64,000 nt of DNA, taken from contig OZ245056.1 of NCBI GenBank assembly GCA_965224705.1, positions 448,001-512,000 of the forward strand, read 5' to 3'. Position numbers and translations under genes: made by a program. The notes below the pieces were generated by a model. The model made no database searches, was not told the DNA's origin, and was given only the letters and a program-made list of their open reading frames with translations. This document shows positions 1 through 64,000 of this stretch, piece by piece; the stretch's first letter is position 1; each line of letters begins with the position of its first letter. The DNA comes from Spirochaetaceae bacterium. GTDB taxonomy: Bacteria; Spirochaetota; Spirochaetia; DSM-2461.

Positions 1-13
1 AAGGAAGTGCAAG

Positions 14-646
14 ATGAAAGCATTGATAAGAATCACAATCATTTTTCTCCTCCTGTCCTGTTCCCAACAAATCTCGAAAGAATCCATGAGAACCTATGCG
101 GAGGCGCGCTCTGCCTATCTCAATGGGGATTTCGATACGGCCAGCCAGTTACTTGAAGTCCTGCTGCCGGAAAAATCACTGACCACACAGGTGATGTTCC
201 TGTTGGCGAAAACGTATTTCATGCAGGGTAAAAACATGAAAACTGAAGAACTTCTTGAGAAGATCGTGAAACAAACACCTGAACATGCTGATGCCAGGCT
301 CTGGCTGGCGAGAACAAAAATTGCCCTTGATGAACCTCTGGAAGCCCGGGCAATCCTTGAATGGGAACTGCTCTGGAGTGGAGAGGATCCAAGAATCCTG
401 GCTCTGATGGGAGCCTGTCAGCAGATTCTTGGTGAAACAGACAAAGCCATGGACTACTATCGCCGTGCCGCACTGTTTGAGGATGAATTGGTAAAGATAT
501 ATCTTTCCCTGGCAGCAATATACGGTCGCAGCCGAATTAAGAAGATGGAGGAATACTATGTATACAAAGCAGAATCCATTGCATCAGCTGACAGTCTTTT
601 TGCAGGTGCAGTTCAAGCGGCAAGGACAGCAATTGATAAGAAATAG
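14..646 (+). CDS. TPR-repeat lipoprotein
   Basis: Lipobox LLLSC; TPR-like helices (FLLAKTYF, LWLARTKI, ALMGACQQ). Confidence 0.8.
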   Translation: MKALIRITIIFLLLSCSQQISKESMRTYAEARSAYLNGDFDTASQLLEVLLPEKSLTTQVMFLLAKTYFMQGKNMKTEELLEKIVKQTPEHADARLWLARTKIALDEPLEARAILEWELLWSGEDPRILALMGACQQILGETDKAMDYYRRAALFEDELVKIYLSLAAIYGRSRIKKMEEYYVYKAESIASADSLFAGAVQAARTAIDKK

Positions 647-1097
647 GAAGGTCTTTCTTTTCCCCATCATCATTTCCTTACTCACATCCTGCCTGGGGAC
701 AACGAAAGTGATGATTGTACGGGATGGGCCTGACCGGCATACAAGGTTTCAACTTGATAAGCTGACCATTGATGGTTTCAATGCCTTCGACAATTTCAAA
801 GAGGAAATCAGGGAACTTCAAATCAGTTCTGCCGCAATGGCTGATCTGATACTGACGGAGGAATCAGAAACCAACAGTTCGCCGTGGCTGGTTGATGTGT
901 ACTACAGGAGTGCTGAAGTTTTCAGGGGATTCCAGAGGACACAGAGCAGTGCTGTGATACTGACAGTCAAAGACAAATATGGGGGTATCTATTCCAAAGT
1001 TTATCATACAAAACAGGGGGATGCCGGCTTCGACGATGTATCCATTCTGATGGACAGTACCATGAATGTGTGGCTGCTGCTTGCAGAAAAACTATGA
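633..1097 (+). CDS. Hypothetical lipoprotein
   Basis: TTG at 633 after AAGGA, in the frame of ORF 558-1097; signal peptide ending LLTSC; stop overlaps the next ATG. Confidence 0.6.
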   Translation: MIRNRKVFLFPIIISLLTSCLGTTKVMIVRDGPDRHTRFQLDKLTIDGFNAFDNFKEEIRELQISSAAMADLILTEESETNSSPWLVDVYYRSAEVFRGFQRTQSSAVILTVKDKYGGIYSKVYHTKQGDAGFDDVSILMDSTMNVWLLLAEKL

Positions 1098-2494
1098 GAA
1101 CCCTTACAGATAAACAGCTGTTGATTTTTCTTCTGATTGTATGCGGGGCAGGCATTCCCGGTCTGGCCTCTGAGGAGGGAGCCGTTGTACTGGATCTCTC
1201 CACTGCGATTGCCATGACTCTCGCAGAATCTCAGGATCTTGGAAACGGCCGGTTTTCATTGGAAGCAGCAGAAATCCAGCGGCGGCTTATATTCCAGGCA
1301 TTCTTTCCAGCATTGTCTGTTGAGTATTCCAGTGGAGATTCCATAGTCAACAATGCCGCCGATACAAAAAAAACAGAAATAAAAATAGCTCTTCTCCAAC
1401 CGGTTTTTCAGGGGGGACGAGTACTCCATTCCCTCCGTCGAAAAAAATTGGAACTGGATCAGGGTCAACAGGAATTAAAATCTCTGGCCGATGAACAAAG
1501 GCTGTTATGCTACTCAAATTACTTCTCATATTTGATACAGAAGGAAAAAATTCTTCACCAGGAGGAAATAGTCTCCATAGCTCAGGATCAGCTGCGAATC
1601 TCCCGGACAGAATTTGAACTGGGTCGAATACGGGAAACAGACTTTTTGGAAACAGACCTGGAAGTTCAGGGCATGATTCAGGGGTTGGAAACCCAGTATC
1701 AAACATTGAAGGAAGCAGCTTACAGTTTGCGGCAGCTGCTAGGATTGGAGCCGGATCAACCCTTTCACATCCTGGAAAGACTTCCGGTCAATTATTCAGG
1801 TATCGAAATAAATCACCCTTCTGAGGAGCTTATCATCATGGCACTGCGATCCAATTACCAGATCCGCCAGGGATTGCTGGAACTTGAATCCAAAAGAATG
1901 GACTATAAATCAGCGAAAGCTCAATGGCTGCCAACCCTGTCAGTTGAGGGATCTATGACGCTGTCAGGAGATGGATACCCCGTACAGAACGCCAACTATG
2001 CCATTAAACTCAATCTACAGTTTCCTCTTCCATGGGCTTCCGTTTCCGGTTCACTGGGAATTACCTCATCATCAAATAATAATTCAGGCACCACAGGCGA
2101 ACTTGGATTTCGAATACCTCAAAACACAGAGTATGCAGTCAATGCTAAAACAGCATCCCTGGCGTTGAGCAACACACAGGAACGGTACGAAACCCTTCAG
2201 AAGAATTTACGTTTCCAGATTCGCAATACACTGAGCCGCTACGACGGTATGCGAAAATCTCTTCAGATGTCGAACAAACAGGTAGCCCTCCTGAAACGCC
2301 GTCTGGAAATTCTTGAATTGGAAGTTGACCTTGGAACCACCACGAGGCTGGATTTCATTACAGCACAGAATGAATACATTGAAAAAGTTCTCGCCCTTCT
2401 GGAAGGGACTCTGGAACTCCTATTGACTGAGCGGGCCCTTGAATCACTCATCGGGCTGCCATTCAACACCCTGACACATTCGAGGTATCCATGA
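1094..2494 (+). CDS. TolC-family outer membrane efflux protein
   Basis: Signal peptide; two OEP-like repeats (FFPALSV..QPVFQGG, WLPTLSV; ELGRIRETDFLE, DLGTTTRLDFI). Confidence 0.85.
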   Translation: MRTLTDKQLLIFLLIVCGAGIPGLASEEGAVVLDLSTAIAMTLAESQDLGNGRFSLEAAEIQRRLIFQAFFPALSVEYSSGDSIVNNAADTKKTEIKIALLQPVFQGGRVLHSLRRKKLELDQGQQELKSLADEQRLLCYSNYFSYLIQKEKILHQEEIVSIAQDQLRISRTEFELGRIRETDFLETDLEVQGMIQGLETQYQTLKEAAYSLRQLLGLEPDQPFHILERLPVNYSGIEINHPSEELIIMALRSNYQIRQGLLELESKRMDYKSAKAQWLPTLSVEGSMTLSGDGYPVQNANYAIKLNLQFPLPWASVSGSLGITSSSNNNSGTTGELGFRIPQNTEYAVNAKTASLALSNTQERYETLQKNLRFQIRNTLSRYDGMRKSLQMSNKQVALLKRRLEILELEVDLGTTTRLDFITAQNEYIEKVLALLEGTLELLLTERALESLIGLPFNTLTHSRYP

Positions 2495-3852
2495 CTGAGT
2501 TCTATCTCCTGGCGGCAGTTTCACTCCTCATCCTTTCAGGAAGCAATTTACAATCAAACAGTGTTCCTGCGGAAGAGTCTTCTGAACTGGGCGCATATAA
2601 ACCACCGGTCAAAACCCTGATCACCGAATCCGAAGAGATTCAGAACCAGATCTACTCCAGCGGCAACATCAGCTATGCCCGCAAAGCGGATATCACCGTG
2701 TCCGTTGATGGCCGGTACAAAACCCTTAACTATGAGGAAGGAGATAAAGTGACCTCCGGAGCTGTGGTTGCCCAACTCTCCAATGTACAGGTGGAAATTC
2801 AACTCTCAAGAGCCATTGCTGCGGTGAGTTCTGCCAGAGCCGAACTGACCTTAGCGCAGGCCAATTATGATGAAGGCCGGAATCAATTCGAGGCCCGCTT
2901 CCTGGGAATTGAAAAAACGGCACTGGAAATAAAACAGAAGGACAGAGAACTCCAGGAATTGCATAGAACCCATGAGGATCAGGCGGCTCTGTTTGAAGTT
3001 GGAGGCATTACGGAATCTGCTCTGCGATCTGTAAAACTGACCTTCCAATCGGCGGCGACTGAACTGGATCTCCTTAAAAAAGACCTTGAAATACGGAGAA
3101 TTGGTCTTCGCGAACAGGATGTAACTATTCAGGGACTGACAGTTCCCGAAGATGCAGAGGAATTAAAACGAGTTCTTACAGACATCAATACCCGTACCCT
3201 GCTTGCCGAGAAAAAAGTTGCAGAAGCAAGATTGATTTCTGCCCAGAAGGAGTTGGAATCGGCACAGGCCCTTGTTGAGGAACTCTCTCTGAAATCCCCA
3301 ATCACCGGAGTTATTGGAGCACGGGGTCCTGAAGTGGGTGAGAAGGCCTCTCCCGGAGACAATGTTTATACAGTTTTCGAGAGCAGAAAACTTCATGTTG
3401 TATTTCCAATCCAGGAGGCCGATGCGATTGGAATCAGTCGGGGGATGGAAGTAGAGGTTGAAATTGATGCCCTGCCCGGTAAAAAATTCACCGCCGTTAC
3501 CGACAGAATTTCACCCATAGTGGATCCCTATTCCGGAAATGTTACTATCCGTGCGGTCCTTGAAGGCAGGGATCTGGATCTCCAGCCTGGAATGTTTGCC
3601 AGAGTGACTATAAAGATCGGATCTCCACGTTCAGCCATTCTCATCCCCCGGAGTACTCTTGTCAGCAAAAGGGGTGAATCCGGTTCGATATATACAGTGA
3701 GAAATGGCAGGGTCTACATCAAATCCCTGCAGCTGGGTCAGATGTTTGATGGAAATATAGAAGTGCTGGAAAATCTTACCGAAGGAGAACTCATAATCGA
3801 TGATCCCTCTCCCATTCTCAGGGAAGGAGAGGAGGTAAACCCTGGGCACTGA
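2491..3852 (+). CDS. RND periplasmic adaptor (membrane fusion protein) with long coiled coil
   Basis: Lipoyl halves (EEGDKV, LKSPITGVI) and LQPGMFARV motif. Confidence 0.9.
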   Translation: MTEFYLLAAVSLLILSGSNLQSNSVPAEESSELGAYKPPVKTLITESEEIQNQIYSSGNISYARKADITVSVDGRYKTLNYEEGDKVTSGAVVAQLSNVQVEIQLSRAIAAVSSARAELTLAQANYDEGRNQFEARFLGIEKTALEIKQKDRELQELHRTHEDQAALFEVGGITESALRSVKLTFQSAATELDLLKKDLEIRRIGLREQDVTIQGLTVPEDAEELKRVLTDINTRTLLAEKKVAEARLISAQKELESAQALVEELSLKSPITGVIGARGPEVGEKASPGDNVYTVFESRKLHVVFPIQEADAIGISRGMEVEVEIDALPGKKFTAVTDRISPIVDPYSGNVTIRAVLEGRDLDLQPGMFARVTIKIGSPRSAILIPRSTLVSKRGESGSIYTVRNGRVYIKSLQLGQMFDGNIEVLENLTEGELIIDDPSPILREGEEVNPGH

Positions 3853-5284
3853 ATCGAAATGGCTGTTCAATCTGATCATCATACTGACCTCCTCATGCAG
3901 TCTGATCAATCTTCAATCCTTCAACATTTCTTCCTGGCCTGATACAAGGAATCAAATTCTTCCAATGGATGCTGTTATCTGGGTGGAATTTCCCGAAGAT
4001 GTGAACCATACAAGGGCCGAAGAAGCCGTATCTGTCAGCAATCATCTGGGTGCCGTTGAATGTGAGTATACATGGACGGAGAATCGAATACATCTTCAGC
4101 CGAGAAACCCATGGATTCCCGGTTACCGAAACACGCTGATCATCGATGGAGTTTTCAATCTACCGGACAATCGGGAGTACAGGGTCAATCAGATTGTTCC
4201 ATTTCACATTCTTACTTCCAATAATGTACCAATTCTTCTTGGATTCCAGCCGGATGATGAGGCCATTGTTACACAAACAGAGCCACTGGTTCTACGTTTC
4301 TCCAGATCAATGGATGAGGCCTCATTTCAGGAAGCCCTGAGAATAAAACCAGATTCTGACGTGAATTATGCCTGGACCCCGGATAGCAGCATGGTAACGG
4401 TTTCACCGGACAAAGAATGGAAAAGCTTAACACGACACTCGGTGACCATTCCTGAAAGCATCACAGACAAAACCGGCGTACCTCTGGCCGAAGAATACAT
4501 CTTCAATTTTCGCACTATTAATGACACGGTCCCTCCCCTACTCCAGAACTCCCATCCCTGGAGCATGAAGAGCAGCCAGTTTCTTACAAATCTAACCCTG
4601 GACGACATCGACAACAATCTTGGGATATATCTTCAGTTTGATGAATCCATTGACTGGGACACTCTGGAATCAGCCTGGTCAATAGATCCGGATATGACAT
4701 TTCAGACCGTCATTCTTAGTAGCAGTTCAGCCGCATTCATTCCTGAGGACAGGTGGACGCCGGAGGAAAGCTACACAATCACCATCGATGAAAACTGTCA
4801 GGATTTATCCGGTAACAGATTGATTGAACCGATAACGGTTGAATTCACCTGTGCCATTCTTCGCCAGGAGGTGACGGCCATTTCCCACTCAACAGCCGAT
4901 CCAGTGAACGATCTTACAGCAGGCTCCCCTGCCAGCAGCATTCCCCTCAGTTTGGAGACAGGTCCCGAAGCATCGCATGGGTTTTCCCTTACCTTAAGCC
5001 AGCCCCTGAGTGTGGAAAGATTGCCGGATTTTATCGGCACAATAACCATCACTGCGGTGTTTCCATCCACCATTTCAACACCAGAGCTGGCCCATGCTTC
5101 ATTGATCACACCCCTTACTCTGGAACTCCACTATAAGAATTTCAGCCCTGCCATTTCCGGAACTCAGGTGAATCATTATTATCGCATGTCCCAGAATGCC
5201 AACCCGGATAAAACTGTCAACGATGCAGGCTCCCATGTTACCGAAAACTGGACAATTCTCTACGTCCTTGAGGCTTCTCCGTGA
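3842..5284 (+). CDS. Ig-like (Big_5-type) domain lipoprotein, probable CTG start
   Basis: Frame open from CTG 3842 (GGAGGT upstream) with lipobox LTSSC; repeated FSRSMD / FDESID..ITD..G..L Ig-like modules. Confidence 0.7.
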   Translation: MGTESKWLFNLIIILTSSCSLINLQSFNISSWPDTRNQILPMDAVIWVEFPEDVNHTRAEEAVSVSNHLGAVECEYTWTENRIHLQPRNPWIPGYRNTLIIDGVFNLPDNREYRVNQIVPFHILTSNNVPILLGFQPDDEAIVTQTEPLVLRFSRSMDEASFQEALRIKPDSDVNYAWTPDSSMVTVSPDKEWKSLTRHSVTIPESITDKTGVPLAEEYIFNFRTINDTVPPLLQNSHPWSMKSSQFLTNLTLDDIDNNLGIYLQFDESIDWDTLESAWSIDPDMTFQTVILSSSSAAFIPEDRWTPEESYTITIDENCQDLSGNRLIEPITVEFTCAILRQEVTAISHSTADPVNDLTAGSPASSIPLSLETGPEASHGFSLTLSQPLSVERLPDFIGTITITAVFPSTISTPELAHASLITPLTLELHYKNFSPAISGTQVNHYYRMSQNANPDKTVNDAGSHVTENWTILYVLEASP

Positions 5285-6807
5285 GGTGTTCAGCCCTGTT
5301 TATTCTGCTCGTTACAGGCTGTAATTTCTTTGATATCATCAATACAGAAAGTCTTGAAATCACCGGCTTTACACCTGACTCGAAATTCATCAATACGGCT
5401 GACCTCCATGGGATCTCCATTACTTTTTCCCGAATTCCAGATCTTACTCTGGCCGAAGAAGCTTTTACTCTTACAGATGACGGCCTCCCATCCTATGGAG
5501 AATTTGCATGGTCAGGTTCCACCATGATGTTTCAGCCCTATGCAGGTTGGAAGAATGGAGTTCAGTATGAAATGAAGGTGGAAACCTCTGTCGAAGATTT
5601 CCGCGGCCGCTCCCTGAGTCAGGATTTTGTGCATTCTTTTACAACCCGTTCCGAAGAGACAAGGCCATTCATTGTATCATCAACACCAGGTGATGGAACA
5701 GGTACTTCCCAGCTCCGCCCCCGGATAACTGTTCGGTTTTCTGAGCCCATGGATGTGGGTACTGTTGCTGAATCATTGAGCATATATCCAGATATGGATG
5801 GCATTCTTCTCTGGGACAGTGCAGGTGAGTTATTCTCCTACATCCTCACAGAAGATCTGGACTGGCAGACAGAATATGAAGTAACAGTAACCGACAGGGC
5901 TACCGATGCTCAGAACAATTCTCTGGCAGAAGAATGGACATGTAAATTTTATATCGGTACCGATTTAATCAATCCCTCCCTCCTCTCACTGAGTACAACA
6001 GGCTCCAGTCGGACCGCAGTACAGGACAGTCTTGAAGATTCAGTACTCACCGTGACACCAGACTGGGAAACCCATTGGCCTGTTGTTTTGAATTTTTCCG
6101 AATCCATGAACACCGAAAGCTTCCAGGGAAATCTGAACATCTCTCCTGGAATTAACTGGACTGAGAACTGGAATACCGACTCCACCCTGCTCACACTCAC
6201 GCCCGATCCAGAATTCTCATGGGATACAACTTACACAATAGTCATTGAAACAGGTATCACCGATATTCAGGGGAATAGCCTGGATACAGAATACCATTTC
6301 ACCCTTCGTACCAACGGCCCCGGTTCCAAACCTCCAGAAGTGGCGGCTGTTGCCCTGTACACAGATCCTGCCGATTCCGGATCGGCCGTTATCCCCACTC
6401 CCTACTCAGCGGTGAGTTTCGCAAATTTCATCGCTCCTCCTGGAAACAGATTCTCGGGAAACTCCATAATTGATGTCTTCCTGGATATGGCCGATGGAGC
6501 CATTCCCGATGTGCTGTCTCTGGCTGAAAATTTCAGGGTAAGAAGAGGGGGCGTCAGGGAGTTTCACATCCTGGCTGCAGCCCGGAAGGATGCCGCTTTC
6601 AATCCTCCCAATTTTGGAACAACAGAATTTGATCCTGCTGATCCAAAAACAGCCTATAACGACTGGGTACGCTTCATTGTTTACATTGACAACAATGACT
6701 CCTCGGCCACCGGAATAATGACATTGACTATTACCGGAGAGTTTACTGATAGTTCTGGCCGTAAAATGGGTAAGGACTGGACAATGCCTGTTCTGATAAC
6801 GGACTAG
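5281..6807 (+). CDS. Ig-like (Big_5-type) multi-domain lipoprotein
   Basis: GTG start, lipobox LVTGC; three modules of the type ITVRFSEPMD...YEVTV..D..GNSL..F.T. Confidence 0.8.
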   Translation: MRCSALFILLVTGCNFFDIINTESLEITGFTPDSKFINTADLHGISITFSRIPDLTLAEEAFTLTDDGLPSYGEFAWSGSTMMFQPYAGWKNGVQYEMKVETSVEDFRGRSLSQDFVHSFTTRSEETRPFIVSSTPGDGTGTSQLRPRITVRFSEPMDVGTVAESLSIYPDMDGILLWDSAGELFSYILTEDLDWQTEYEVTVTDRATDAQNNSLAEEWTCKFYIGTDLINPSLLSLSTTGSSRTAVQDSLEDSVLTVTPDWETHWPVVLNFSESMNTESFQGNLNISPGINWTENWNTDSTLLTLTPDPEFSWDTTYTIVIETGITDIQGNSLDTEYHFTLRTNGPGSKPPEVAAVALYTDPADSGSAVIPTPYSAVSFANFIAPPGNRFSGNSIIDVFLDMADGAIPDVLSLAENFRVRRGGVREFHILAAARKDAAFNPPNFGTTEFDPADPKTAYNDWVRFIVYIDNNDSSATGIMTLTITGEFTDSSGRKMGKDWTMPVLITD

Positions 6808-6815
6808 GAGCAAGC

Positions 6816-9803
6816 ATGACTCGTTTCATTCTGTTCATTCTATCACGGCCCATCGCCAGCATCATCCTGTTCACAGGTATCGCCGCAGGAGGAGTAATTT
6901 CCTCTACCAGTATTCCATTGGATTTCCTTCCGCGAATGGAAGTACCCCGAATTACGGTAGCAACGGCCTTTCAGGGTCTTCCAGCATCCGATGTCCGTGA
7001 ACTCATCACCATACCACTGGAAGATGCATTATCGGGTTTAAATGGCTTGAAGAGAATACGGTCATTTTCAAGAGATGGTTCATCGCTCATCCAGCTGATA
7101 TTGAAATGGGGCAGTTCCATGGATACGGCAGCCCTTCAGGTAAGAGAGATCATCGATGTGGCCAGTGTTTCCCTGCCAGGTCAGTCAGAAAAACCTCTTG
7201 TTCTTCCTGTTGACCCTGGAGAAGCCCCTGTCATCCTTCTTGGTATCTTCCCCAGAACGGGTGTGAATCCATCCCTGATTCGGGAAATGGCCAATCGGGA
7301 AATTCGGGCGGCCCTGCAGCAGGTCGAGGGGGTGGGCTCCATCCAGGTATCCGGGGGGCAGCAGGAGTATATTGAAGTCAAAGTTGATCAATCCCGCCTC
7401 GCCCGGACCGGTCTTTCCCTCTCGGTACTGTCAGATACCATCGGGGGCATGAATGCCGAATACCCGTCCGGAAGCATTAACGACGGCGACACACGGTACA
7501 TCATCAAAACCGATGGACGGCGTCAATCCGTGGAGGAAATCTCACGAACAGGACTTGTTGGAAACAATGCTGCCAGTTTAATCCGTGTACAGGATGTAGC
7601 CCAGGTTCAGCGGGAACCAGGAAAGAGACAGGCATTTCTTATCACCGATGGGAGAGAGGGTGTCGCAATGCTGATAAGACGAAACCGGGGATTCAGTCCC
7701 GTTACTCTGAGCCGCAACCTCAGAACCCGCATACCAGATCTCAACCGCACTTTTTCAGGTGATTTACAGATCCAGTTTATCTATGACCGCTCCGAAGAAA
7801 TATCGTCCAGCATCAGGCGTCTGTTTCTATCCGGTATCGCTGGAGCTCTTGCAGCCTTTGTTGTACTCTGGCTCTATCTCCGCCGACTCAGCTATGCCTT
7901 AATCACCATAACAGCCATTCCCCTTTCCATTCTGGGAACCATTCTCTCCCTCAAGTTCATGGGTATCACCTTCAACATAATGTCGCTTGGGGGACTCACT
8001 CTCGGGTTAGGGATGCTGGTGGATAATACCGTGGTTGTTCTTGAGAATCTTGTCAGGAAAGCCCATTGCAGTGGTAATTTCAGTATCGCAGAATCCACTT
8101 CTGAGATTGCCTCTTCCACCGTAGGTTCCACACTCACCAGCATTGTTGTTTTCCTACCCCTCCTCTTCCTGCCCGGACTGCATGGTGAGCTTTTCAGTGA
8201 CCTGGCCTGGGCCGTCATCCTATCCCTTGTCTTCTCTTTTCTGGTGTCAATAACGTGGGGGCCGCTGTTGTTTTCAAAACTGAATTTCAAGGGAGCATCT
8301 CCCCTCCCCGATCGTCCATCGAAGAGTGTTCGACTTTTATTCAAGAAACAGCTGCGCCATCCCGGCCGATGGATATTCCCCGCAGTCATGTTCATGGCGG
8401 CCGGTGTATTGATTGCATCGGGGATGAGTTTCCGCTGGCTGCAGCCCATTCATCAATCCCGTATCGATGTTGTGGTAAAACATCCATCAGGAACCACCAT
8501 TGAGCACCAGTTTCTAACCGCTGGAGAACTGGTCAACTACCTGAAAGATGAATCCAGCATCATTTCCGTCAGTGTAACAGGCGGAGGCAGTCTCCAGGAT
8601 CCTTACTTCCTTGCCGATCCATCCCGAAGCCGGGAACGAATGGATCTACATGTATTTCTTGAACCAGATTCAAATTGGACGCCCAATCTGCTGCAGGAGG
8701 ATCTGCAGAACAGGCTGGGCGAAGGAATAAGCGTCAGGGCAGAATATCCCCGGGATTTATTAAGCCAGGTGCTCAATCTGTCTGAGGGCAGAATCCGCCT
8801 CATCGTTCCGGGAAAGGATACCGAATCGGCTGTAAAACTGGCCATGAACATACAATCAAATACGAAGGGGAATGAGGAAATCGATATTATCCAGGGAAAC
8901 AAAAAACCCCTGCTCCGTTTACAGCCTGACCGGCAGGCCCTCCACCGATACGGTTTGAACCCTGCCTCTCTGGCAGGAATCGTTGGTACTGCTGTCAATG
9001 GGCAGGTAGTCAGTTTCCTGGAGGAGACAGGCCGCCGCATTCCAATAAGGGTAAGGCTGAGAGAAGAGGATAGAAAAAACCGCCGAATTCTGGAGGAATT
9101 GAGCATCCGTGCAGCAAAAGATGCGGTGTTGAAACTTGGTGATGTGACGACTTTTATTGAACATGAAGACTATCCTGTCCTCCACCGGGAGGAGCGGAGA
9201 GATGTTGTGAGAATTGAAGTGCCTTCCCATCAGGCAGGAAAGTGGTTGAGTCAATGGAAGGGGCATATCATCCATCCTGAATCAGAGCTCATTCAAACTC
9301 AGCGAAAGGCCTTCATCCACCTCATCCTGCTGGCTGTTGGGCTTCTTTACATTCTTCTGGGCATACAATTCAACAGCTCTGGACTACCCATTATGCTTCT
9401 TTGCGCACAGCCCCTTCCTCTGGTTGGTACAGTTTCACTTCTCTGGGTAACAGGTTTGGAACTCACACTGAGCAGTCTTCTGGGCATGCTGATGGTACTG
9501 GGATTGAGCATCAACAATGCCATCCTACTCTATGAAAACTACCGCCGCAAACGGCTGAAGGGCATGTCTCCGGGACTGACAATTTACCTTGGAACATTCG
9601 AGTGCATGCGTCCCATTATGATTACAACGTGTACAAGTATTGCCGCCATGCTTCCCCTGGCGTTGGATTTCTCCGGTCGAAATCCCCAGCAGGGTCTGGC
9701 CCTGGCGGTCACTGGGGGATTGGGTGCTGCCATACCCGCTGCATTGTTCTGCCTGCCTGCTCTCTTCTATTTCTATTTCACTCAGCAGGATCACAGGTTA
9801 TGA
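6816..9803 (+). CDS. AcrB-family RND permease, subunit 1
   Basis: 995 aa; RPIAS, ITIPLEDALSGLNGL, GMLVDNTVVVLEN, RPIMITT. Confidence 0.9.
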   Translation: MTRFILFILSRPIASIILFTGIAAGGVISSTSIPLDFLPRMEVPRITVATAFQGLPASDVRELITIPLEDALSGLNGLKRIRSFSRDGSSLIQLILKWGSSMDTAALQVREIIDVASVSLPGQSEKPLVLPVDPGEAPVILLGIFPRTGVNPSLIREMANREIRAALQQVEGVGSIQVSGGQQEYIEVKVDQSRLARTGLSLSVLSDTIGGMNAEYPSGSINDGDTRYIIKTDGRRQSVEEISRTGLVGNNAASLIRVQDVAQVQREPGKRQAFLITDGREGVAMLIRRNRGFSPVTLSRNLRTRIPDLNRTFSGDLQIQFIYDRSEEISSSIRRLFLSGIAGALAAFVVLWLYLRRLSYALITITAIPLSILGTILSLKFMGITFNIMSLGGLTLGLGMLVDNTVVVLENLVRKAHCSGNFSIAESTSEIASSTVGSTLTSIVVFLPLLFLPGLHGELFSDLAWAVILSLVFSFLVSITWGPLLFSKLNFKGASPLPDRPSKSVRLLFKKQLRHPGRWIFPAVMFMAAGVLIASGMSFRWLQPIHQSRIDVVVKHPSGTTIEHQFLTAGELVNYLKDESSIISVSVTGGGSLQDPYFLADPSRSRERMDLHVFLEPDSNWTPNLLQEDLQNRLGEGISVRAEYPRDLLSQVLNLSEGRIRLIVPGKDTESAVKLAMNIQSNTKGNEEIDIIQGNKKPLLRLQPDRQALHRYGLNPASLAGIVGTAVNGQVVSFLEETGRRIPIRVRLREEDRKNRRILEELSIRAAKDAVLKLGDVTTFIEHEDYPVLHREERRDVVRIEVPSHQAGKWLSQWKGHIIHPESELIQTQRKAFIHLILLAVGLLYILLGIQFNSSGLPIMLLCAQPLPLVGTVSLLWVTGLELTLSSLLGMLMVLGLSINNAILLYENYRRKRLKGMSPGLTIYLGTFECMRPIMITTCTSIAAMLPLALDFSGRNPQQGLALAVTGGLGAAIPAALFCLPALFYFYFTQQDHRL

Positions 9804-12709
9804 GAATTAAATTGATCTGGATTACCATCATCGCTGCTGCTTCGGCCGGATTAGTTGATGTGGAATTCGGAAAAACTCAATCCGCCGCCCGGACATTCGT
9901 CATAGTCACCAGATATCATGGAATTAATGCATCCGAAATTGAACGGATTATAACCAATAAACTTGAGAATACGATTGCAGAGCTGCCCGGTATCAAAAGC
10001 ATGCACAGTTCCAGTGAGTTCTCCCAGTCCCGTGTGAGTATCACTCTGGACAGCCATGCTTCTCCCGATGACTTTTACCTCCTCCTCCGGGATCGTGTAG
10101 ACCGAGTCGGTGCTCAATGGCCTGATTCGGTTCAACGGCCTCAGATCCATTCATTCTCGGGAAGGGATCAACCAATCTTCATCGCTGCCTTCTCCACCTC
10201 TCAAGACAGGCTTCCCATGCTTGGAAACACGGTTGAAAAAGATATAAAACTTCGCATAGCCCGTGTGGATGGGGTTGGTGAGGTGAATACAGGCGGCGGC
10301 GGAATCCAGGAGATACATGTTGAACTCGAACCCGACAAATCTTCCCATGTAGGACTCACCCCCGGCAGTGTTGGAAAGGTATTGCAAGATCAGCACATCA
10401 GACTACCCATCGGTTTTTTGGAAGAAAACAACCGGGAGACAGAACTTTTGATCAATGGTCAATTCAAGGATCTGAAGGCGGTAGAGAATCTGCTGCTTCA
10501 TACCGGGAAAACAGACCGGATACCCCTGAACAGCACAGCCGATGTGCATTATGACTTCAGAAAACCGGAGGACATAAGCCGTCTGGATGGCCGGGAAATG
10601 GTAACTCTGTATGTTCATGCAGCAGGTGATGCCAACATAGTTCAGGTTGCTGGAGATCTGAGAGATGAAATCGCTCGTCTCAAGGCTGAGGGCTATTCCA
10701 TCAACACAGTTTTCGACCTTGGCTCCCGGATGGAGAAGTCTATTGGAAATGTCCTCATTTCAGTTTTTACAGGCATGGCCTCCATCGCTGTTTTTCTTTT
10801 TTTAGCCCTGCCATCTCCCGGAATCATACTGCACCTGACGCTTTCCCTGGCCCTGATTGATATTTTTACAATCAGCCTGCTGTCAGCACTCAGTATTCCA
10901 ATTGATCAGGCCATACTGGCCGGAATGGCCGTAGGGACGGGTATGATGATTGACGGGGGCCTGGTGATAACCGAAGCTATTCAAAGACGCGGCTACAGCT
11001 TCAGAACAACAGCTCCACCCCTTATTGCTTCCACAACTACAACCCTCATCGTTTTCATACCCTTGATACGTTCGGCCAGTTCAAGCCCCGCCATCGTCTC
11101 ACTCTCCCTCGCAATCATTTTTCTCCTGGTGTTTTCCCTTTTTTACTACCTCACTTTTTTACCCCGTTTCCTATCAGTTCCGGAGAAGAATTCAATAACT
11201 GAACATAGAATTATGAAGCCGCCCCGGAAACTCATCGTGTGGTGCACACACCATCCATGGGCTGTACTTGGCACATCATCTGCCATATTCACAGCATCTC
11301 TTGGGTGCAGCTTCATCCTTCCGAGGGATATAGATCAAAATCACGAGCCAGGGACCCTGTTCGCCCAACTTGAAATGGAAAGCGGAGCTGCCCTATCATC
11401 AGTGGATGAACGAAATTCTGCCGTGGTACAGGTATTAACCCGGCAGGGAACGGGTATACTCTCTGTGGAAAGTCGAGCCAGGGTGGGACAGGGTCAACTC
11501 ACCATCCGCTATGATCCAGAAATTACCAGCCCCATGGACATCACTCTTAGACTGGAAGAGGCAGCGGCAGGAGTACCCGGTGTGTTTGCATATATTCCCG
11601 ACGGAGCTGCCATGGAAGGGACACAGGTTAAGTTTTCCCTGTCTGGACCGGATAATGGATTTCTTCGAAAACTGGCCATGGAGATCGCCGACAACTCCCT
11701 GACTCTTCCCTGGGTCAGCAGCTGCGTTCTCCATTTCAAAGAAGATCCTCCATCCTATGTATTCGTTCCGGATACCGAAATACTCCAGCAGAGGCTGCTT
11801 AATACCCGCGACATTGCCAATTTCCTTCAATGGGGCATTCAGGGGCCAGTTGCTTTGAAATGGATCCAGAACGGGCAGGAGAGGGATCTTCGAGTATTTC
11901 TCAGCCGTCAGAACATCGAGAATCTCTCAAATCTTCATGATTTGACCCTGAACACCGGGAGTGGCGAGCGTGTCAAACTGGATCAACTTGGAAAATGGCA
12001 GTTATCAAAAGAGCCTTCCACGATTACCCATGTCAACAGACAGCGGGCGGTAGATTTCTCGCTGATCACGAATAAGTCCAACCTTACAGAGGTGCTGGCA
12101 CTGGCGGAGGATTTCATCATGGAAACACCTCTTCCATCGGGTTATGGGCTTTTTCATGACAGAAGTCTTGAAGAAAAACTCGGCGAGTACAGGTCTCTGG
12201 GGTTCAGTTTGATTCTCTCTCTCATGCTTATTTTTGCGGTTCTGAGCATACAAAGTGAATCCCTGCGGGATCCATTGATTGAGCTTTCCATCCTTCCCAT
12301 CAGTCTGTCCCTTCCCATCATTATCTACACTCTGACCGGGCAGACCCTGAGAAGTTCCACATTGATTGGGCTCATTCTCCTGAGCGGCATGTCGGTGAAC
12401 AACAGCATTCTCATTCTATCCTGTTTCAGAACATCCCCTGATTCTGGTATCAATGCCATTGTTAGAGCTGTCTGCCAGCGCTACAGGAGCCTGATTCTCA
12501 CGACCGGAACCACTCTTCTGGGAACTTTACCCCTCCTGCTGTTCCCCGGAGACGGAAACTATTTCACAAAGGATATGGCCCTGATACTCGCTTTGGGTCT
12601 GGTCGGCTCATTCTCAGCTTCCCTGACCTGCTATCCAGCTCTCCTGACTCTTTTTGAATCAAAATGCAAGTTCATTCCCCAGGATGGGTTGCTTATCCGT
12701 ACCAAGTAA
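9800..12709 (+). CDS. AcrB-family RND permease, subunit 2
   Basis: ATG 9800 overlaps the upstream stop; ITNKLENTIAELPGI, GMMIDGG, GMSVNNSILI, RSLILTT. Confidence 0.88.
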   Translation: MRIKLIWITIIAAASAGLVDVEFGKTQSAARTFVIVTRYHGINASEIERIITNKLENTIAELPGIKSMHSSSEFSQSRVSITLDSHASPDDFYLLLRDRVDRVGAQWPDSVQRPQIHSFSGRDQPIFIAAFSTSQDRLPMLGNTVEKDIKLRIARVDGVGEVNTGGGGIQEIHVELEPDKSSHVGLTPGSVGKVLQDQHIRLPIGFLEENNRETELLINGQFKDLKAVENLLLHTGKTDRIPLNSTADVHYDFRKPEDISRLDGREMVTLYVHAAGDANIVQVAGDLRDEIARLKAEGYSINTVFDLGSRMEKSIGNVLISVFTGMASIAVFLFLALPSPGIILHLTLSLALIDIFTISLLSALSIPIDQAILAGMAVGTGMMIDGGLVITEAIQRRGYSFRTTAPPLIASTTTTLIVFIPLIRSASSSPAIVSLSLAIIFLLVFSLFYYLTFLPRFLSVPEKNSITEHRIMKPPRKLIVWCTHHPWAVLGTSSAIFTASLGCSFILPRDIDQNHEPGTLFAQLEMESGAALSSVDERNSAVVQVLTRQGTGILSVESRARVGQGQLTIRYDPEITSPMDITLRLEEAAAGVPGVFAYIPDGAAMEGTQVKFSLSGPDNGFLRKLAMEIADNSLTLPWVSSCVLHFKEDPPSYVFVPDTEILQQRLLNTRDIANFLQWGIQGPVALKWIQNGQERDLRVFLSRQNIENLSNLHDLTLNTGSGERVKLDQLGKWQLSKEPSTITHVNRQRAVDFSLITNKSNLTEVLALAEDFIMETPLPSGYGLFHDRSLEEKLGEYRSLGFSLILSLMLIFAVLSIQSESLRDPLIELSILPISLSLPIIIYTLTGQTLRSSTLIGLILLSGMSVNNSILILSCFRTSPDSGINAIVRAVCQRYRSLILTTGTTLLGTLPLLLFPGDGNYFTKDMALILALGLVGSFSASLTCYPALLTLFESKCKFIPQDGLLIRTK

Positions 12710-13492
12710 TGAGTTTTCCATCCAGATAACCATTGAATAAAGTCGTTTATAAAAAGCTGAGAATGGATCCATGAGTTTGAAAACAAAATTCTTATTGGCC
12801 AGTTTCACTCCACAGTATCCATACACTAAATAACCTTGATCCGTGGGCAGCAGAACAATGTGGATGGAGAGATTGTTCCTGTCAACGATTTTAATAAATG
12901 CGCGCAGAGTTGTGACATTTCTAACCGAGAAACCAAGATTCTCACCATCGTAAACATACTGAGCCTCATAGTAGCCGGATCCCAGAACCACTTCTTTCAT
13001 GTAAATAAGGATACTGTCGAAAAGTGGAATTTTGTCCACAATGGGATCATCCTGTGGTTTCCTATTCTGAAGACTCTCTACCCGGTACACATCTTCAAAC
13101 AAAGGAACGATGGCTTTTTTTCTGGCCGAAGGATAAACCACTTCGGAAATCCTGCTCACCCGCCTGGTGATGTTGTAGAGATTGAGATCTATGTCTCTAA
13201 CTCCCTGAGGATAGGGTATGAGGTAGAGTCCCTCCACCATCACATCCGGCTGCAGTTTCCGGTTCGACTGCCTGATAACATCGATGGAATGGTGATCTGG
13301 GGCCAGTTTTAATCCAATACCGGATCGATCATAACGAAATGCAATGGAATCGGATTCCAGAGCAGAACGGGCCGTCCCGGGCAGATTGGCCAGCAGGGAA
13401 TCTCTGTCCAGCTGCTTTGCCGTTAGAGGGAAGATCAACCAGAGAGAAAGAAGAACGAAACTGATACGAAACCCAGATACTACACCGTTCAT
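12659..13492 (-). CDS. Secreted hypothetical protein (spirochaete DUF6675-like)
   Basis: 277-aa ORF with signal peptide; family call from recall only. Confidence 0.6.
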   Translation of the reverse strand: MNGVVSGFRISFVLLSLWLIFPLTAKQLDRDSLLANLPGTARSALESDSIAFRYDRSGIGLKLAPDHHSIDVIRQSNRKLQPDVMVEGLYLIPYPQGVRDIDLNLYNITRRVSRISEVVYPSARKKAIVPLFEDVYRVESLQNRKPQDDPIVDKIPLFDSILIYMKEVVLGSGYYEAQYVYDGENLGFSVRNVTTLRAFIKIVDRNNLSIHIVLLPTDQGYLVYGYCGVKLANKNFVFKLMDPFSAFYKRLYSMVIWMENSLLGTDKQPILGNELAF

Positions 13493-13569
13493 TATATGTT
13501 TCTATCCCGACTCATGACATCAATGCAAGCACCTGTTGCACTGAAAGATACAATAAGTTACTCTCACTT

Positions 13570-14166
13570 ATGCAGATAACAGATACCTGTTGCTTACAAA
13601 ACTGTCTTGAACCAGCCTGGACGGACAGTGATTTCTGCCATGCTCATCATCCGGAAAAAGAAGAATACATCAATACTGTCCGAAAAACCATTCTCAAGAG
13701 GAAAACCCTGTCCGGCTGTAATTTCAAGAATATGGATCTGTCCGGTCTGGATCTTACAAACAAAGATTTCTGGCATTGCAGTTTCAGTCAATGCCGCTTC
13801 GACAGGTCGGATTTCAGTGAATCTCAATTCTACATGTGCATGCTGGATGAAATTCAGGCCATGAACTGTCAGTTCACTTCCATCAAGATGCTGAGCACAG
13901 TAGCCGCAGGGAGCAATTTCTCCTACAGTGATTTCACCGGTTCTGATCTGATCAATATCAATTTCAATGGAATACTGGGCGATTCATCCATCTTCAATGA
14001 ATCCGATTTGTACTGCAGCCGTTTCATTGGAGCCAGTTTGAAGAATACTCAGTTCTGCGGCTGCAATCTGGTCAGGGTGGATTTCATTGATTCCAATCTG
14101 GAAAACGCTGTTCTCACCGATTCAAATCCAGAAGATGCCTTCATCATGCCGGGGGATGTAGATTGA
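13570..14166 (+). CDS. Pentapeptide repeat protein
   Basis: A(D/N)LXX-type repeats (MDLSG LDLTN, SDFTG SDLIN, ASLKN); N-terminal C/H-rich finger. Confidence 0.85.
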   Translation: MQITDTCCLQNCLEPAWTDSDFCHAHHPEKEEYINTVRKTILKRKTLSGCNFKNMDLSGLDLTNKDFWHCSFSQCRFDRSDFSESQFYMCMLDEIQAMNCQFTSIKMLSTVAAGSNFSYSDFTGSDLININFNGILGDSSIFNESDLYCSRFIGASLKNTQFCGCNLVRVDFIDSNLENAVLTDSNPEDAFIMPGDVD

Positions 14167-14729
14167 AACTTGTCAGTTATTTTCATGAGGCAGGAATCAG
14201 CAATACCTATATCATCGGGCCTGTTGATGGGGGTTCGGCCATATTAATCGATCCAGGACGATTCAGCGAGCCATTATTCGAACTCATTGAGGAAAATCAT
14301 TTCGATATTAAAGGGGTACTGATAACCCATACACATAGCAGCCATGCCGGCGGACTGCGAACGCTGCTCAAAATTTACAGGGCTGTCATTGTTGCCGGCA
14401 GCACCTCTGTGACCGGTTTTCAATCTCTGCCGGCTGATTACGGCTCAAGGAAAACAATCGACTGTTTTGAATATGAAGTTCTCCCTGCCAGGGGCTATTC
14501 AGAGGATAGCCGGATATACAGGATCAATTCCTACATATTCACGGGAGATATGATATTTGCCGGCAGGATTGGCTGCGTTAAAAATACCAGCGAACTGATA
14601 AACCTCCGCCAGTCATTGAAGGAGAATCTGCTCACTCTGAATGATGATTTCCTGCTGCTTCCCGGTCATGGACCGCCATCAACTATCAGAGCTGAACGGA
14701 AGTATAATCCTGATTTTGGCAGGGATTGA
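14163..14729 (+). CDS. MBL-fold metallo-hydrolase (glyoxalase II-like)
   Basis: THTHSSH, FTGD and LPGHG motifs. Confidence 0.85.
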   Translation: MKLVSYFHEAGISNTYIIGPVDGGSAILIDPGRFSEPLFELIEENHFDIKGVLITHTHSSHAGGLRTLLKIYRAVIVAGSTSVTGFQSLPADYGSRKTIDCFEYEVLPARGYSEDSRIYRINSYIFTGDMIFAGRIGCVKNTSELINLRQSLKENLLTLNDDFLLLPGHGPPSTIRAERKYNPDFGRD

Positions 14730-14800
14730 TTGCCGGAAGAATGGCAGTCCGGGCCTGTCAATCTCCCGTTTGTACTGTCACTCCCGAGAGTTATCATGAT

Positions 14801-15433
14801 CTATTGATTCGCCGGATTCTCCACCCTTTTCATTGGAGCCTCTTCCTCCACTTCAGCGATCAGGGAAGTCATGACTTCTTCATCAATTTCAAGTTCTTCT
14901 GAATGGGACTTGAGCACACCCTCTGCGGCATCCACCGAATTGTAAATCGGCATTCGAGCAAGCTTCCATGTAATTCCATCCGAGGCATTATACTCATCAA
15001 TAATCTCTCCATCCCATTCAGCAACATCCTCTATGTATCCCCGAAGAGAAGCAGAAATCCTGTCTTTCACCTCAGATTCAGCGATGGATGGCTCAATCAC
15101 GACACTGTTTAAGCGAGAGTGTAACTGCCATACGGCATCAGAGACAGCTTTCTGATCCGCTGCATCTGAATCCGTATCACTGCCAATCCCGAAAATCATT
15201 CCCTCCTCCAGAGGAGGATTACGAACCCATTCCGGTAAATCAGGTTCCGGTTCAACAACTTCCTCCTGGACTGGAGGATCAGGAACAACCTCCTCCTGGA
15301 CTGGAGGATCAGGAACAGCCTCCTCCTGGACTGGAGGATCAGGAACAGTCTCCAGTTCGGGAGCTGCTTCTGTTGAAGCACAAGCTGTCAAAAGAACGGT
15401 TACAACAATTATGCATATAGATTTATTCTTCAT
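14801..15433 (-). CDS. LPP20-type lipoprotein with Pro/Glu-rich linker
   Basis: Lipobox LTAC; PEWV..P..IFGIG motif. Confidence 0.7.
   Translation of the reverse strand: MKNKSICIIVVTVLLTACASTEAAPELETVPDPPVQEEAVPDPPVQEEVVPDPPVQEEVVEPEPDLPEWVRNPPLEEGMIFGIGSDTDSDAADQKAVSDAVWQLHSRLNSVVIEPSIAESEVKDRISASLRGYIEDVAEWDGEIIDEYNASDGITWKLARMPIYNSVDAAEGVLKSHSEELEIDEEVMTSLIAEVEEEAPMKRVENPANQ
15261..15350. repeat. 3 x 30-bp coding tandem repeat (VPDPPVQEEx)
   Basis: tcctcctggactggaggatcaggaaca at 15261, 15291 and 15321. Confidence 0.95.
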
Positions 15434-16326
15434 AGTTCCAACACCACCTGAATTTCTACCCGCCGGTTGAGACTGCGCCCTTCCAGAGTTCTGGTATCAC
15501 CCAGTAAGACACTGCCTCCCAGTCCATGAACCCTGTCAATCTCTAAACCAACTCTGCGGAGAATGTCTGCCATCGTTTTGGCACGGGAGAAGGAAATGCG
15601 GTAAAGGATATCATCCTCCCCTTTTATTCCCGTAGGATTAGCATGGCCCGAAACAACCACAGATTCATAATCAAAATCACTGATTTCATCCACCAGGATG
15701 ACACCCAATGCATTCAGGCTCTGCTCCTGACTCTCTGTCAGATTTGTTCTATTGGCCGCAAAATTGAGAATCTGAATCGTCAGTACATTTCTCTTCAGAG
15801 AAACGGATAGGTCGCTTCCATAGTTTCCTGCAACAGCATCATACAACACTCTTTCCAATCGTGCCGCCCGAATCATGGCACCCTCATCAAAATGATTGAT
15901 TACCGTTTTCGGATCAACGGAGTGATTCTCCCGGAATCGTTTTACGGCTGTTTGAGCAATGATCAGAGCAGAACTTTCAGGATATCGAACAAGAGCATAG
16001 TTCAAACCATCGGTTTCATAGCGGTCTTCCACTTCTGCAGTTCTGAGTTTCACATCGTCAAAGAAGGATGCAATCATACCATCAACAACTTTTATTCCCG
16101 CATAGCCAATATTTTCCGACCTGATCAATCCGATCACCTGAGAACTCAACTGCAAACGTATTTCTTCCCTGCCTGAGATTTCAGCATCCTCCTGTGTAAT
16201 CCCTTTACCCCGTCCATAAAAAAAACTATTGGAACGAAGCCTTCTGGATAACCATTCAGGATCTTGAGCACTCAATGAGCTCAGGCTGAAGAGTACAACT
16301 ATTCCTACTGTAATTCTCTTATTCAT
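15430..16326 (-). CDS. OmpA-family peptidoglycan-binding protein with N-terminal LPP20-like domain
   Basis: Signal peptide; VSGHAN..IS..RA..NRRVEI. Confidence 0.85.
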   Translation of the reverse strand: MNKRITVGIVVLFSLSSLSAQDPEWLSRRLRSNSFFYGRGKGITQEDAEISGREEIRLQLSSQVIGLIRSENIGYAGIKVVDGMIASFFDDVKLRTAEVEDRYETDGLNYALVRYPESSALIIAQTAVKRFRENHSVDPKTVINHFDEGAMIRAARLERVLYDAVAGNYGSDLSVSLKRNVLTIQILNFAANRTNLTESQEQSLNALGVILVDEISDFDYESVVVSGHANPTGIKGEDDILYRISFSRAKTMADILRRVGLEIDRVHGLGGSVLLGDTRTLEGRSLNRRVEIQVVLEL

Positions 16327-16361
16327 ATTTCTCCTGTTTCCTGGGAGTCTAACATGGTATT

Positions 16362-18455
16362 TCAGAACTTGTGAACAGTATTGTCAGCTAATTCGAATGA
16401 AATAATGAATTTCAATTCGGTCCGGGACGATGATTCCATATTGTTAATATGAACCTGGAGATTCCTGGAGTCAGAACTCCCTGTACAGGTAAAATTCAAC
16501 AGACTGTTTTCTGCATGGAACATAACAGAATTGCCACCATCGGAAAACTTCATCCATCTTACCCCAATTTGCCTGCGGCTTTCATCAGGGCTGAAATCAC
16601 CTGTATTCATCGAATACACTTCTACAAGGGCACTTTTCTGTTCAGTGGAGCTGATAGTAGATGGACCACTGCCATACCACGACAGATACTGGTACCGCTG
16701 ACGGAGACCGAAACTCACACCGGAACTTTTATTTGAAAAGAGTACTCGGCCATCTGCCAGATATCTCATATTCTGCTGCAAAACCCTGGAAGGACCCTTG
16801 ATTTTACATTGCAACTCCAGATCATCGCCATAATTCTTAACTTTGTACCTGGTCAGTTTCAAATCCTGCCTCATATCTTCACCAGGAACAATGCCCATAG
16901 TCAGCATGTTTTCAACCCCAAAGTCCACCGTTTCCAGCACTCCGTTGACAAGGTTGATGCGCATACCAACTTTTTTCCGAACAAGTAATAAGCTGTTGCC
17001 AGAAATCCTGTGCTGCCAGGGACAGATCTGAGGTTCATCCACTATGTCTTCGGTAGAACTCAGGGGATCAGGAATGATTGTATCTGAATTACTTATTCTG
17101 GGGTAGGCTAAACGTATCAGTGAAGTTTCCGGAACAGGCATCTGCATTCTGGCGATTTCATAACCAGAATTACCCCATACATTTTCTTCCTTCAAACAAA
17201 GAAACAGAGTAATGAAGCCCTCCCCCTTCCCTGGGAAAGCACCAATTTCCCTGAAAAGAGCAATTTTCTGCTCATTGCCCGGGGCAATTGTCGGTTGACG
17301 CACCTGTCCACTGGCGACGATGTTTCCAACACGCTGTAAATTCCAATTAATCTCATAACCTGACAGGTCAATAAAATAATGTCGATTCTTCAGCAGAATT
17401 GAGCCATTTTCAAGATCTAAGGGCTGAGCGGAAATTGGTGAAAATACAGCTTTCAATTCATCTGTTTCAGATGTTCTCCTCAGTGGGTCAGCAAAATTTC
17501 TGAACAGAATACCAGCGATATTGAGCCGCTCATTCACCTGTTCCATCAGATTGCCAACTCCTTTCCTCAAAGTTTCGGCTTCAATCCACAGGAGTACCGG
17601 TGCGGCATTGATTTTCTGCGGCGGATGATCTGAATAAAAAACAATGTCTGATACCAGACCTTCATCATCACCCTGAAAATGAATGAACCGGCTGACATCA
17701 TATTCATTGACCGCCTTTTTCATCTCCAGATAAGAATTTTCATCTCTTTTTTCGCTCTGAATTGACCATACAATGACTGATGGATGATTTCTAAAACTGC
17801 AAATCATTGATTCAAGCCGTTCATATTCGACCTCAACGAAAAGATACATCCCGACCCTGTCCGCCGCTTCAAGGATGTCATCGGTAAGGGAATCATCCGT
17901 ACAATAAATGGTGTCGACATTGAGTTGTTTGAGAGAACACAACGATTGACTGTCCGTGAAATCGAAATTGACCTGATTAACCCCTTTAAGCTTGACAGGT
18001 TGACCATTTAATGTGAGCTTTCCTCCCCGCTCCCCAAAGAGAATATCAAATTGACGGAAACCCCAGGCCATTGATTTCACATCAACAACATTTCCATCCA
18101 TGTCGACTGCTTCAATCCTCAAGCTGTAGAGGAATGGTGACTCGGCACTCCATAGATGTGGTTCAACAATTGTAACCTCGCTGTATGATACGGGGTTTGA
18201 TCTGCCATCAAATGTAATACTCTCGGGAGAGCTTGATGCAATAATATCAGGCTTTCCGGGCTCGGAGAGATACCATCTCACTGTGAGGGAAGTATTCTCA
18301 TCCATGTTTGATCCATCAAGCCTTATATCAACTGAGAGCAGGGCATCCTGATACGCTCCATCCAGTTGACATGCTGCCGCAACATCTGAAATACAACCAG
18401 CAGAAGATTTCTGATCCTCACCGATGATGCTTATATTTTTGTTTTCTTCAACCAT
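16362..18455 (-). CDS. Degenerate GH2 beta-galactosidase-like protein
   Basis: PHLWSAESPFLY, GFR, LNGQPVKLKGVN, RNHPSVIVWS, NRHYFIDLS, WYGSGP; shortened relative to LacZ. Confidence 0.75.
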   Translation of the reverse strand: MVEENKNISIIGEDQKSSAGCISDVAAACQLDGAYQDALLSVDIRLDGSNMDENTSLTVRWYLSEPGKPDIIASSSPESITFDGRSNPVSYSEVTIVEPHLWSAESPFLYSLRIEAVDMDGNVVDVKSMAWGFRQFDILFGERGGKLTLNGQPVKLKGVNQVNFDFTDSQSLCSLKQLNVDTIYCTDDSLTDDILEAADRVGMYLFVEVEYERLESMICSFRNHPSVIVWSIQSEKRDENSYLEMKKAVNEYDVSRFIHFQGDDEGLVSDIVFYSDHPPQKINAAPVLLWIEAETLRKGVGNLMEQVNERLNIAGILFRNFADPLRRTSETDELKAVFSPISAQPLDLENGSILLKNRHYFIDLSGYEINWNLQRVGNIVASGQVRQPTIAPGNEQKIALFREIGAFPGKGEGFITLFLCLKEENVWGNSGYEIARMQMPVPETSLIRLAYPRISNSDTIIPDPLSSTEDIVDEPQICPWQHRISGNSLLLVRKKVGMRINLVNGVLETVDFGVENMLTMGIVPGEDMRQDLKLTRYKVKNYGDDLELQCKIKGPSRVLQQNMRYLADGRVLFSNKSSGVSFGLRQRYQYLSWYGSGPSTISSTEQKSALVEVYSMNTGDFSPDESRRQIGVRWMKFSDGGNSVMFHAENSLLNFTCTGSSDSRNLQVHINNMESSSRTELKFIISFELADNTVHKF

Positions 18456-18526
18456 ACTCTACTTTAGCATGAGCGGACTTGTAGAGGAAACAAGGAAATT
18501 CTAAACTGACAGCAATGGAGGTCATT

Positions 18527-20125
18527 ATGAAGCTGCAGTGGAAAAATCTCGATGAAGCAGAACACTACATCGAACTGATGGGAAAAAAACGGTTACCAAA
18601 CCTTTCAAAAGTCCTGAATGAAGATCGTGTCAGATCCTGGGCAATAACGGCGGGTGGAGGATTGGAATACTTTTATGGGGCCTCCCTGATGACAGAAGAG
18701 AGCATCGGAAGTCTTCAGGCATTGGCCGATGAGCAGCAACTCATTGAAAAGTATTCGATCCTTCTATCGGGAGAAAGAATCAATACCGGTGAGAATCGTC
18801 GTGTTCTGCACCATCTCACAAGGGGAGAACTCAGGGGCAGCATTGTCGATAACGGTCAGAACATCGGTCAGTTTTACCAGGAGCAGAATCTCCGCATAAA
18901 GAAATTCTGTGAAAAAGTTTTCTCCGGGAAAATCACCGGCTCAACCGGTAAAAAATTTGATACGGCTGTCCAGATTGGCATTGGCGGATCAGATCTTGGT
19001 CCCCGTGCACTTCACATTGCCCTCAGCGGGATTTGTTCGTCACGGCTTGAGGCCCGGTTTGTTTCCAATGTGGATCCCGATGATGCAGCTCGAATAATCG
19101 CCCTGATTAACCCGGAAACAACTCTGTTCATCCTTGTTTCGAAAAGCGGCCTCACCCAGGAAACTCTGGCCAACAGAGATATCCTGCTCAAACGGATGCA
19201 GGAACAGGGAATACCCGGTTTCGATGCTTCCCGGCATTTAGTTGCTGTTACCAGCCGTACAAGTCCATTGGCCGAATCGGATTCAGTCCTTGATTCTTTT
19301 TACATCGATGATAATATCGGCGGACGGTATTCCTCCACCAGTGCAGTGGGAGGAGTCATTCTATCTTTGAGTTTCGGATCCGATGTGTTTGAACAGATAC
19401 TTGCCGGTGCTCACGATGCCGATAAGGCAGCCGAAAAGAAGGATATTCGAAAAAATGCGGCCCTCATGGATGCCATGATCGGGATATACTATCGCAATGT
19501 ATTAAATCTTCCTACAGTTGCTGTACTGCCGTACAGTCAGGCCCTTTCACGATTCCCGGCCCACCTCCAGCAGCTGGATATGGAATCCAACGGCAAGAGT
19601 GTCAACCGATACGGTCAGGCAATCTCCTACCCGACTGGACCAATCGTATTCGGAGAACCGGGAACGAATGGCCAGCACTCATTCTACCAGCTTCTTCATC
19701 AGGGCACTGATATTGTGCCGCTGCAATTCATTGGATTCCGGGAGTCTCAATGCGGCGGGGATGTCGTCATGGATGGTTCTACAAGTCAATCCAAGTTGAA
19801 CGCCAATCTTGCGGCCCAGATAATTGCTTTTGCAAAAGGCAGAAAACATAAGAACGCCAACAAGAGTTTCGATGGTATGAGGCCGAGCAGTTTACTGGTT
19901 GCGGACAAACTGACCCCGAAAACCCTGGGGGCACTTCTTGCCCACTATGAAAACAAAGTCATGTTTCAGGGATTCTGCTGGAACATCAATTCCTTCGACC
20001 AGGAAGGTGTTCAGCTTGGTAAGATTCTAGCCAGTTCAGTACTGGATTCTTCGACAGAGGATGAAGCCCTGAAAACCTATGCCCGTATACTGGGACTTCA
20101 GTCACTGTTCATATCAATGGGTTGA
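18527..20125 (+). CDS. pgi: Glucose-6-phosphate isomerase
   Basis: GIGGSDLGP, IGGRYS, QQLDMESNGK, FDQEGVQLGK; SD GGAGGT. Confidence 0.97.
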   Translation: MKLQWKNLDEAEHYIELMGKKRLPNLSKVLNEDRVRSWAITAGGGLEYFYGASLMTEESIGSLQALADEQQLIEKYSILLSGERINTGENRRVLHHLTRGELRGSIVDNGQNIGQFYQEQNLRIKKFCEKVFSGKITGSTGKKFDTAVQIGIGGSDLGPRALHIALSGICSSRLEARFVSNVDPDDAARIIALINPETTLFILVSKSGLTQETLANRDILLKRMQEQGIPGFDASRHLVAVTSRTSPLAESDSVLDSFYIDDNIGGRYSSTSAVGGVILSLSFGSDVFEQILAGAHDADKAAEKKDIRKNAALMDAMIGIYYRNVLNLPTVAVLPYSQALSRFPAHLQQLDMESNGKSVNRYGQAISYPTGPIVFGEPGTNGQHSFYQLLHQGTDIVPLQFIGFRESQCGGDVVMDGSTSQSKLNANLAAQIIAFAKGRKHKNANKSFDGMRPSSLLVADKLTPKTLGALLAHYENKVMFQGFCWNINSFDQEGVQLGKILASSVLDSSTEDEALKTYARILGLQSLFISMG

Positions 20126-21429
20126 CGGGTAGATTCAAGTACATCCCGCCACAATGAACCTTCACTGTCCACCTTCTTGCGTTTGAAGGTTGCCATGAGA
20201 ATGGGAACATGAACCAGGGCATTATTCCACTGACCAATGATGCAGCCTGTTCGACCGCTCATGGCGGCATGCACTGCATTGGCACCCAACCGGGCACAGT
20301 AGTGGGAATCAACGGGATTAGCCGGTGTCGCACGAATGATGTAACTTGGGTCAATATATTTGATGTTGGCCTCTCCATTACGCCTGACAAGGAATCGGCT
20401 GATTTCATTCTTGAGAAGGACTCCGATGTCACCATAGGTTTTATTGCCCGATGCATCTTTTCCCGACTTCCCATCAGTCAGTAAATTCTGACCTGCACCC
20501 TCGGCAACAAGAATGACGGCATGCTGTCTCCTGTCCAGGCGGTGTCCAAGATTCTCCAACAATCCATTTTTTCCCTTAAGAGAAAAAGGAACCTCCGGTA
20601 TCAGACAGAAATTGACATCGCTGGTGGACAAAGTTGTATGAGCAGCAATGAAACCTGAATCCCTGCCCATAACCTTGACCAGTCCCACACCGGCAACAGA
20701 GCTTTTTGCCTCAACATGGGCAGCACTGACCGCCTCAACAGCCTTGGAAACCGCTGTATCAAATCCAAAGGATTTATGCACGAACATGATATCGTTATCT
20801 ATAGTTTTTGGAATTCCTATACAGGATATTTTCAATCCCCTCTTTGTGATCTCCTCTACAATTTCCAGATTCCCCCGCTGAGTTCCATCTCCGCCGATAG
20901 TGAACAGAATATTGATGTTCAATCGTTCCAGGGCATCCACGATGGGTTCTACTTCTCCATACCCACGGGAAGAACCCAATACGGATCCTCCCAGATTGTG
21001 AATATCATCAACATTGTCCTGGTTCAGCATCATGGGTTCGAAATTGAATTCAGATCGGAATCCTCTGTAGCCATATCTGATGCCATGGATCCGTTTAACA
21101 CTGTAGAAATGCCACAGAGTACGGGTTATCGCTCGAATAACATCATTCAAGCCGGGGCATAAACCGCCGCAGGTTACAATGGCTGTATTCACATGACTCG
21201 GGGTAAAATAGATCATCTCCCGGGGGCCGGCTTCTTCCAGCATCCAGGCAGGATTGTACTCAGACCCTATATTGGAAGCCTCCATTGTATTGGTACGCAT
21301 GATGTATTGATCGTCACGGGTGTAGTTGGCAATGGAATCACCCTGTGTCGTTGAGTACTGTTTGGGCGAATGAATCTTACAGGGACCGAGTTTCTGTATC
21401 CGAAAATCATAGTCCATCTTCTTCAACAT
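20098..21429 (-). CDS. pfkA: ATP-dependent 6-phosphofructokinase (clade X type)
   Basis: CGGLCPGLN, GGDGTQRG, PKTIDND, MGRDSG, YIDPSYIIR. Confidence 0.93.
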   Translation of the reverse strand: MLKKMDYDFRIQKLGPCKIHSPKQYSTTQGDSIANYTRDDQYIMRTNTMEASNIGSEYNPAWMLEEAGPREMIYFTPSHVNTAIVTCGGLCPGLNDVIRAITRTLWHFYSVKRIHGIRYGYRGFRSEFNFEPMMLNQDNVDDIHNLGGSVLGSSRGYGEVEPIVDALERLNINILFTIGGDGTQRGNLEIVEEITKRGLKISCIGIPKTIDNDIMFVHKSFGFDTAVSKAVEAVSAAHVEAKSSVAGVGLVKVMGRDSGFIAAHTTLSTSDVNFCLIPEVPFSLKGKNGLLENLGHRLDRRQHAVILVAEGAGQNLLTDGKSGKDASGNKTYGDIGVLLKNEISRFLVRRNGEANIKYIDPSYIIRATPANPVDSHYCARLGANAVHAAMSGRTGCIIGQWNNALVHVPILMATFKRKKVDSEGSLWRDVLESTRQPIDMNSD

Positions 21430-21623
21430 AACCCTTGATTATACATAGTTCTGAATTTAATACAATGTAAGATGACCTCATTACCTGGATAATCGCATGG
21501 AAAAGATTGAAGATTCAGAAATACGGTCTCCTCCAGCCATATCCATTCGACAAACCGGTGCCCGCAATAAGTCCTGTTTCATTGAAATCCAGAACAATGC
21601 TTCACTGCGCACCATTATGTTGC

Positions 21624-22208
21624 TTATACAGTCTCTGCTATCTTTTGAAACTTCTCGGTAACCAGATCAAAGCCTGTTTGAAAAATCCGTTGATTAATTG
21701 GATTAAATCTCTTGTTTCTTTCTGATACAACTTCATCCAGGGCGGCAAAGAGAGCATCCCTGGTTATCAGAAGTGGTTTAAGGGCCATCAATGCTCCAAG
21801 AGCAACCATATTGGCCCCTTTTTCCGTTCCTTCCTTGAGAGAAAGATCCGTTGCCGGAATGTCTATGAGTCTCAGATCATCTCTGGTTGGTGGACTCTTC
21901 ACCAGGGAAGAATTCCATATGAGGATGCCGCCAGCTCTAATCTTTGGTTCAAATTTCACCAATGATGGCCCATTAAGGGCAATAACAACACTGGGCTGCT
22001 CCACAATCGGTGAAGCAATGCTCTCAGCACTCAATATGACAGAACAATTGGCCGTCCCTCCACGCATTTCCACGCCATATGAAGGGATGTGGGAAACCTG
22101 CCTTCCCTGACGCATGGCCGCAACACATAGAAGCTTGCCAGCCAGTATCACACCCTGACCGCCAAATCCTGCTATGATGATTTCTTCTGTTGGGTAAAGC
22201 TCACTCAT
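21624..22208 (-). CDS. 2-oxoacid:ferredoxin oxidoreductase gamma subunit
   Basis: AGFGGQG, PSYGVEMRGGTANC. Confidence 0.93.
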   Translation of the reverse strand: MSELYPTEEIIIAGFGGQGVILAGKLLCVAAMRQGRQVSHIPSYGVEMRGGTANCSVILSAESIASPIVEQPSVVIALNGPSLVKFEPKIRAGGILIWNSSLVKSPPTRDDLRLIDIPATDLSLKEGTEKGANMVALGALMALKPLLITRDALFAALDEVVSERNKRFNPINQRIFQTGFDLVTEKFQKIAETV

Positions 22209-22987
22209 GAAGCCTTTGCCTTAAGGGCGGCTGCTTCAGCGGGCCTGTCTCGGAAAACTTTGAGAGGGTAATAGGGAACCATTGCATTTTTAACCCAATC
22301 AGCTCCGTCAGAAGGTTTAACACCCCAGTTGGTAGGACACATGGATAGGATTTCAACAAATGAATAACCCTGGCCCTCTTTTTGATAGCGGAGAGCCTTG
22401 ACTATTGCCTTTGCAGCCTTCCTGACAGCGGCCGGATTATGTATGGAAACTCTTTCAATGTAATTTGGAGCTCCCAATGTATTCATGATTTCGCAGGCTC
22501 TGACAGGGAATCCCATGCTATCGGGATTTCGCCCCATTGGAGATGTCAGGGTTTTCTGACCTTCCAGTGTCGTTGGCGCCATCTGTCCGCCCGTCATTCC
22601 ATAGATGGCGTTGTTGACAAAAATAACTGTAATATTTTCTCCGCGGTTGGCTGTATGGATTGTTTCACCCGTCCCAATTGCCAGAAGATCGCCATCTCCC
22701 TGATAGGAAACAACGATTCGATCCGGCAGGGCACGCTTCACACCTGTCGCTACGGCAGGAGTCCGACCGTGGGGAGCTTCAAGCCCATCAACATCAATGT
22801 AATTGTAAAGAAGGACTGAACAGCCAACCGGGGCAATGACAATGGCCTCTTCTCTGACATTTAATTCTTCCAATGCCCCAGCCAGCAGTTTATGTATTAT
22901 TCCATGTCCGCAACCTGCGCAGTAATGCGTACGGACATCCATGAGGGCGTCAGGACGCTTGTATATGGGTAAACTTTTCCTGCTCAT
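22205..22987 (-). CDS. 2-oxoacid:ferredoxin oxidoreductase beta (TPP-binding) subunit
   Basis: YCAGCGHG, QGDGD..NNAIYGMTGGQ. Confidence 0.93.
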   Translation of the reverse strand: MSRKSLPIYKRPDALMDVRTHYCAGCGHGIIHKLLAGALEELNVREEAIVIAPVGCSVLLYNYIDVDGLEAPHGRTPAVATGVKRALPDRIVVSYQGDGDLLAIGTGETIHTANRGENITVIFVNNAIYGMTGGQMAPTTLEGQKTLTSPMGRNPDSMGFPVRACEIMNTLGAPNYIERVSIHNPAAVRKAAKAIVKALRYQKEGQGYSFVEILSMCPTNWGVKPSDGADWVKNAMVPYYPLKVFRDRPAEAAALKAKAS

Positions 22988-24029
22988 ATTTTTCTATCCT
23001 TATCATTATATCCTGCACCGGCAGTATCACACCGCCAGCTCGTCCATAAAAATCAACTTCTACTTCACCGCTAATCGCTAACTGAACATCCTCGACCATC
23101 TGTCCATGACTCATTTCCACGGCAAGAACCCGCCTGCAATGCTGAGCAACTTCAAAAAGTTCCCTGTCGGGGAATGGCCAGAGGCTGGTTGGTCTGAACA
23201 AACCAGCTTTTATTCCTCTCTCCCGGAGTTTATCGACGGCTTTTTCAGCCACACGTGCCGCTGTTCCATAGGCAACGATAAGCCAGTCGGCATCATCGAC
23301 ATGGTGAGTGTCAAAATGACGAACATTTTCTGTGATTCGTGTGTACTTCTTCTGGAGGTTAAGATTGTGCTGTTCCAATGCGCCATCAGGCTTCAAGAGA
23401 AGAGAAGCTACAATATTCTTACGGCGTCCTTTAGCTCCATTGACTATCCACGGCTTCTCAAACTTCTTACCCGAGGGCTGCGGCAGTATCACGGGTTCGG
23501 ACATCTGCCCAAGGTAGCCATCCGCAAGAATAATAACCGGAATCCGGTACTCATCGGCCAGATCAAAGGCGTGAACAGTGAAATCCGCAAGTTCCTGGGC
23601 ATTGCCTGGTGCCAGAACAATGGTTCTATAGTCTCCATGTCCTCCTCCGCGAGTAGCCTGAAAATAATCACTCTGTGCACCGGAAATTCCCCCCAGTCCG
23701 GGTCCACCCCTCATGATGTTGGCAATAACACAGGGGATTTCCGCACCAGCCATGTAGGAAATAGCTTCCTGCTTGAGGGATATCCCCGGTGAGGATGATG
23801 AGGTCATGGAACGGCCACCGGCAGCAGCCGACCCCAGAACCATTGATGCGGCGGCCAATTCGCTTTCAGCCTGTATGAATGTGCCGTTAACTCGGGGCAT
23901 GTGTTCGGCCATGTAGGCAACAACTTCATTCTGCGGAGTTATCGGATAGGCATAATAGTGTCGGCAGCCAGCAATTATAGCCGCCTCTGCCATGGCTTCA
24001 TTACCCTTCATCAAAACATGTTCCGCCAT
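22950..24029 (-). CDS. vorB: 2-oxoacid:ferredoxin oxidoreductase alpha subunit (VorB-like)
   Basis: GNEA, YPITPQNE, QAESE, TSSSSPGISLK, RGGPGLG. Confidence 0.9.
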   Translation of the reverse strand: MAEHVLMKGNEAMAEAAIIAGCRHYYAYPITPQNEVVAYMAEHMPRVNGTFIQAESELAAASMVLGSAAAGGRSMTSSSSPGISLKQEAISYMAGAEIPCVIANIMRGGPGLGGISGAQSDYFQATRGGGHGDYRTIVLAPGNAQELADFTVHAFDLADEYRIPVIILADGYLGQMSEPVILPQPSGKKFEKPWIVNGAKGRRKNIVASLLLKPDGALEQHNLNLQKKYTRITENVRHFDTHHVDDADWLIVAYGTAARVAEKAVDKLRERGIKAGLFRPTSLWPFPDRELFEVAQHCRRVLAVEMSHGQMVEDVQLAISGEVEVDFYGRAGGVILPVQDIMIRIEKYEQEKFTHIQAS

Positions 24030-24253
24030 TAAACTGCCTCCTTGATTTCAAATACATCGATAGCTGCATCCGGACACATGAGGGCACAGGCACCACAGGC
24101 AATGCATTGGGATTTATCGACACAGGTAGTATAATAGGCCCCAAAGCTATTGATATCTGTTCCCATTTCCAAAATCTTCCTGGGACAATTCTCAATACAA
24201 AGACCGCATCCCTTACATCTTTCTTTATCTATTACAGGAAAACCCTGTTTCAT
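24029..24253 (-). CDS. 2[4Fe-4S] ferredoxin (delta subunit)
   Basis: Two CxxCxxCxxxCP motifs. Confidence 0.93.
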   Translation of the reverse strand: MKQGFPVIDKERCKGCGLCIENCPRKILEMGTDINSFGAYYTTCVDKSQCIACGACALMCPDAAIDVFEIKEAV

Positions 24254-24867
24254 ATGTTCCCCCTTCATCATCAGATTGATTTAAGACTAGTCGGGCAGAA
24301 TGAACTTGGCAAGGTCGTTTTTCTATCGAAAAATGAATAAAATTTAAGTTTTCCACACTATCAGCCTGTATATTCAGCCTGGCAGATACATACTAGTGCA
24401 TGAGAACTATATACCCCTGGTCAATAATGGAGAGGGAAAACAACGGAGCAGGGGAATTTTCCTCATTCTTCGTTAATTGGTAACATTATACTGCATATAT
24501 CTCAGGGAGGTGATGAAGTAACGTTCCTGAAGTCTGTCGGATTTTGAGGTGTACTCCCCGTTGCGTCAATATAGAATTTACTCCTGGCAGAGGCCATCAT
24601 CATTGAATTCTCTGCTTCCTTTTGGGTGAGGTGCCATTGGCGAACAATGCAACCCGCTACTGACGGTGTGTGCGGTGATTGGGGATGGCCACAAGAGGGC
24701 CTGGAGTGGAACGGCAAGTTTGAAGGTGTTTCAACCGTCACATAGTGCCATGGGGTGGTTCCATAATACGAAGAGGATAACCTCTGAATGAGGACTGGCG
24801 CCGCGGCTACAGACAATGTACACGATGATGAAAACAATGGAGAATAACGAAGAATCAGGAGTTATAG

Positions 24868-26409
24868 ATGACAAGCAATCAACAACGTGAGGCACTGCAG
24901 CAGCAGATCTGGAAAATTGCCAATGATGTACGGGGTGCGGTAGATGGCTGGGATTTTAAGCAATATGTACTCGGTACCCTGTTCTATCGTTTTATCAGTG
25001 AGAATTTTTCCGGCTACTTTGAAGCCAATGATGAGAGCATTCACTATGCGGAACTGGACGATGGGGTGATCACTCCGGAAATCAAAGATGATGCCGTTAA
25101 AACCAAAGGCTACTTCATCTATCCCAGTGAACTGTTTGCTAATATTGCCAAAGGCGCGAATACCAACGACAGCCTGAATACCGACCTTGCCGCCATCTTT
25201 ACCGCCATCGAAAGCTCTGCCAGCGGTTACCCGTCGGAAGCGGATATAAAGGGACTGTTTGCCGATTTTGATACCACCAGCAACCGCCTCGGCAATACCG
25301 TTATCGACAAGAACATCCGTCTGGCCGCCGTGCTCAAAGGGGTGGCCGGGCTTGATTTCGGTGATTTTCACGGCAGCCAGATCGACCTCTTCGGTGATGC
25401 CTACGAGTTCCTCATTTCAAACTACGCCGCCAATGCCGGTAAATCCGGCGGTGAATTCTTCACTCCCCAGCATGTTTCCAAACTGATCGCCCAACTGGCG
25501 ATGCACAAGCAAACCAGCGTCAACAAAATATACGACCCCGCATGCGGCTCTGGCTCCCTGCTGCTGCAATCCAAGAAACACTTCGACGCCCATGTAATAG
25601 AAGACGGCTTCTTTGGTCAGGAGATCAACCACACAACTTACAACCTGGCGCGGATGAACATGTTTTTACACAACATCAACTACGACAAGTTCAATATCCA
25701 ACTGGGCGACACTCTGATCAAACCCCATTTCGGAAACGATAAACCTTTTGATGCCATCGTTTCCAATCCGCCTTACTCGGTAAAGTGGATCGGCAGCGAC
25801 GATCCAACCCTGATTAACGATGAACGCTTTGCCCCGGCCTCTGTGCTTGCTCCCAAATCCAAGGCCGACTTTGCCTTTGTACTGCATGCGCTGAACTACC
25901 TTTCCAGCAAAGGCCGCGCGGCGATTGTTTGCTTCCCCGGTATCTTTTACCGCGGCGGTGCCGAAAAAAGAATCCGCCAGTATCTGGTGGATAAAAACTA
26001 TGTGGAGACCGTGATCTCTCTGGCACCCAATCTGTTTTACGGAACCAGCATCGCCGTCAACATTCTGGTGCTTTCCAGGCATAAATCCGACACCACAACC
26101 CAGTTTATCGATGCCAGCGAGCTGTTCAGGAAAGAAACCAATAACAATGTGCTGACTATTGAGCATATTGAGCAGATCATGAAGGCGTTTGATAGCAAAG
26201 AGAAGGTGGATCACTTTGCTGAATCCGTAGACAACGAGAAGATCGCTGCCAACGACTATAACCTCTCCGTCTCCAGTTATGTGGAAGCTAAAGACACTCG
26301 GGAAGTGATTGATATTGCCCAGCTCAATGCCGAGCTGAAAACCACCGTGGAAAAGATTGACCGGTTGCGCAGTGATATTGATGCCATTGTTGCGGAGATT
26401 GAAGCATGA
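24868..26409 (+). CDS. hsdM: Type I R-M methyltransferase subunit (type IC-like)
   Basis: [27 protein letters not shown]. Confidence 0.97.
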
Positions 26410-27077
26410 GTGATATGATTATTTACACGACCGATGATGGTGCGACCAAGATTGATCTGCGTCTGGAGGGTGGCACGGTCTGGTTGTCGCAGCTGCAAAT
26501 TGCCGAACTGTTTCAAACCACCAAGCAAAACATCAGCAAGCATATTCAGGCTATTTATGATGACCATGAACTCGACGAGCAGACAACTGTCAACCAACAG
26601 TTGACAGTTCAAAAAGAAGGCAATCGCGAAGTTTCCCGTACCATCAGCGAAGTGATTTATTTGCGAGTGGACAGCGACAAACCCTTTGCCGGACTCAGCA
26701 ACTTTGAAGGCAGCCAGCCCACTCAGGCCGAAGCCATGATTGCCAAAAACTACCTCAGCGAACAGGAGCTGCGGGTGCTCAATAATCTCGTGTCGGCCTA
26801 TTTTGATCTCGCCGAACTCAACGCCATTGAACAGCGCGGGATGTGTATGGCCGATTATGTACGGGAACTGGACACCATTCTTAGCTCAACTAATAGAAAT
26901 CTGCTGGATAACGCAGGCTCCATCTCAAGCAATAAGGCCAAAGAAAAGGCCAAGCTCGAATATAGAAAATACAAAGCTAAAACACTTGATAAAGTTGAAA
27001 AAGACTACCTGAAAACCATTACAGCATTAGAGAAACAGGCCAGGAAAAAGATCCGCAAAAAAGGCGGTGAGGTGTGA
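26406..27077 (+). pseudogene. rhuM: RhuM-family protein with in-frame internal deletion
   Basis: TVWLSQLQIAELF..EGNREVSRTI is joined directly to SEVIYLRVDSDKP..IAKNYL; the conserved central YNLD/GYRV/QFR block is absent. Confidence 0.75.
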
Positions 27078-27748
27078 GTAAGGAACCACAGATGGACACG
27101 GATACACACAGATTGCATCCTTTTATGGAAAAGCTGCTGGATGGGGCTGGGGTGGAGTGGAAGGCGTTAAGAGATGTCTTGCTGAAAGTGGAGAATGTAA
27201 ACTGGTTAAAGGCCAACAGGACATTTAAGTATATTGATTTGTCATCGGTTGACAGAGCATTACATATAGTTACTGAAACAATAGATGTTGATTCAGCTAA
27301 CCATCCTAGCCGAGCTCAACAAATTGTGAAAAAGCGAGATGTTATTTTTGGAACGACGAGGCCGATGTTAAATCGTTTCGCCGTGATTAATGACGAATTA
27401 GATGGCGAAATCGCAAGCACAGGGTTTGCAGTTCTGAGACCAAATAAAAGCATAATCCTCTCCAAGTTTTTATATTTCTCTCTTACTGCTCGCGATTTCA
27501 TGAACTATGTTGATCAAAATCAGAAAGGTGCTGGATATCCGGCTATTTCAGATTCAGTAGTCAAAAAGTATCTAATTCCCATCCCCTGCCCGGAGAACCC
27601 GGAAAAATCGCTGAAAATTCAGGCGGAAATCGTCCGTATTCTGGACGCGTTCACCGAGCTTAACACCGAGCTTACCACCCGCAGAAAGCAGTATGAGTAC
27701 TATCGTGATCTGTTGTTGAGTTTCCCCAAGCCGGAGGAAGCATCATGA
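27074..27748 (+). CDS. hsdS: Half-length type IC specificity subunit (single TRD)
   Basis: FMEKLLDGAGVEWK, one TRD, then IPIP..Q.EIVRILDAFTEL..RRKQYEYYRDLLLSF; 224 aa. Confidence 0.88.
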   Translation: MSKEPQMDTDTHRLHPFMEKLLDGAGVEWKALRDVLLKVENVNWLKANRTFKYIDLSSVDRALHIVTETIDVDSANHPSRAQQIVKKRDVIFGTTRPMLNRFAVINDELDGEIASTGFAVLRPNKSIILSKFLYFSLTARDFMNYVDQNQKGAGYPAISDSVVKKYLIPIPCPENPEKSLKIQAEIVRILDAFTELNTELTTRRKQYEYYRDLLLSFPKPEEAS

Positions 27749-27972
27749 GTTTCTCACGCGAAGGCGCGAAGCCGCGAAGAGATATCAAGGAAATTGCCTG
27801 CATCGTGGTGGATACCGCCTTCCAGCTGCACAAGGATTTAGGTACTGGACTGCTGGAATCTGTATATGAGGGTGCCTCGCTGATCAAAGACGGGCTGAAG
27901 CGCGTGGTCAACCATCACACCAACTTCGCGTCTTCGCGCCTTCGCGTGCACCAAAAAGGCGGGGCACAATGA
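27745..27972 (+). pseudogene. GxxExxY protein, internally deleted in frame
   Basis: LHKDLGTGLLESVYE is fused to the C-terminal GASLIKDGLKRVVN. Confidence 0.8.
27755..27948. repeat. 25-bp inverted repeat pair bracketing a GxxExxY gene (class A)
   Basis: cacgcgaaggcgcgaagccgcgaag 27755-27779 versus cttcgcgtcttcgcgccttcgcgtg 27924-27948; 24/25 complementary. Confidence 0.9.
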
Positions 27973-28019
27973 ATCAGACGCTAACAGACATCGGCTATTG
28001 GCAGGAGGAAGCATCATGA
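27969..28019 (+). pseudogene. 16-codon scar, probably the fused termini of a PrrC-like anticodon nuclease gene
   Basis: MNQTLTDI-GYWQEEAS*, with ATGA overlaps at both ends, lying between hsdS and hsdR. Confidence 0.5.
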
Positions 28020-28087
28020 GTTTCTCACGTGAAGGCGCGAAGCCGCAAAGAAATATTGAGGAAATTGTCCGTATTGTGGTGGATACG
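28016..28087 (+). pseudogene. 5' part of a second GxxExxY gene, interrupted by an insertion
   Basis: Near-copy of 27745-27816 (MSFSREGAKPQRNIEEIVRIVVDT), then similarity stops abruptly. Confidence 0.8.
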
Positions 28088-28482
28088 TTGACTTAACTTG
28101 TGTGACAACTACTTTGGCACAGCGCGAGATATTCATAACCCTGACAGATTCCGAAGATTCTCTGTTTCAGAAGAGCACCCAGGTTATGTGTATTTTTTTC
28201 CTGATTTTTTTATCAGTGAAGAAATCTGACCGCTTTTCGATAATCCTGTACTTCTGCTCAACCTGCTGGAACAGAAGAAATCCGGCATCGGAGCTGTTGC
28301 CCTTGCCGTCATTCTTTGCAATGGTTTTGCGGGATTTTCCGATTTTCAGCCCTTGCAATTCGAACTGATAGGCTTTACACTCTGTAGTAGCAAAGCGGGC
28401 TTCTTTCTGTTTGGTATTTCTTTTCATGTAAATATTTTGACAGGGAAGCCTGCTTTGCATCAGGGTATTGATGAGAAATAGG
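28088..28482 (-). mobile_element. IS1380-family remnant (left end and transposase 5' fragment)
   Basis: TEC..QFELQGL..DGKGNSSDAGFLL..FTD; ends in gatgagaaatagg; about 150 bp similar to 31120-31270. Confidence 0.75.
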
Positions 28483-28484
28483 GG

Positions 28485-28738
28485 TTAAGGGGTGATGATA
28501 AGAAGATGGTTCAGGCGTTTATTGACTCCAAAGAACTGCCGGATCTGGTGGATAACAGTTTTACTCAGACACTGAAAACGATTCTCGCAGGGTTATAAAA
28601 AAGGCTGATCTGTTGACAAAGCTTTCCGCTCTAGGACCAGCAGCACCGGATGACTTTAAGAGAGTTCTTGGTGCCTATGTTGATGAACTGGCAAAGGGGA
28701 AAGACCCAGCCAAAGTCAGACTGGTAATGGAAGGATAG
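28485..28738 (+). pseudogene. Frameshifted 3' remnant of a DUF6079-like (type 3 BREX ATPase) gene
   Basis: [22 protein letters not shown], then shifted frame ..YVDELAKGKDPAKVRLVME*; family recognised from recall. Confidence 0.6.
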
Positions 28739-28743
28739 CAGAC

Positions 28744-29952
28744 ATGAAAAGATATACAGATGAAGAACTGTTACTTTTGCTCAATGACACTGAGTCAGAT
28801 CGTGTTGAACGTAAACAGTCGTTCAAGGGCGACACGCCTAAAAAGGCCAGACAAGCTGTTTGCGCATTTGCCAATGATCTTCCCAACCATAATGAACCAG
28901 GCATTTTATTTATTGGAGCAGTCGATGACGGGACTCCATCGCAGGAACAGATTACAGACCAAATGCTGCTATCTCTGTCAGATATTAAAACAGACGGGAA
29001 TATTTTACCGTTACCTGCAATGTCAGTAGAAAAACGAAATCTGAAAGGGGCAGAGATGGCTGTTGTGACCGTCATGCCGTCTGACATGCCTCCAGTAAAA
29101 TATGGTGGTCGAATATGGATTCGGACTGGCCCTCGCCGGGCAGTCGCAAATGAGCAGGAAGAACGAATTCTTAACGAAAAACGCAGGCACAAAAATCTGC
29201 CATTTGATATCTATCCATTCCCTTCAGCCAAACTCAGGGATCTATCTCAAACGATCTTCGAAAATGAATATTTGCCTACGGCTTTTGCGAGCGATGTGTT
29301 GGAAGCCAATGAACGCTCCTATGAGGAACGTTTAGCATCCTGCAAAATGATTACGCCTCCGGAAGATACTACACCTACGGTATTGGGTTTACTTGCCATA
29401 GGCAAAAGTCCTCAGGACTTTCTACCCGGCGCTTTTAGTCAGTTTTTACGCATTGACGGAACTGAACTCGCCGACCCGGTGATTGATGAAGAAGAGATCC
29501 GAGGTACTGTAGTCGACATCCTTCGGCGCACAGAAGAGAAATTAAAAGCACATAACCGAACCGGTGTGGATATCACATCGGCCGCAACGCATCAGAAAGT
29601 TCAGCCCTATCCTATAGCCGCCATACGACAGATTCTATACAATGCCGTACTGCATCGCTGTTATGAAGGCACCAATGCGCCCATTCGAGTCTATTGGTTT
29701 AACGACCGGATAGAGATTAGCAGCCCGGGTGGTCCTTATGGCAATGTTACCCCAGAAAACTTTGGCGAACCTGGTATTACAGATTATCGAAACCCGAATA
29801 TAGCCGATGTTCTCAAAACGTTTGGTTACATTCAGGCCTTTGGACGGGGTATTGCAACTGCACGCCGTGAAATGAATAAGAATGGAAATCCGAAGCTGGA
29901 GTTTACCGTCAATTCAAGCACTGTTCTTTGCACCCTTAGGGGGAAACAATGA
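28744..29952 (+). CDS. AlbA_2/Schlafen-like domain plus HATPase_c_4 (RecG C-terminal-like) protein
   Basis: ESDRVERK, VCAFAN..G.LFIGAVDDG; AIRQILYNAVLHRCY, IEISSPGG, YRNPNIA, FGRGI. Confidence 0.85.
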   Translation: MKRYTDEELLLLLNDTESDRVERKQSFKGDTPKKARQAVCAFANDLPNHNEPGILFIGAVDDGTPSQEQITDQMLLSLSDIKTDGNILPLPAMSVEKRNLKGAEMAVVTVMPSDMPPVKYGGRIWIRTGPRRAVANEQEERILNEKRRHKNLPFDIYPFPSAKLRDLSQTIFENEYLPTAFASDVLEANERSYEERLASCKMITPPEDTTPTVLGLLAIGKSPQDFLPGAFSQFLRIDGTELADPVIDEEEIRGTVVDILRRTEEKLKAHNRTGVDITSAATHQKVQPYPIAAIRQILYNAVLHRCYEGTNAPIRVYWFNDRIEISSPGGPYGNVTPENFGEPGITDYRNPNIADVLKTFGYIQAFGRGIATARREMNKNGNPKLEFTVNSSTVLCTLRGKQ

Positions 29953-30965
29953 AAACGCCCGTCTTAACTTTCTTCAACAATAAAGGAGGGGTTGGAAAAA
30001 CATCCCTCATTTATCATCTTGCGTGGATGTATTCGACCATCGGGAAAAAAGTTATAGTTGCCGATCTTGATCCTCAGGCAAATCTCACTGCGGCCTTCTT
30101 AAGCGAAGAAAGAATTGAGCAGCTTTGGGACGAGCAGGAGTTTGGCTCCACCATCTACCATTGCGTAAGACCTCTTACGGGTGTTGGTGATATTGTTGAA
30201 CCTGTATTGCAAAAAATAAATACCAACCTGTTTTTTGTCCCCGGCGATGTAAAACTGTCCGGATTCGAAGATGTCCTTTCCAGCGAGTGGCCTAATAGCA
30301 TGAGCGATAACAATCTTTATCGTCCCATGCGAATGCTCTCCTCTTTCTGGCAAGTCATGCAGATGGGCGCGAAGCAGATTAATGCCGATATCATTCTTGT
30401 CGACATTGGTCCCAATCTGGGAGCCATCAACCGTTCGGTATTAATTGCAACCAACTTTGTTGTCATTCCTCTCGGTGCGGATCTGTTTTCCCTGCAGGGA
30501 CTAAAAAACCTGGGCCCAACATTGGGTTCCTGGAAAGACCGGTGGAAAAAAAGATTGGATAACTGGCAAGGCAGTCGGGAATGTCGCAATTATACGGACT
30601 TCGAACTGCCCAAAGGAAAAATGCAGGTCATTGGTTATCTTTGTCAGCAGCATGGGGTTCGCCTCGCTCGCCCTGTTAAAGCCTATGAAAAATGGGTGAA
30701 CCGCATTCCGAAAGTCTATCGAGAAGCAGTTTTGAACCAACATAATCCCGAGTCTTTGAAGCAGGCGGAAGATCCATACTGCCTTGCTACCATCAAGCAC
30801 TATCGGAGTCTTATCCCAATGGGGCAAGAGCATCGCAAACCGATTTTTGAATTAACCGCTGCTGACGGCGCAATCGGCTCCCATGCGAACGCGGTTCAAG
30901 ATGCAAGAGAAGATTTTAAGGCCTTAGCAAAAAAAATTGCTAAAAAGATGGGCGTGGACACCTAA
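29949..30965 (+). CDS. ParA/Soj-like ATPase (long, non-partitioning type)
   Basis: NNKGGVGKT, DLDPQANLT, DIGPNLGAINR. Confidence 0.88.
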   Translation: MKTPVLTFFNNKGGVGKTSLIYHLAWMYSTIGKKVIVADLDPQANLTAAFLSEERIEQLWDEQEFGSTIYHCVRPLTGVGDIVEPVLQKINTNLFFVPGDVKLSGFEDVLSSEWPNSMSDNNLYRPMRMLSSFWQVMQMGAKQINADIILVDIGPNLGAINRSVLIATNFVVIPLGADLFSLQGLKNLGPTLGSWKDRWKKRLDNWQGSRECRNYTDFELPKGKMQVIGYLCQQHGVRLARPVKAYEKWVNRIPKVYREAVLNQHNPESLKQAEDPYCLATIKHYRSLIPMGQEHRKPIFELTAADGAIGSHANAVQDAREDFKALAKKIAKKMGVDT

Positions 30966-30989
30966 GAAAAAAGAGTAATTCTGGCATAC

Positions 30990-31270
30990 TGATCTGTTCA
31001 GGGTGCTCTTCCCTGCCGATGGAGTTTTATCATCCCGTCCGCATATATATTGAAGCAGTGGATCATCGCGCAATCGTTCATGATCATTAAGATCTTCATA
31101 CTTTACAATGATTCTGCGGGATTTTCCGATTTCCAGCCCTTGCAATTCAAGCTGATGGGCTTTACACTCTGTATTATCAAAGCGGGCTTCTTTTCTTTTG
31201 TTATTTCTTTTCATGTAAATATTTTAACATGGGAAGCCTGCTTTGTATCAAGGTATTGGTGAGAAGTAGG
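30990..31270 (-). mobile_element. Second IS1380-family remnant, internally deleted, same orientation as the first
   Basis: TECKAHQLELQGL.. fused to YEDLNDHERLRDDPLL..AGKSTLNR; ends in ggtgagaagtagg. Confidence 0.8.
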
Positions 31271-31581
31271 ATTTAGACCCTGAACTGCTGGAATCTGTAT
31301 ATGGGGCGGTGTTCGCCCAAATGCTGACGAAAAAAGGGTTGGTGATAGAACATCAGAGAGCCGTGCCGATTCACTATCAGGGAATGGTGTTGGATGAAGG
31401 CTTTCGACTCGATTTTCTGGTTGATAAAGAACTGATTGTAGAGCTTAAATCTATGGAAACACTTCACCCTGTCCACCCCAAACAATTCCAGACTTATCTG
31501 CGTTTGATGGATCTTCCGCTGGGACTGTTCCTTAACTTCGGTGCCTTGCCCAAAGTATCAACCACAAGGCTAGCCCTATGA
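31270..31581 (+). pseudogene. 3' part of the interrupted GxxExxY gene
   Basis: DLDPELLESVYG..QRAVPIHY..FRLDFLVDKELIVELKS..HPKQFQTYLRL..LNFG. Confidence 0.8.
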
Positions 31582-31666
31582 ATTTTCGTGTTTTTCGTGC
31601 CTTTCGTGGTAAAAAAATGAACACCGCCCTTTCATCTTCGCACCTCCAAAAACCGGAGAATTTCTA

Positions 31667-32062
31667 ATGAAACCACAGATTAACACCGATAGACACAGAT
31701 TTCTGTATAAAGAAGAAACGCACAAAATTATTGGATGTGCGTTTGAAGTGTTGAATACACTGGGGCATGGCTTGCTAGAAAAACCGTATGAAAATGCGCT
31801 GGTTGTAGAATTTCAGCAACAAGGTATTTCTTATGCTCAACAACCTCGATTCCCTGTGATCTATAAATCAGTGAATGTTGGTGAGTATATCCCTGACCTG
31901 ATTGTGTACGATAAAATCATTGTAGACACCAAAGCAATTGAATTAATCGGCAGCAACGAAAAAGCCCAGATAATCAACTACCTGAAAATCACCGGCCTTA
32001 GAGTTGGACTGCTACTAAACTTTAAACACCCAAAACTGCAATGGGAGAGAATTATATTATGA
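31667..32062 (+). CDS. Intact GxxExxY protein (PD-(D/E)XK nuclease-like)
   Basis: LGHGLLEKPYE, YIPDLIV..IIVDTK, AQIINYLK..GLLLNF. Confidence 0.9.
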   Translation: MKPQINTDRHRFLYKEETHKIIGCAFEVLNTLGHGLLEKPYENALVVEFQQQGISYAQQPRFPVIYKSVNVGEYIPDLIVYDKIIVDTKAIELIGSNEKAQIINYLKITGLRVGLLLNFKHPKLQWERIIL

Positions 32063-32154
32063 AACCACAGATACACACAAATAGACACAGATTATTAAAC
32101 AGGTATTTTAGAAACAACTCTTCTATCCGTGTCCATCTGTGTCCATCCGTGGTT
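32063..32154. repeat. Class B 30-bp periodic inverted repeat pair (empty element)
   Basis: aaccacagatacacacaaatagacacagat and atccgtgtccatctgtgtccatccgtggtt; related left arms at 27084-27113 and 31671-31700. Confidence 0.85.
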
Positions 32155-32171
32155 ACAAATAAAGGACAAAA

Positions 32172-35100
32172 ATGACTAACTACAAACCCATTGCAGAATC
32201 AAAAAACTTCATCGTCTTAGACAAATACACCCAGGGATGGCAAGCCTGCGAAAGCTACCAGAGCGAATATGCTTTGGAATCCGAGTTTATCGCCGACCTG
32301 CAAAACCAGGGTTATGAATATTTGCCCGATCTGAATACACCCGAGAAAATGCTGGCGAATGTGCGCAAGCAGCTGCAGGCTTTGAACAAGGTGCAGTTTT
32401 CGGAGGGTGAATGGCTGCGCTTTGTGGAGAACTATCTGGACAATCCCAGCGATACCATCATCGATAAAACCCGCAAAATACATGATAACTATATTCACGA
32501 CTTTGTCTTTGATGACGGGCATATCCAGAACATCTATCTGGTGGATAAGAAAAATATTGCCCGCAATAAATGTCAGGTGATCAGGCAGTTTGAACAGACC
32601 GGCACCCACGCCAACCGCTACGATGTGACGGTGCTGGTCAATGGCCTGCCCCTGGTGCAGATTGAGCTGAAAAAACGCGGCGTTGCCATTCGTGAAGCCT
32701 TTAATCAGGTGCACCGCTACAGCAAGGAGAGCTTTAACAGCGAGCATTCCTTGTACAAATATCTGCAGCTTTTCGTAATCTCAAACGGAACGGACAGCCG
32801 CTATTTTGCCAATACAACAAAACGCGATAAGAACAGTTTTGATTTTACCATGAACTGGGCGAAGGCCGATAACAGCCTGATTAAAGACCTGAAAGATTTC
32901 ACTGCCACCTTTTTTCAGAAAAATACCCTGCTCAATGTACTGCTGCGTTATTCGGTGTTTGATGTCACTGATACCCTGCTGGTGATGCGCCCTTACCAGA
33001 TTGCTGCGACGGAACGCATTTTATGGAAGGTGAAAAGCTCCCATGCAGCAAAAAACTGGAACAAACCCGAAAGCGGCGGCTACATCTGGCATACCACCGG
33101 CTCCGGCAAAACCCTGACTAGTTTCAAAGCAGCACGGTTGGCAACTGAACTGGAGTTTATTGACAAGGTGTTTTTTGTGGTTGACCGAAAAGACCTGGAT
33201 TACCAGACAATGAAAGAGTACCAGCGCTTTTCGCCGGACAGTGTCAATGGCTCCGACAGCACCGCCGGGCTCAAGCGCAACCTGGATAAAGATGACAATA
33301 AGATCATTGTGACCACCATACAGAAGCTCAATAACCTGATGAAAGGGGAAAGCGGTTTAGCCATCTACAACAAGCAGGTGGTGTTTATTTTCGATGAGGC
33401 GCACCGCAGCCAATTTGGTGAGGCACAGAAAAACCTGAAGAAAAAGTTTAAACAATTTTATCAATTCGGCTTTACCGGCACACCGATATTCCCGCAAAAC
33501 GCCCTCAGTGCGGAGACCACCGTCAGTGTGTTTGGCCGTGAGCTGCATTCCTATGTCATCACCGATGCCATCCGCGATGAAAAGGTATTGAAGTTCAAGG
33601 TGGATTATAACGATGTGCGCCCGCTTTTTAAGGCGATTGAAAGCGAACGGAATGAGAAAAAACTCAATGCGGCGGAGAACAAACAGGCCCTGCTGCACCC
33701 TAAGCGCATCAAGGAGGTCACGCAGTACATCCTAAACAACTTCCGGCAGAAAACGCATCGCCTGAAAGCCGGTGCCAGGGGCTTCAATGCCATGTTTGCG
33801 GTGAGTAGTGTGGAAGCGGCCAAACTCTATTACGAGTCGTTCAAACAATTGCAGGAAGGCAGTGATAATCCACTGAAAGCGGCCACTATCTTCTCGTTTG
33901 CGGCCAACGAAGAACAGGATGCTGTTGGTGATATTGTAGACGAGAGCTTTGATGTTTCAGCCATGAACAGCAGCGCCAAGGAGTTTTTGAATGCGGCCAT
34001 CGCCGACTACAACGCGCTGTTTAAAACCAATTTCGGCGTGGATAGTTCTGGCTTTCAAAACTATTACCGCGACCTTGCCAAGCATGTAAAAAGTCAGGAA
34101 ATTGATCTGCTCATTGTGGTGGGAATGTTTCTGACCGGCTTTGATGCCCCGACATTGAATACATTGTTTGTCGATAAAAACCTGCGTTATCACGGTTTGA
34201 TGCAGGCCTATTCGCGCACCAACCGCATCTATGACACCACCAAGACCTTCGGCAATATCGTTACCTTCCGTAATTTAGAGCAGGCTACGGTTGATGCCAT
34301 TACCCTCTTTGGCGATCAAAACACTAAAAATGTGGTGTTGGAGAAAAGCTATAAGGAATACATGGAAGGCTTTATCGATGCGGTAACCGGTGAAACCCGG
34401 CGCGGCTATATAGAGGTGGTAACAGAATTACAGCAGCGCTTCCCCGAACCGGCAGAGATTGAGAAAGAAGCGGATAAAAAAGCCTTCGTGAAACTCTTTG
34501 GCGAATATTTGCGGGTGGAGAATGTTCTTCAAAACTACGATGAATTTGCCAGTCTGAAAGCCTTGCAGAGTATCGATATGAATGATCTTGAGGCAGTAGG
34601 GGAGTTTAAGATCCAACATTATTTGAACGATGACGACTTGAAAACGATGCAGGCGATTGAGATCCCTTCTGAACGTAAAATTCAGGATTACCGCTCAACC
34701 TATAATGACATTCGAGATTGGCTGCGGCGTGAAAAAGAAGCCAACGGAAAAGAGAATTTCACCAGCAACTGGGACGATGTCATTTTTGAGGTCGACCTGC
34801 TTAAATCTCAGGAAATCAACCTCGACTACATTCTGGGACTTGTTTTTGAGAACAACAAGAAGGTCAAAGATAAGGCGGCACTGGTTGAAGATGTCCGCCG
34901 GATGATCCGGTCCAGCCTCGGCAACCGTGCGAAAGAGGGTCTGCTGGTTGATTTTATCAATCAAACCGACCTAAACCAGATCGGCGATAAGGCCAGTGTG
35001 ATTGATGTCTTTTTTACCTTTGCCCAGGCGGAGCAAAAACGAGAAGCAAAAGAATTGATTGGCTCTGAAGATTTGAATGAAGATGCTGCAAAGCGTTATA

Positions 35101-35270
35101 TCGCCACCTCTTTGAAGCGGGAGTTTGCCAGTGAGAATGGCACGGAACTCAATGCCATTCTGCCTAAGATGAACCCGTTGAACCCGCAATATCTCCCGAA
35201 AAAACAGAGAGTTTTCCAAAAGATAGCCTCTTTTATCGAAAAGTTCAAAGGCGTGGGCGGCGAGGTTTGA
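32172..35270 (+). CDS. hsdR: Type I restriction endonuclease subunit R (EcoR124I-like)
   Basis: [46 protein letters not shown]. Confidence 0.97.
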
Positions 35271-35312
35271 AATTTCCTAATGCTTCTTCCATGAGGGAGC
35301 TTCAAGCGGCGG

Positions 35313-35529
35313 TTATTGCCGCAAGATCTTCTCAATAGCCTTGCCTTTGGCAAGCTCGTCGATGAGCTTGTCCATGCAGCGCATCTTCCGCATCAGCGGG
35401 TCGTCGGTATCTTCCACGCGCACGCCGCACACGACACCCTTGATGAGCGCGGCTCTTGCGTTCAGCCTTTTGAACGTACAGGGGATAGACCTTTGCAAAA
35501 GCCATCGAGAATATCCTATGCTGTGCCAT
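35313..35529 (-). pseudogene. DUF2200-family gene, internally deleted and frameshifted
   Basis: [27 protein letters not shown] in one frame; [27 protein letters not shown] in another. Confidence 0.75.
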
Positions 35530-35560
35530 CGCAACCTCCTGGAGATAGAATACATCCAAC

Positions 35561-36097
35561 TTATTCCAGCGCGAATTCAGCGATCCGATTATACCGCACT
35601 CCATCAGGGTGCAGCCTGGATTCAAACAGCACGATTTCCGGCAGAAAAAAACGGAGAGGCAAAGTTTCCGGCAGTGTAGGTAGAAACTGATTGCGCCTGA
35701 ATCTTGCAAGAGTCAGGTGAGGATAGAATTTCCTTCTTTCAACGTGCATGATTTCTGCCAGTCCAGATTTCAGGCTGCGATGCATAGCAGACAGGATATT
35801 TGCGTCATCAACAAGCGTCTGGACAAAGACTTTGGGCTTCCTTGCGTTGGGAAGCAGGGCAAAGGGCCCTGTTTGGACTTCGGGGGCTCCAATACCGCTT
35901 GAAACTGATTCAATAAGTTGCCAAATACTCTCAATCCGATTCTCGTCCGTGTCACCCAAAAAGTTCATTGTAATGTGATACATCTCTGGAGGAATCCATC
36001 GGAGAGTCGGGTTCTCTTCCTGAATGGGCAATACAGTGTTCTGCAGCCGCTGCGCAGCTGCCGGTGTCGTCAGCAGGGCAATAAAAAGTCGCTTCAT
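35561..36097 (-). CDS. thpR: RNA 2',3'-cyclic phosphodiesterase (2H family)
   Basis: [16 protein letters not shown] and PHLTLAR HxT motifs. Confidence 0.9.
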
Positions 36098-36108
36098 ACG
36101 TTCCCTAG

Positions 36109-36269
36109 GAGTCTGTCGGACTTTAAGGCTTCGAGGCGATTTTTGATGATTTTTTCCTGATGCAAGGCGACAAAAACGGAGCGTAGCTGGGCTACGTGAG
36201 TATTTTGGCAACGCAGCAGCAGGGAAAAAGGGCAAAAATCGAGCCGTGAGGCGTAAGTCCGACAGACTC
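36109..36269. mobile_element. 161-bp MITE with CTAG target duplication
   Basis: TIRs gagtctgtcggactt / aagtccgacagactc; CTAG on both sides. Confidence 0.9.
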
Positions 36270-36367
36270 CTAGCATCCAGAATAGTATTTCTCCTCTCGT
36301 TCAACAACTGCTGTCTCCACACTGGCGGAGAATTCATAGAGCGTAGGAAGGGCGTTCAGTGCCCTGG

Positions 36368-36459
36368 GAGTCTGTCGGACTTTAAGGCTTCAAGGCGATT
36401 TCTGATGATTTTTCCTGATGCAAGGCGGCTGAGCCCTGAGACCCAGGTCCGATAGACTC
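36368..36459. mobile_element. Short (92-bp) deleted copy of the same MITE
   Basis: Same left part; degenerate right TIR aggtccgatagactc; flanks ctgg / ctag. Confidence 0.8.
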
Positions 36460-37134
36460 CTAGTCCAACCGGTAATGCTCAACGGATTTGAGATCAATGG
36501 CCATTTTCAATGAGGTAAATAATCGATGATCCCTAAGAGTTATGGCAGGAAAATCCAATAATCCTGCCCGAGCACGGATTCTTTCGGGTTTATTGTACTC
36601 ACGAGCACGAAGGAAGTCTCCCAGAGAGTTCTTAATGGCCATTTCCATGGAATTACGGCGTGTTTCACCAAGGTACAGGGATGCAATACCAATTCCGGAT
36701 GAGAATGAGTAGGCCTGACTGTTCCAGGCGGCTATTCGCTGTATCTGACTGGTATCTGGATGATATTCCAGCAATACATAATCAAACTCATTATCGAAGA
36801 CTACCTTTACCATTTTCATCCGGGGATCTCCCCTGGGAATCAGTGCAACTGGCTGGATATCCAGAGATTCCTCAACATTCCGAGCAATGGATAATGGAGT
36901 CCATTGTATGAAGAATCCATAGATCATACCGGAGAATATCCAGCGGGCATCTTCCAGTAAAGAATCAATCATCTCCCTTTTTTGTTCTTCTTTAGTTTTT
37001 ATATCTCTCAGGCTCTGACCGGATCCCAGAGTTTGAACCGATTCAGGCAATAACCACAGCTCTCCCCGTACAGGGTCAGCAAAACCAGGGGCAGACAGAC
37101 ATAGCAGCAGAAAGAAAGCATGCAGCTGTTTCAG
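36460..37134 (-). CDS. Secreted hypothetical protein, probable CTG start
   Basis: Frame open to CTG 37134, overlapping the rhomboid TGA; gives signal peptide MKQLHAFFLLLCLSAPGFA. Confidence 0.65.
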   Translation of the reverse strand: MKQLHAFFLLLCLSAPGFADPVRGELWLLPESVQTLGSGQSLRDIKTKEEQKREMIDSLLEDARWIFSGMIYGFFIQWTPLSIARNVEESLDIQPVALIPRGDPRMKMVKVVFDNEFDYVLLEYHPDTSQIQRIAAWNSQAYSFSSGIGIASLYLGETRRNSMEMAIKNSLGDFLRAREYNKPERIRARAGLLDFPAITLRDHRLFTSLKMAIDLKSVEHYRLD

Positions 37135-37736
37135 CGTTTATCTCTCATTTCATGGATTGGATTCATTCTTAAACGGATTACAAAGTATAAATATCCAAAT
37201 GCAAGACCGCTCAAATGGGTGAGGTGGGCAATTCCAACACGGCCCCTCATGTGCATGAAAATATCAAGTCCAGCAAACACAAGCAGTGCATAGGGGGCAC
37301 GCATCGGCAATATGTAAAAAACAAGGAGTCTAACCCTGGGGAAGTAAGTTGCAAAGGCAAGAAGAGAACCGTAGAGTGCTCCAGAAGCACCAACAATGGG
37401 GATGTTATATCCAAGATTCCTATACGCAAATACCGAAAACAATCCCGCCAGTGCACCGGTAGTCAGATAGAAAATCAGAAACTCCCTGGATCCCATCCGT
37501 GACTCGACACTTGAGGCAGCAAAGATCAGAAAAATCATATTGAAGAGGAGATGCATGAATCCACCATGAACAAACATGTACGTAACGGGAGTCCAGAACA
37601 GGCCCTGGCTCAGCCCTCCAGGATAGACGGCAAGATAACGAACCAGATCCGGGATAAGGTAAGTGGCAAGGAAAACAGCAATGTTGACAGTGATAAGGGT
37701 TGTAACAACACTGCGGCGGTTATCGAAATAATTCAT
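37131..37736 (-). CDS. Rhomboid intramembrane serine protease
   Basis: HLLFNM, VGASG, AHLTHLSG. Confidence 0.92.
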   Translation of the reverse strand: MNYFDNRRSVVTTLITVNIAVFLATYLIPDLVRYLAVYPGGLSQGLFWTPVTYMFVHGGFMHLLFNMIFLIFAASSVESRMGSREFLIFYLTTGALAGLFSVFAYRNLGYNIPIVGASGALYGSLLAFATYFPRVRLLVFYILPMRAPYALLVFAGLDIFMHMRGRVGIAHLTHLSGLAFGYLYFVIRLRMNPIHEMRDKR

Positions 37737-37760
37737 AAGGCTCCTCAAAAAAGATATCGT

Positions 37761-39503
37761 TCACCGATACAGGGGAGGGATTCGGGTAACAGCAAATAGC
37801 CGAACATCCATGTATGGAATTGTACTCGTTACTCTCATAATATCGGAACCAAGATGGAGAATACCTCTCCTGTCATCAAAATCATACTCGATTATCGTCA
37901 TTTTTTCGGGTTTCTTCAGGTATGGAGAATAATCAACATCTATGGAATTCAACGAATCAGGACTATCGTACTCGAAAGAGACAACGGCTATCAACAGTCC
38001 CCGTTTAGATGATATAATCCACCAAACCAGCTGGTCGTTTATAAATCTATCGACCAGTTCTCCAGAATTCAGTATGTTCCGAAATAACAGTGCGGTATCT
38101 TCGAGACAATGAACCCGTCTGGCATAGCTGTGATCCGGCATCCATCCCAATGTCGCGGCCTGTTTAACAGACGAATGAAATCCCCATGCCCCTTCCAGGG
38201 CACCCATGGTTTCCAGCAGCGGTCTCCGGGAGGGACCGGTTCCAAGGAAACGGGCAACAAATCTCTTAATCAGAGCCCTTTTCCTTTCTGTCAGACTATC
38301 CTCTTCACCGGGATTTAATGCCAATGGAATCGAAAACTTCAGTTTTCGGCCCAGGTTTAACTGACGGAGGGAGTCATTCAAGGTAAAGACCCTTTGAAAC
38401 CATCCCTTATCGGCCTTGCATTCAGCATCCTTAACAAGAACCAGATCAATTCCCTGAAGTCCATAATCTTCTATCTCTTCAGGATGTCCCTCTGCTGCTA
38501 CACCAATATTTCGGCGGACTCCAGATTTCCGGGCGCTTTCAGCGGCCCTGCTCATCAAAGCCAGATCCGGGATTTCGTCCTGTCCCCCCTCATAACTCCT
38601 TGTACCGTTGAGAACCAGAAAATCAAAGCCATAACGATCCCGCCAGAGATCAAAAACCCGACACCAATAGGCCACCGCTTCATCCCTTGTTTCCCCAAGA
38701 TCATGACTGTTGACCTTCTTAAAGGCAAGAGGAACACGTTTGCTCCCATCACTGGAAAGCTTTGGTTCAATAGAGATATTGGTGAGCGTCGTTTGAATGT
38801 CATTTCTGTTCAGTCCCACTCCAGATTCTTTTATCAATGCAATTTGTTCTCGAACAATCTCCCTCCATTCCTCCTGTTTCTCTTCATCAGGAATGAATTG
38901 ACCATGTTGAGTCCAGAGAAAAAGCTCCGGTTTATGGAGAACCACAGCTGCCAGGGGGTCAACACGGTAATCCAGTTCATACCCTGTCACCAGGCCGAGA
39001 AGATGTGCTGCTTCGCAAAAAGCCAGCATCTGAACTTCGGGTCCCATACCCGCATCCAATGCATCGGCATCTGCCAGTTCCCTTCTGATAACAGCATGAC
39101 TCTCCATGAGTTCCAGATTTTCTGATGGTCCCTGTGTAACCGGGCTGATAATAATTCCACGGGTCCTCAAAGTGGCAAGATAGAAGGAAGCACTGAGAAA
39201 GTTCCCCATTTTTCTGCCCACACCAGCACCACGAATATTGACCAGGGTATAATCAAACTCACTCATCCAGCGTGTATCACGGCGCCGCAGAACAGGAGAC
39301 TCATAGGAATGCATAAGTGCAATTCGGCAGAAGAAATCAACGATAACCGGGAGTTTGTATTGGAGTAATTCACTACCAGACTTATTCAGGCAGCCATGAG
39401 CCTCATAATCCCGAAAGAGTTGAGCTGCAATCCCGGCAGATTCCTTATCCGCTGGAAAAAAACTTGCAAGTCGTTTCCAGATATTTTTGGGTAAAGTCTC
39501 CAT
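37761..39503 (-). CDS. Hypothetical protein, possible degenerate GH13-like barrel
   Basis: 580-aa ORF; AAHLLGL and LWRDRYGFDFLVLNG resemble alpha-amylase regions. Confidence 0.6.
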   Translation of the reverse strand: METLPKNIWKRLASFFPADKESAGIAAQLFRDYEAHGCLNKSGSELLQYKLPVIVDFFCRIALMHSYESPVLRRRDTRWMSEFDYTLVNIRGAGVGRKMGNFLSASFYLATLRTRGIIISPVTQGPSENLELMESHAVIRRELADADALDAGMGPEVQMLAFCEAAHLLGLVTGYELDYRVDPLAAVVLHKPELFLWTQHGQFIPDEEKQEEWREIVREQIALIKESGVGLNRNDIQTTLTNISIEPKLSSDGSKRVPLAFKKVNSHDLGETRDEAVAYWCRVFDLWRDRYGFDFLVLNGTRSYEGGQDEIPDLALMSRAAESARKSGVRRNIGVAAEGHPEEIEDYGLQGIDLVLVKDAECKADKGWFQRVFTLNDSLRQLNLGRKLKFSIPLALNPGEEDSLTERKRALIKRFVARFLGTGPSRRPLLETMGALEGAWGFHSSVKQAATLGWMPDHSYARRVHCLEDTALLFRNILNSGELVDRFINDQLVWWIISSKRGLLIAVVSFEYDSPDSLNSIDVDYSPYLKKPEKMTIIEYDFDDRRGILHLGSDIMRVTSTIPYMDVRLFAVTRIPPLYR

Positions 39504-39548
39504 AATGTCATTATAGCATAGCAACATGTTAGGGTGTAGGATAGGAAG

Positions 39549-40160
39549 ATGCGCACGAAAAAACACCCGGATTACTGGACAATGAAGGCCAGAAAACTTG
39601 GATATCCAGCCCGATCGATTTTCAAACTGGAAGAAATTCAAACAAAATGGCATCCGATTCAGAAAAACAAACCTGTTCTTGACATAGGAGCAAGTCCGGG
39701 AAGCTGGACTCTCTTTGTTCTAAGATTAATGGGATCAAACACCCGTATCAGTGCCGTGGATCTCAAAGCCCTCAATATAACTCCCCCTGAGAGTACGAAT
39801 TTCCGCTTCCTGCAAGGCGATGTATTTTCCCCTGAGGCAGCTGATTTTCTACAAACCGGAGGGCCATACGGCTGTATACTCAGCGATGCAGCTCCATCAA
39901 CATCCGGGAACCGTCTGATCGATACCAGTCAATCATTCAGTCTGGTGATGCGTGTTATCGACCTGGCCCGGGAGTATCTTTCTCCAGGAGGAAATCTCGT
40001 CGTCAAGGTGTTTCAGGGAGGGGATGAAAAGATTATTCAGGACTGTCTGAAAAAACTTTTCAAAGAAGTCAAAATATTCAGGCCGGAAGCTGTCAGGAAA
40101 CAGTCAATGGAAACCTACATGACGGGATTACACAGGCTGCCGACCGCCAAAAAACCATGA
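39549..40160 (+). CDS. rlmE: 23S rRNA Um2552 methyltransferase (FtsJ/RrmJ)
   Basis: GYPARSIFKL, LDIGASPGSW, SDAAP, VVKVFQG, ETY. Confidence 0.92.
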   Translation: MRTKKHPDYWTMKARKLGYPARSIFKLEEIQTKWHPIQKNKPVLDIGASPGSWTLFVLRLMGSNTRISAVDLKALNITPPESTNFRFLQGDVFSPEAADFLQTGGPYGCILSDAAPSTSGNRLIDTSQSFSLVMRVIDLAREYLSPGGNLVVKVFQGGDEKIIQDCLKKLFKEVKIFRPEAVRKQSMETYMTGLHRLPTAKKP

Positions 40161-40844
40161 AAACAGGGCACTGACACCGCGATGTGGTTTGGGGCTGCTA
40201 TCCCCGGCAAACAGCATAACATCTTCCTCACGGCCAATAACAAGCAGTATGTCATTGCTTTGAAATCGATAATTCGGATCTGGCAAATGGAAGCTTTCAT
40301 CCCCTCCTCTTCGAAAAGCGACCACGTTGATTCCTTGCTGACGGATATTCATTTCCAGCAGTGTGTGGTTGATCAAATCCTCCGGTATACCAATTTCTGC
40401 AAAAACCAGGCCGCCTGAAATGGTCATATAATTGAACATAAGATCCGATATCAGCAGCGGGGTCAGCCTTTTTGCAGCTTCAATATTGGGAAAAACGACA
40501 TGATGAGCTCCAACGAGTGAAAGAATTTCCCCGTGCTGATCAGTCTCAGCCTTGACTATTATTCTCGGGACTCCAATTTTACTCAGATACTGTGTGACCA
40601 GAATCGATGCTTCTATTTTGTCCCCCAGATCCACAACGACTGCGTCGATATCGGCTGGAATGAGTTTCGTTACAATTTCCTTGTTGATCACATTGGCGAT
40701 ATAGGCCGCTGTCACTTCATTCTTGAAATACTCAATGATCTCGGGATCCTTATCAATGAGAACAATCTCACAGTCAAGAAGGATTAACTCCTCCAGAATT
40801 CTCTGGCCAAAACTACTGGCTCCAATCACAGCATACTGTTTCAT
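40128..40844 (-). CDS. trkA: TrkA/KtrA potassium uptake regulatory subunit
   Basis: YAVIGASSFG RCK-N domain plus RCK-C domain. Confidence 0.9.
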   Translation of the reverse strand: MKQYAVIGASSFGQRILEELILLDCEIVLIDKDPEIIEYFKNEVTAAYIANVINKEIVTKLIPADIDAVVVDLGDKIEASILVTQYLSKIGVPRIIVKAETDQHGEILSLVGAHHVVFPNIEAAKRLTPLLISDLMFNYMTISGGLVFAEIGIPEDLINHTLLEMNIRQQGINVVAFRRGGDESFHLPDPNYRFQSNDILLVIGREEDVMLFAGDSSPKPHRGVSALFSWFFGGRQPV

Positions 40845-42190
40845 CCTATCAATACCTCTCCCCTGGGGAAATCTATCAATCGATCTGCACGAGTGCGAAA
40901 TGAACGCATTATCAGAGAGAATAAACCAACTCGGCCTGTAAACATAGTGACTGCAATAACAACTTTGCCGCCAATAGAAAGATCAGGAGTCAGTCCGGTG
41001 GATAATCCAACCGTAGCCAGAGCTGAAACACATTCGAATATCAAATCCGAGGAAGTAAGCTCTGTTTTCGCCGAGAACTCAATTATACCCAGGGCAAATA
41101 CGGAGACAAGAAGTATGGCAATGGCCTTTAGAAAGAACATTGCAGCACGACTGACATTCACAGCCGTTATTCGCCGTCTCAAAAATCTGATATCGCCCCT
41201 CTCATTCACTCCTCGAAAAAGCAGAAGAAAAAGTATAAAGGCCGTAGACACCTTAAGACCGCCGGCAGTTGACCCCGATCCGCCGCCAATGAGCATGAGT
41301 ACCAGAGTCAGCCAGCGGGATACGGGTGACAATAGGGATTGATCGACAGTATTAAACCCCGCCGTCCGAGTGGTGACGGACTGGAAAAAGGCCGCTAAAA
41401 CACGCTCTTTAGGAGAGAGATTGACAAAAACGCCCGTAGAATCAAATAGAAGATACCCGGAAAATCCAATGAAGATAAATATTGGAGTCGCTATGAGCAT
41501 CAGTTTTGTATGATAGAGAAGTGGTCGGCTCCAGTGCATGATTTTCTGCCGGATATCCCGAATAACCATGAATCCTATACCTCCCATAATAACAAGGAGT
41601 ATAATGGTGAGATTCAGTACAAAGCTGCTGCGAAATGGCACAAAACCGGTACTGAATAAGGAAAAACCCGCATTGCAAAACGCTGATACCGCATGAAACA
41701 GTCCTGCAAACACTGGCCGGGGCACACCGGATCGATAGAAACTGCACGCAAGTATGATAAATCCCAGTCCCTCAATAAACAGTGTTGTCACTATTATGCT
41801 TCTTATTATTGACCGGCTGTTAACAGTATCATCTGAAGCAAAAGAATCTTTGATAAATCGGGTACTCTTAAGGGAAATACGCATCCTGGGTAAAACCAGA
41901 TAAAGCATACTGAAAGTGATAATGCCCAATCCTCCGGTTTGAATAAGAATCAAAATAACGAACTGACCGAAGAGGCTCCAGAGGGATGTATCAATGGTGA
42001 TTAAACCTGTTACACATGTCGCCGATACAGCCGTAAAAAAAGCATCAATGACGGGTACAGAACTTCGGCCGGATGCCCCGCTCCAGCTGACAGGAAGGGC
42101 AAGAAGCAGACTCCCTGCTACAATGAGGAGCAGGAAATAACCATAGAGAACTGTGCGATCCGATGACCAGAAATTGTGATTTTTTTTCAT
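40841..42190 (-). CDS. trkH: TrkH/KtrB potassium uptake membrane subunit
   Basis: SATCVTGL, SAFCNAGF, TTRTAGF, SALATVGLSTG. Confidence 0.92.
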   Translation of the reverse strand: MKKNHNFWSSDRTVLYGYFLLLIVAGSLLLALPVSWSGASGRSSVPVIDAFFTAVSATCVTGLITIDTSLWSLFGQFVILILIQTGGLGIITFSMLYLVLPRMRISLKSTRFIKDSFASDDTVNSRSIIRSIIVTTLFIEGLGFIILACSFYRSGVPRPVFAGLFHAVSAFCNAGFSLFSTGFVPFRSSFVLNLTIILLVIMGGIGFMVIRDIRQKIMHWSRPLLYHTKLMLIATPIFIFIGFSGYLLFDSTGVFVNLSPKERVLAAFFQSVTTRTAGFNTVDQSLLSPVSRWLTLVLMLIGGGSGSTAGGLKVSTAFILFLLLFRGVNERGDIRFLRRRITAVNVSRAAMFFLKAIAILLVSVFALGIIEFSAKTELTSSDLIFECVSALATVGLSTGLTPDLSIGGKVVIAVTMFTGRVGLFSLIMRSFRTRADRLIDFPRGEVLIG

Positions 42191-42380
42191 CCGCTCATAA
42201 GGATAATATCTCTGCAATACTCATGCCAGAGTTTATGACGGATATCCTGCTTTTCAGTATTCGAAAGCCTGCATCCCCGTGACAAGATCAACACTTCACG
42301 GGGCTGTATCTATAATCCGTTACCTTGACAAGAAACTCCATGCGGTGCAATGATACGGTTTATTACTCACAGGAGTCTCT

Positions 42381-42653
42381 ATGCTGCACGAACCCGCCCC
42401 ACAGGACACGTTTGAAGACCATGCGGCTGAATACAAATCGAAAACCGGTATCAAACTGTTCATTGCCTACTCCATAGCGTTTGGAATATTCGTCCTAACG
42501 AATACTTTTGCACCGGAAATCATGGGGATCAAAATTCTTTTTGGTTTGAATCTGGCCATAATTTTTGGCTTCGTGCTCATCATCCTGGCCGTTATTCTTG
42601 GCTTAATCTATAACATCCTCTGTTCGGTAAAAGAGAGGGAACTCAACGAATGA
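42381..42653 (+). CDS. DUF485 small membrane protein
   Basis: Two TM segments, GLNLAIIFG; coupled to actP. Confidence 0.8.
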   Translation: MLHEPAPQDTFEDHAAEYKSKTGIKLFIAYSIAFGIFVLTNTFAPEIMGIKILFGLNLAIIFGFVLIILAVILGLIYNILCSVKERELNE

Positions 42654-44575
42654 CTTATACCCCCCTCCCCCTTGCTGTTATTCTGTTTCTAGCCATTGTA
42701 GCCATCGTCTTACTCATTTCCATCTACTTCTCACGAAAAACAAGTACCTCTAAAGGGTATTTCGCTGCAGGAGGAACCATACCCTGGACAGTGAATGGAA
42801 TTGCCTTTGCTGGAGATTATCTATCAGCGGCAAGTTTCCTTGGAATCTGCGGATTGATTGCCACAGTAGGATTCGATGGTTTTCTCTATTCCATCGGCTA
42901 TCTGGCCGGCTGGGTCGTGGCATTGTTCGTGGTTGCCGAACCCATGAAAAAACTGGGCCGATATACCTTTGCCGATGCTCTGGATGCAAAATTTCAATCA
43001 AAGGGTATTCAACTGACGGCCGGTATCAGCACTCTCATCGTCTCCATTTTCTATCTCATCCCCCAGATGGTAGGAGCCGGAGCTCTCGTTACCCCCCTGT
43101 TGGGACTACCTCACTGGGCTGGTGTTGTAATCGTGGGAAGCATAGTCACCTTCATTGTAGCCACAGCCGGGATGCAGTCCACAACCTACGTCCAGTTTAT
43201 CAAAGGCTCCCTGCTTATCATATTCTCACTTGTACTCACCGTCATTTTATTGGTCAATGGACTGGATACTGACCCGGATTATGAGCGATTCAAAAAACCT
43301 GAAGAAATAAGTGTTGAAATGAACGGCAGCCTTGTCCGCCATGTCAGCGAAGGATTCACTCTCATTGATCAGATAGAGTCAGGGGAATACACCCTTGTTG
43401 CCCTGGAAAAGGATAATAGACAAACATGGTGGAGCCTTGATACAGAATCATCGGTACCCGTACTCAAAGAAGCACTGTCCAGGACGAAGAAATCCGATGG
43501 TTCCATACTCTACAACGGTGCCCCCAAAACCGATGAGAAGTTCTACTCAGTGGGTAGAATGAGCCGAATCTGGATTGATGGCCGTGAGACAAATAGTACA
43601 GGACGATTGAACGTGGTTACTTATTTAAGAGCCATACAGAATGGTCATGTGATCCGTTATGCAAAGAAATCCCTTAAACTCAATGGGGACAGTATCACTA
43701 TCTGGGCACAGAATCCAACCAGTGGCGAAGAATTCATGAAACCAGGGCTGAAGTACAAAATGGGGAAGGGTTCAAGTATCTTCTCAAGACTGGATTTTGT
43801 TTCTCTGATGCTTGCCCTGTTTTTTGGAACAGCAGCTCTGCCGCACATCCTTATCAGATACTACACAGTTCCCAGTCCCAGGGATGCCCGCCGTTCGACT
43901 ATAGTAGCCATCGCTGCAATTGGTTTCTTCTACATATTGACCCTGTACTTAGGTCTGGGTGCCGCAACCAATGGTGTTCTCGATGTAGAATCCAGCAATA
44001 TGGCCGCTCCACTGCTGGCCAAAAGCTTCGGGACTCTTCTGTTTGCAATAATTTCTGCCATTGCCTTCGCCACCGTACTTGGTACTGTAAGCGGACTCAT
44101 AGTCGCATCCTCCGGTGCCGTGGCCCACGACTTGATATCCCAGTATGCGAATGTGCGATTCTCCGATCAGGGCAAAGTTCGCGCTGGAAAGATTGCAGCT
44201 GTCATTGTTGGAATTGTCGCAATACTTCTTGGAATTCTATTCAAAGGGATGAATGTCAGTTTCCTGGTCGGCTGGGCTTTTGCGGTAGCCGCTTCCGCCA
44301 ATCTTCCCTCGATTATGATGATGCTGTTCTGGACAAAAACGACCGCCAGAGGCATTACGGCATCCGTACTCATCGGCATGACCTCCTCCATGCTCCTCAT
44401 CCTGATTTCGCCGAGTATGTTTGAACGCTATGGACTGGATGCTGCCATGGCCCCCATTCCATTTGACAATCCCGGGATAATCTCAATTCCCCTGAGCTTC
44501 CTGACCATTGTCATCGTTTCATTCCTTACTCAGAGAAATGATATTGCAGAAGTCGGCATGGTTATCGAATCCTGA
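42650..44575 (+). CDS. actP: Cation/acetate symporter (SSS family)
   Basis: NGIAFAGDYLSAASFLG, GTAALPHILIRYYTVP, AFAVAASAN. Confidence 0.88.
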   Translation: MTYTPLPLAVILFLAIVAIVLLISIYFSRKTSTSKGYFAAGGTIPWTVNGIAFAGDYLSAASFLGICGLIATVGFDGFLYSIGYLAGWVVALFVVAEPMKKLGRYTFADALDAKFQSKGIQLTAGISTLIVSIFYLIPQMVGAGALVTPLLGLPHWAGVVIVGSIVTFIVATAGMQSTTYVQFIKGSLLIIFSLVLTVILLVNGLDTDPDYERFKKPEEISVEMNGSLVRHVSEGFTLIDQIESGEYTLVALEKDNRQTWWSLDTESSVPVLKEALSRTKKSDGSILYNGAPKTDEKFYSVGRMSRIWIDGRETNSTGRLNVVTYLRAIQNGHVIRYAKKSLKLNGDSITIWAQNPTSGEEFMKPGLKYKMGKGSSIFSRLDFVSLMLALFFGTAALPHILIRYYTVPSPRDARRSTIVAIAAIGFFYILTLYLGLGAATNGVLDVESSNMAAPLLAKSFGTLLFAIISAIAFATVLGTVSGLIVASSGAVAHDLISQYANVRFSDQGKVRAGKIAAVIVGIVAILLGILFKGMNVSFLVGWAFAVAASANLPSIMMMLFWTKTTARGITASVLIGMTSSMLLILISPSMFERYGLDAAMAPIPFDNPGIISIPLSFLTIVIVSFLTQRNDIAEVGMVIES

Positions 44576-44601
44576 CACGGCCCATCCAGGAGTGATTGCA
44601 C

Positions 44602-45825
44602 ATGAGAGTTTTCGTACTGGTTATTGACAGCTTCGGTATTGGAGCTCTGCCTGATGCGGCAAAGTATGGTGATACCGGGGCCAATACGGCCGTGGGAATT
44701 GGTAAGGCTGTTGGAGGGGTAAACTGGCCGAATCTCCAATCCTGGGGATTGGGCAATGCGGCCAGCCTCGTAGACCGGCCTGTCGCTGGATGTCCCCCTG
44801 TTCCCTGTACAGGCAGCCAGTTCGGGGGGATGCGAGAGAAGTCTCCAGGAAAGGATACAACCACAGGGCATTGGGAACTGGCTGGAATCGAATTGGAGGA
44901 ACCCTTTCACAACTTTCCGGAGGAGTTCCCCTCATTCCCCGATGCATTGATTCGGGATTTTGTGGCCGAAACGGGTGTGTCGGGCATACTTGGCAACAAG
45001 GCCGCTTCGGGAACAGTCATCATTGAAGAATTGGGTGAGGAACATTTACGCACTGGCAAGCCAATCTGCTATACATCGGCCGACTCAGTTTTTCAGATTG
45101 CTGCTCATGTTGATGTATTCCCCAAAGATGAATTGTATCGTCTGTGCGAGATTGCCCGCCGCCTGTGTGATCCATATCAGGTGGGCCGAACAATCGCCCG
45201 TCCATTTGAAGGCAAACCGGGTAGTTTTTCAAGAACGAAGGACAGACATGACTGGTCCATTGATCTTCCGAATAAATCCTTACTTGATTTCCTCCACGAA
45301 GAGGGAGTTCAGACCGTTGGCGTGGGGAAAATCGGATCGATTTTCAACGAGCAGGGAATTGAGATATCATATCACGATGCGGGAAACCCCGCCTGTCTGG
45401 AGCGGGTAATCTCCATCGCCGGAGAAAAATCCTCAAGGGATCAATTTGTGTTCGTCAACCTGGTGGACACTGATATGATATATGGCCATCGCCGTGATCC
45501 TCAGGGCTACCATGATGCTGTGGCTGCCATCGACAGTGCTCTGCCCCTCATTACTCAGAAACTGGACAGAGATGATTTCATCATCATCACAGCCGATCAT
45601 GGTTGTGATCCCACGTTCAAGGGAACCGATCATACTCGGGAACATGTACCGATACTGGTGAATAGAATTGCGTCTCCACCACAGCAGGCCGACGATAACT
45701 CCCTGGGAATACGGGAGGGTTTTTCCGATCTCTCGGCTTCCATTCAACACATGTTTGGGAAGGAAATCAAAGGTCCCGGAACATCATTTTTCAGGGCTGA
45801 ACGCAGCAGTACCGAGAGTTTGTAA
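44602..45825 (+). CDS. deoB: Phosphopentomutase
   Basis: VIDSFGIG, GKDTTTGHWE, YTSADS, YGHRRD, TADHGCDP..TDHTRE. Confidence 0.96.
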   Translation: MRVFVLVIDSFGIGALPDAAKYGDTGANTAVGIGKAVGGVNWPNLQSWGLGNAASLVDRPVAGCPPVPCTGSQFGGMREKSPGKDTTTGHWELAGIELEEPFHNFPEEFPSFPDALIRDFVAETGVSGILGNKAASGTVIIEELGEEHLRTGKPICYTSADSVFQIAAHVDVFPKDELYRLCEIARRLCDPYQVGRTIARPFEGKPGSFSRTKDRHDWSIDLPNKSLLDFLHEEGVQTVGVGKIGSIFNEQGIEISYHDAGNPACLERVISIAGEKSSRDQFVFVNLVDTDMIYGHRRDPQGYHDAVAAIDSALPLITQKLDRDDFIIITADHGCDPTFKGTDHTREHVPILVNRIASPPQQADDNSLGIREGFSDLSASIQHMFGKEIKGPGTSFFRAERSSTESL

Positions 45826-46233
45826 TAGCCTGTTTAATAGCTCAGTATTGATTGATAATTCAGATTTAAGCTGACACTTCTTCAAAATCTAATGAAGTCA
45901 AGATCTTCAGACTGTTGTGTGGAATAGGTTTCATGTCTCAATGCAGCCGGGCAAATCCCCTACAGGGTACGGTCGCAGGAGAATAGGCATTAATGATGAA
46001 GGCATTCGCACACTGATTTGCTCAACGCATCAATGGCTGGAAATTCTTCAAAAACCGTTATTCTCTTCCATTCGAGAGAGCTGAAGTTGATGCCCTGTTC
46101 CACACGATACCCTGAAGAACCGATTTATCACAGATTTCGTCAGGGTCAGCATAATGACCGAAGATGTATTTCACACTCACTTTTTCTTGCTCATGGCCGA
46201 ACAAACTTGAGGCTGATCGGCTAACCATCTTTC

Positions 46234-46881
46234 CTAAAACCACTGTGAAATTCCGATATAAACCAGAGACAGTGCAAGTAGAATGCTAATAATTCGTAGA
46301 GAGAGGGGGTTTTTGAAGACCGAGGATATGAACACTCCGCCCAGAGTCCAGGTCAGGGCGGAACAGGTACTGACGAGCATGATTATTGACTGAGAGTACA
46401 GCACCGTGGAGACTGTCCGCGAAGCCGGGAGGGACCCCAGAGCACTCAGGGCGAAAAACCAGGCCTTAATGTTGATCCACTGAAAGAAAAAGGCCGCCCA
46501 GAACCCCAGAGGCTTGTATTGTTTTTTCCCCTGGGGTCCGCCATCGCCGCCATCAGGATCGGCGGAATCGGAGGTATGGTCTTCGTCCTTCCCCTTCGCT
46601 GGAAGGGTTAGCCTGATCATTCGGTACGCCAGATAGGCAAAATACACGGAGCCGATGCTTTTAATGATTACATCAAACAAGGAGAAACGAGTGATGAGGG
46701 CGTAAATCCCCATGTTGATACAGAAGAACAAAAAACTGAATCCCGCCACAATTCCCGCGATATGACGGCGTGTTTCTGCCAGACCGAAGTATATTCCGGA
46801 TTGCATGAGCATACTGTTGTTGGGTCCGGGGGTGAAGGCCGCGATGACGGAAAGAATCAAAAACTTCCATAGATACGTCAT
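46234..46881 (-). CDS. LysE-family exporter
   Basis: FTPGPNN, YFAYLAY, FQWINIKAW. Confidence 0.88.
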   Translation of the reverse strand: MTYLWKFLILSVIAAFTPGPNNSMLMQSGIYFGLAETRRHIAGIVAGFSFLFFCINMGIYALITRFSLFDVIIKSIGSVYFAYLAYRMIRLTLPAKGKDEDHTSDSADPDGGDGGPQGKKQYKPLGFWAAFFFQWINIKAWFFALSALGSLPASRTVSTVLYSQSIIMLVSTCSALTWTLGGVFISSVFKNPLSLRIISILLALSLVYIGISQWF

Positions 46882-46986
46882 GGGATTAGTATATCAGGTA
46901 ATGGAAAAAATTTTGCCTCCCAGAAGGAAATGAGATGGTGGACAAACTGAGAATTATTGAGTTATTCTACTTGGGGTGGTGGGGCC

Positions 46987-47421
46987 ATGGAAGATAAGAC
47001 GTACAAAATCATGATCCACGCTCCCAGGCGCCATGTCTGGGACATTATGCTGGGCGAGCAGACCTATCCTTTATGGATCAAAGGTTTTTCCGAGAACTCA
47101 GAAATGATCGGCGAATGGAGGCAGGGTACCGAGGTCGATTTCATCGATACCGGCAGGGGAGGCACCCGGGCGATCCTTGAGGTGGTTGAGGAGCCTGGCC
47201 GCGTTCTCGCAAGGCATATAGCCGTGTTAAATAAAGACGGGAAGCCCCAAACCAGGGGCATGGAGAACTGGATTGGAACGAGAGAAGAATACCTCCTGAA
47301 GGAAGAGAAAGGTGGCACCGCTTTGACCATCCTGATGCATTACCATCCCGACTATGAGCAAATGCTTGATGAAGGATGGGGCGTGTCTTTACAATTACTC
47401 AAAGAGCTCTGTGAACGATAG
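46987..47421 (+). CDS. SRPBCC/AHSA1-like protein
   Basis: IHAPRRHVW..YPLW..GEWRQG..W..SLQLLKELCE. Confidence 0.8.
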   Translation: MEDKTYKIMIHAPRRHVWDIMLGEQTYPLWIKGFSENSEMIGEWRQGTEVDFIDTGRGGTRAILEVVEEPGRVLARHIAVLNKDGKPQTRGMENWIGTREEYLLKEEKGGTALTILMHYHPDYEQMLDEGWGVSLQLLKELCER

Positions 47422-47565
47422 AGATTCCCCATCTACCATCCACGCAGAAAACACATCCCTCCACAACCTGTGAAAAACCAGGAGAATTTCATCCGAATTT
47501 CATCCGGTAGATCAAGAACTTGATTTAATCAGAAAAAGATGTGTATTTAATATCCAGAGAAGAGA

Positions 47566-47700
47566 ATGATAAGTAGTTATATCGTTGATAATTCTGAACT
47601 TAATGCTGATTTTATCGAAGGGTTAAAGAAAGCGTATTCCAATGAAGAATAGAGTTGATTCTTTACGAAGATCAGGATGAAACCAGGTATTTACAATGTT
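47566..47700 (+). pseudogene. Frameshifted remnant of a small antitoxin-like gene
   Basis: MISSYIVDNSELNADFIEGLKKAYSN, then shifted frame RIELILYEDQDETRYLQ. Confidence 0.45.
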
Positions 47701-47731
47701 GAACCTGGGGTAAGAATTCTTTTCAGTCGGA

Positions 47732-49495
47732 TTATGCCTCGCAATACAGGGACAATTCCTTCCCTCGAAAGCCAATCCCCAGAACCAACAATTCCTTCGG
47801 ATGCCATTTCTCCTTAACCCCGTCAAGGTATCCCTCCACCGCCTGGGCATAAGCGGCCTGGGCCAAGGCTTCCAGCGAGGTATCAGCAGAGGTGTTTCCC
47901 TGCTTAAACTCGAACACAAAAGCCTCTTCGGCCCGGGTAGGATCGCTTCCCTTTCTGACCACCACAATGTCCGAACGGCCTCTCCCGTACTCCCGGTTGC
48001 TGTCCACGGTATAAGACGAACCAAGATAGGCCAGAAGACCCAGCACCAGGCCGTGGTAGAAGTTTTCCCGTCTGTCCTCCTCGTCCCGTGCACTATCGTA
48101 ATAACTGGCCAGGCCAAACAGGATTCGCCTCAGGCCCCGTTCAATCAGCCTGGGATTGGCTTCTCTGATGCCGCCGACAAAGTCTATAAAATCATCGTTG
48201 ACGGACAGATCCTCCTTCAGCCAGCTCCGCACCACGGTCTCCCAGGCCGTCTCCACTTCCAGGTTGGGAATGGAAAGCCTCCATGTGATATGCGTGTGTT
48301 CCTGCTGCCTTTCGGAGGCCTTGAGATAGCCGCTGTGGAGAAGAAAACTCCATACAACATCCGGATCGTTTTCTATCTGGGTGTAGGGAATGTTGGTTAA
48401 GAGCGGCTTGCGCACTTCCTCTTTCCGCAGGAGTTTTTCTGTTGTCATTATCGCATCCCGGCGCTTTAATTTGATGACTTCCTTGACGAGTCTGTTGTCG
48501 CTGGTGCTTATCCAGTGGGGGCGCAGTCCGGCTTTGGGACGACTAAGAAAACTGACGATGCTCCAGGGATTGTAGATGACGGTTTCCCTGCCGAAGAGGT
48601 AGCCGTTGTACCACTGTTTTATGCCGTCCATGGTGCTTTCCAGACCAAAGTGAGCGGCCATGGTTTCCACCTCGGATTCTGTGAACCCGAATGTGTCTTC
48701 AATTTCCGGATCCAGCAATGTGCTTACTCTGGGATTGTTGAAATCGCTGAATATGCTCTCCTGGGCGATTTTCAGTATGCCGATAAGCACAGCCTGCTTC
48801 AGATGGGGGTTGTCCTTGAAGCTTTGCACCATGAAGCTGCGGACGAAGGCGATCATCTCGTCGTAGTACCTATCCACATGGGCCGAATGCAGGGGTGTGT
48901 CGTACTCGTCCAGAAGGATGTATGGAGGTTTGCCGTAGGCGCGGTGAAGCCAGGCGGAGAGGTATTTGAGTGACTTTTCAAAATCGTCTTCCCCGGCTTC
49001 TTTTTGAAGGATTCTCTTGAAGAAGGACTTCTCATGTGCTGAAATGCAGTCGTATTCCAGCAAGTAACCATGGCGGATAAATTCATCCGAGATGACATCT
49101 TTGATGAAATTCAGACTTTTTTCAAATGTTGATTTCTTCACATCCTTGAAACTGATGTGGATGACCGGATACTGCCCCATGAACTCGGCACAGCGCGGAT
49201 GGGAGGCGATGAGACGGTCTTTGAACAAATAGGCATTGGATGGAAGAGCCTGGCGTAGGCGAAGTCGGGCAAGCCATTTTGGCCCCTTTCGTTCTTTCGG
49301 CGAAGATGGAGCCTCCATGAAGTAGCGGATCATGCTCAGGTTCAGGGTTTTGCCGAATCGGCGGGGACGGGTTATAAGATGGACTTCGCAGGGATTATCA
49401 ATAAGGTAACGGATAAGATGGGTCTTATCGACAAAGTAGCAGCCCTCGTCGATAAATTTTTTGAAATCCGATATGCCCAGGTGCAAGGTTTGCAT
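47732..49495 (-). CDS. AAA-ATPase_like plus PD-(D/E)XK (DUF1703/PDDEXK_9) protein, paralogue A
   Basis: YFVDKT, RPRRFGKTLNLSM, LLDEYD, WYNGY, YNPWS, SNREYGRGRSD..FEFK. Confidence 0.92.
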   Translation of the reverse strand: MQTLHLGISDFKKFIDEGCYFVDKTHLIRYLIDNPCEVHLITRPRRFGKTLNLSMIRYFMEAPSSPKERKGPKWLARLRLRQALPSNAYLFKDRLIASHPRCAEFMGQYPVIHISFKDVKKSTFEKSLNFIKDVISDEFIRHGYLLEYDCISAHEKSFFKRILQKEAGEDDFEKSLKYLSAWLHRAYGKPPYILLDEYDTPLHSAHVDRYYDEMIAFVRSFMVQSFKDNPHLKQAVLIGILKIAQESIFSDFNNPRVSTLLDPEIEDTFGFTESEVETMAAHFGLESTMDGIKQWYNGYLFGRETVIYNPWSIVSFLSRPKAGLRPHWISTSDNRLVKEVIKLKRRDAIMTTEKLLRKEEVRKPLLTNIPYTQIENDPDVVWSFLLHSGYLKASERQQEHTHITWRLSIPNLEVETAWETVVRSWLKEDLSVNDDFIDFVGGIREANPRLIERGLRRILFGLASYYDSARDEEDRRENFYHGLVLGLLAYLGSSYTVDSNREYGRGRSDIVVVRKGSDPTRAEEAFVFEFKQGNTSADTSLEALAQAAYAQAVEGYLDGVKEKWHPKELLVLGIGFRGKELSLYCEA

Positions 49496-49589
49496 AATTT
49501 TGCATTATAGCGGAATGCTATGGGGAATGGAAGCAAGAGCGAAAGTTCGATAAGGGTAACTTAAAATGGACTGGAAAATGCTCCCGCCT

Positions 49590-49900
49590 GAGAGTTTGCC
49601 GGACTCTAAGAATTCGAAGCGATTTTTATGATTTTTCCTGATGCAAGGCGACCTGTCCGCCGACAGGCGGGCAAAAACTTAAGCGCGGCTGGGCTGCGGG
49701 AATACTATGAGTCTGTCGGACTTTAAGACTTCGAGGCGATTTTTGATGATTTTTTTCCGATACAAGGCGGCAAAAGCGGAGCGTAGCTGGGCTCCGTGAG
49801 CATTTTGACAACGCGGTAGCGGGAAAAAAGGGCAAAAATCGAGCCGTGAGGCGTAAGTCCGACAGACTCCTATGGCAACGCAGCAGGAAACAGGGTGATT
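49590..49900. mobile_element. Nested MITEs: intact 161-bp copy (49709-49869) inside an older diverged copy
   Basis: Inner TIRs as at 36109, flanked by CTAT at 49705 and 49870; outer halves rejoin to gctgcgggaatactatggcaacgcagcag. Confidence 0.85.
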
Positions 49901-50028
49901 GTTGTTCCAAAAAAAGCATTCTCTTCGTGCACTCTTAAAAACCGCTGTCTTTTCATCATCTTACCGGTTTTTGACAGGTTGTGGGGGATAGTATTCTCTT
50001 AAGTGAATGGTAAATGGGGAACTTCTAA

Positions 50029-50242
50029 CAGGGCAATCGCATCTAATTCTATCCCAAAAAAATGAAAAACACTAATTTTTGGGGGAACGAATGGAGTTTC
50101 CTTCAATAGGAGGAATTTGTCAACTTTTTGTTATCGTTGTGATGTGAATAATTACCTTGAACACTCTGCGCTCTCTGCGTCCTCTGCGGTTAAGAATCAT
50201 GAATAAGGCTTTCATAAGTGGATTTTAGATGCGATTGCCCTG
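50029..50242. mobile_element. 214-bp ISAs1-type MITE
   Basis: Perfect 18-bp TIR cagggcaatcgcatctaa / ttagatgcgattgccctg; 10-bp direct repeat gaacttctaa at 50019 and 50243. Confidence 0.88.
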
Positions 50243-50261
50243 GAACTTCTAAAGAAATAGC

Positions 50262-50291
50262 TTGACACAGGAATAACTCTTAGTCTATGGT
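50262..50291 (+). promoter_or_regulatory. Putative sigma70 promoter of the sugar ABC operon
   Basis: TTGACA-N18-TATGGT. Confidence 0.5.
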
Positions 50292-50345
50292 AGAGCATCA
50301 CCAGCAATAAATATGTTCGGTGCACACAATCTATAAGGAGTAGAT

Positions 50346-51638
50346 ATGAAGAAATTCTTGTTAATGATAATCATGATTACAGTGGCGGCCCTTGTTTTCG
50401 CCACGGGCTCTGACGAATCTTCGGCGGAGGCGCCGGAATCCTTTGAAGGGATGACTCTGTCGATTATCACCTTCACCGGAGAGTTCAAAGATCAGAAAAT
50501 CGTCGCCGATTTTGAAGAACGAACGGGAGCGAAGGTTGATTTACAGATCGTGCCGCTCGCCGATTACGAGGCCAAGGTCAGACCCCTTCTGGCAACTGGT
50601 AAAAACGTTCCAGACATCTTTGTCGGTGAGGCCGCCTATGTCCGGCAATTTGTCGAAGCCGGCTACTGGACCAACTTGAGTGAAGCGCCCTTCAATGCGG
50701 ATACCAGCGAAATGTTTCCTTATGCCGCGGAGATGGGAACCAACGCCGACGGAAATGTCGTTGCCCTGACATGGCAGACGACACCGGGGGGATGGTTCTA
50801 TCGGCGAAGCCTGGCAAAAGAATACTTCGGCACGGATGACCCTGTGGAAATCGGCAAGTTGTTCAAGGATTGGGACAGTGTGCTTAAGGCGGCCGAGACA
50901 CTCCACAGCAAAAGCGGCGGTGAGGTAAAGATGTTCCCCGGAATCGGCGAGACCATTTACCGGATATTTTATTCCCCCAGGACCATACCATGGATTAACA
51001 GAAATAATGAGTTTGCGATTGACCCTCAGCTCCTGGACTACATGAAAATAGCCAAAAAGATCCGTGATTCCGGCTACGACGCGAAACTCGATGACTGGGC
51101 AGGTCCATGGTTCGAGGCGATGAATACCGTACCCGGAGAAGCCAGGGTATTCCTCTACGGCTGGCCGACCTGGGGTCTGCAGTTTGTCATGAATGGCCAG
51201 ACCAACAGTGTTGGAGACTGGGCTGTTACCGCTCCTCCTGAACCCTTCTTCTGGGGAGGAACCTGGGTTGGAATCTACAAAGACAGCCCCAACAAGGCGC
51301 TAAGCTGGGAATTTATCAAGATGCTGACCCAGGACACCCAGTGGATGGAACAATATGCGCTGCGTGCGGGAGAGTTCATGTCCAACAGGGTTGTCATGGA
51401 AAAGATCAAAGACGACTACTCCTCTGAAACCCTCGGTGGACAAAATCACTTCCAGTACTTTTACGAACAGACGCCCTTCATCGACGGATCGGCAATCCAG
51501 GGATATGACTATCAGATTAACTCCATATTTGCGCAGGTGATAAACGAATTTATCGATAATCAGCTAACCTTTGATGAAGCTGTGGAAGCCATGGGCAATC
51601 GAGTGAAGGAAGCTCTTCCTCAAGTCACCATCAAGTAG
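50346..51638 (+). CDS. Carbohydrate ABC transporter substrate-binding protein
   Basis: Signal peptide; PDIF, YRRSLAKEYFGTDDP, WGGTW. Confidence 0.9.
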   Translation: MKKFLLMIIMITVAALVFATGSDESSAEAPESFEGMTLSIITFTGEFKDQKIVADFEERTGAKVDLQIVPLADYEAKVRPLLATGKNVPDIFVGEAAYVRQFVEAGYWTNLSEAPFNADTSEMFPYAAEMGTNADGNVVALTWQTTPGGWFYRRSLAKEYFGTDDPVEIGKLFKDWDSVLKAAETLHSKSGGEVKMFPGIGETIYRIFYSPRTIPWINRNNEFAIDPQLLDYMKIAKKIRDSGYDAKLDDWAGPWFEAMNTVPGEARVFLYGWPTWGLQFVMNGQTNSVGDWAVTAPPEPFFWGGTWVGIYKDSPNKALSWEFIKMLTQDTQWMEQYALRAGEFMSNRVVMEKIKDDYSSETLGGQNHFQYFYEQTPFIDGSAIQGYDYQINSIFAQVINEFIDNQLTFDEAVEAMGNRVKEALPQVTIK

Positions 51639-51651
51639 ACTTTTGTAAGAG

Positions 51652-51689
51652 CCCGCCGTCGTTCTTGAAATATCAGGAGCGTCGGCGGC
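51652..51689 (+). terminator. Intercistronic stem-loop (mRNA stabiliser or weak terminator)
   Basis: ccgccgtcgttcttga-aata-tcaggagcgtcggcgg; no U tract. Confidence 0.5.
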
Positions 51690-51702
51690 CTCGGAGGATC
51701 GA

Positions 51703-52602
51703 ATGAGGAAGAATCACTACGCTCGCTATGGGTATCTTTTTGTGCTGCCCTTCTTCGCCGCCTTTACCGTATTCTGGCTCTATCCGGTTATAAGCACCTT
51801 CATCACCAGCCTTACTGATGAAGATTTTACCCGTGCCGGTCGGTCATTCGTCGGACTGAGGAACTACATATACGAGTTAACCCATGTTGGATTCTGGCGT
51901 TCATTTATGAATACCTGGATAATATGGATACCGAATATCGTCCTTCAGCTCGGTGTGGCCCTTTTCCTTGCGGTAATCCTGACCAATATCCAGCTGCGAG
52001 TGCGGGCGGTGGGACTCTTTCGGGCAATCTTTTTCTTCCCCAACCTGGTAACGGTCGCTTCCATAGCGGTCCTGGCCTACGCTATCCTGGATTGGCAAAA
52101 TGGAGTACTGAACCAGATCGTCTTCGGTACCGGCGCAGGCGCCCAGGACAGGTATATTTTTTGGCTGAACAACCCGATTTCCGCCCGCATCTTTATTTCC
52201 CTCATGCAGACATGGATGTGGTTTGGCTACACAATGATTCTCTTTATGGCGGGTATTCAGGCGATACCCCCCAGCCTCTTTGAAGCCGCCATTGTGGACG
52301 GAGCCTCGCCGACACGAACATTCCGTTTTGTAACCTTCCCTCTTTTGAAACCTGTGATGATCTATGTGGTAATCACGTCTCTCATCGGCGGTCTCAATAT
52401 CTTCGATCTTCCCTGGATTATTACCAGAGGCCGGGGAGGGCCCGATTTAAGTCTTACCACTACGGTGGTGTACCTGTTCAACCGTGCCTTTCGGTTTTAT
52501 CAACTCGGCGCGGGAGCCGCGGTCTCGTACCTCCTCCTAGTTTTCACCGGGCTGTTTTCCTTCGTTTACCTTCGACTGATTGGCTTTGGTAAGGAGAGTT
52601 AA
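51703..52602 (+). CDS. Sugar ABC permease (MalF-like)
   Basis: FVGLRNY; EAA loop LFEAAIVDGAS. Confidence 0.92.
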   Translation: MRKNHYARYGYLFVLPFFAAFTVFWLYPVISTFITSLTDEDFTRAGRSFVGLRNYIYELTHVGFWRSFMNTWIIWIPNIVLQLGVALFLAVILTNIQLRVRAVGLFRAIFFFPNLVTVASIAVLAYAILDWQNGVLNQIVFGTGAGAQDRYIFWLNNPISARIFISLMQTWMWFGYTMILFMAGIQAIPPSLFEAAIVDGASPTRTFRFVTFPLLKPVMIYVVITSLIGGLNIFDLPWIITRGRGGPDLSLTTTVVYLFNRAFRFYQLGAGAAVSYLLLVFTGLFSFVYLRLIGFGKES

Positions 52603-52603
52603 G

Positions 52604-53455
52604 ATGGCAAAGTCTGGACAAAGAAGAATCAATACCACCCTTTCCCGAAGGGGGGTCCATCTCATACTGATCCTGGTGGCGTTTGCCTGCATTGTGCCTT
52701 TCTACATCATGCTGATCAACGCGACACGGACCAACGCGGACATAAGCCGGGGACCGACATTAATCCCCGGACGTGCTCTCCTGGACAACTGGAAGTCGCT
52801 GATTACCGGTGGACTAAACATCCCCCGGGCGTTTTTGAATTCCCTCATAGTGGCACTTAGCAGCACCCTGCTTGCCGCTTACTTCTCCGCGCTCACCGCC
52901 TATGGTTTTGGGATGTACAAATTCCGCGGCAAGAAGGTGCTCTTCGCCCTGATCTTGAGCGTGATTATGCTCCCTCCCACTATCATGTTGGTGGGATTGT
53001 TTAAGCTCTCACTCATACTCAACCTCTACGACACCCGACTCATCCTGATACTGCCTGCCATTGCCAGTCCCTACACGGTTTTCTTCCTGCGGCAGTATAC
53101 CCAGAGCGTAATCAGCCCCAGCCTGGTGGAGGCCGCACGAATTGATGGCTCTGGGGAGTTTTACATCTTCCATCGTATCGGATTACCCCTGATGGCTCCG
53201 GGAATTGCCACCATGTCCATCTTTTCTTTTCTATCCCAGTGGAACAGCTATCTCGTTCCCCTGACACTTCTGAATAGCCAGGAGAAGTACACCCTTCCTC
53301 TGATCATCCAGCAGCTCAACACCACCACCTATCAAAGGGATTTTGGGGCAATGTACCTGGGTGTCGCCTTGAGTGTTTTTCCGATCCTGATTGCCTTCGC
53401 TTTCCTCTCCCGCTATCTCATCGCGGGTATCACTTTTGGGGCCGTAAAGGAATAG
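52604..53455 (+). CDS. Sugar ABC permease (MalG-like)
   Basis: LVEAARIDGSGE; C-terminal GAVKE. Confidence 0.92.
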   Translation: MAKSGQRRINTTLSRRGVHLILILVAFACIVPFYIMLINATRTNADISRGPTLIPGRALLDNWKSLITGGLNIPRAFLNSLIVALSSTLLAAYFSALTAYGFGMYKFRGKKVLFALILSVIMLPPTIMLVGLFKLSLILNLYDTRLILILPAIASPYTVFFLRQYTQSVISPSLVEAARIDGSGEFYIFHRIGLPLMAPGIATMSIFSFLSQWNSYLVPLTLLNSQEKYTLPLIIQQLNTTTYQRDFGAMYLGVALSVFPILIAFAFLSRYLIAGITFGAVKE

Positions 53456-53736
53456 GGGTGCCTCCCCCAGATTCAACATTAGATGAATTATACTCAACCC
53501 TTATCCGTTGATGCGCTTTGAGAATTGACTCAATCATACTCCAGCCTGGGAGATGGGTCCGCAACTGACCGCCTTTTGGGATCATGCCTTATCCAAAAAA
53601 CCTGACTAAATGACCGGTCCGCGTATTGTAGGGATGCTCCCGGAGCGGGTGAATGGGACTGCCAGATCACCGAGTGCCTGCTGAAGCGTGGAAATAGAAT
53701 TGGGTGCCCATTGATGAAATTGGCTTTCCCAAACTG

Positions 53737-54138
53737 TCAGGATTGATTTGACAGTGTATAAGAAAAATCGTAGGTATGCTTGCCGTTTTCATCAACGTCG
53801 ATGGACATTGACCCGGTTAATCCAGCAAAGCCGCCAGTAGCCGAATCGGGGACGACCACAATTGTAAGCTGGTGATTTCCCTGACTCATCACGCCGTTAT
53901 GCTGTAAGATAAATGTGCCGGAACGGCCGTTTAACTCCCCCTCCACCTCCTCTATCGCCACATATCCGGCAGAGCCTTTGGCTTGCGTCAGCGCAGTTAG
54001 CATTTGTCCCTTGCTTGTTCCTTGTAAATCTCCGTAAAACTGCTTATCTATCAAATTTCGTCCTGGTATTTCTCGCGCCGCGTCATCAGATTCCATGGGA
54101 GTTATTTTCACATCAAACGTGCCTTCTGCGTGATTCAT
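53737..54138 (-). CDS. DUF3224 protein
   Basis: KQFYGDLQG, SAGYVAIE, GRSGTFILQH, VVPDSATG. Confidence 0.85.
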   Translation of the reverse strand: MNHAEGTFDVKITPMESDDAAREIPGRNLIDKQFYGDLQGTSKGQMLTALTQAKGSAGYVAIEEVEGELNGRSGTFILQHNGVMSQGNHQLTIVVVPDSATGGFAGLTGSMSIDVDENGKHTYDFSYTLSNQS

Positions 54139-54244
54139 AAATTCTCCTTTATCTATGATTGAAGTTTCGTCCATACCCTCGTCCTTTTAAACGGAATTCG
54201 CTGACTTGAACGACCTTTTATCAATGAACTCGCACCATATCAAA

Positions 54245-54715
54245 TCATTCCTCAATGAGAGGGCGGTTAAGTTCTGTTTGAAATCTGGCCGGATCAGAAG
54301 GCAAATCGGGATAATCCAGATAGATTCCCCAAAGGTCGGAAGCAGGTGTCAGTCCTTCCGCCTCTATCCATGACATAGACGCCTCCCATGCAGCTGGCAA
54401 TCCTTCATACGGACCATGGTATACAGTGCGTGGTGTTACCTTCCTCACAGCCAGTTGGCTTGACATTACACGTCCCGCAGGCGGGACAGACTTGTCGACG
54501 GGGGAACCAATTTCGAAATCAAAAATATCAGGGTCTATTTTGAAGTGATGCGCAAAAGTGGGGCCTGCGGGGAAGATGCCCTGGGCTCCAGGAGTATCAA
54601 TTAGCTCAGAAACGGCTGGACCCATTTCTTTTTGCATGTCGGAACGGGGGATGGACAGGTGGATAATCGCTGTTTCCCGCACATCTGTTTGTAGAAGTCG
54701 GGGTTTATCAATCAT
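54245..54715 (-). CDS. GyrI-like small-molecule-binding protein
   Basis: YHGPYEGLPAAW..WIEAEG..TELNRPL. Confidence 0.8.
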   Translation of the reverse strand: MIDKPRLLQTDVRETAIIHLSIPRSDMQKEMGPAVSELIDTPGAQGIFPAGPTFAHHFKIDPDIFDFEIGSPVDKSVPPAGRVMSSQLAVRKVTPRTVYHGPYEGLPAAWEASMSWIEAEGLTPASDLWGIYLDYPDLPSDPARFQTELNRPLIEE

Positions 54716-54875
54716 TTTTCTCTCCATTTCTCAGGAAATCATGCTTGGCTATTAAGTCTTTCGGCCAACAGTATAAAAGAAGATCTGTTCTGCTGTCAAG
54801 AAAACGAATTGCCTCCCTGCAGGCCAGGTGCAAATGTGACCGGGGTTTAACTGTATCAAAATAACACAACGAAGC

Positions 54876-54979
54876 GCAGGGGGATTCTCAAGGGGGAACA
54901 CCCCCTTGAGTCGTGTTTTTCTTTGTTAAACTTTCTTTTTGTCGAAAAAAAAGAAAGTTTAGGCCCAGCGGCCCGAGCG
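54876..54979. repeat. Double-hairpin repeat R, copy 1 of 4
   Basis: ctcaaggggg..cccccttgag and taaactttctttt..aaaagaaagttta, ending ggcccagcggcccgagcg. Confidence 0.92.
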
Positions 54980-55013
54980 ACCACCCACAAAACCATGCTA
55001 TGCTAAAGACGTT

Positions 55014-56786
55014 ATGAAAAAGAATCTGACTCAGGGCATCACCGATTTTAAGGAATTCATCGACAATAACTGCTACTTTGTCGATAAAACCCGTCTCATA
55101 GAGCATCTTATCAATGACCCCAGCAAGGTGCACCTCATAACCCGCCCCCGGCGCTTTGGCAAAACCCTGAACCTCAGCATGATCCGCTACTTCTTCGAGG
55201 CCCCACCACTGCACGGCGACCGCGGCGTTAGCAGCGAAGCCTCCACCGAAGAGCCGCCCAATGCTGAGCTGTTCAACGGCATGTCCATCGCAGAACACCC
55301 CCGGTGCCATGAATACATGGGACAGTATCCGGTGATACACTTGAGTTTTAAGGATGCCAAGGGTTCTTCGTATACGGAGTGCATGGGGATTATCAGGAAA
55401 ATGCTCTCCAATGAATACCGCAGGCATCAATACTTGTGGAATTCCGGCATACTGGAAGACAGGGAACGGATAAAATTTGAAAATTTTCTGTACGATGAGG
55501 GCACGGATCAGGACTGCGCCCAATCCATTGAATATCTCTCCGCCTGGCTGAAGCGCGCCTACGGCAAACCGGTCTACATCCTTCTGGATGAGTACGACAC
55601 CCCGCTGCACGCCGCCTACACCGACAAATTCTACGATGAGATGATCGCCTTCATCCGAAGCTTCATGGTGCAGAGCTTCAAGGACAACCCCAATTTGAAG
55701 CAGGCGGTGGTCATCGGCATACTCAAAGTGGCTCAGGAGAGCATCTTCAGCGACTTCAACAATCCGGCAGTGTCCACCCTGCTCGATCCCGAAATGGAGG
55801 ACTGTTTCGGCTTCACGGAACCCGAAGTGGAGGCCATGGCGGACTACTATGGGCTTGGTGACAGGATGGACGGCATCAGGAAATGGTACAACGGTTACAT
55901 CTTCGGCGGGGACACGGTCATCTACAATCCCTGGAGCATAGTCAACTACCTCAGGAGGCCATCGACTGGGCTGCGTCCCTACTGGGTGCACACCAGCGCC
56001 AACAGGATGGTTAAGGAAACGCTGCAGCTGAACAAAAGGGACAGCCGGGAAACCATGGAAAGGCTGCTCAGAGGAGAGGAAGTGAGGCGTGAGGTGGCAC
56101 TCAACATCGTCTACCCGCAGATACGGACCCGCCCGGATGTGGCGTGGAGTTTCCTTCTCCACGGCGGTTATCTCAAGGCCAGCGAAAGGCAGCAGCACGA
56201 GATAATCCAGGACTACCGGCTGGATATTCCCAACCGCGAAGTACGCTATTCCTACATGACCACAATCAAGGACTGGCTGGAGGAGGATGTGGAGGCGGGC
56301 GAGTCCTTTCATTCCTTTATCCGCGGCATCAGGGAGGGAAATGCCGCCCTGATCGAGAGGGGTCTGGGGAAGGTTCTCCTGAGCATGGCCAGTTATTACG
56401 ACACCGCCGGCGAAGACGAGGAACTGGAGCGGGTGGAGGGCTTCTACCACGGTCTGGTGCTGGGGATGCTGGCCTACCTGAGCGGCGAGTACAGGGTGGA
56501 GAGCAATCGGGAATGCGGCATGGGCCGCCCCGACATCGTATTGATTCAACACGGCCCTGGGCGACCCGCTCATGTTCTGCTGTTCGAGTTCAAACGGGAG
56601 TCTTCCACCGGAACCACGCCGCTAAATAAGCTGGCGCAGGAAGCCTATTCCCAGGCGGAGCAAAAATATCTGGAGGGGGCACGGGAGAAGTGGAACCCGG
56701 AGGAAATTGTCATCTATGGGGTGGGCTTTCGCGGTAAGAAACTGGCTCTGGAGGTAGGCGGGGAGGCGCTTCACCCCCAGCTCTGA
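55014..56786 (+). CDS. AAA-ATPase_like plus PD-(D/E)XK protein, paralogue B
   Basis: Same motifs as paralogue A; GRPDIV..FEFK. Confidence 0.92.
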   Translation: MKKNLTQGITDFKEFIDNNCYFVDKTRLIEHLINDPSKVHLITRPRRFGKTLNLSMIRYFFEAPPLHGDRGVSSEASTEEPPNAELFNGMSIAEHPRCHEYMGQYPVIHLSFKDAKGSSYTECMGIIRKMLSNEYRRHQYLWNSGILEDRERIKFENFLYDEGTDQDCAQSIEYLSAWLKRAYGKPVYILLDEYDTPLHAAYTDKFYDEMIAFIRSFMVQSFKDNPNLKQAVVIGILKVAQESIFSDFNNPAVSTLLDPEMEDCFGFTEPEVEAMADYYGLGDRMDGIRKWYNGYIFGGDTVIYNPWSIVNYLRRPSTGLRPYWVHTSANRMVKETLQLNKRDSRETMERLLRGEEVRREVALNIVYPQIRTRPDVAWSFLLHGGYLKASERQQHEIIQDYRLDIPNREVRYSYMTTIKDWLEEDVEAGESFHSFIRGIREGNAALIERGLGKVLLSMASYYDTAGEDEELERVEGFYHGLVLGMLAYLSGEYRVESNRECGMGRPDIVLIQHGPGRPAHVLLFEFKRESSTGTTPLNKLAQEAYSQAEQKYLEGAREKWNPEEIVIYGVGFRGKKLALEVGGEALHPQL

Positions 56787-56937
56787 GTGTAGGGTTGGCC
56801 CGCATACGGCGTAAAAAGCCGCTTTTCACGGAACACAGGGGGGATTCTCAAGGGGGACACCCCCTTGAGTCGTATTTTTCTTTGTTAAACTTTCTTTTTG
56901 TCAAAAAAAAGAAAGTTTAGGCCCAGCGGCCCGAGCG
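56787..56937. repeat. Intergenic unit with repeat R, copy 2
   Basis: Near-identical to copies 1, 3 and 4. Confidence 0.92.
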
Positions 56938-56971
56938 ACCACTCACAAAACCATGCTATGCTAAAGACGTC

Positions 56972-58753
56972 ATGAAAAAGAATCTGACTCAGGGCATCAC
57001 CGATTTCAAGAAATTCATCGACAATGATTGCTACTTTGTCGATAAAACCCGTCTCATAGCGCATCTTATCAATGACCCCAGCGAAGTGCACCTCATCACC
57101 CGCCCCCGCCGCTTCGGTAAAACCCTGAACCTGAGCATGATCCGCTACTTCTTTGAAGCCCCGCCACTGCACGGCAACAGCGGCGTTAGCAGCGAAGCCC
57201 CCACCGAAGAGCCGCCCAATGCCTCATTGTTTAATGACATGTCCATATCAAAACACCCCCGATGCCGCGAATACATGGGCCAATATCCGGTGATACACTT
57301 AAGCTTCAAGAACGTAAAAAAATCGAATCATGAAGATTGCATGGTACTTATCAAAGATATGCTCTCCGATGAATTCCGTAGACATCAATACTTGCAAAAC
57401 TCCGGCATGTTGGAAGACAGGGAACGGACAAAATTTGAAAAAATTCTGTACGATGAGGGCACGGATCAGGATTGTACCCAATCCATAAAACACCTCTCCT
57501 CCTGGCTCCATCGTGCCTACGGAAAACCGGTCTACATTCTTCTGGACGAGTACGACACCCCGCTGCACGCCGCCTACACCGACAACTTCTACGATGAGAT
57601 GATCGCCTTCATCCGCAGCTTCATGGTGCAGAGCTTCAAGGATAACCCCAATTTGAAGCAGGCGGTGGTTATCGGGATACTCAAAGTGGCCCAGGAGAGC
57701 ATCTTCAGCGACTTCAATAACCCGGCGGTGTCCACCGTGCTGAGCGACGCCATGAAGGATTGCTTTGGCTTCACGGAACCCGAAGTGGAAGAAATGGCCG
57801 CCTATTTCGGGCAGGAGTCCAGACTGGACGGCATTCGTCAATGGTACAACGGCTACATCTTCGGCGGCGACACGGTCATCTACAATCCCTGGAGTCTCGT
57901 GAGCTATTTCCGAAACATCAAGGACGGACTTCTGCCCTACTGGGTGCACACCAGTGCCAACAGGATGGTCAAGGAAACGCTGCAGCTGAACAAAAGGGAC
58001 AGCCGGGAAACCATTGAGGGGCTGCTCAGAGGAGAGGAAGTGAGACGGGAGGTTGCGGTCAACATCGTTTACCCGCAGATACGAACCCGCCCGGATGTGG
58101 CGTGGAGTTTCCTGCTCCACGGCGGCTACCTGAAGGCTGATGAGCGGCAACAAGTCCACACCTCCATAACCCACCGGCTTTCCATTCCCAATCTGGAAGT
58201 GACGGTGGTCTACGAAAAGGTGATTCGGGACTGGTTAGAGGAGGATGTGGAGGCGGGTGAGTCCTTTCATTTCTTCATCCGCGGCATCAGGGAAAGGAAT
58301 GCTGCCCTGATTGAGAGGGGGCTTGGGAAGGTTCTCCTGAGCATGGCCAGTTATTACGACACCGCTGATGCCGCTGGCGAAGACGAGGAAATGGAGCGGG
58401 TGGAGGGCTTCTACCACGGTCTGGTATTGGGAATGCTTGCCTACCTGAGCGGCGAGTACAGTGTGGAGAGCAACCGGGAATGCGGCATGGGCCGCCCCGA
58501 CATCGTATTGATTCAACGCAGCTCCGGGCGACCCGGTCATGTTCTGCTGTTCGAGTTCAAACGGGAACCTGCCGCCGGAACCACGCCGCTCAAGCAGCTG
58601 GCACAGGAGGCCCATACCCAGGCGGAGCAAAAATACCTGAAGGGGGCGCGGGAAAAGTGGAACCCGGAAAAGATTGTCATCTACGGTGTAGGCTTTCGCG
58701 GCAAGACACTGGCTCTGGAGGCAGGCGGAGGGACGCTTCGCGCCCAGTTCTGA
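56972..58753 (+). CDS. AAA-ATPase_like plus PD-(D/E)XK protein, paralogue C
   Basis: Tandem paralogue of B with patchy divergence. Confidence 0.92.
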   Translation: MKKNLTQGITDFKKFIDNDCYFVDKTRLIAHLINDPSEVHLITRPRRFGKTLNLSMIRYFFEAPPLHGNSGVSSEAPTEEPPNASLFNDMSISKHPRCREYMGQYPVIHLSFKNVKKSNHEDCMVLIKDMLSDEFRRHQYLQNSGMLEDRERTKFEKILYDEGTDQDCTQSIKHLSSWLHRAYGKPVYILLDEYDTPLHAAYTDNFYDEMIAFIRSFMVQSFKDNPNLKQAVVIGILKVAQESIFSDFNNPAVSTVLSDAMKDCFGFTEPEVEEMAAYFGQESRLDGIRQWYNGYIFGGDTVIYNPWSLVSYFRNIKDGLLPYWVHTSANRMVKETLQLNKRDSRETIEGLLRGEEVRREVAVNIVYPQIRTRPDVAWSFLLHGGYLKADERQQVHTSITHRLSIPNLEVTVVYEKVIRDWLEEDVEAGESFHFFIRGIRERNAALIERGLGKVLLSMASYYDTADAAGEDEEMERVEGFYHGLVLGMLAYLSGEYSVESNRECGMGRPDIVLIQRSSGRPGHVLLFEFKREPAAGTTPLKQLAQEAHTQAEQKYLKGAREKWNPEKIVIYGVGFRGKTLALEAGGGTLRAQF

Positions 58754-58901
58754 GTTGACCCGCATACGGCGTTAAAAAAGCCGCTTTTCACAAAGTGCAT
58801 GGGGGATTCTCAAGGGGGTGCCCCCCCTTGAGTCGTATTTTTCTTTGTTAAACTTTCTTTTTGTCGAAAAAAAAGAAAGTTTAGGCCCAGCGGCCCGAGC
58901 G
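58754..58901. repeat. Intergenic unit with repeat R, copy 3
   Basis: Same double hairpin. Confidence 0.92.
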
Positions 58902-59120
58902 CCTCATGTTCTGCTGTTCGAGTTCAAACGGGAACCTGCCGCCGGAACCACACCGCTGAAGCAGTTGGCACAAAAGGCCTATTCCCAGGTGGAGCAAAAA
59001 TACCTGGAGGGAGCGCAGGAGAAGTGGAATCCGGAAAGGATTATCATCTACGGGGTGGGATTTCGCGGTAAGGAACTGGCTCTGGAGGCAGGCGGAGGGG
59101 CGCTTCACCCCCAGTTCTGA
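58902..59120 (+). pseudogene. Orphan C-terminal cassette 1 of the AAA/PD-(D/E)XK gene
   Basis: PHVLLFEFKRE...ALHPQF*, stop-free, joined directly to R. Confidence 0.85.
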
Positions 59121-59273
59121 GTGTAGGGTTGGCCCGCATACGGCATAAAAAGCCGCTTTTTACAGAGCGCAGGGGGGATTCTCAAGGGGGGACACCCCCT
59201 TGAGTCGTATTTTTCTTTGTTAAACTTTCTTTTTGTCGAAAAAAAAGAAAGTTTAGGCCCAGCGGCCCGAGCG
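59121..59273. repeat. Intergenic unit with repeat R, copy 4
   Basis: Same double hairpin, 372 bp after copy 3. Confidence 0.92.
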
Positions 59274-59489
59274 CCTCATGTTCTGCTGTTTGAGTTCAAA
59301 CGGGAGCCTGCCGCCGGAACCACGCCGCTCAAGGAACTGGCGCAGGAGGCCCATACCCAGGCGGAGCAAAAATACCTGGAGGGGGCACAGGAGAAGTGGA
59401 ACCCGGAAAGGATTATCATCTACGGGGTGGGATTTCGCGGCAAGGCACTGGCTCTGGAGGCAGGCGGGGAGAACGAAGCTCCCCCATGA
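59274..59489 (+). pseudogene. Orphan C-terminal cassette 2
   Basis: PHVLLFEFKRE...GGENEAPP*, same junction as cassette 1. Confidence 0.85.
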
Positions 59490-59577
59490 AGTCTGCGTCA
59501 ACCGCTTCAAAGCGGTCCGTGCCCGTCCCCTGTCCTATGAAGAGGGAAAGCGTTACCCCCCCAACCACTGGCAATCC

Positions 59578-61380
59578 CTAGCTAATTAATACAATAGCAT
59601 AAAGATACCAGACCGCATGAGGCAGCCACTGCTCACTCCACCGCCATCGGTGGTCTCCCTGACCGCTTATCGCAGGCGGCAAAAAATCGATGTCCGCCTC
59701 ATCCTCAAATCCCGATGTTATTCCGTTGCATATCCCCCCATAGGCATTGGGAAAATCCTCCTCATATTCAGGATTATTCCTGCCGAAACCGTGCAGCATA
59801 CACACATCGAATGGATTTAATCCAAGGATCCAGTCAATTGAGTCTGCCGCGAGTTTGTTTAACTTATTCCGCAACTCCTGGCCGGTGGAAGAAAGGGCGG
59901 CAGCCATCTTCGCCGCGGCCGATATTGAAGCAATTCGGGCATTCTCACCCTGCCACCAGTAGCCGGTTTCGTTACGATGGGGCATGAAGAATGCGCCTTT
60001 TTTTTCACCCCCCAGGGGGCGCACATATTGACGCGGATAGCCGAAAGGATTTTTCACTTCCCCTGTTATAGCAAGAATGAATTCCAGATGAGTAATCGCG
60101 GTATTGACCGCATCCGAGGCAAAAGCCGGATCTGTCTCATAATCCGCATAGGTGAGGAGGGCAATGATCGGAAGGCCCGCATCGGAGGCGTGAAAAAAGG
60201 GACGATCACCGGAACTGTCAGAGGAAAACCATCCCCGATAATGCTCGTCCCCCCTTAGTTTAAGGGCGAGGGCACGGCTTCTCTCTCTGGCGGCATGAAG
60301 ATAGGTTGACTTCTCCGTGGTCTTCCACAATTCCGATGCAGCAAGGAGGGCGCAGTAATCGTCGATGATGTTTTCTTTCCCATCTTCATTGCATACTTTA
60401 TTGAATTCCTTAAGATACTGAAAGCCTGTTTCCGCGGCTTCCAGGTATTTTGAAAATTCGGCTTCCCCTTCATATTCTGATTCTGAGAAAAGCGGATCAT
60501 CCTTCAGAGAATACAGCCTTGCCAGAGCCGCAATTGCCATTCCTCCCCCTTTTCGAAATCCCGACCTATAGTTTTCATCTTTAATGCCCTCCATACCGCG
60601 AAACGCGCAGATAAAGCGTTTTGACGGATCCTTGGACCAATTGTCGAAAACGCTTGAATAAAACCAGCCCTCCCCGTCCTGCATTCGGCAGAGAAAATCG
60701 GCACCGTAGCGGGCCTCTTCCAGCATCCTCTGTCTCAGGTTTTTCCCGATCACGTTACAACCTGAGGGAGCCGAGTTTCCCGAAATATGGGTATAGCTTT
60801 TTAGAAGACTCCATACAACCAGAGGGCTTTGCTGGGGATTGAAATAGAGGGCATATGAAAGATGTGAAAAATACTTGCTCACATCTCCCGAGGCATCGTA
60901 CCAGCCGCCGTGGACATCCACCCTATCCCCTCTCTCACCGTAGAACGGAATACTCCGGTCAGCGGCATCATAATCACCGCCGCAGCGTTGAGATCGGAGG
61001 TATTTGATTATTCCCGGCAGTGTTTTTTGAATGATCACTCCCCGCCCGATTCTAAAAGGCTCGGATACGCACTCCTTTGTCTTCGGCCTATTGGGATTAT
61101 CCCAGGCGCCATCGGGCCGGTCGGCACATACGGTGAGTCTGTAATGCCCTGGTTTATCAAGAGAGCTGAAATCAATGGTGTAGAATATCCAGTTTTTCCA
61201 GTTATGTACCCGTCCGGAGAATTCGGCAAAGCACTCCATGATTACCCGCGACGGTTCTTCGGCATGAGCTATAGTGACCTTGAGGGGCCCCCTCTCCTCG
61301 ACCTCCCCCGCCGTCAGTTTTACCACCGCTTTCTTGGGGCCATCCTGCTCGTAACCGAGATGATTGATCAATATGTCCAT
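59578..61380 (-). CDS. Cytoplasmic GH9 glycoside hydrolase (exo-beta-glucosaminidase-like)
   Basis: INHLGY, DVHGGWYDASGDVSKY, WWQGENAR, WILGLNPFD, WRWSEQWLPH; SD GGAGGT; no signal peptide. Confidence 0.85.
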   Translation of the reverse strand: MDILINHLGYEQDGPKKAVVKLTAGEVEERGPLKVTIAHAEEPSRVIMECFAEFSGRVHNWKNWIFYTIDFSSLDKPGHYRLTVCADRPDGAWDNPNRPKTKECVSEPFRIGRGVIIQKTLPGIIKYLRSQRCGGDYDAADRSIPFYGERGDRVDVHGGWYDASGDVSKYFSHLSYALYFNPQQSPLVVWSLLKSYTHISGNSAPSGCNVIGKNLRQRMLEEARYGADFLCRMQDGEGWFYSSVFDNWSKDPSKRFICAFRGMEGIKDENYRSGFRKGGGMAIAALARLYSLKDDPLFSESEYEGEAEFSKYLEAAETGFQYLKEFNKVCNEDGKENIIDDYCALLAASELWKTTEKSTYLHAARERSRALALKLRGDEHYRGWFSSDSSGDRPFFHASDAGLPIIALLTYADYETDPAFASDAVNTAITHLEFILAITGEVKNPFGYPRQYVRPLGGEKKGAFFMPHRNETGYWWQGENARIASISAAAKMAAALSSTGQELRNKLNKLAADSIDWILGLNPFDVCMLHGFGRNNPEYEEDFPNAYGGICNGITSGFEDEADIDFLPPAISGQGDHRWRWSEQWLPHAVWYLYAIVLIS

Positions 61381-61407
61381 GGTGACCTCCACTGACGGCG
61401 CCGACAA

Positions 61408-61425
61408 GTTGGTTCATGAACCAAC
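61408..61425. promoter_or_regulatory. Perfect 18-bp palindrome, candidate ROK operator 1
   Basis: gttggttca-tgaaccaac upstream of GH9. Confidence 0.65.
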
Positions 61426-61505
61426 CAACACCGTTTACCTATACACTTTTCCGGACAGAATTCAAGCCAAATCATGAGAATTCAGGAATTTTCGCCAATA
61501 TTTCC

Positions 61506-61566
61506 TTGACATCTGGGGAAAACCATGGGACAATCGGGTTGGTTGGTGCAGGAATCAACCAACCCG
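61506..61566 (+). promoter_or_regulatory. Promoter and candidate operator 2 of the ROK gene
   Basis: TTGACA-N17-GACAAT followed by cgggttggttg-N10-caaccaacccg. Confidence 0.65.
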
Positions 61567-61574
61567 AGAATAAA

Positions 61575-62750
61575 ATGGCTGTATTGAAGCGGACAAAAAT
61601 CATAAACCGATTTCGCATTCTGCGGGAAATCTGGATCAAAAAAGAGATCAGCAGGATCGAGATCGCCCGGACTCTGGATCTGGATAAATCAACCATATCG
61701 CATAATGTGAAAGAGCTGCTTGATATGGGCGTCATCCTTGAATCTTCCGAAGGCGATGCCGGGCCCATGGGGGGCAGGAAGCCGGTCCGCATAACATTGA
61801 ACAAAGACTTCGGCTGTGTCCTGGGAATTGAAATCCGCCCGGAATCCTATACGGCGGTTGCCGTGGATCTGGAAGGGGAGATTATCTACTCCCGTTTTGA
61901 AAAGATGATAATCCGGGGAAGTTCCCTTTCGGAAAGGTTCATGGAGATTGTATCCCTTACAACGGCAGAGTTGAACCGGAAGAATACAATAGTACTGGGC
62001 ATAGGGTTAGGACTTTCCGGAGTCGTGAATGCCGCCAGGGGGGTAATAAAATACTCGATTCCGCTGGAGATTGAAGACAAATTCAATTTCTATGAACTAA
62101 TCGCTTCCAAATTCAATGTTCCGGTCTTTATCGATAACGATGCCAACGCCTGTGTATGGGGGGAACTCGTCTTCCACCGTGTCAAGGACTTACAGAATTT
62201 TGTTTTTCTTCTTCTTGAGTTCAGAGACATTGATCCAAACCTACCCAGTTTTTGTGAAAAGACCGCCCTTGGAATTGGCATTGTGATCAACGGGGCTGTA
62301 CACTACGGACATGATTCCTCGGCGGGGGAATTTCGCAGTATTTTCCGCGATGAGAATTCCAGAGGACAATTCAAACTGACAAGGGACGAACAAAAAATAT
62401 TGGAAGAAGACAGTGAAACGCGAAATAAATTTTTTCGGGAATTGGGTTCTCATGTCGCGCTTTTCGTGAACACCTTCAACTTAAGTCATGTAATTCTCGG
62501 CGGCATCTTTGAGCGGTACGGGAAAGAGGTGACGGAAATATTTGAGGATGAAATCCGGAAAAACTGGGCCTATCCCTATGAGGTGAAGAGACATATCTGG
62601 TTTTCGTCCTTCGGTGACCAGGCGGTAGCCTATGGAGCCGCCGGCATGGTGATCAATAAACTTTTCAGTGATCTGGAGATATTTGAACTGGACAGCGCCT
62701 TGCACGGTGTTTTTCTGACGGAACAGGCGGCTGTGTATGCATCTAGGTGA
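61575..62750 (+). CDS. ROK-family transcriptional regulator
   Basis: HTH ISRIEIARTLDLDKSTIS, GGRKP, DNDANAC, AGEF, AYGAA. Confidence 0.9.
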   Translation: MAVLKRTKIINRFRILREIWIKKEISRIEIARTLDLDKSTISHNVKELLDMGVILESSEGDAGPMGGRKPVRITLNKDFGCVLGIEIRPESYTAVAVDLEGEIIYSRFEKMIIRGSSLSERFMEIVSLTTAELNRKNTIVLGIGLGLSGVVNAARGVIKYSIPLEIEDKFNFYELIASKFNVPVFIDNDANACVWGELVFHRVKDLQNFVFLLLEFRDIDPNLPSFCEKTALGIGIVINGAVHYGHDSSAGEFRSIFRDENSRGQFKLTRDEQKILEEDSETRNKFFRELGSHVALFVNTFNLSHVILGGIFERYGKEVTEIFEDEIRKNWAYPYEVKRHIWFSSFGDQAVAYGAAGMVINKLFSDLEIFELDSALHGVFLTEQAAVYASR

Positions 62751-62799
62751 ATTAAAATTTCTTCGTATGGAGAAATAAAAAAATAACGGAGGATAAGTT

Positions 62800-64000
62800 A
62801 TGAAAGAAATTGGAAAAGTCTTGTTTTCAATGGCCATCATTACGGTAATGACGGCAGCGGCAGTATTTGCCGGAGGAAAACAAGAACCCGGCCCGGCAAA
62901 AGAAGAGAAGATCGTTGTCAATGCTATGGGATACGGCAACAATTCAAACCAGGAAGGATTAACATGGGCGCGAATTGTCGAATCTTTTGAAAAAGAGAAT
63001 CCCAACATCGATATCCAGGATGAACTCCTGTACGATCAGGCCTATCATGATAAGGTCGTTGCCCGACTCGCATCCGGCGATATTCCCGATTTAGCCTACA
63101 TGGGTGTTGACGCCCGATGGGGCGCTCCCTGGGTAGAGGCGGGTCAGCAATGGAATCATCGCCCTTTCATGGATGAAAACTACTACGATTTCAGCATGAT
63201 TCCCGACCATGGGCCGAACGGTGAGATCTATGAAGTGCCTCTCCAGTCAGGCAATATGACAACAATCCTTTTCATGAATCAGGCGCTTGTAGAATCCCTT
63301 GGATTCACCAGGCCCGAAACCTATGAGGATATGGTCGCCATGGTGCCCGCGGCAAAAGCCGCCGGAATTGATGTCCTTACCATCGATGGTGCCGACGGCT
63401 GGGCCTGGGGGTCCTGTCTCATGTCGGCTGTCATTGCCAGGATGTCCGGCGATGCGAATTTTGTATCAAAATCAGTGGCCGGGGAATACAAGTTTACCGA
63501 TCAGGCATGGGTGGATGCCCTTGGATTTATTACCAGAATGGTAGACGATGGTGTTCTTGACCCGAAATACGTTACCGTCGATTACGGTGCCAATCAGTCT
63601 GTTTTCGGGAACAAACAGGCCCTCTTCATGGTGCAGGGACATTGGGCGGCCCAGGGTGTTGATCCTGCGGTGCGGGATACGATGCTTTTGCTTCCCTGGC
63701 CGAAACTCCCCGGAGAAAAAGCGGGAATGGCGGGAAGTATTTCCGCAGCCCCCTCGGTTGGATACGGTGTGACGAAAAAAGGCGCTTCCAATCCCGAAGT
63801 ACGTGACGCGGCGCTTAAATTCATCAACTTCTTTTACAGCCATGCTGAAAGTGAACAGCGATTACGGGATGGTGCAATTATCGCCCCTGTCCTGAAAGAT
63901 TTTCAGGTGCCCAGCGATTTGGAAGATTACTCGAAACAGAAAGTCGTCCTCGCACAGAATAATTTAATGACTGAAGTTATCGATTCTTTCTTAAGCGGAG
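62800..64000 (+). CDS. Sugar ABC substrate-binding protein (runs off the window; absent from the ORF track)
   Basis: SD GGAGG; MKEIGKVLFSMAIITVMTAAAVFAGGKQE..FEKENPNIDI..LASGDIPDL. Confidence 0.85.
   Translation, partial: MKEIGKVLFSMAIITVMTAAAVFAGGKQEPGPAKEEKIVVNAMGYGNNSNQEGLTWARIVESFEKENPNIDIQDELLYDQAYHDKVVARLASGDIPDLAYMGVDARWGAPWVEAGQQWNHRPFMDENYYDFSMIPDHGPNGEIYEVPLQSGNMTTILFMNQALVESLGFTRPETYEDMVAMVPAAKAAGIDVLTIDGADGWAWGSCLMSAVIARMSGDANFVSKSVAGEYKFTDQAWVDALGFITRMVDDGVLDPKYVTVDYGANQSVFGNKQALFMVQGHWAAQGVDPAVRDTMLLLPWPKLPGEKAGMAGSISAAPSVGYGVTKKGASNPEVRDAALKFINFFYSHAESEQRLRDGAIIAPVLKDFQVPSDLEDYSKQKVVLAQNNLMTEVIDSFLSG

Follow-up and report, generated by a model that had tools for sequence, protein, structure and literature searches.

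What are the short, thrice-repeated inverted sequences (arms) that accompany GxxExxY genes between hsdS and hsdR of a type I restriction-modification (R-M) operon in a Spirochaetaceae bacterium, and how did they come to lie there? The window, by which we mean the whole 64,000-nt stretch of contig OZ245056.1 analysed here, had been given a preliminary description in which the genes formed either a transposase-free mobile cassette system or an insert excised at the RNA level. The operon contains one intact and three broken GxxExxY copies with inverted arms of thrice-repeated 7-base units (Table 1). Our main reading, to which we assign a probability of about 0.5, is that it has been colonised by several lineages of one inverted-repeat-bounded element, likely spread by a nuclease acting on its own arms.

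A type I R-M operon and its passengers

All of the arms first described are present: the AAG-class pair (96% complementary over 25 nt) with a further AAG-class left arm, the T-class left arms at 27084, 31671 and 32063 with their right arm, the lone right arm at 31584–31610, and CTCTGCG x3 at 50164. The left arms encode REGAKPRR and PQINTDRHR, as described, and the one at 31671–31701 codes for the N-terminus of the intact protein. Where at least three GxxExxY copies had been proposed there are four, of which the gene at 31667–32062 alone is intact, with scores above the curated cut-offs of TIGR04256 (142 against 35 bits) and PF13366 (134 against 22 bits); the copy at 27745–27972, at 22 bits, lies below. 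The arm at 27084 had been tied to a GxxExxY gene but heads hsdS. The hsdS ortholog in genome G015 has 411 aa, against the half-size gene here, and the orthologs in G015 and L306 start with an MxKLL segment. The hsdR type is common, as a search of plasmids found.

Table 1. Features of the R-M operon and of the 50164 region (window coordinates)
Feature	Position	Strand	Evidence
hsdM, type I R-M methyltransferase, 513 aa	24868–26409	+	TIGR00497, 647 bits
RhuM-family passenger gene, shorter than in other strains	26406–27077	+	PF13310
hsdS, half-size, one recognition domain	27074–27748	+	PF01420, one stretch
T-class left arm heading hsdS; contains an ATG in frame with hsdS	27084–27114	+	I11; 18/18 nt complementary to 32124–32141
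AAG-class GxxExxY cassette, internally deleted: left arm (27755–27779), gene start, gene end, right arm (27924–27948)	27745–27972	+	TIGR04256, 22 bits; translation
Second AAG-class left arm (28026–28050) with N-terminal GxxExxY gene stub	28017–28096	+	86-nt direct repeat D2; translation
IS1380-like transposase remnant, multicopy in genome	28126–28490	-	PF13701, E 2e-5; genome matches; high depth in runs
Passenger: Schlafen/AlbA_2 + RecG-C protein	28744–29952	+	PF04326, PF13749
Passenger: ParA-like AAA ATPase	29949–30965	+	PF13614
Second IS1380-like remnant, adjoining truncated GxxExxY copy	30992–31270	-	PF13701, E 1.5e-7; genome matches
5′-truncated GxxExxY copy	31268–31581	+	TIGR04256, 85 bits over 31309–31581; D6
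A-class right arm, TTTCGTG x3, multicopy genomic family	31584–31612	+	16 further blastn-short matches in genome
Intact T-class GxxExxY (PD-(D/E)XK) predicted nuclease gene, 131 aa	31667–32062	+	TIGR04256, 142 bits; PF13366, 134 bits
Inner repeat of T-class left arm, overlapping GxxExxY stop codon	32059–32093	+	D3; hairpin with right arm, DNA fold z -2.1
T-class right arm, end GTGGTT, 17 nt before hsdR start	32125–32154	+	Pairs with 31671 arm in folded transcript
hsdR, 1032 aa	32172–35270	+	TIGR00348, 677 bits
214-bp ISAs1-type MITE, 16-bp TIRs, 10-bp target duplication	50029–50242		Carries GAG-class right arm 50164–50191

The ATG of the deleted AAG-class cassette overlaps the hsdS stop codon. 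A contig of run X3 joins the missing middle of this cassette (31526) to its 3′ end (27878), which points to an undeleted form. The 5′-truncated copy is probably a chimera, since its start matches the AAG-class gene (D6) and an A-class arm directly follows its end. The span 32063–32154 had been taken for an empty arm pair: the hairpin is real, but its right arm is shared with the intact gene, and the inner repeat of the left arm also stands 3′ of the gene at loci L010, L019 and L026, so it is not an empty site. Derivation of the 32059–32154 loop from the 3′ end of the gene was rejected (best score 12, shuffles 10–14).

Contigs from other runs differ at several points. Those of runs X3 and X6 carry 345 extra letters in the RhuM gene at 26638–26645, and one X3 contig joins 27832 to 32040 on opposite strands. 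In X3 and X10, a joint from 31618 to 32135 would leave out the intact gene; one of its sides measures 27 nt, its left half is multicopy, and undetermined letters separate the two. Across four runs, no well-supported precise excision joint was found in contigs.

One arm motif throughout the genome

The four separate arm classes of the preliminary description proved to be variants of one motif family, CRCRRAN x3, in full AAC-(CRCRRAN + 1–3 nt)x3. With at most one mismatch, 227 arms occur in the genome against 5 in the reversed genome, so they are not due to chance; AAC precedes 168 of the 227. The T-class period is 10 nt, about one helical turn (69/107 left arms are 10/10). In this genome 60 facing arm pairs lie within 250 nt, 12 of the 227 arms fall inside long ORFs, and many others sit in tandem arrays, which need no nuclease. 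Three genomes of the genus hold 196, 307 and 857 exact arm copies.

The loops of GAG-class hairpins align best to the last 26–37 nt of the gene in 39 of 39 cases, 36 of them scoring above all 20 shuffles. By their sequence, the gene-less hairpins are deletion derivatives of the cassette that keep the gene's last codons.

Genomes with at least six dispersed arms have the gene in 8 of 9 cases and those with fewer in 5 of 32, at a threshold chosen after the data had been seen and with the seven matches of G023, a single tandem run, counted as few arms. Genome G003 (77% complete) has 14 arms, and no GxxExxY gene was found in it. Arm abundance does not always match the class of the resident gene: G001 has 712 G-class arms and a T-class gene as the sole full-length one found, and G009 has a G-class gene, yet 4 G-class against 12 T-class and 7 A-class arms.

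The label "transposase-free" does not hold for all arms, as 36 of the 227, including that at 50164, lie in ISAs1-type MITEs. There are 22 ISAs1-type TIR pairs, nine with an exact 10-bp duplication, and G001 contains an ISAs1 transposase element of 1263 bp (NF033564, 445 bits) with this TIR at its ends; no ISAs1 transposase was found in G000. Among the features of Table 1, only the 50164 element combines a TIR in common with the ISAs1 transposase element and a 10-bp duplication. Its single arm shows no folding (z 0.27).

The GxxExxY protein

The predicted structure of the intact protein (pLDDT 97.5) is nearest in fold to Cas4 SSO0001 (Z 8.2, rmsd 3.2, 98 residues aligned), and the best structural matches comprise Cas4, restriction-endonuclease-like proteins, Hjc and lambda Exo. 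Among 124 proteins, E, D, E/D-x-K and QxxxY are conserved in 119–123, and the catalytic E, D and (D/E)xK in 122–123. On this model, the product is a member of the PD-(D/E)XK superfamily and a predicted nuclease. Codon comparisons with 11 relatives (39–53 silent against 10–21 replacement codons) indicate strong purifying selection on the gene. The family occurs in 20/31, 11/31 and 11/26 genomes of the three phyla sampled; GxxExxY/PF13366 has been listed as very common, "unknown" in function and transferred many times between phyla (PMC3424549).

The cassette across genomes

Arms are strongly enriched at GxxExxY genes. Of 121 family-picked genes, 44 have an arm on each side, against 1/91 distal control ORFs, 1/400 own-genome ORFs and 0/605 shuffles; either arm is present at 77/121, and a CRCRRA arm is absent at 44/121, some of which have other repeats. 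The set includes the genes of this genome and those of five genomes first reached via close homologs; partial genes, genes near contig ends and a domain in a 2397-aa ORF (L224) were dropped before counting. Left and right units are the same in 28 of 44 cassettes (permuted mean 3.0, maximum 9). Arm class and protein clade co-vary, with 14 arm-class changes on the protein tree, whose rows are not independent, against a shuffled mean of 46 (minimum 40); with family-picked genes only, there are 14 against 38 (minimum 30). Arm classes span phyla, and physical linkage alone would suffice to cause the co-variation.

The unit begins with AAC-(CRCRRAN)x3, includes the gene and ends with the inverse arm; it sits between unrelated genes in many phyla. 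Homology with 31 close relatives never extends left of 31665 and so begins at the left arm, and 28 of the 31 have no neighbouring gene in common at gene length. The site lolA|yajQ is filled in one genome, with no GxxExxY gene before yajQ in 16 genus-mates; at this filled site, the one filled/empty site studied at base level, native DNA has been lost. Filled and empty orthologous sites thus exist between species, but are not alleles within one species. Cassettes in Verrucomicrobia lie at tRNA-synthetase genes, judging from their start peptides; as a second filled/empty site, this junction has a family of one genome. A target duplication of at least 4 nt is absent in 72/107 cassettes and in 73/107 mismatched controls, which is no excess. 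Enrichment, co-variation, filled and empty sites and unrelated contexts together support the mobile arm-bounded cassette first proposed.

GxxExxY units are frequently located in R-M operons. The proposed accumulation in defence operons is nevertheless not specific, as the lolA|yajQ cassette illustrates. No GxxExxY gene was found at 80 orthologous hsdR loci, and hsdS abuts hsdR in 7 of the 70 that are measurable, the other 63 holding arm-less passenger DNA.

How the unit may spread

A full element encodes a single predicted PD-(D/E)XK nuclease of 120–130 aa, which would recognise the element's own arms in double-stranded DNA and introduce a nick or a cut at them; host repair would then move, copy or delete the arm-bounded segments. 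Insertion driven by repair is suggested by the missing target duplication and the native DNA lost at lolA|yajQ. As direct repeats, the arms would promote tandem arrays and duplications, and once present they also multiply independently of the nuclease, carried in ISAs1-type MITEs or amplified in tandem. The left arm provides a start codon and the next gene begins a median of 18 nt after the right arm, so that insertion at a gene junction keeps operons readable.

The alternative that deserves most attention, although we regard it as unlikely, is that GxxExxY is an accessory nuclease useful to the host in defence or repair. The arms would then serve its expression, as portable start codon, autoregulatory operator and terminator-like stem, and the unit would move passively via host recombination, transfer of R-M islands, and hitchhiking in ordinary IS elements or MITEs. 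Strong purifying selection, frequent R-M locations, arm-less passenger DNA at the hsdS–hsdR junction, arms within MITEs and the class mismatches of G001 and G009 all speak for it, and related PD-(D/E)XK Rpn proteins have been described as anti-phage toxins (PMC10400941). It accounts poorly for homology that ends at the arms while neighbours differ, insertions at housekeeping junctions, inverted arms with matched units on both sides, and hundreds of gene-less derivatives that retain the gene's 3′ tail.

It is improbable that the arms act in the transcript, with a long stem looping out the gene for excision or processing as in 23S rRNA intervening sequences. The 31671 and 32125 arms do pair in the folded transcript (z -2.5), and cassettes share the orientation of the host operon, the next ATG following at a short distance. 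However, arm mismatches in 107 non-independent genes comprise 62 G-U against 66 A-C at unit positions and 48 against 75 in linkers, and the lack of a G-U excess implies that RNA wobble pairing has not been selected for on the coding strand. Inserts lie between genes, where removal is not needed; lone and same-direction arms are common; no Rfam family matched, with two weak miRNA matches at E 0.31 and 0.68; and RNA run X10 (share 0.08) yielded scattered short contigs only. Together with the absence of a clean excision joint in four runs, this disfavours the RNA-level insert of the preliminary description.

An integron-type system, with the hairpins as attC-like sites, a tyrosine recombinase elsewhere in the genome and GxxExxY as a common cassette, is very improbable: the AAC...GTT ends resemble attC cores and hairpins recur between the genes of tandem Rpn and AAA+PDDEXK_9 arrays, but no integron integrase IntI scored above the cut-off in the genome (best 90 against 265 bits), the arrays are near-identical paralogs rather than diverse cassettes, and the gene sits between arms whose loops derive from it.

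Comparison with known systems

Each REPIN arm is a short palindrome with a GTAG/CGTC end, whereas the arms here are periodic triplets that start with AAC and are not self-palindromic REPs. The enzyme also differs, being of the PD-(D/E)XK type (PF13366) rather than an HUH (Y1) tyrosine transposase, and PF01797 has no match in this 95%-complete genome. Here, moreover, the gene lies inside one arm pair, the hairpins are its deletion derivatives, and the cassette moves between phyla. REPIN/RAYT systems comprise intergenic, gene-less hairpin doublets with a single linked enzyme gene, repeat groups that match enzyme groups, and tandem clusters (Bertels and Rainey, 2011; PMC3116915). Inverted, hairpin-forming doublets over-represented between genes, tandem clusters, gene-less hairpins alongside a linked enzyme gene, and arm classes that match protein groups are likewise found here.

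This unit resembles IS elements and MITEs in that inverted ends enclose a single enzyme gene, shortened derivatives arise by internal deletion, and insertions occur at unrelated sites. It differs from them in its enzyme, which is of none of the DDE, HUH, serine and tyrosine types, in target duplications no commoner than among controls, and in the loss of native DNA at lolA|yajQ. In ORF-bearing 23S rRNA intervening sequences, too, a long stem carries a small ORF in its loop, the protein being a four helix bundle (TIGR02436); the present units lie between protein genes, encode another protein and have neither an RNA-pairing signature nor an Rfam match.

Rpn (YhgA-like) PD-(D/E)XK nucleases have been reported to promote RecA-independent recombination (PMC5350276, PMC10400941), and the same arms recur within the Rpn arrays of this genome. 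Rpn is a separate family (PF12784/TIGR01784 against PF13366) of twice the length, and the passages of these two papers that we drew on make no mention of periodic flanking arms.

Octanucleotide [TCTTTGCG]3 and nonanucleotide [WCCTCTGTG]n repeats, their function left open, have been reported from Geobacter bemidjiensis (Aklujkar et al., 2010; PMC2996986). Both agree with YTYYGYG, the unit of the right arm, which means that the arms have already been catalogued as intergenic multicopy repeats; main-text passages and 12 supplement files of that paper contain no link to GxxExxY. The literature searched, which leaves most subscription journals outside, holds no description of GxxExxY paired with periodic arms; one passage mentions GxxExxY incidentally.

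Because each named family fails on a defining feature, we place the unit outside all of them. The best reading by this comparison is a TIR-bounded, probably selfish element with a minimal predicted PD-(D/E)XK nuclease, which may work most like REPIN/RAYT without its defining features. More tentatively, and with doubts that outweigh our confidence, it might represent a new class of mobile element in many phyla. A minimal Cas4/RecB-like nuclease would read a code made of one heptamer repeated three times, each protein clade would form an orthogonal enzyme–site pair with its arm class (T-, A-, GAG- or AAG-ending), and the enzyme would seed hundreds of gene-less hairpins as breakpoints that shuffle and amplify defence genes (hsdS, mod, Rpn arrays).

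With a candidate cognate DNA site defined, one 131-aa protein and four short substrates would be enough to put the function of the family to a direct test. Movement of the unit by the nuclease, if real, would be a mobile-element chemistry distinct from the DDE, HUH, serine and tyrosine classes. It would also account for a large class of intergenic repeats, most of them unannotated, and for spurious N-terminal peptides, as on hsdS and mod. The new-class reading, if true, would assign a function to PF13366, a large family listed as "unknown", and would provide a set of site-specific nucleases of 130 residues.

Periodic arms and their enrichment at GxxExxY genes

Every arm named in the preliminary description was located in the window, but the separate repeat classes proposed there reduce to a single formula, AAC-(CRCRRAN + 1-3 nt)x3 plus its inverse. 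Allowing at most one mismatch, the genome carries 227 arms in 56 clusters, against five in the reversed sequence; AAC precedes 168 of the 227, and 12 lie inside long ORFs. The three full-length GxxExxY genes each have a different arm class, named by unit end (Table), and many further arms separate the members of tandem arrays formed by Rpn and AAA+PDDEXK_9 paralogs. Related genomes G001 and G012 contain 857 and 307 exact arms, respectively, and very long arm arrays with a spacing of 90-200 nt (e.g., G001:C1:268868-274421 and G012:C1:1496737-1500751). A 165-bp repeat at 36104-36273 and 49709-49872, which has more than 200 genomic matches and is covered very deeply in each of the four sequencing runs, is a separate MITE-like family.

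GxxExxY genes were gathered both by family search and by homology. A left arm is present at 53 of the 121 full-length genes picked by family, a right arm at 68, the two together at 44 and at least one of them at 77, while an inverted match across the gene (score ≥14) was found at 70. Both arms occur at 1/91 distal ORFs, 1/400 own-genome ORFs and 0/605 shuffles, so the enrichment expected elsewhere is indeed present. No CRCRRAN-type arm was found at 44 of the 121, several of which carry repeats of another kind (units resembling CAGGAT, or a GTCAAGG hairpin upstream). One clade is devoid of periodic arms (L088, L091, L095, L102, L103, L111), and several of its members have a GTCAAGG...CCTTGAC hairpin upstream of the gene, possibly a second repeat family.

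Features in the window, its genome and related loci
Feature	Location	Remark
Type I R-M region	window	hsdM, RhuM-family gene, half-size hsdS, 4.4 kb passenger DNA, hsdR
GxxExxY, T-class, full-length	31667-32062	single intact copy in window
GxxExxY remnant, AAG-class	27745-27972	both arms, first 42 codons and last codons retained
GxxExxY stub	28017-28096	
GxxExxY copy	31268-31581	without start
GxxExxY, A-class, full-length	L001	upstream of type III mod gene
GxxExxY, GAG-class, full-length	L002	amid ~29 arms
In-frame arm peptides of type III mod	L001:5388-5520 and L123	TAKDANERE; TTKDTKGTK
ISAs1-type MITE	50029-50242	carries 50164 arm
Tandem arrays L316-L320	G000:C1:220000-236000, 995000-1008000, 1170000-1188000, 1942000-1953000	Rpn-family and AAA-ATPase+PDDEXK_9 paralogs, arms of several classes between units

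The restriction-modification operon

At least three GxxExxY copies do lie between hsdS and hsdR, as first described, but all except one are remnants. The broken copies are adjoined by two IS1380-like remnants, and one contig of run X3 connects position 31526 with 27878, which means that the population includes an AAG-class gene without the deletion. Left arms had been placed inside gene starts; the arm at 27084 does hold an in-frame ATG, but it heads hsdS, whose orthologs start at the MxKLL segment directly downstream. The first cassette (arm, gene, arm) has its ATG overlapping the hsdS stop, at the place of the hsdR ATG in empty operons.

The hsdS gene (27074-27748) has a single recognition domain, and hsdM and hsdR are intact. 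Half-size HsdS subunits can form homodimers acting on symmetric sites. A contig of run X6 matches the window up to 27165 and diverges beyond, which suggests that the X6 strain carries a different hsdS recognition domain. Relative to contigs of X3 and X6, the rhuM-family gene is short of 345 letters at 26638-26645. The best matched arm pair (27084-32154, 18/18 nt) encloses hsdS and all cargo, and this 5-kb variable part could therefore act as one composite unit.

Arm class and protein lineage

Of the 44 two-armed genes, 28 have the same unit on the left and on the right (permuted mean 3.0, maximum 9). In a rapidly built tree of 148 proteins, of which 97 have an arm label (few columns, many open forks), arm class changes 14 times against a shuffled mean of 46 (minimum 40), or 14 against 38 (minimum 30) for family-picked proteins only, in line with the predicted co-segregation of arm class and protein clade. 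G-ending units are confined to one half of the tree, except at locus L176, and T- and A-ending units to the other, except at L136; an A clade (support 99) unites genes of the window's genus and of three other sampled phyla. The pattern, which linkage alone would produce, means that arms move together with their gene; it does not extend to recognition of one by the other. The dominant arm class is that of a resident gene in this genome, G012 and G038, and loosely in G031. The two do not agree in G009 or in G001, which has 712 G-class arms, yet the sole full-length gene found there is T-class.

Gene-less derivatives and hitchhiking

In this genome, the loops of all 39 GAG-class hairpins, which are related copies, find their best alignment in the final 26-37 nt of the GAG-class gene; for 36 loops the score exceeds all 20 shuffles. 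The AAG-class remnant in the window is a half-way stage of the deletion that yields gene-less hairpins. Across 41 related genomes, the gene occurs in 8/9 with at least six dispersed arms and in 5/32 others (Fisher p 1e-4, overstated by kinship). In G012, the mod N-terminus and arm are duplicated on either side of a cassette (a mod-cassette-mod tandem joined at the arm), and mod has an in-frame arm at the same N-terminal place in G012 and this genome; arms would thus behave as recombination points.

Thirty-six arms, that at 50164 among them, lie inside ISAs1-type MITEs (22 TIR pairs on G000:C1, nine with exact 10-bp duplications). This family, of 176-563 bp with one member lengthened to 2074 bp by insertion of an IS1380-like sequence, has captured GAG-class arms. 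Its TIR also bounds a 1263-bp ISAs1 element in G001; no ISAs1 transposase or element was found in the present genome. Because these 36 arms lie within MITEs whose TIR is common to an ISAs1 element, part of arm dispersal is hitchhiking.

Filled and empty sites

DNA homology to 31 close relatives from several phyla starts at 31665-31733, never further left, and stops at or just past the gene in 28; the other three also share hsdR. Cassette neighbours, read from peptide ends, include hsdS/hsdR, hsdM/fic or rhuM, DUF4391/mod, lolA/yajQ and an SbcC-like gene. None of 80 orthologous hsdR loci has a GxxExxY gene; hsdS abuts hsdR in 7 of 70 measurable loci, the rest carrying other DNA between, and locus L306 has gene-less arms at the start and end of hsdS.

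Of the filled and empty alleles anticipated earlier, a counterpart between species was found at the lolA/yajQ junction, filled in one genome and not in 16 genus-mates (nearest YajQ 95% identical). At base level, in one draft contig, a conserved hairpin-promoter segment is missing from the filled site, whose short flanks are unrelated and not duplicated; target duplications were not above control in 107 cassettes. This loss and the missing duplications point to insertion by break-and-repair rather than classical transposition. The native hairpin (L325-L341) has AACC...GGTT ends, as in the cassette, which may reflect target choice, or chance. The proposed excised product was not seen in contigs of the four runs.

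Protein, known systems and mechanism

The intact gene's product gave a confident structure model (pLDDT 97.5), whose nearest fold is Cas4 SSO0001 (Z 8.2, rmsd 3.2, 98 aligned). Hjc (Z 6.8) and restriction-endonuclease-like proteins come next, but for so common a fold all of these scores are middling. The E of GxxE, D, E/D-x-K, QxxxY (a RecB/Cas4 motif) and a terminal R are retained in 119-124 of 124 proteins. Comparison with 11 relatives gave 39-53 silent versus 10-21 replacement codons.

No Rfam family matched. The arm/GxxExxY unit works like REPIN/RAYT (PMC3116915), but no HUH enzyme was found and the palindromic REP unit is absent here; it resembles IS/MITE pairs, but without a DDE enzyme or duplications. 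Arm units are catalogued as G. bemidjiensis repeats, with no gene link in the passages covered (PMC2996986), and PF13366 is listed as unknown (PMC3424549). A literature search of incomplete coverage found no account of the pairing. This analysis adds counts of enrichment and co-variation set against controls, the derivation of hairpins from the gene tail, the strand test, a filled/empty site resolved at base level and hitchhiking on ISAs1-type elements as a route of spread.

That GxxExxY is a host-useful accessory nuclease, spread passively, seems rather unlikely. Removal of the insert at the RNA level is improbable: folding of the transcript can place the gene in a loop (z -2.5), but among mismatched unit positions of the arms 62 are G-U and 66 A-C (linkers 48 versus 75), so pairing is not adapted to coding-strand RNA. 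The T-class arms repeat every 10 nt, which equals one helical turn, and from right arm to next gene start the median distance is 18 nt (a start was found for 101 of 138). With the missing G-U bias, these features fit arms that would serve as inverted binding sites for a protein on DNA in duplex or cruciform form. Integron-like sites are more doubtful still, no IntI having been found. We put at about one in two the probability that the three-unit arms are bound by the GxxExxY nuclease, which would cleave close to their AAC/GTT ends. Host repair would then insert, delete or duplicate arm-bounded segments, and gene junctions would be tolerated as targets because the cassette brings its own start codon and has a short flank on the right.
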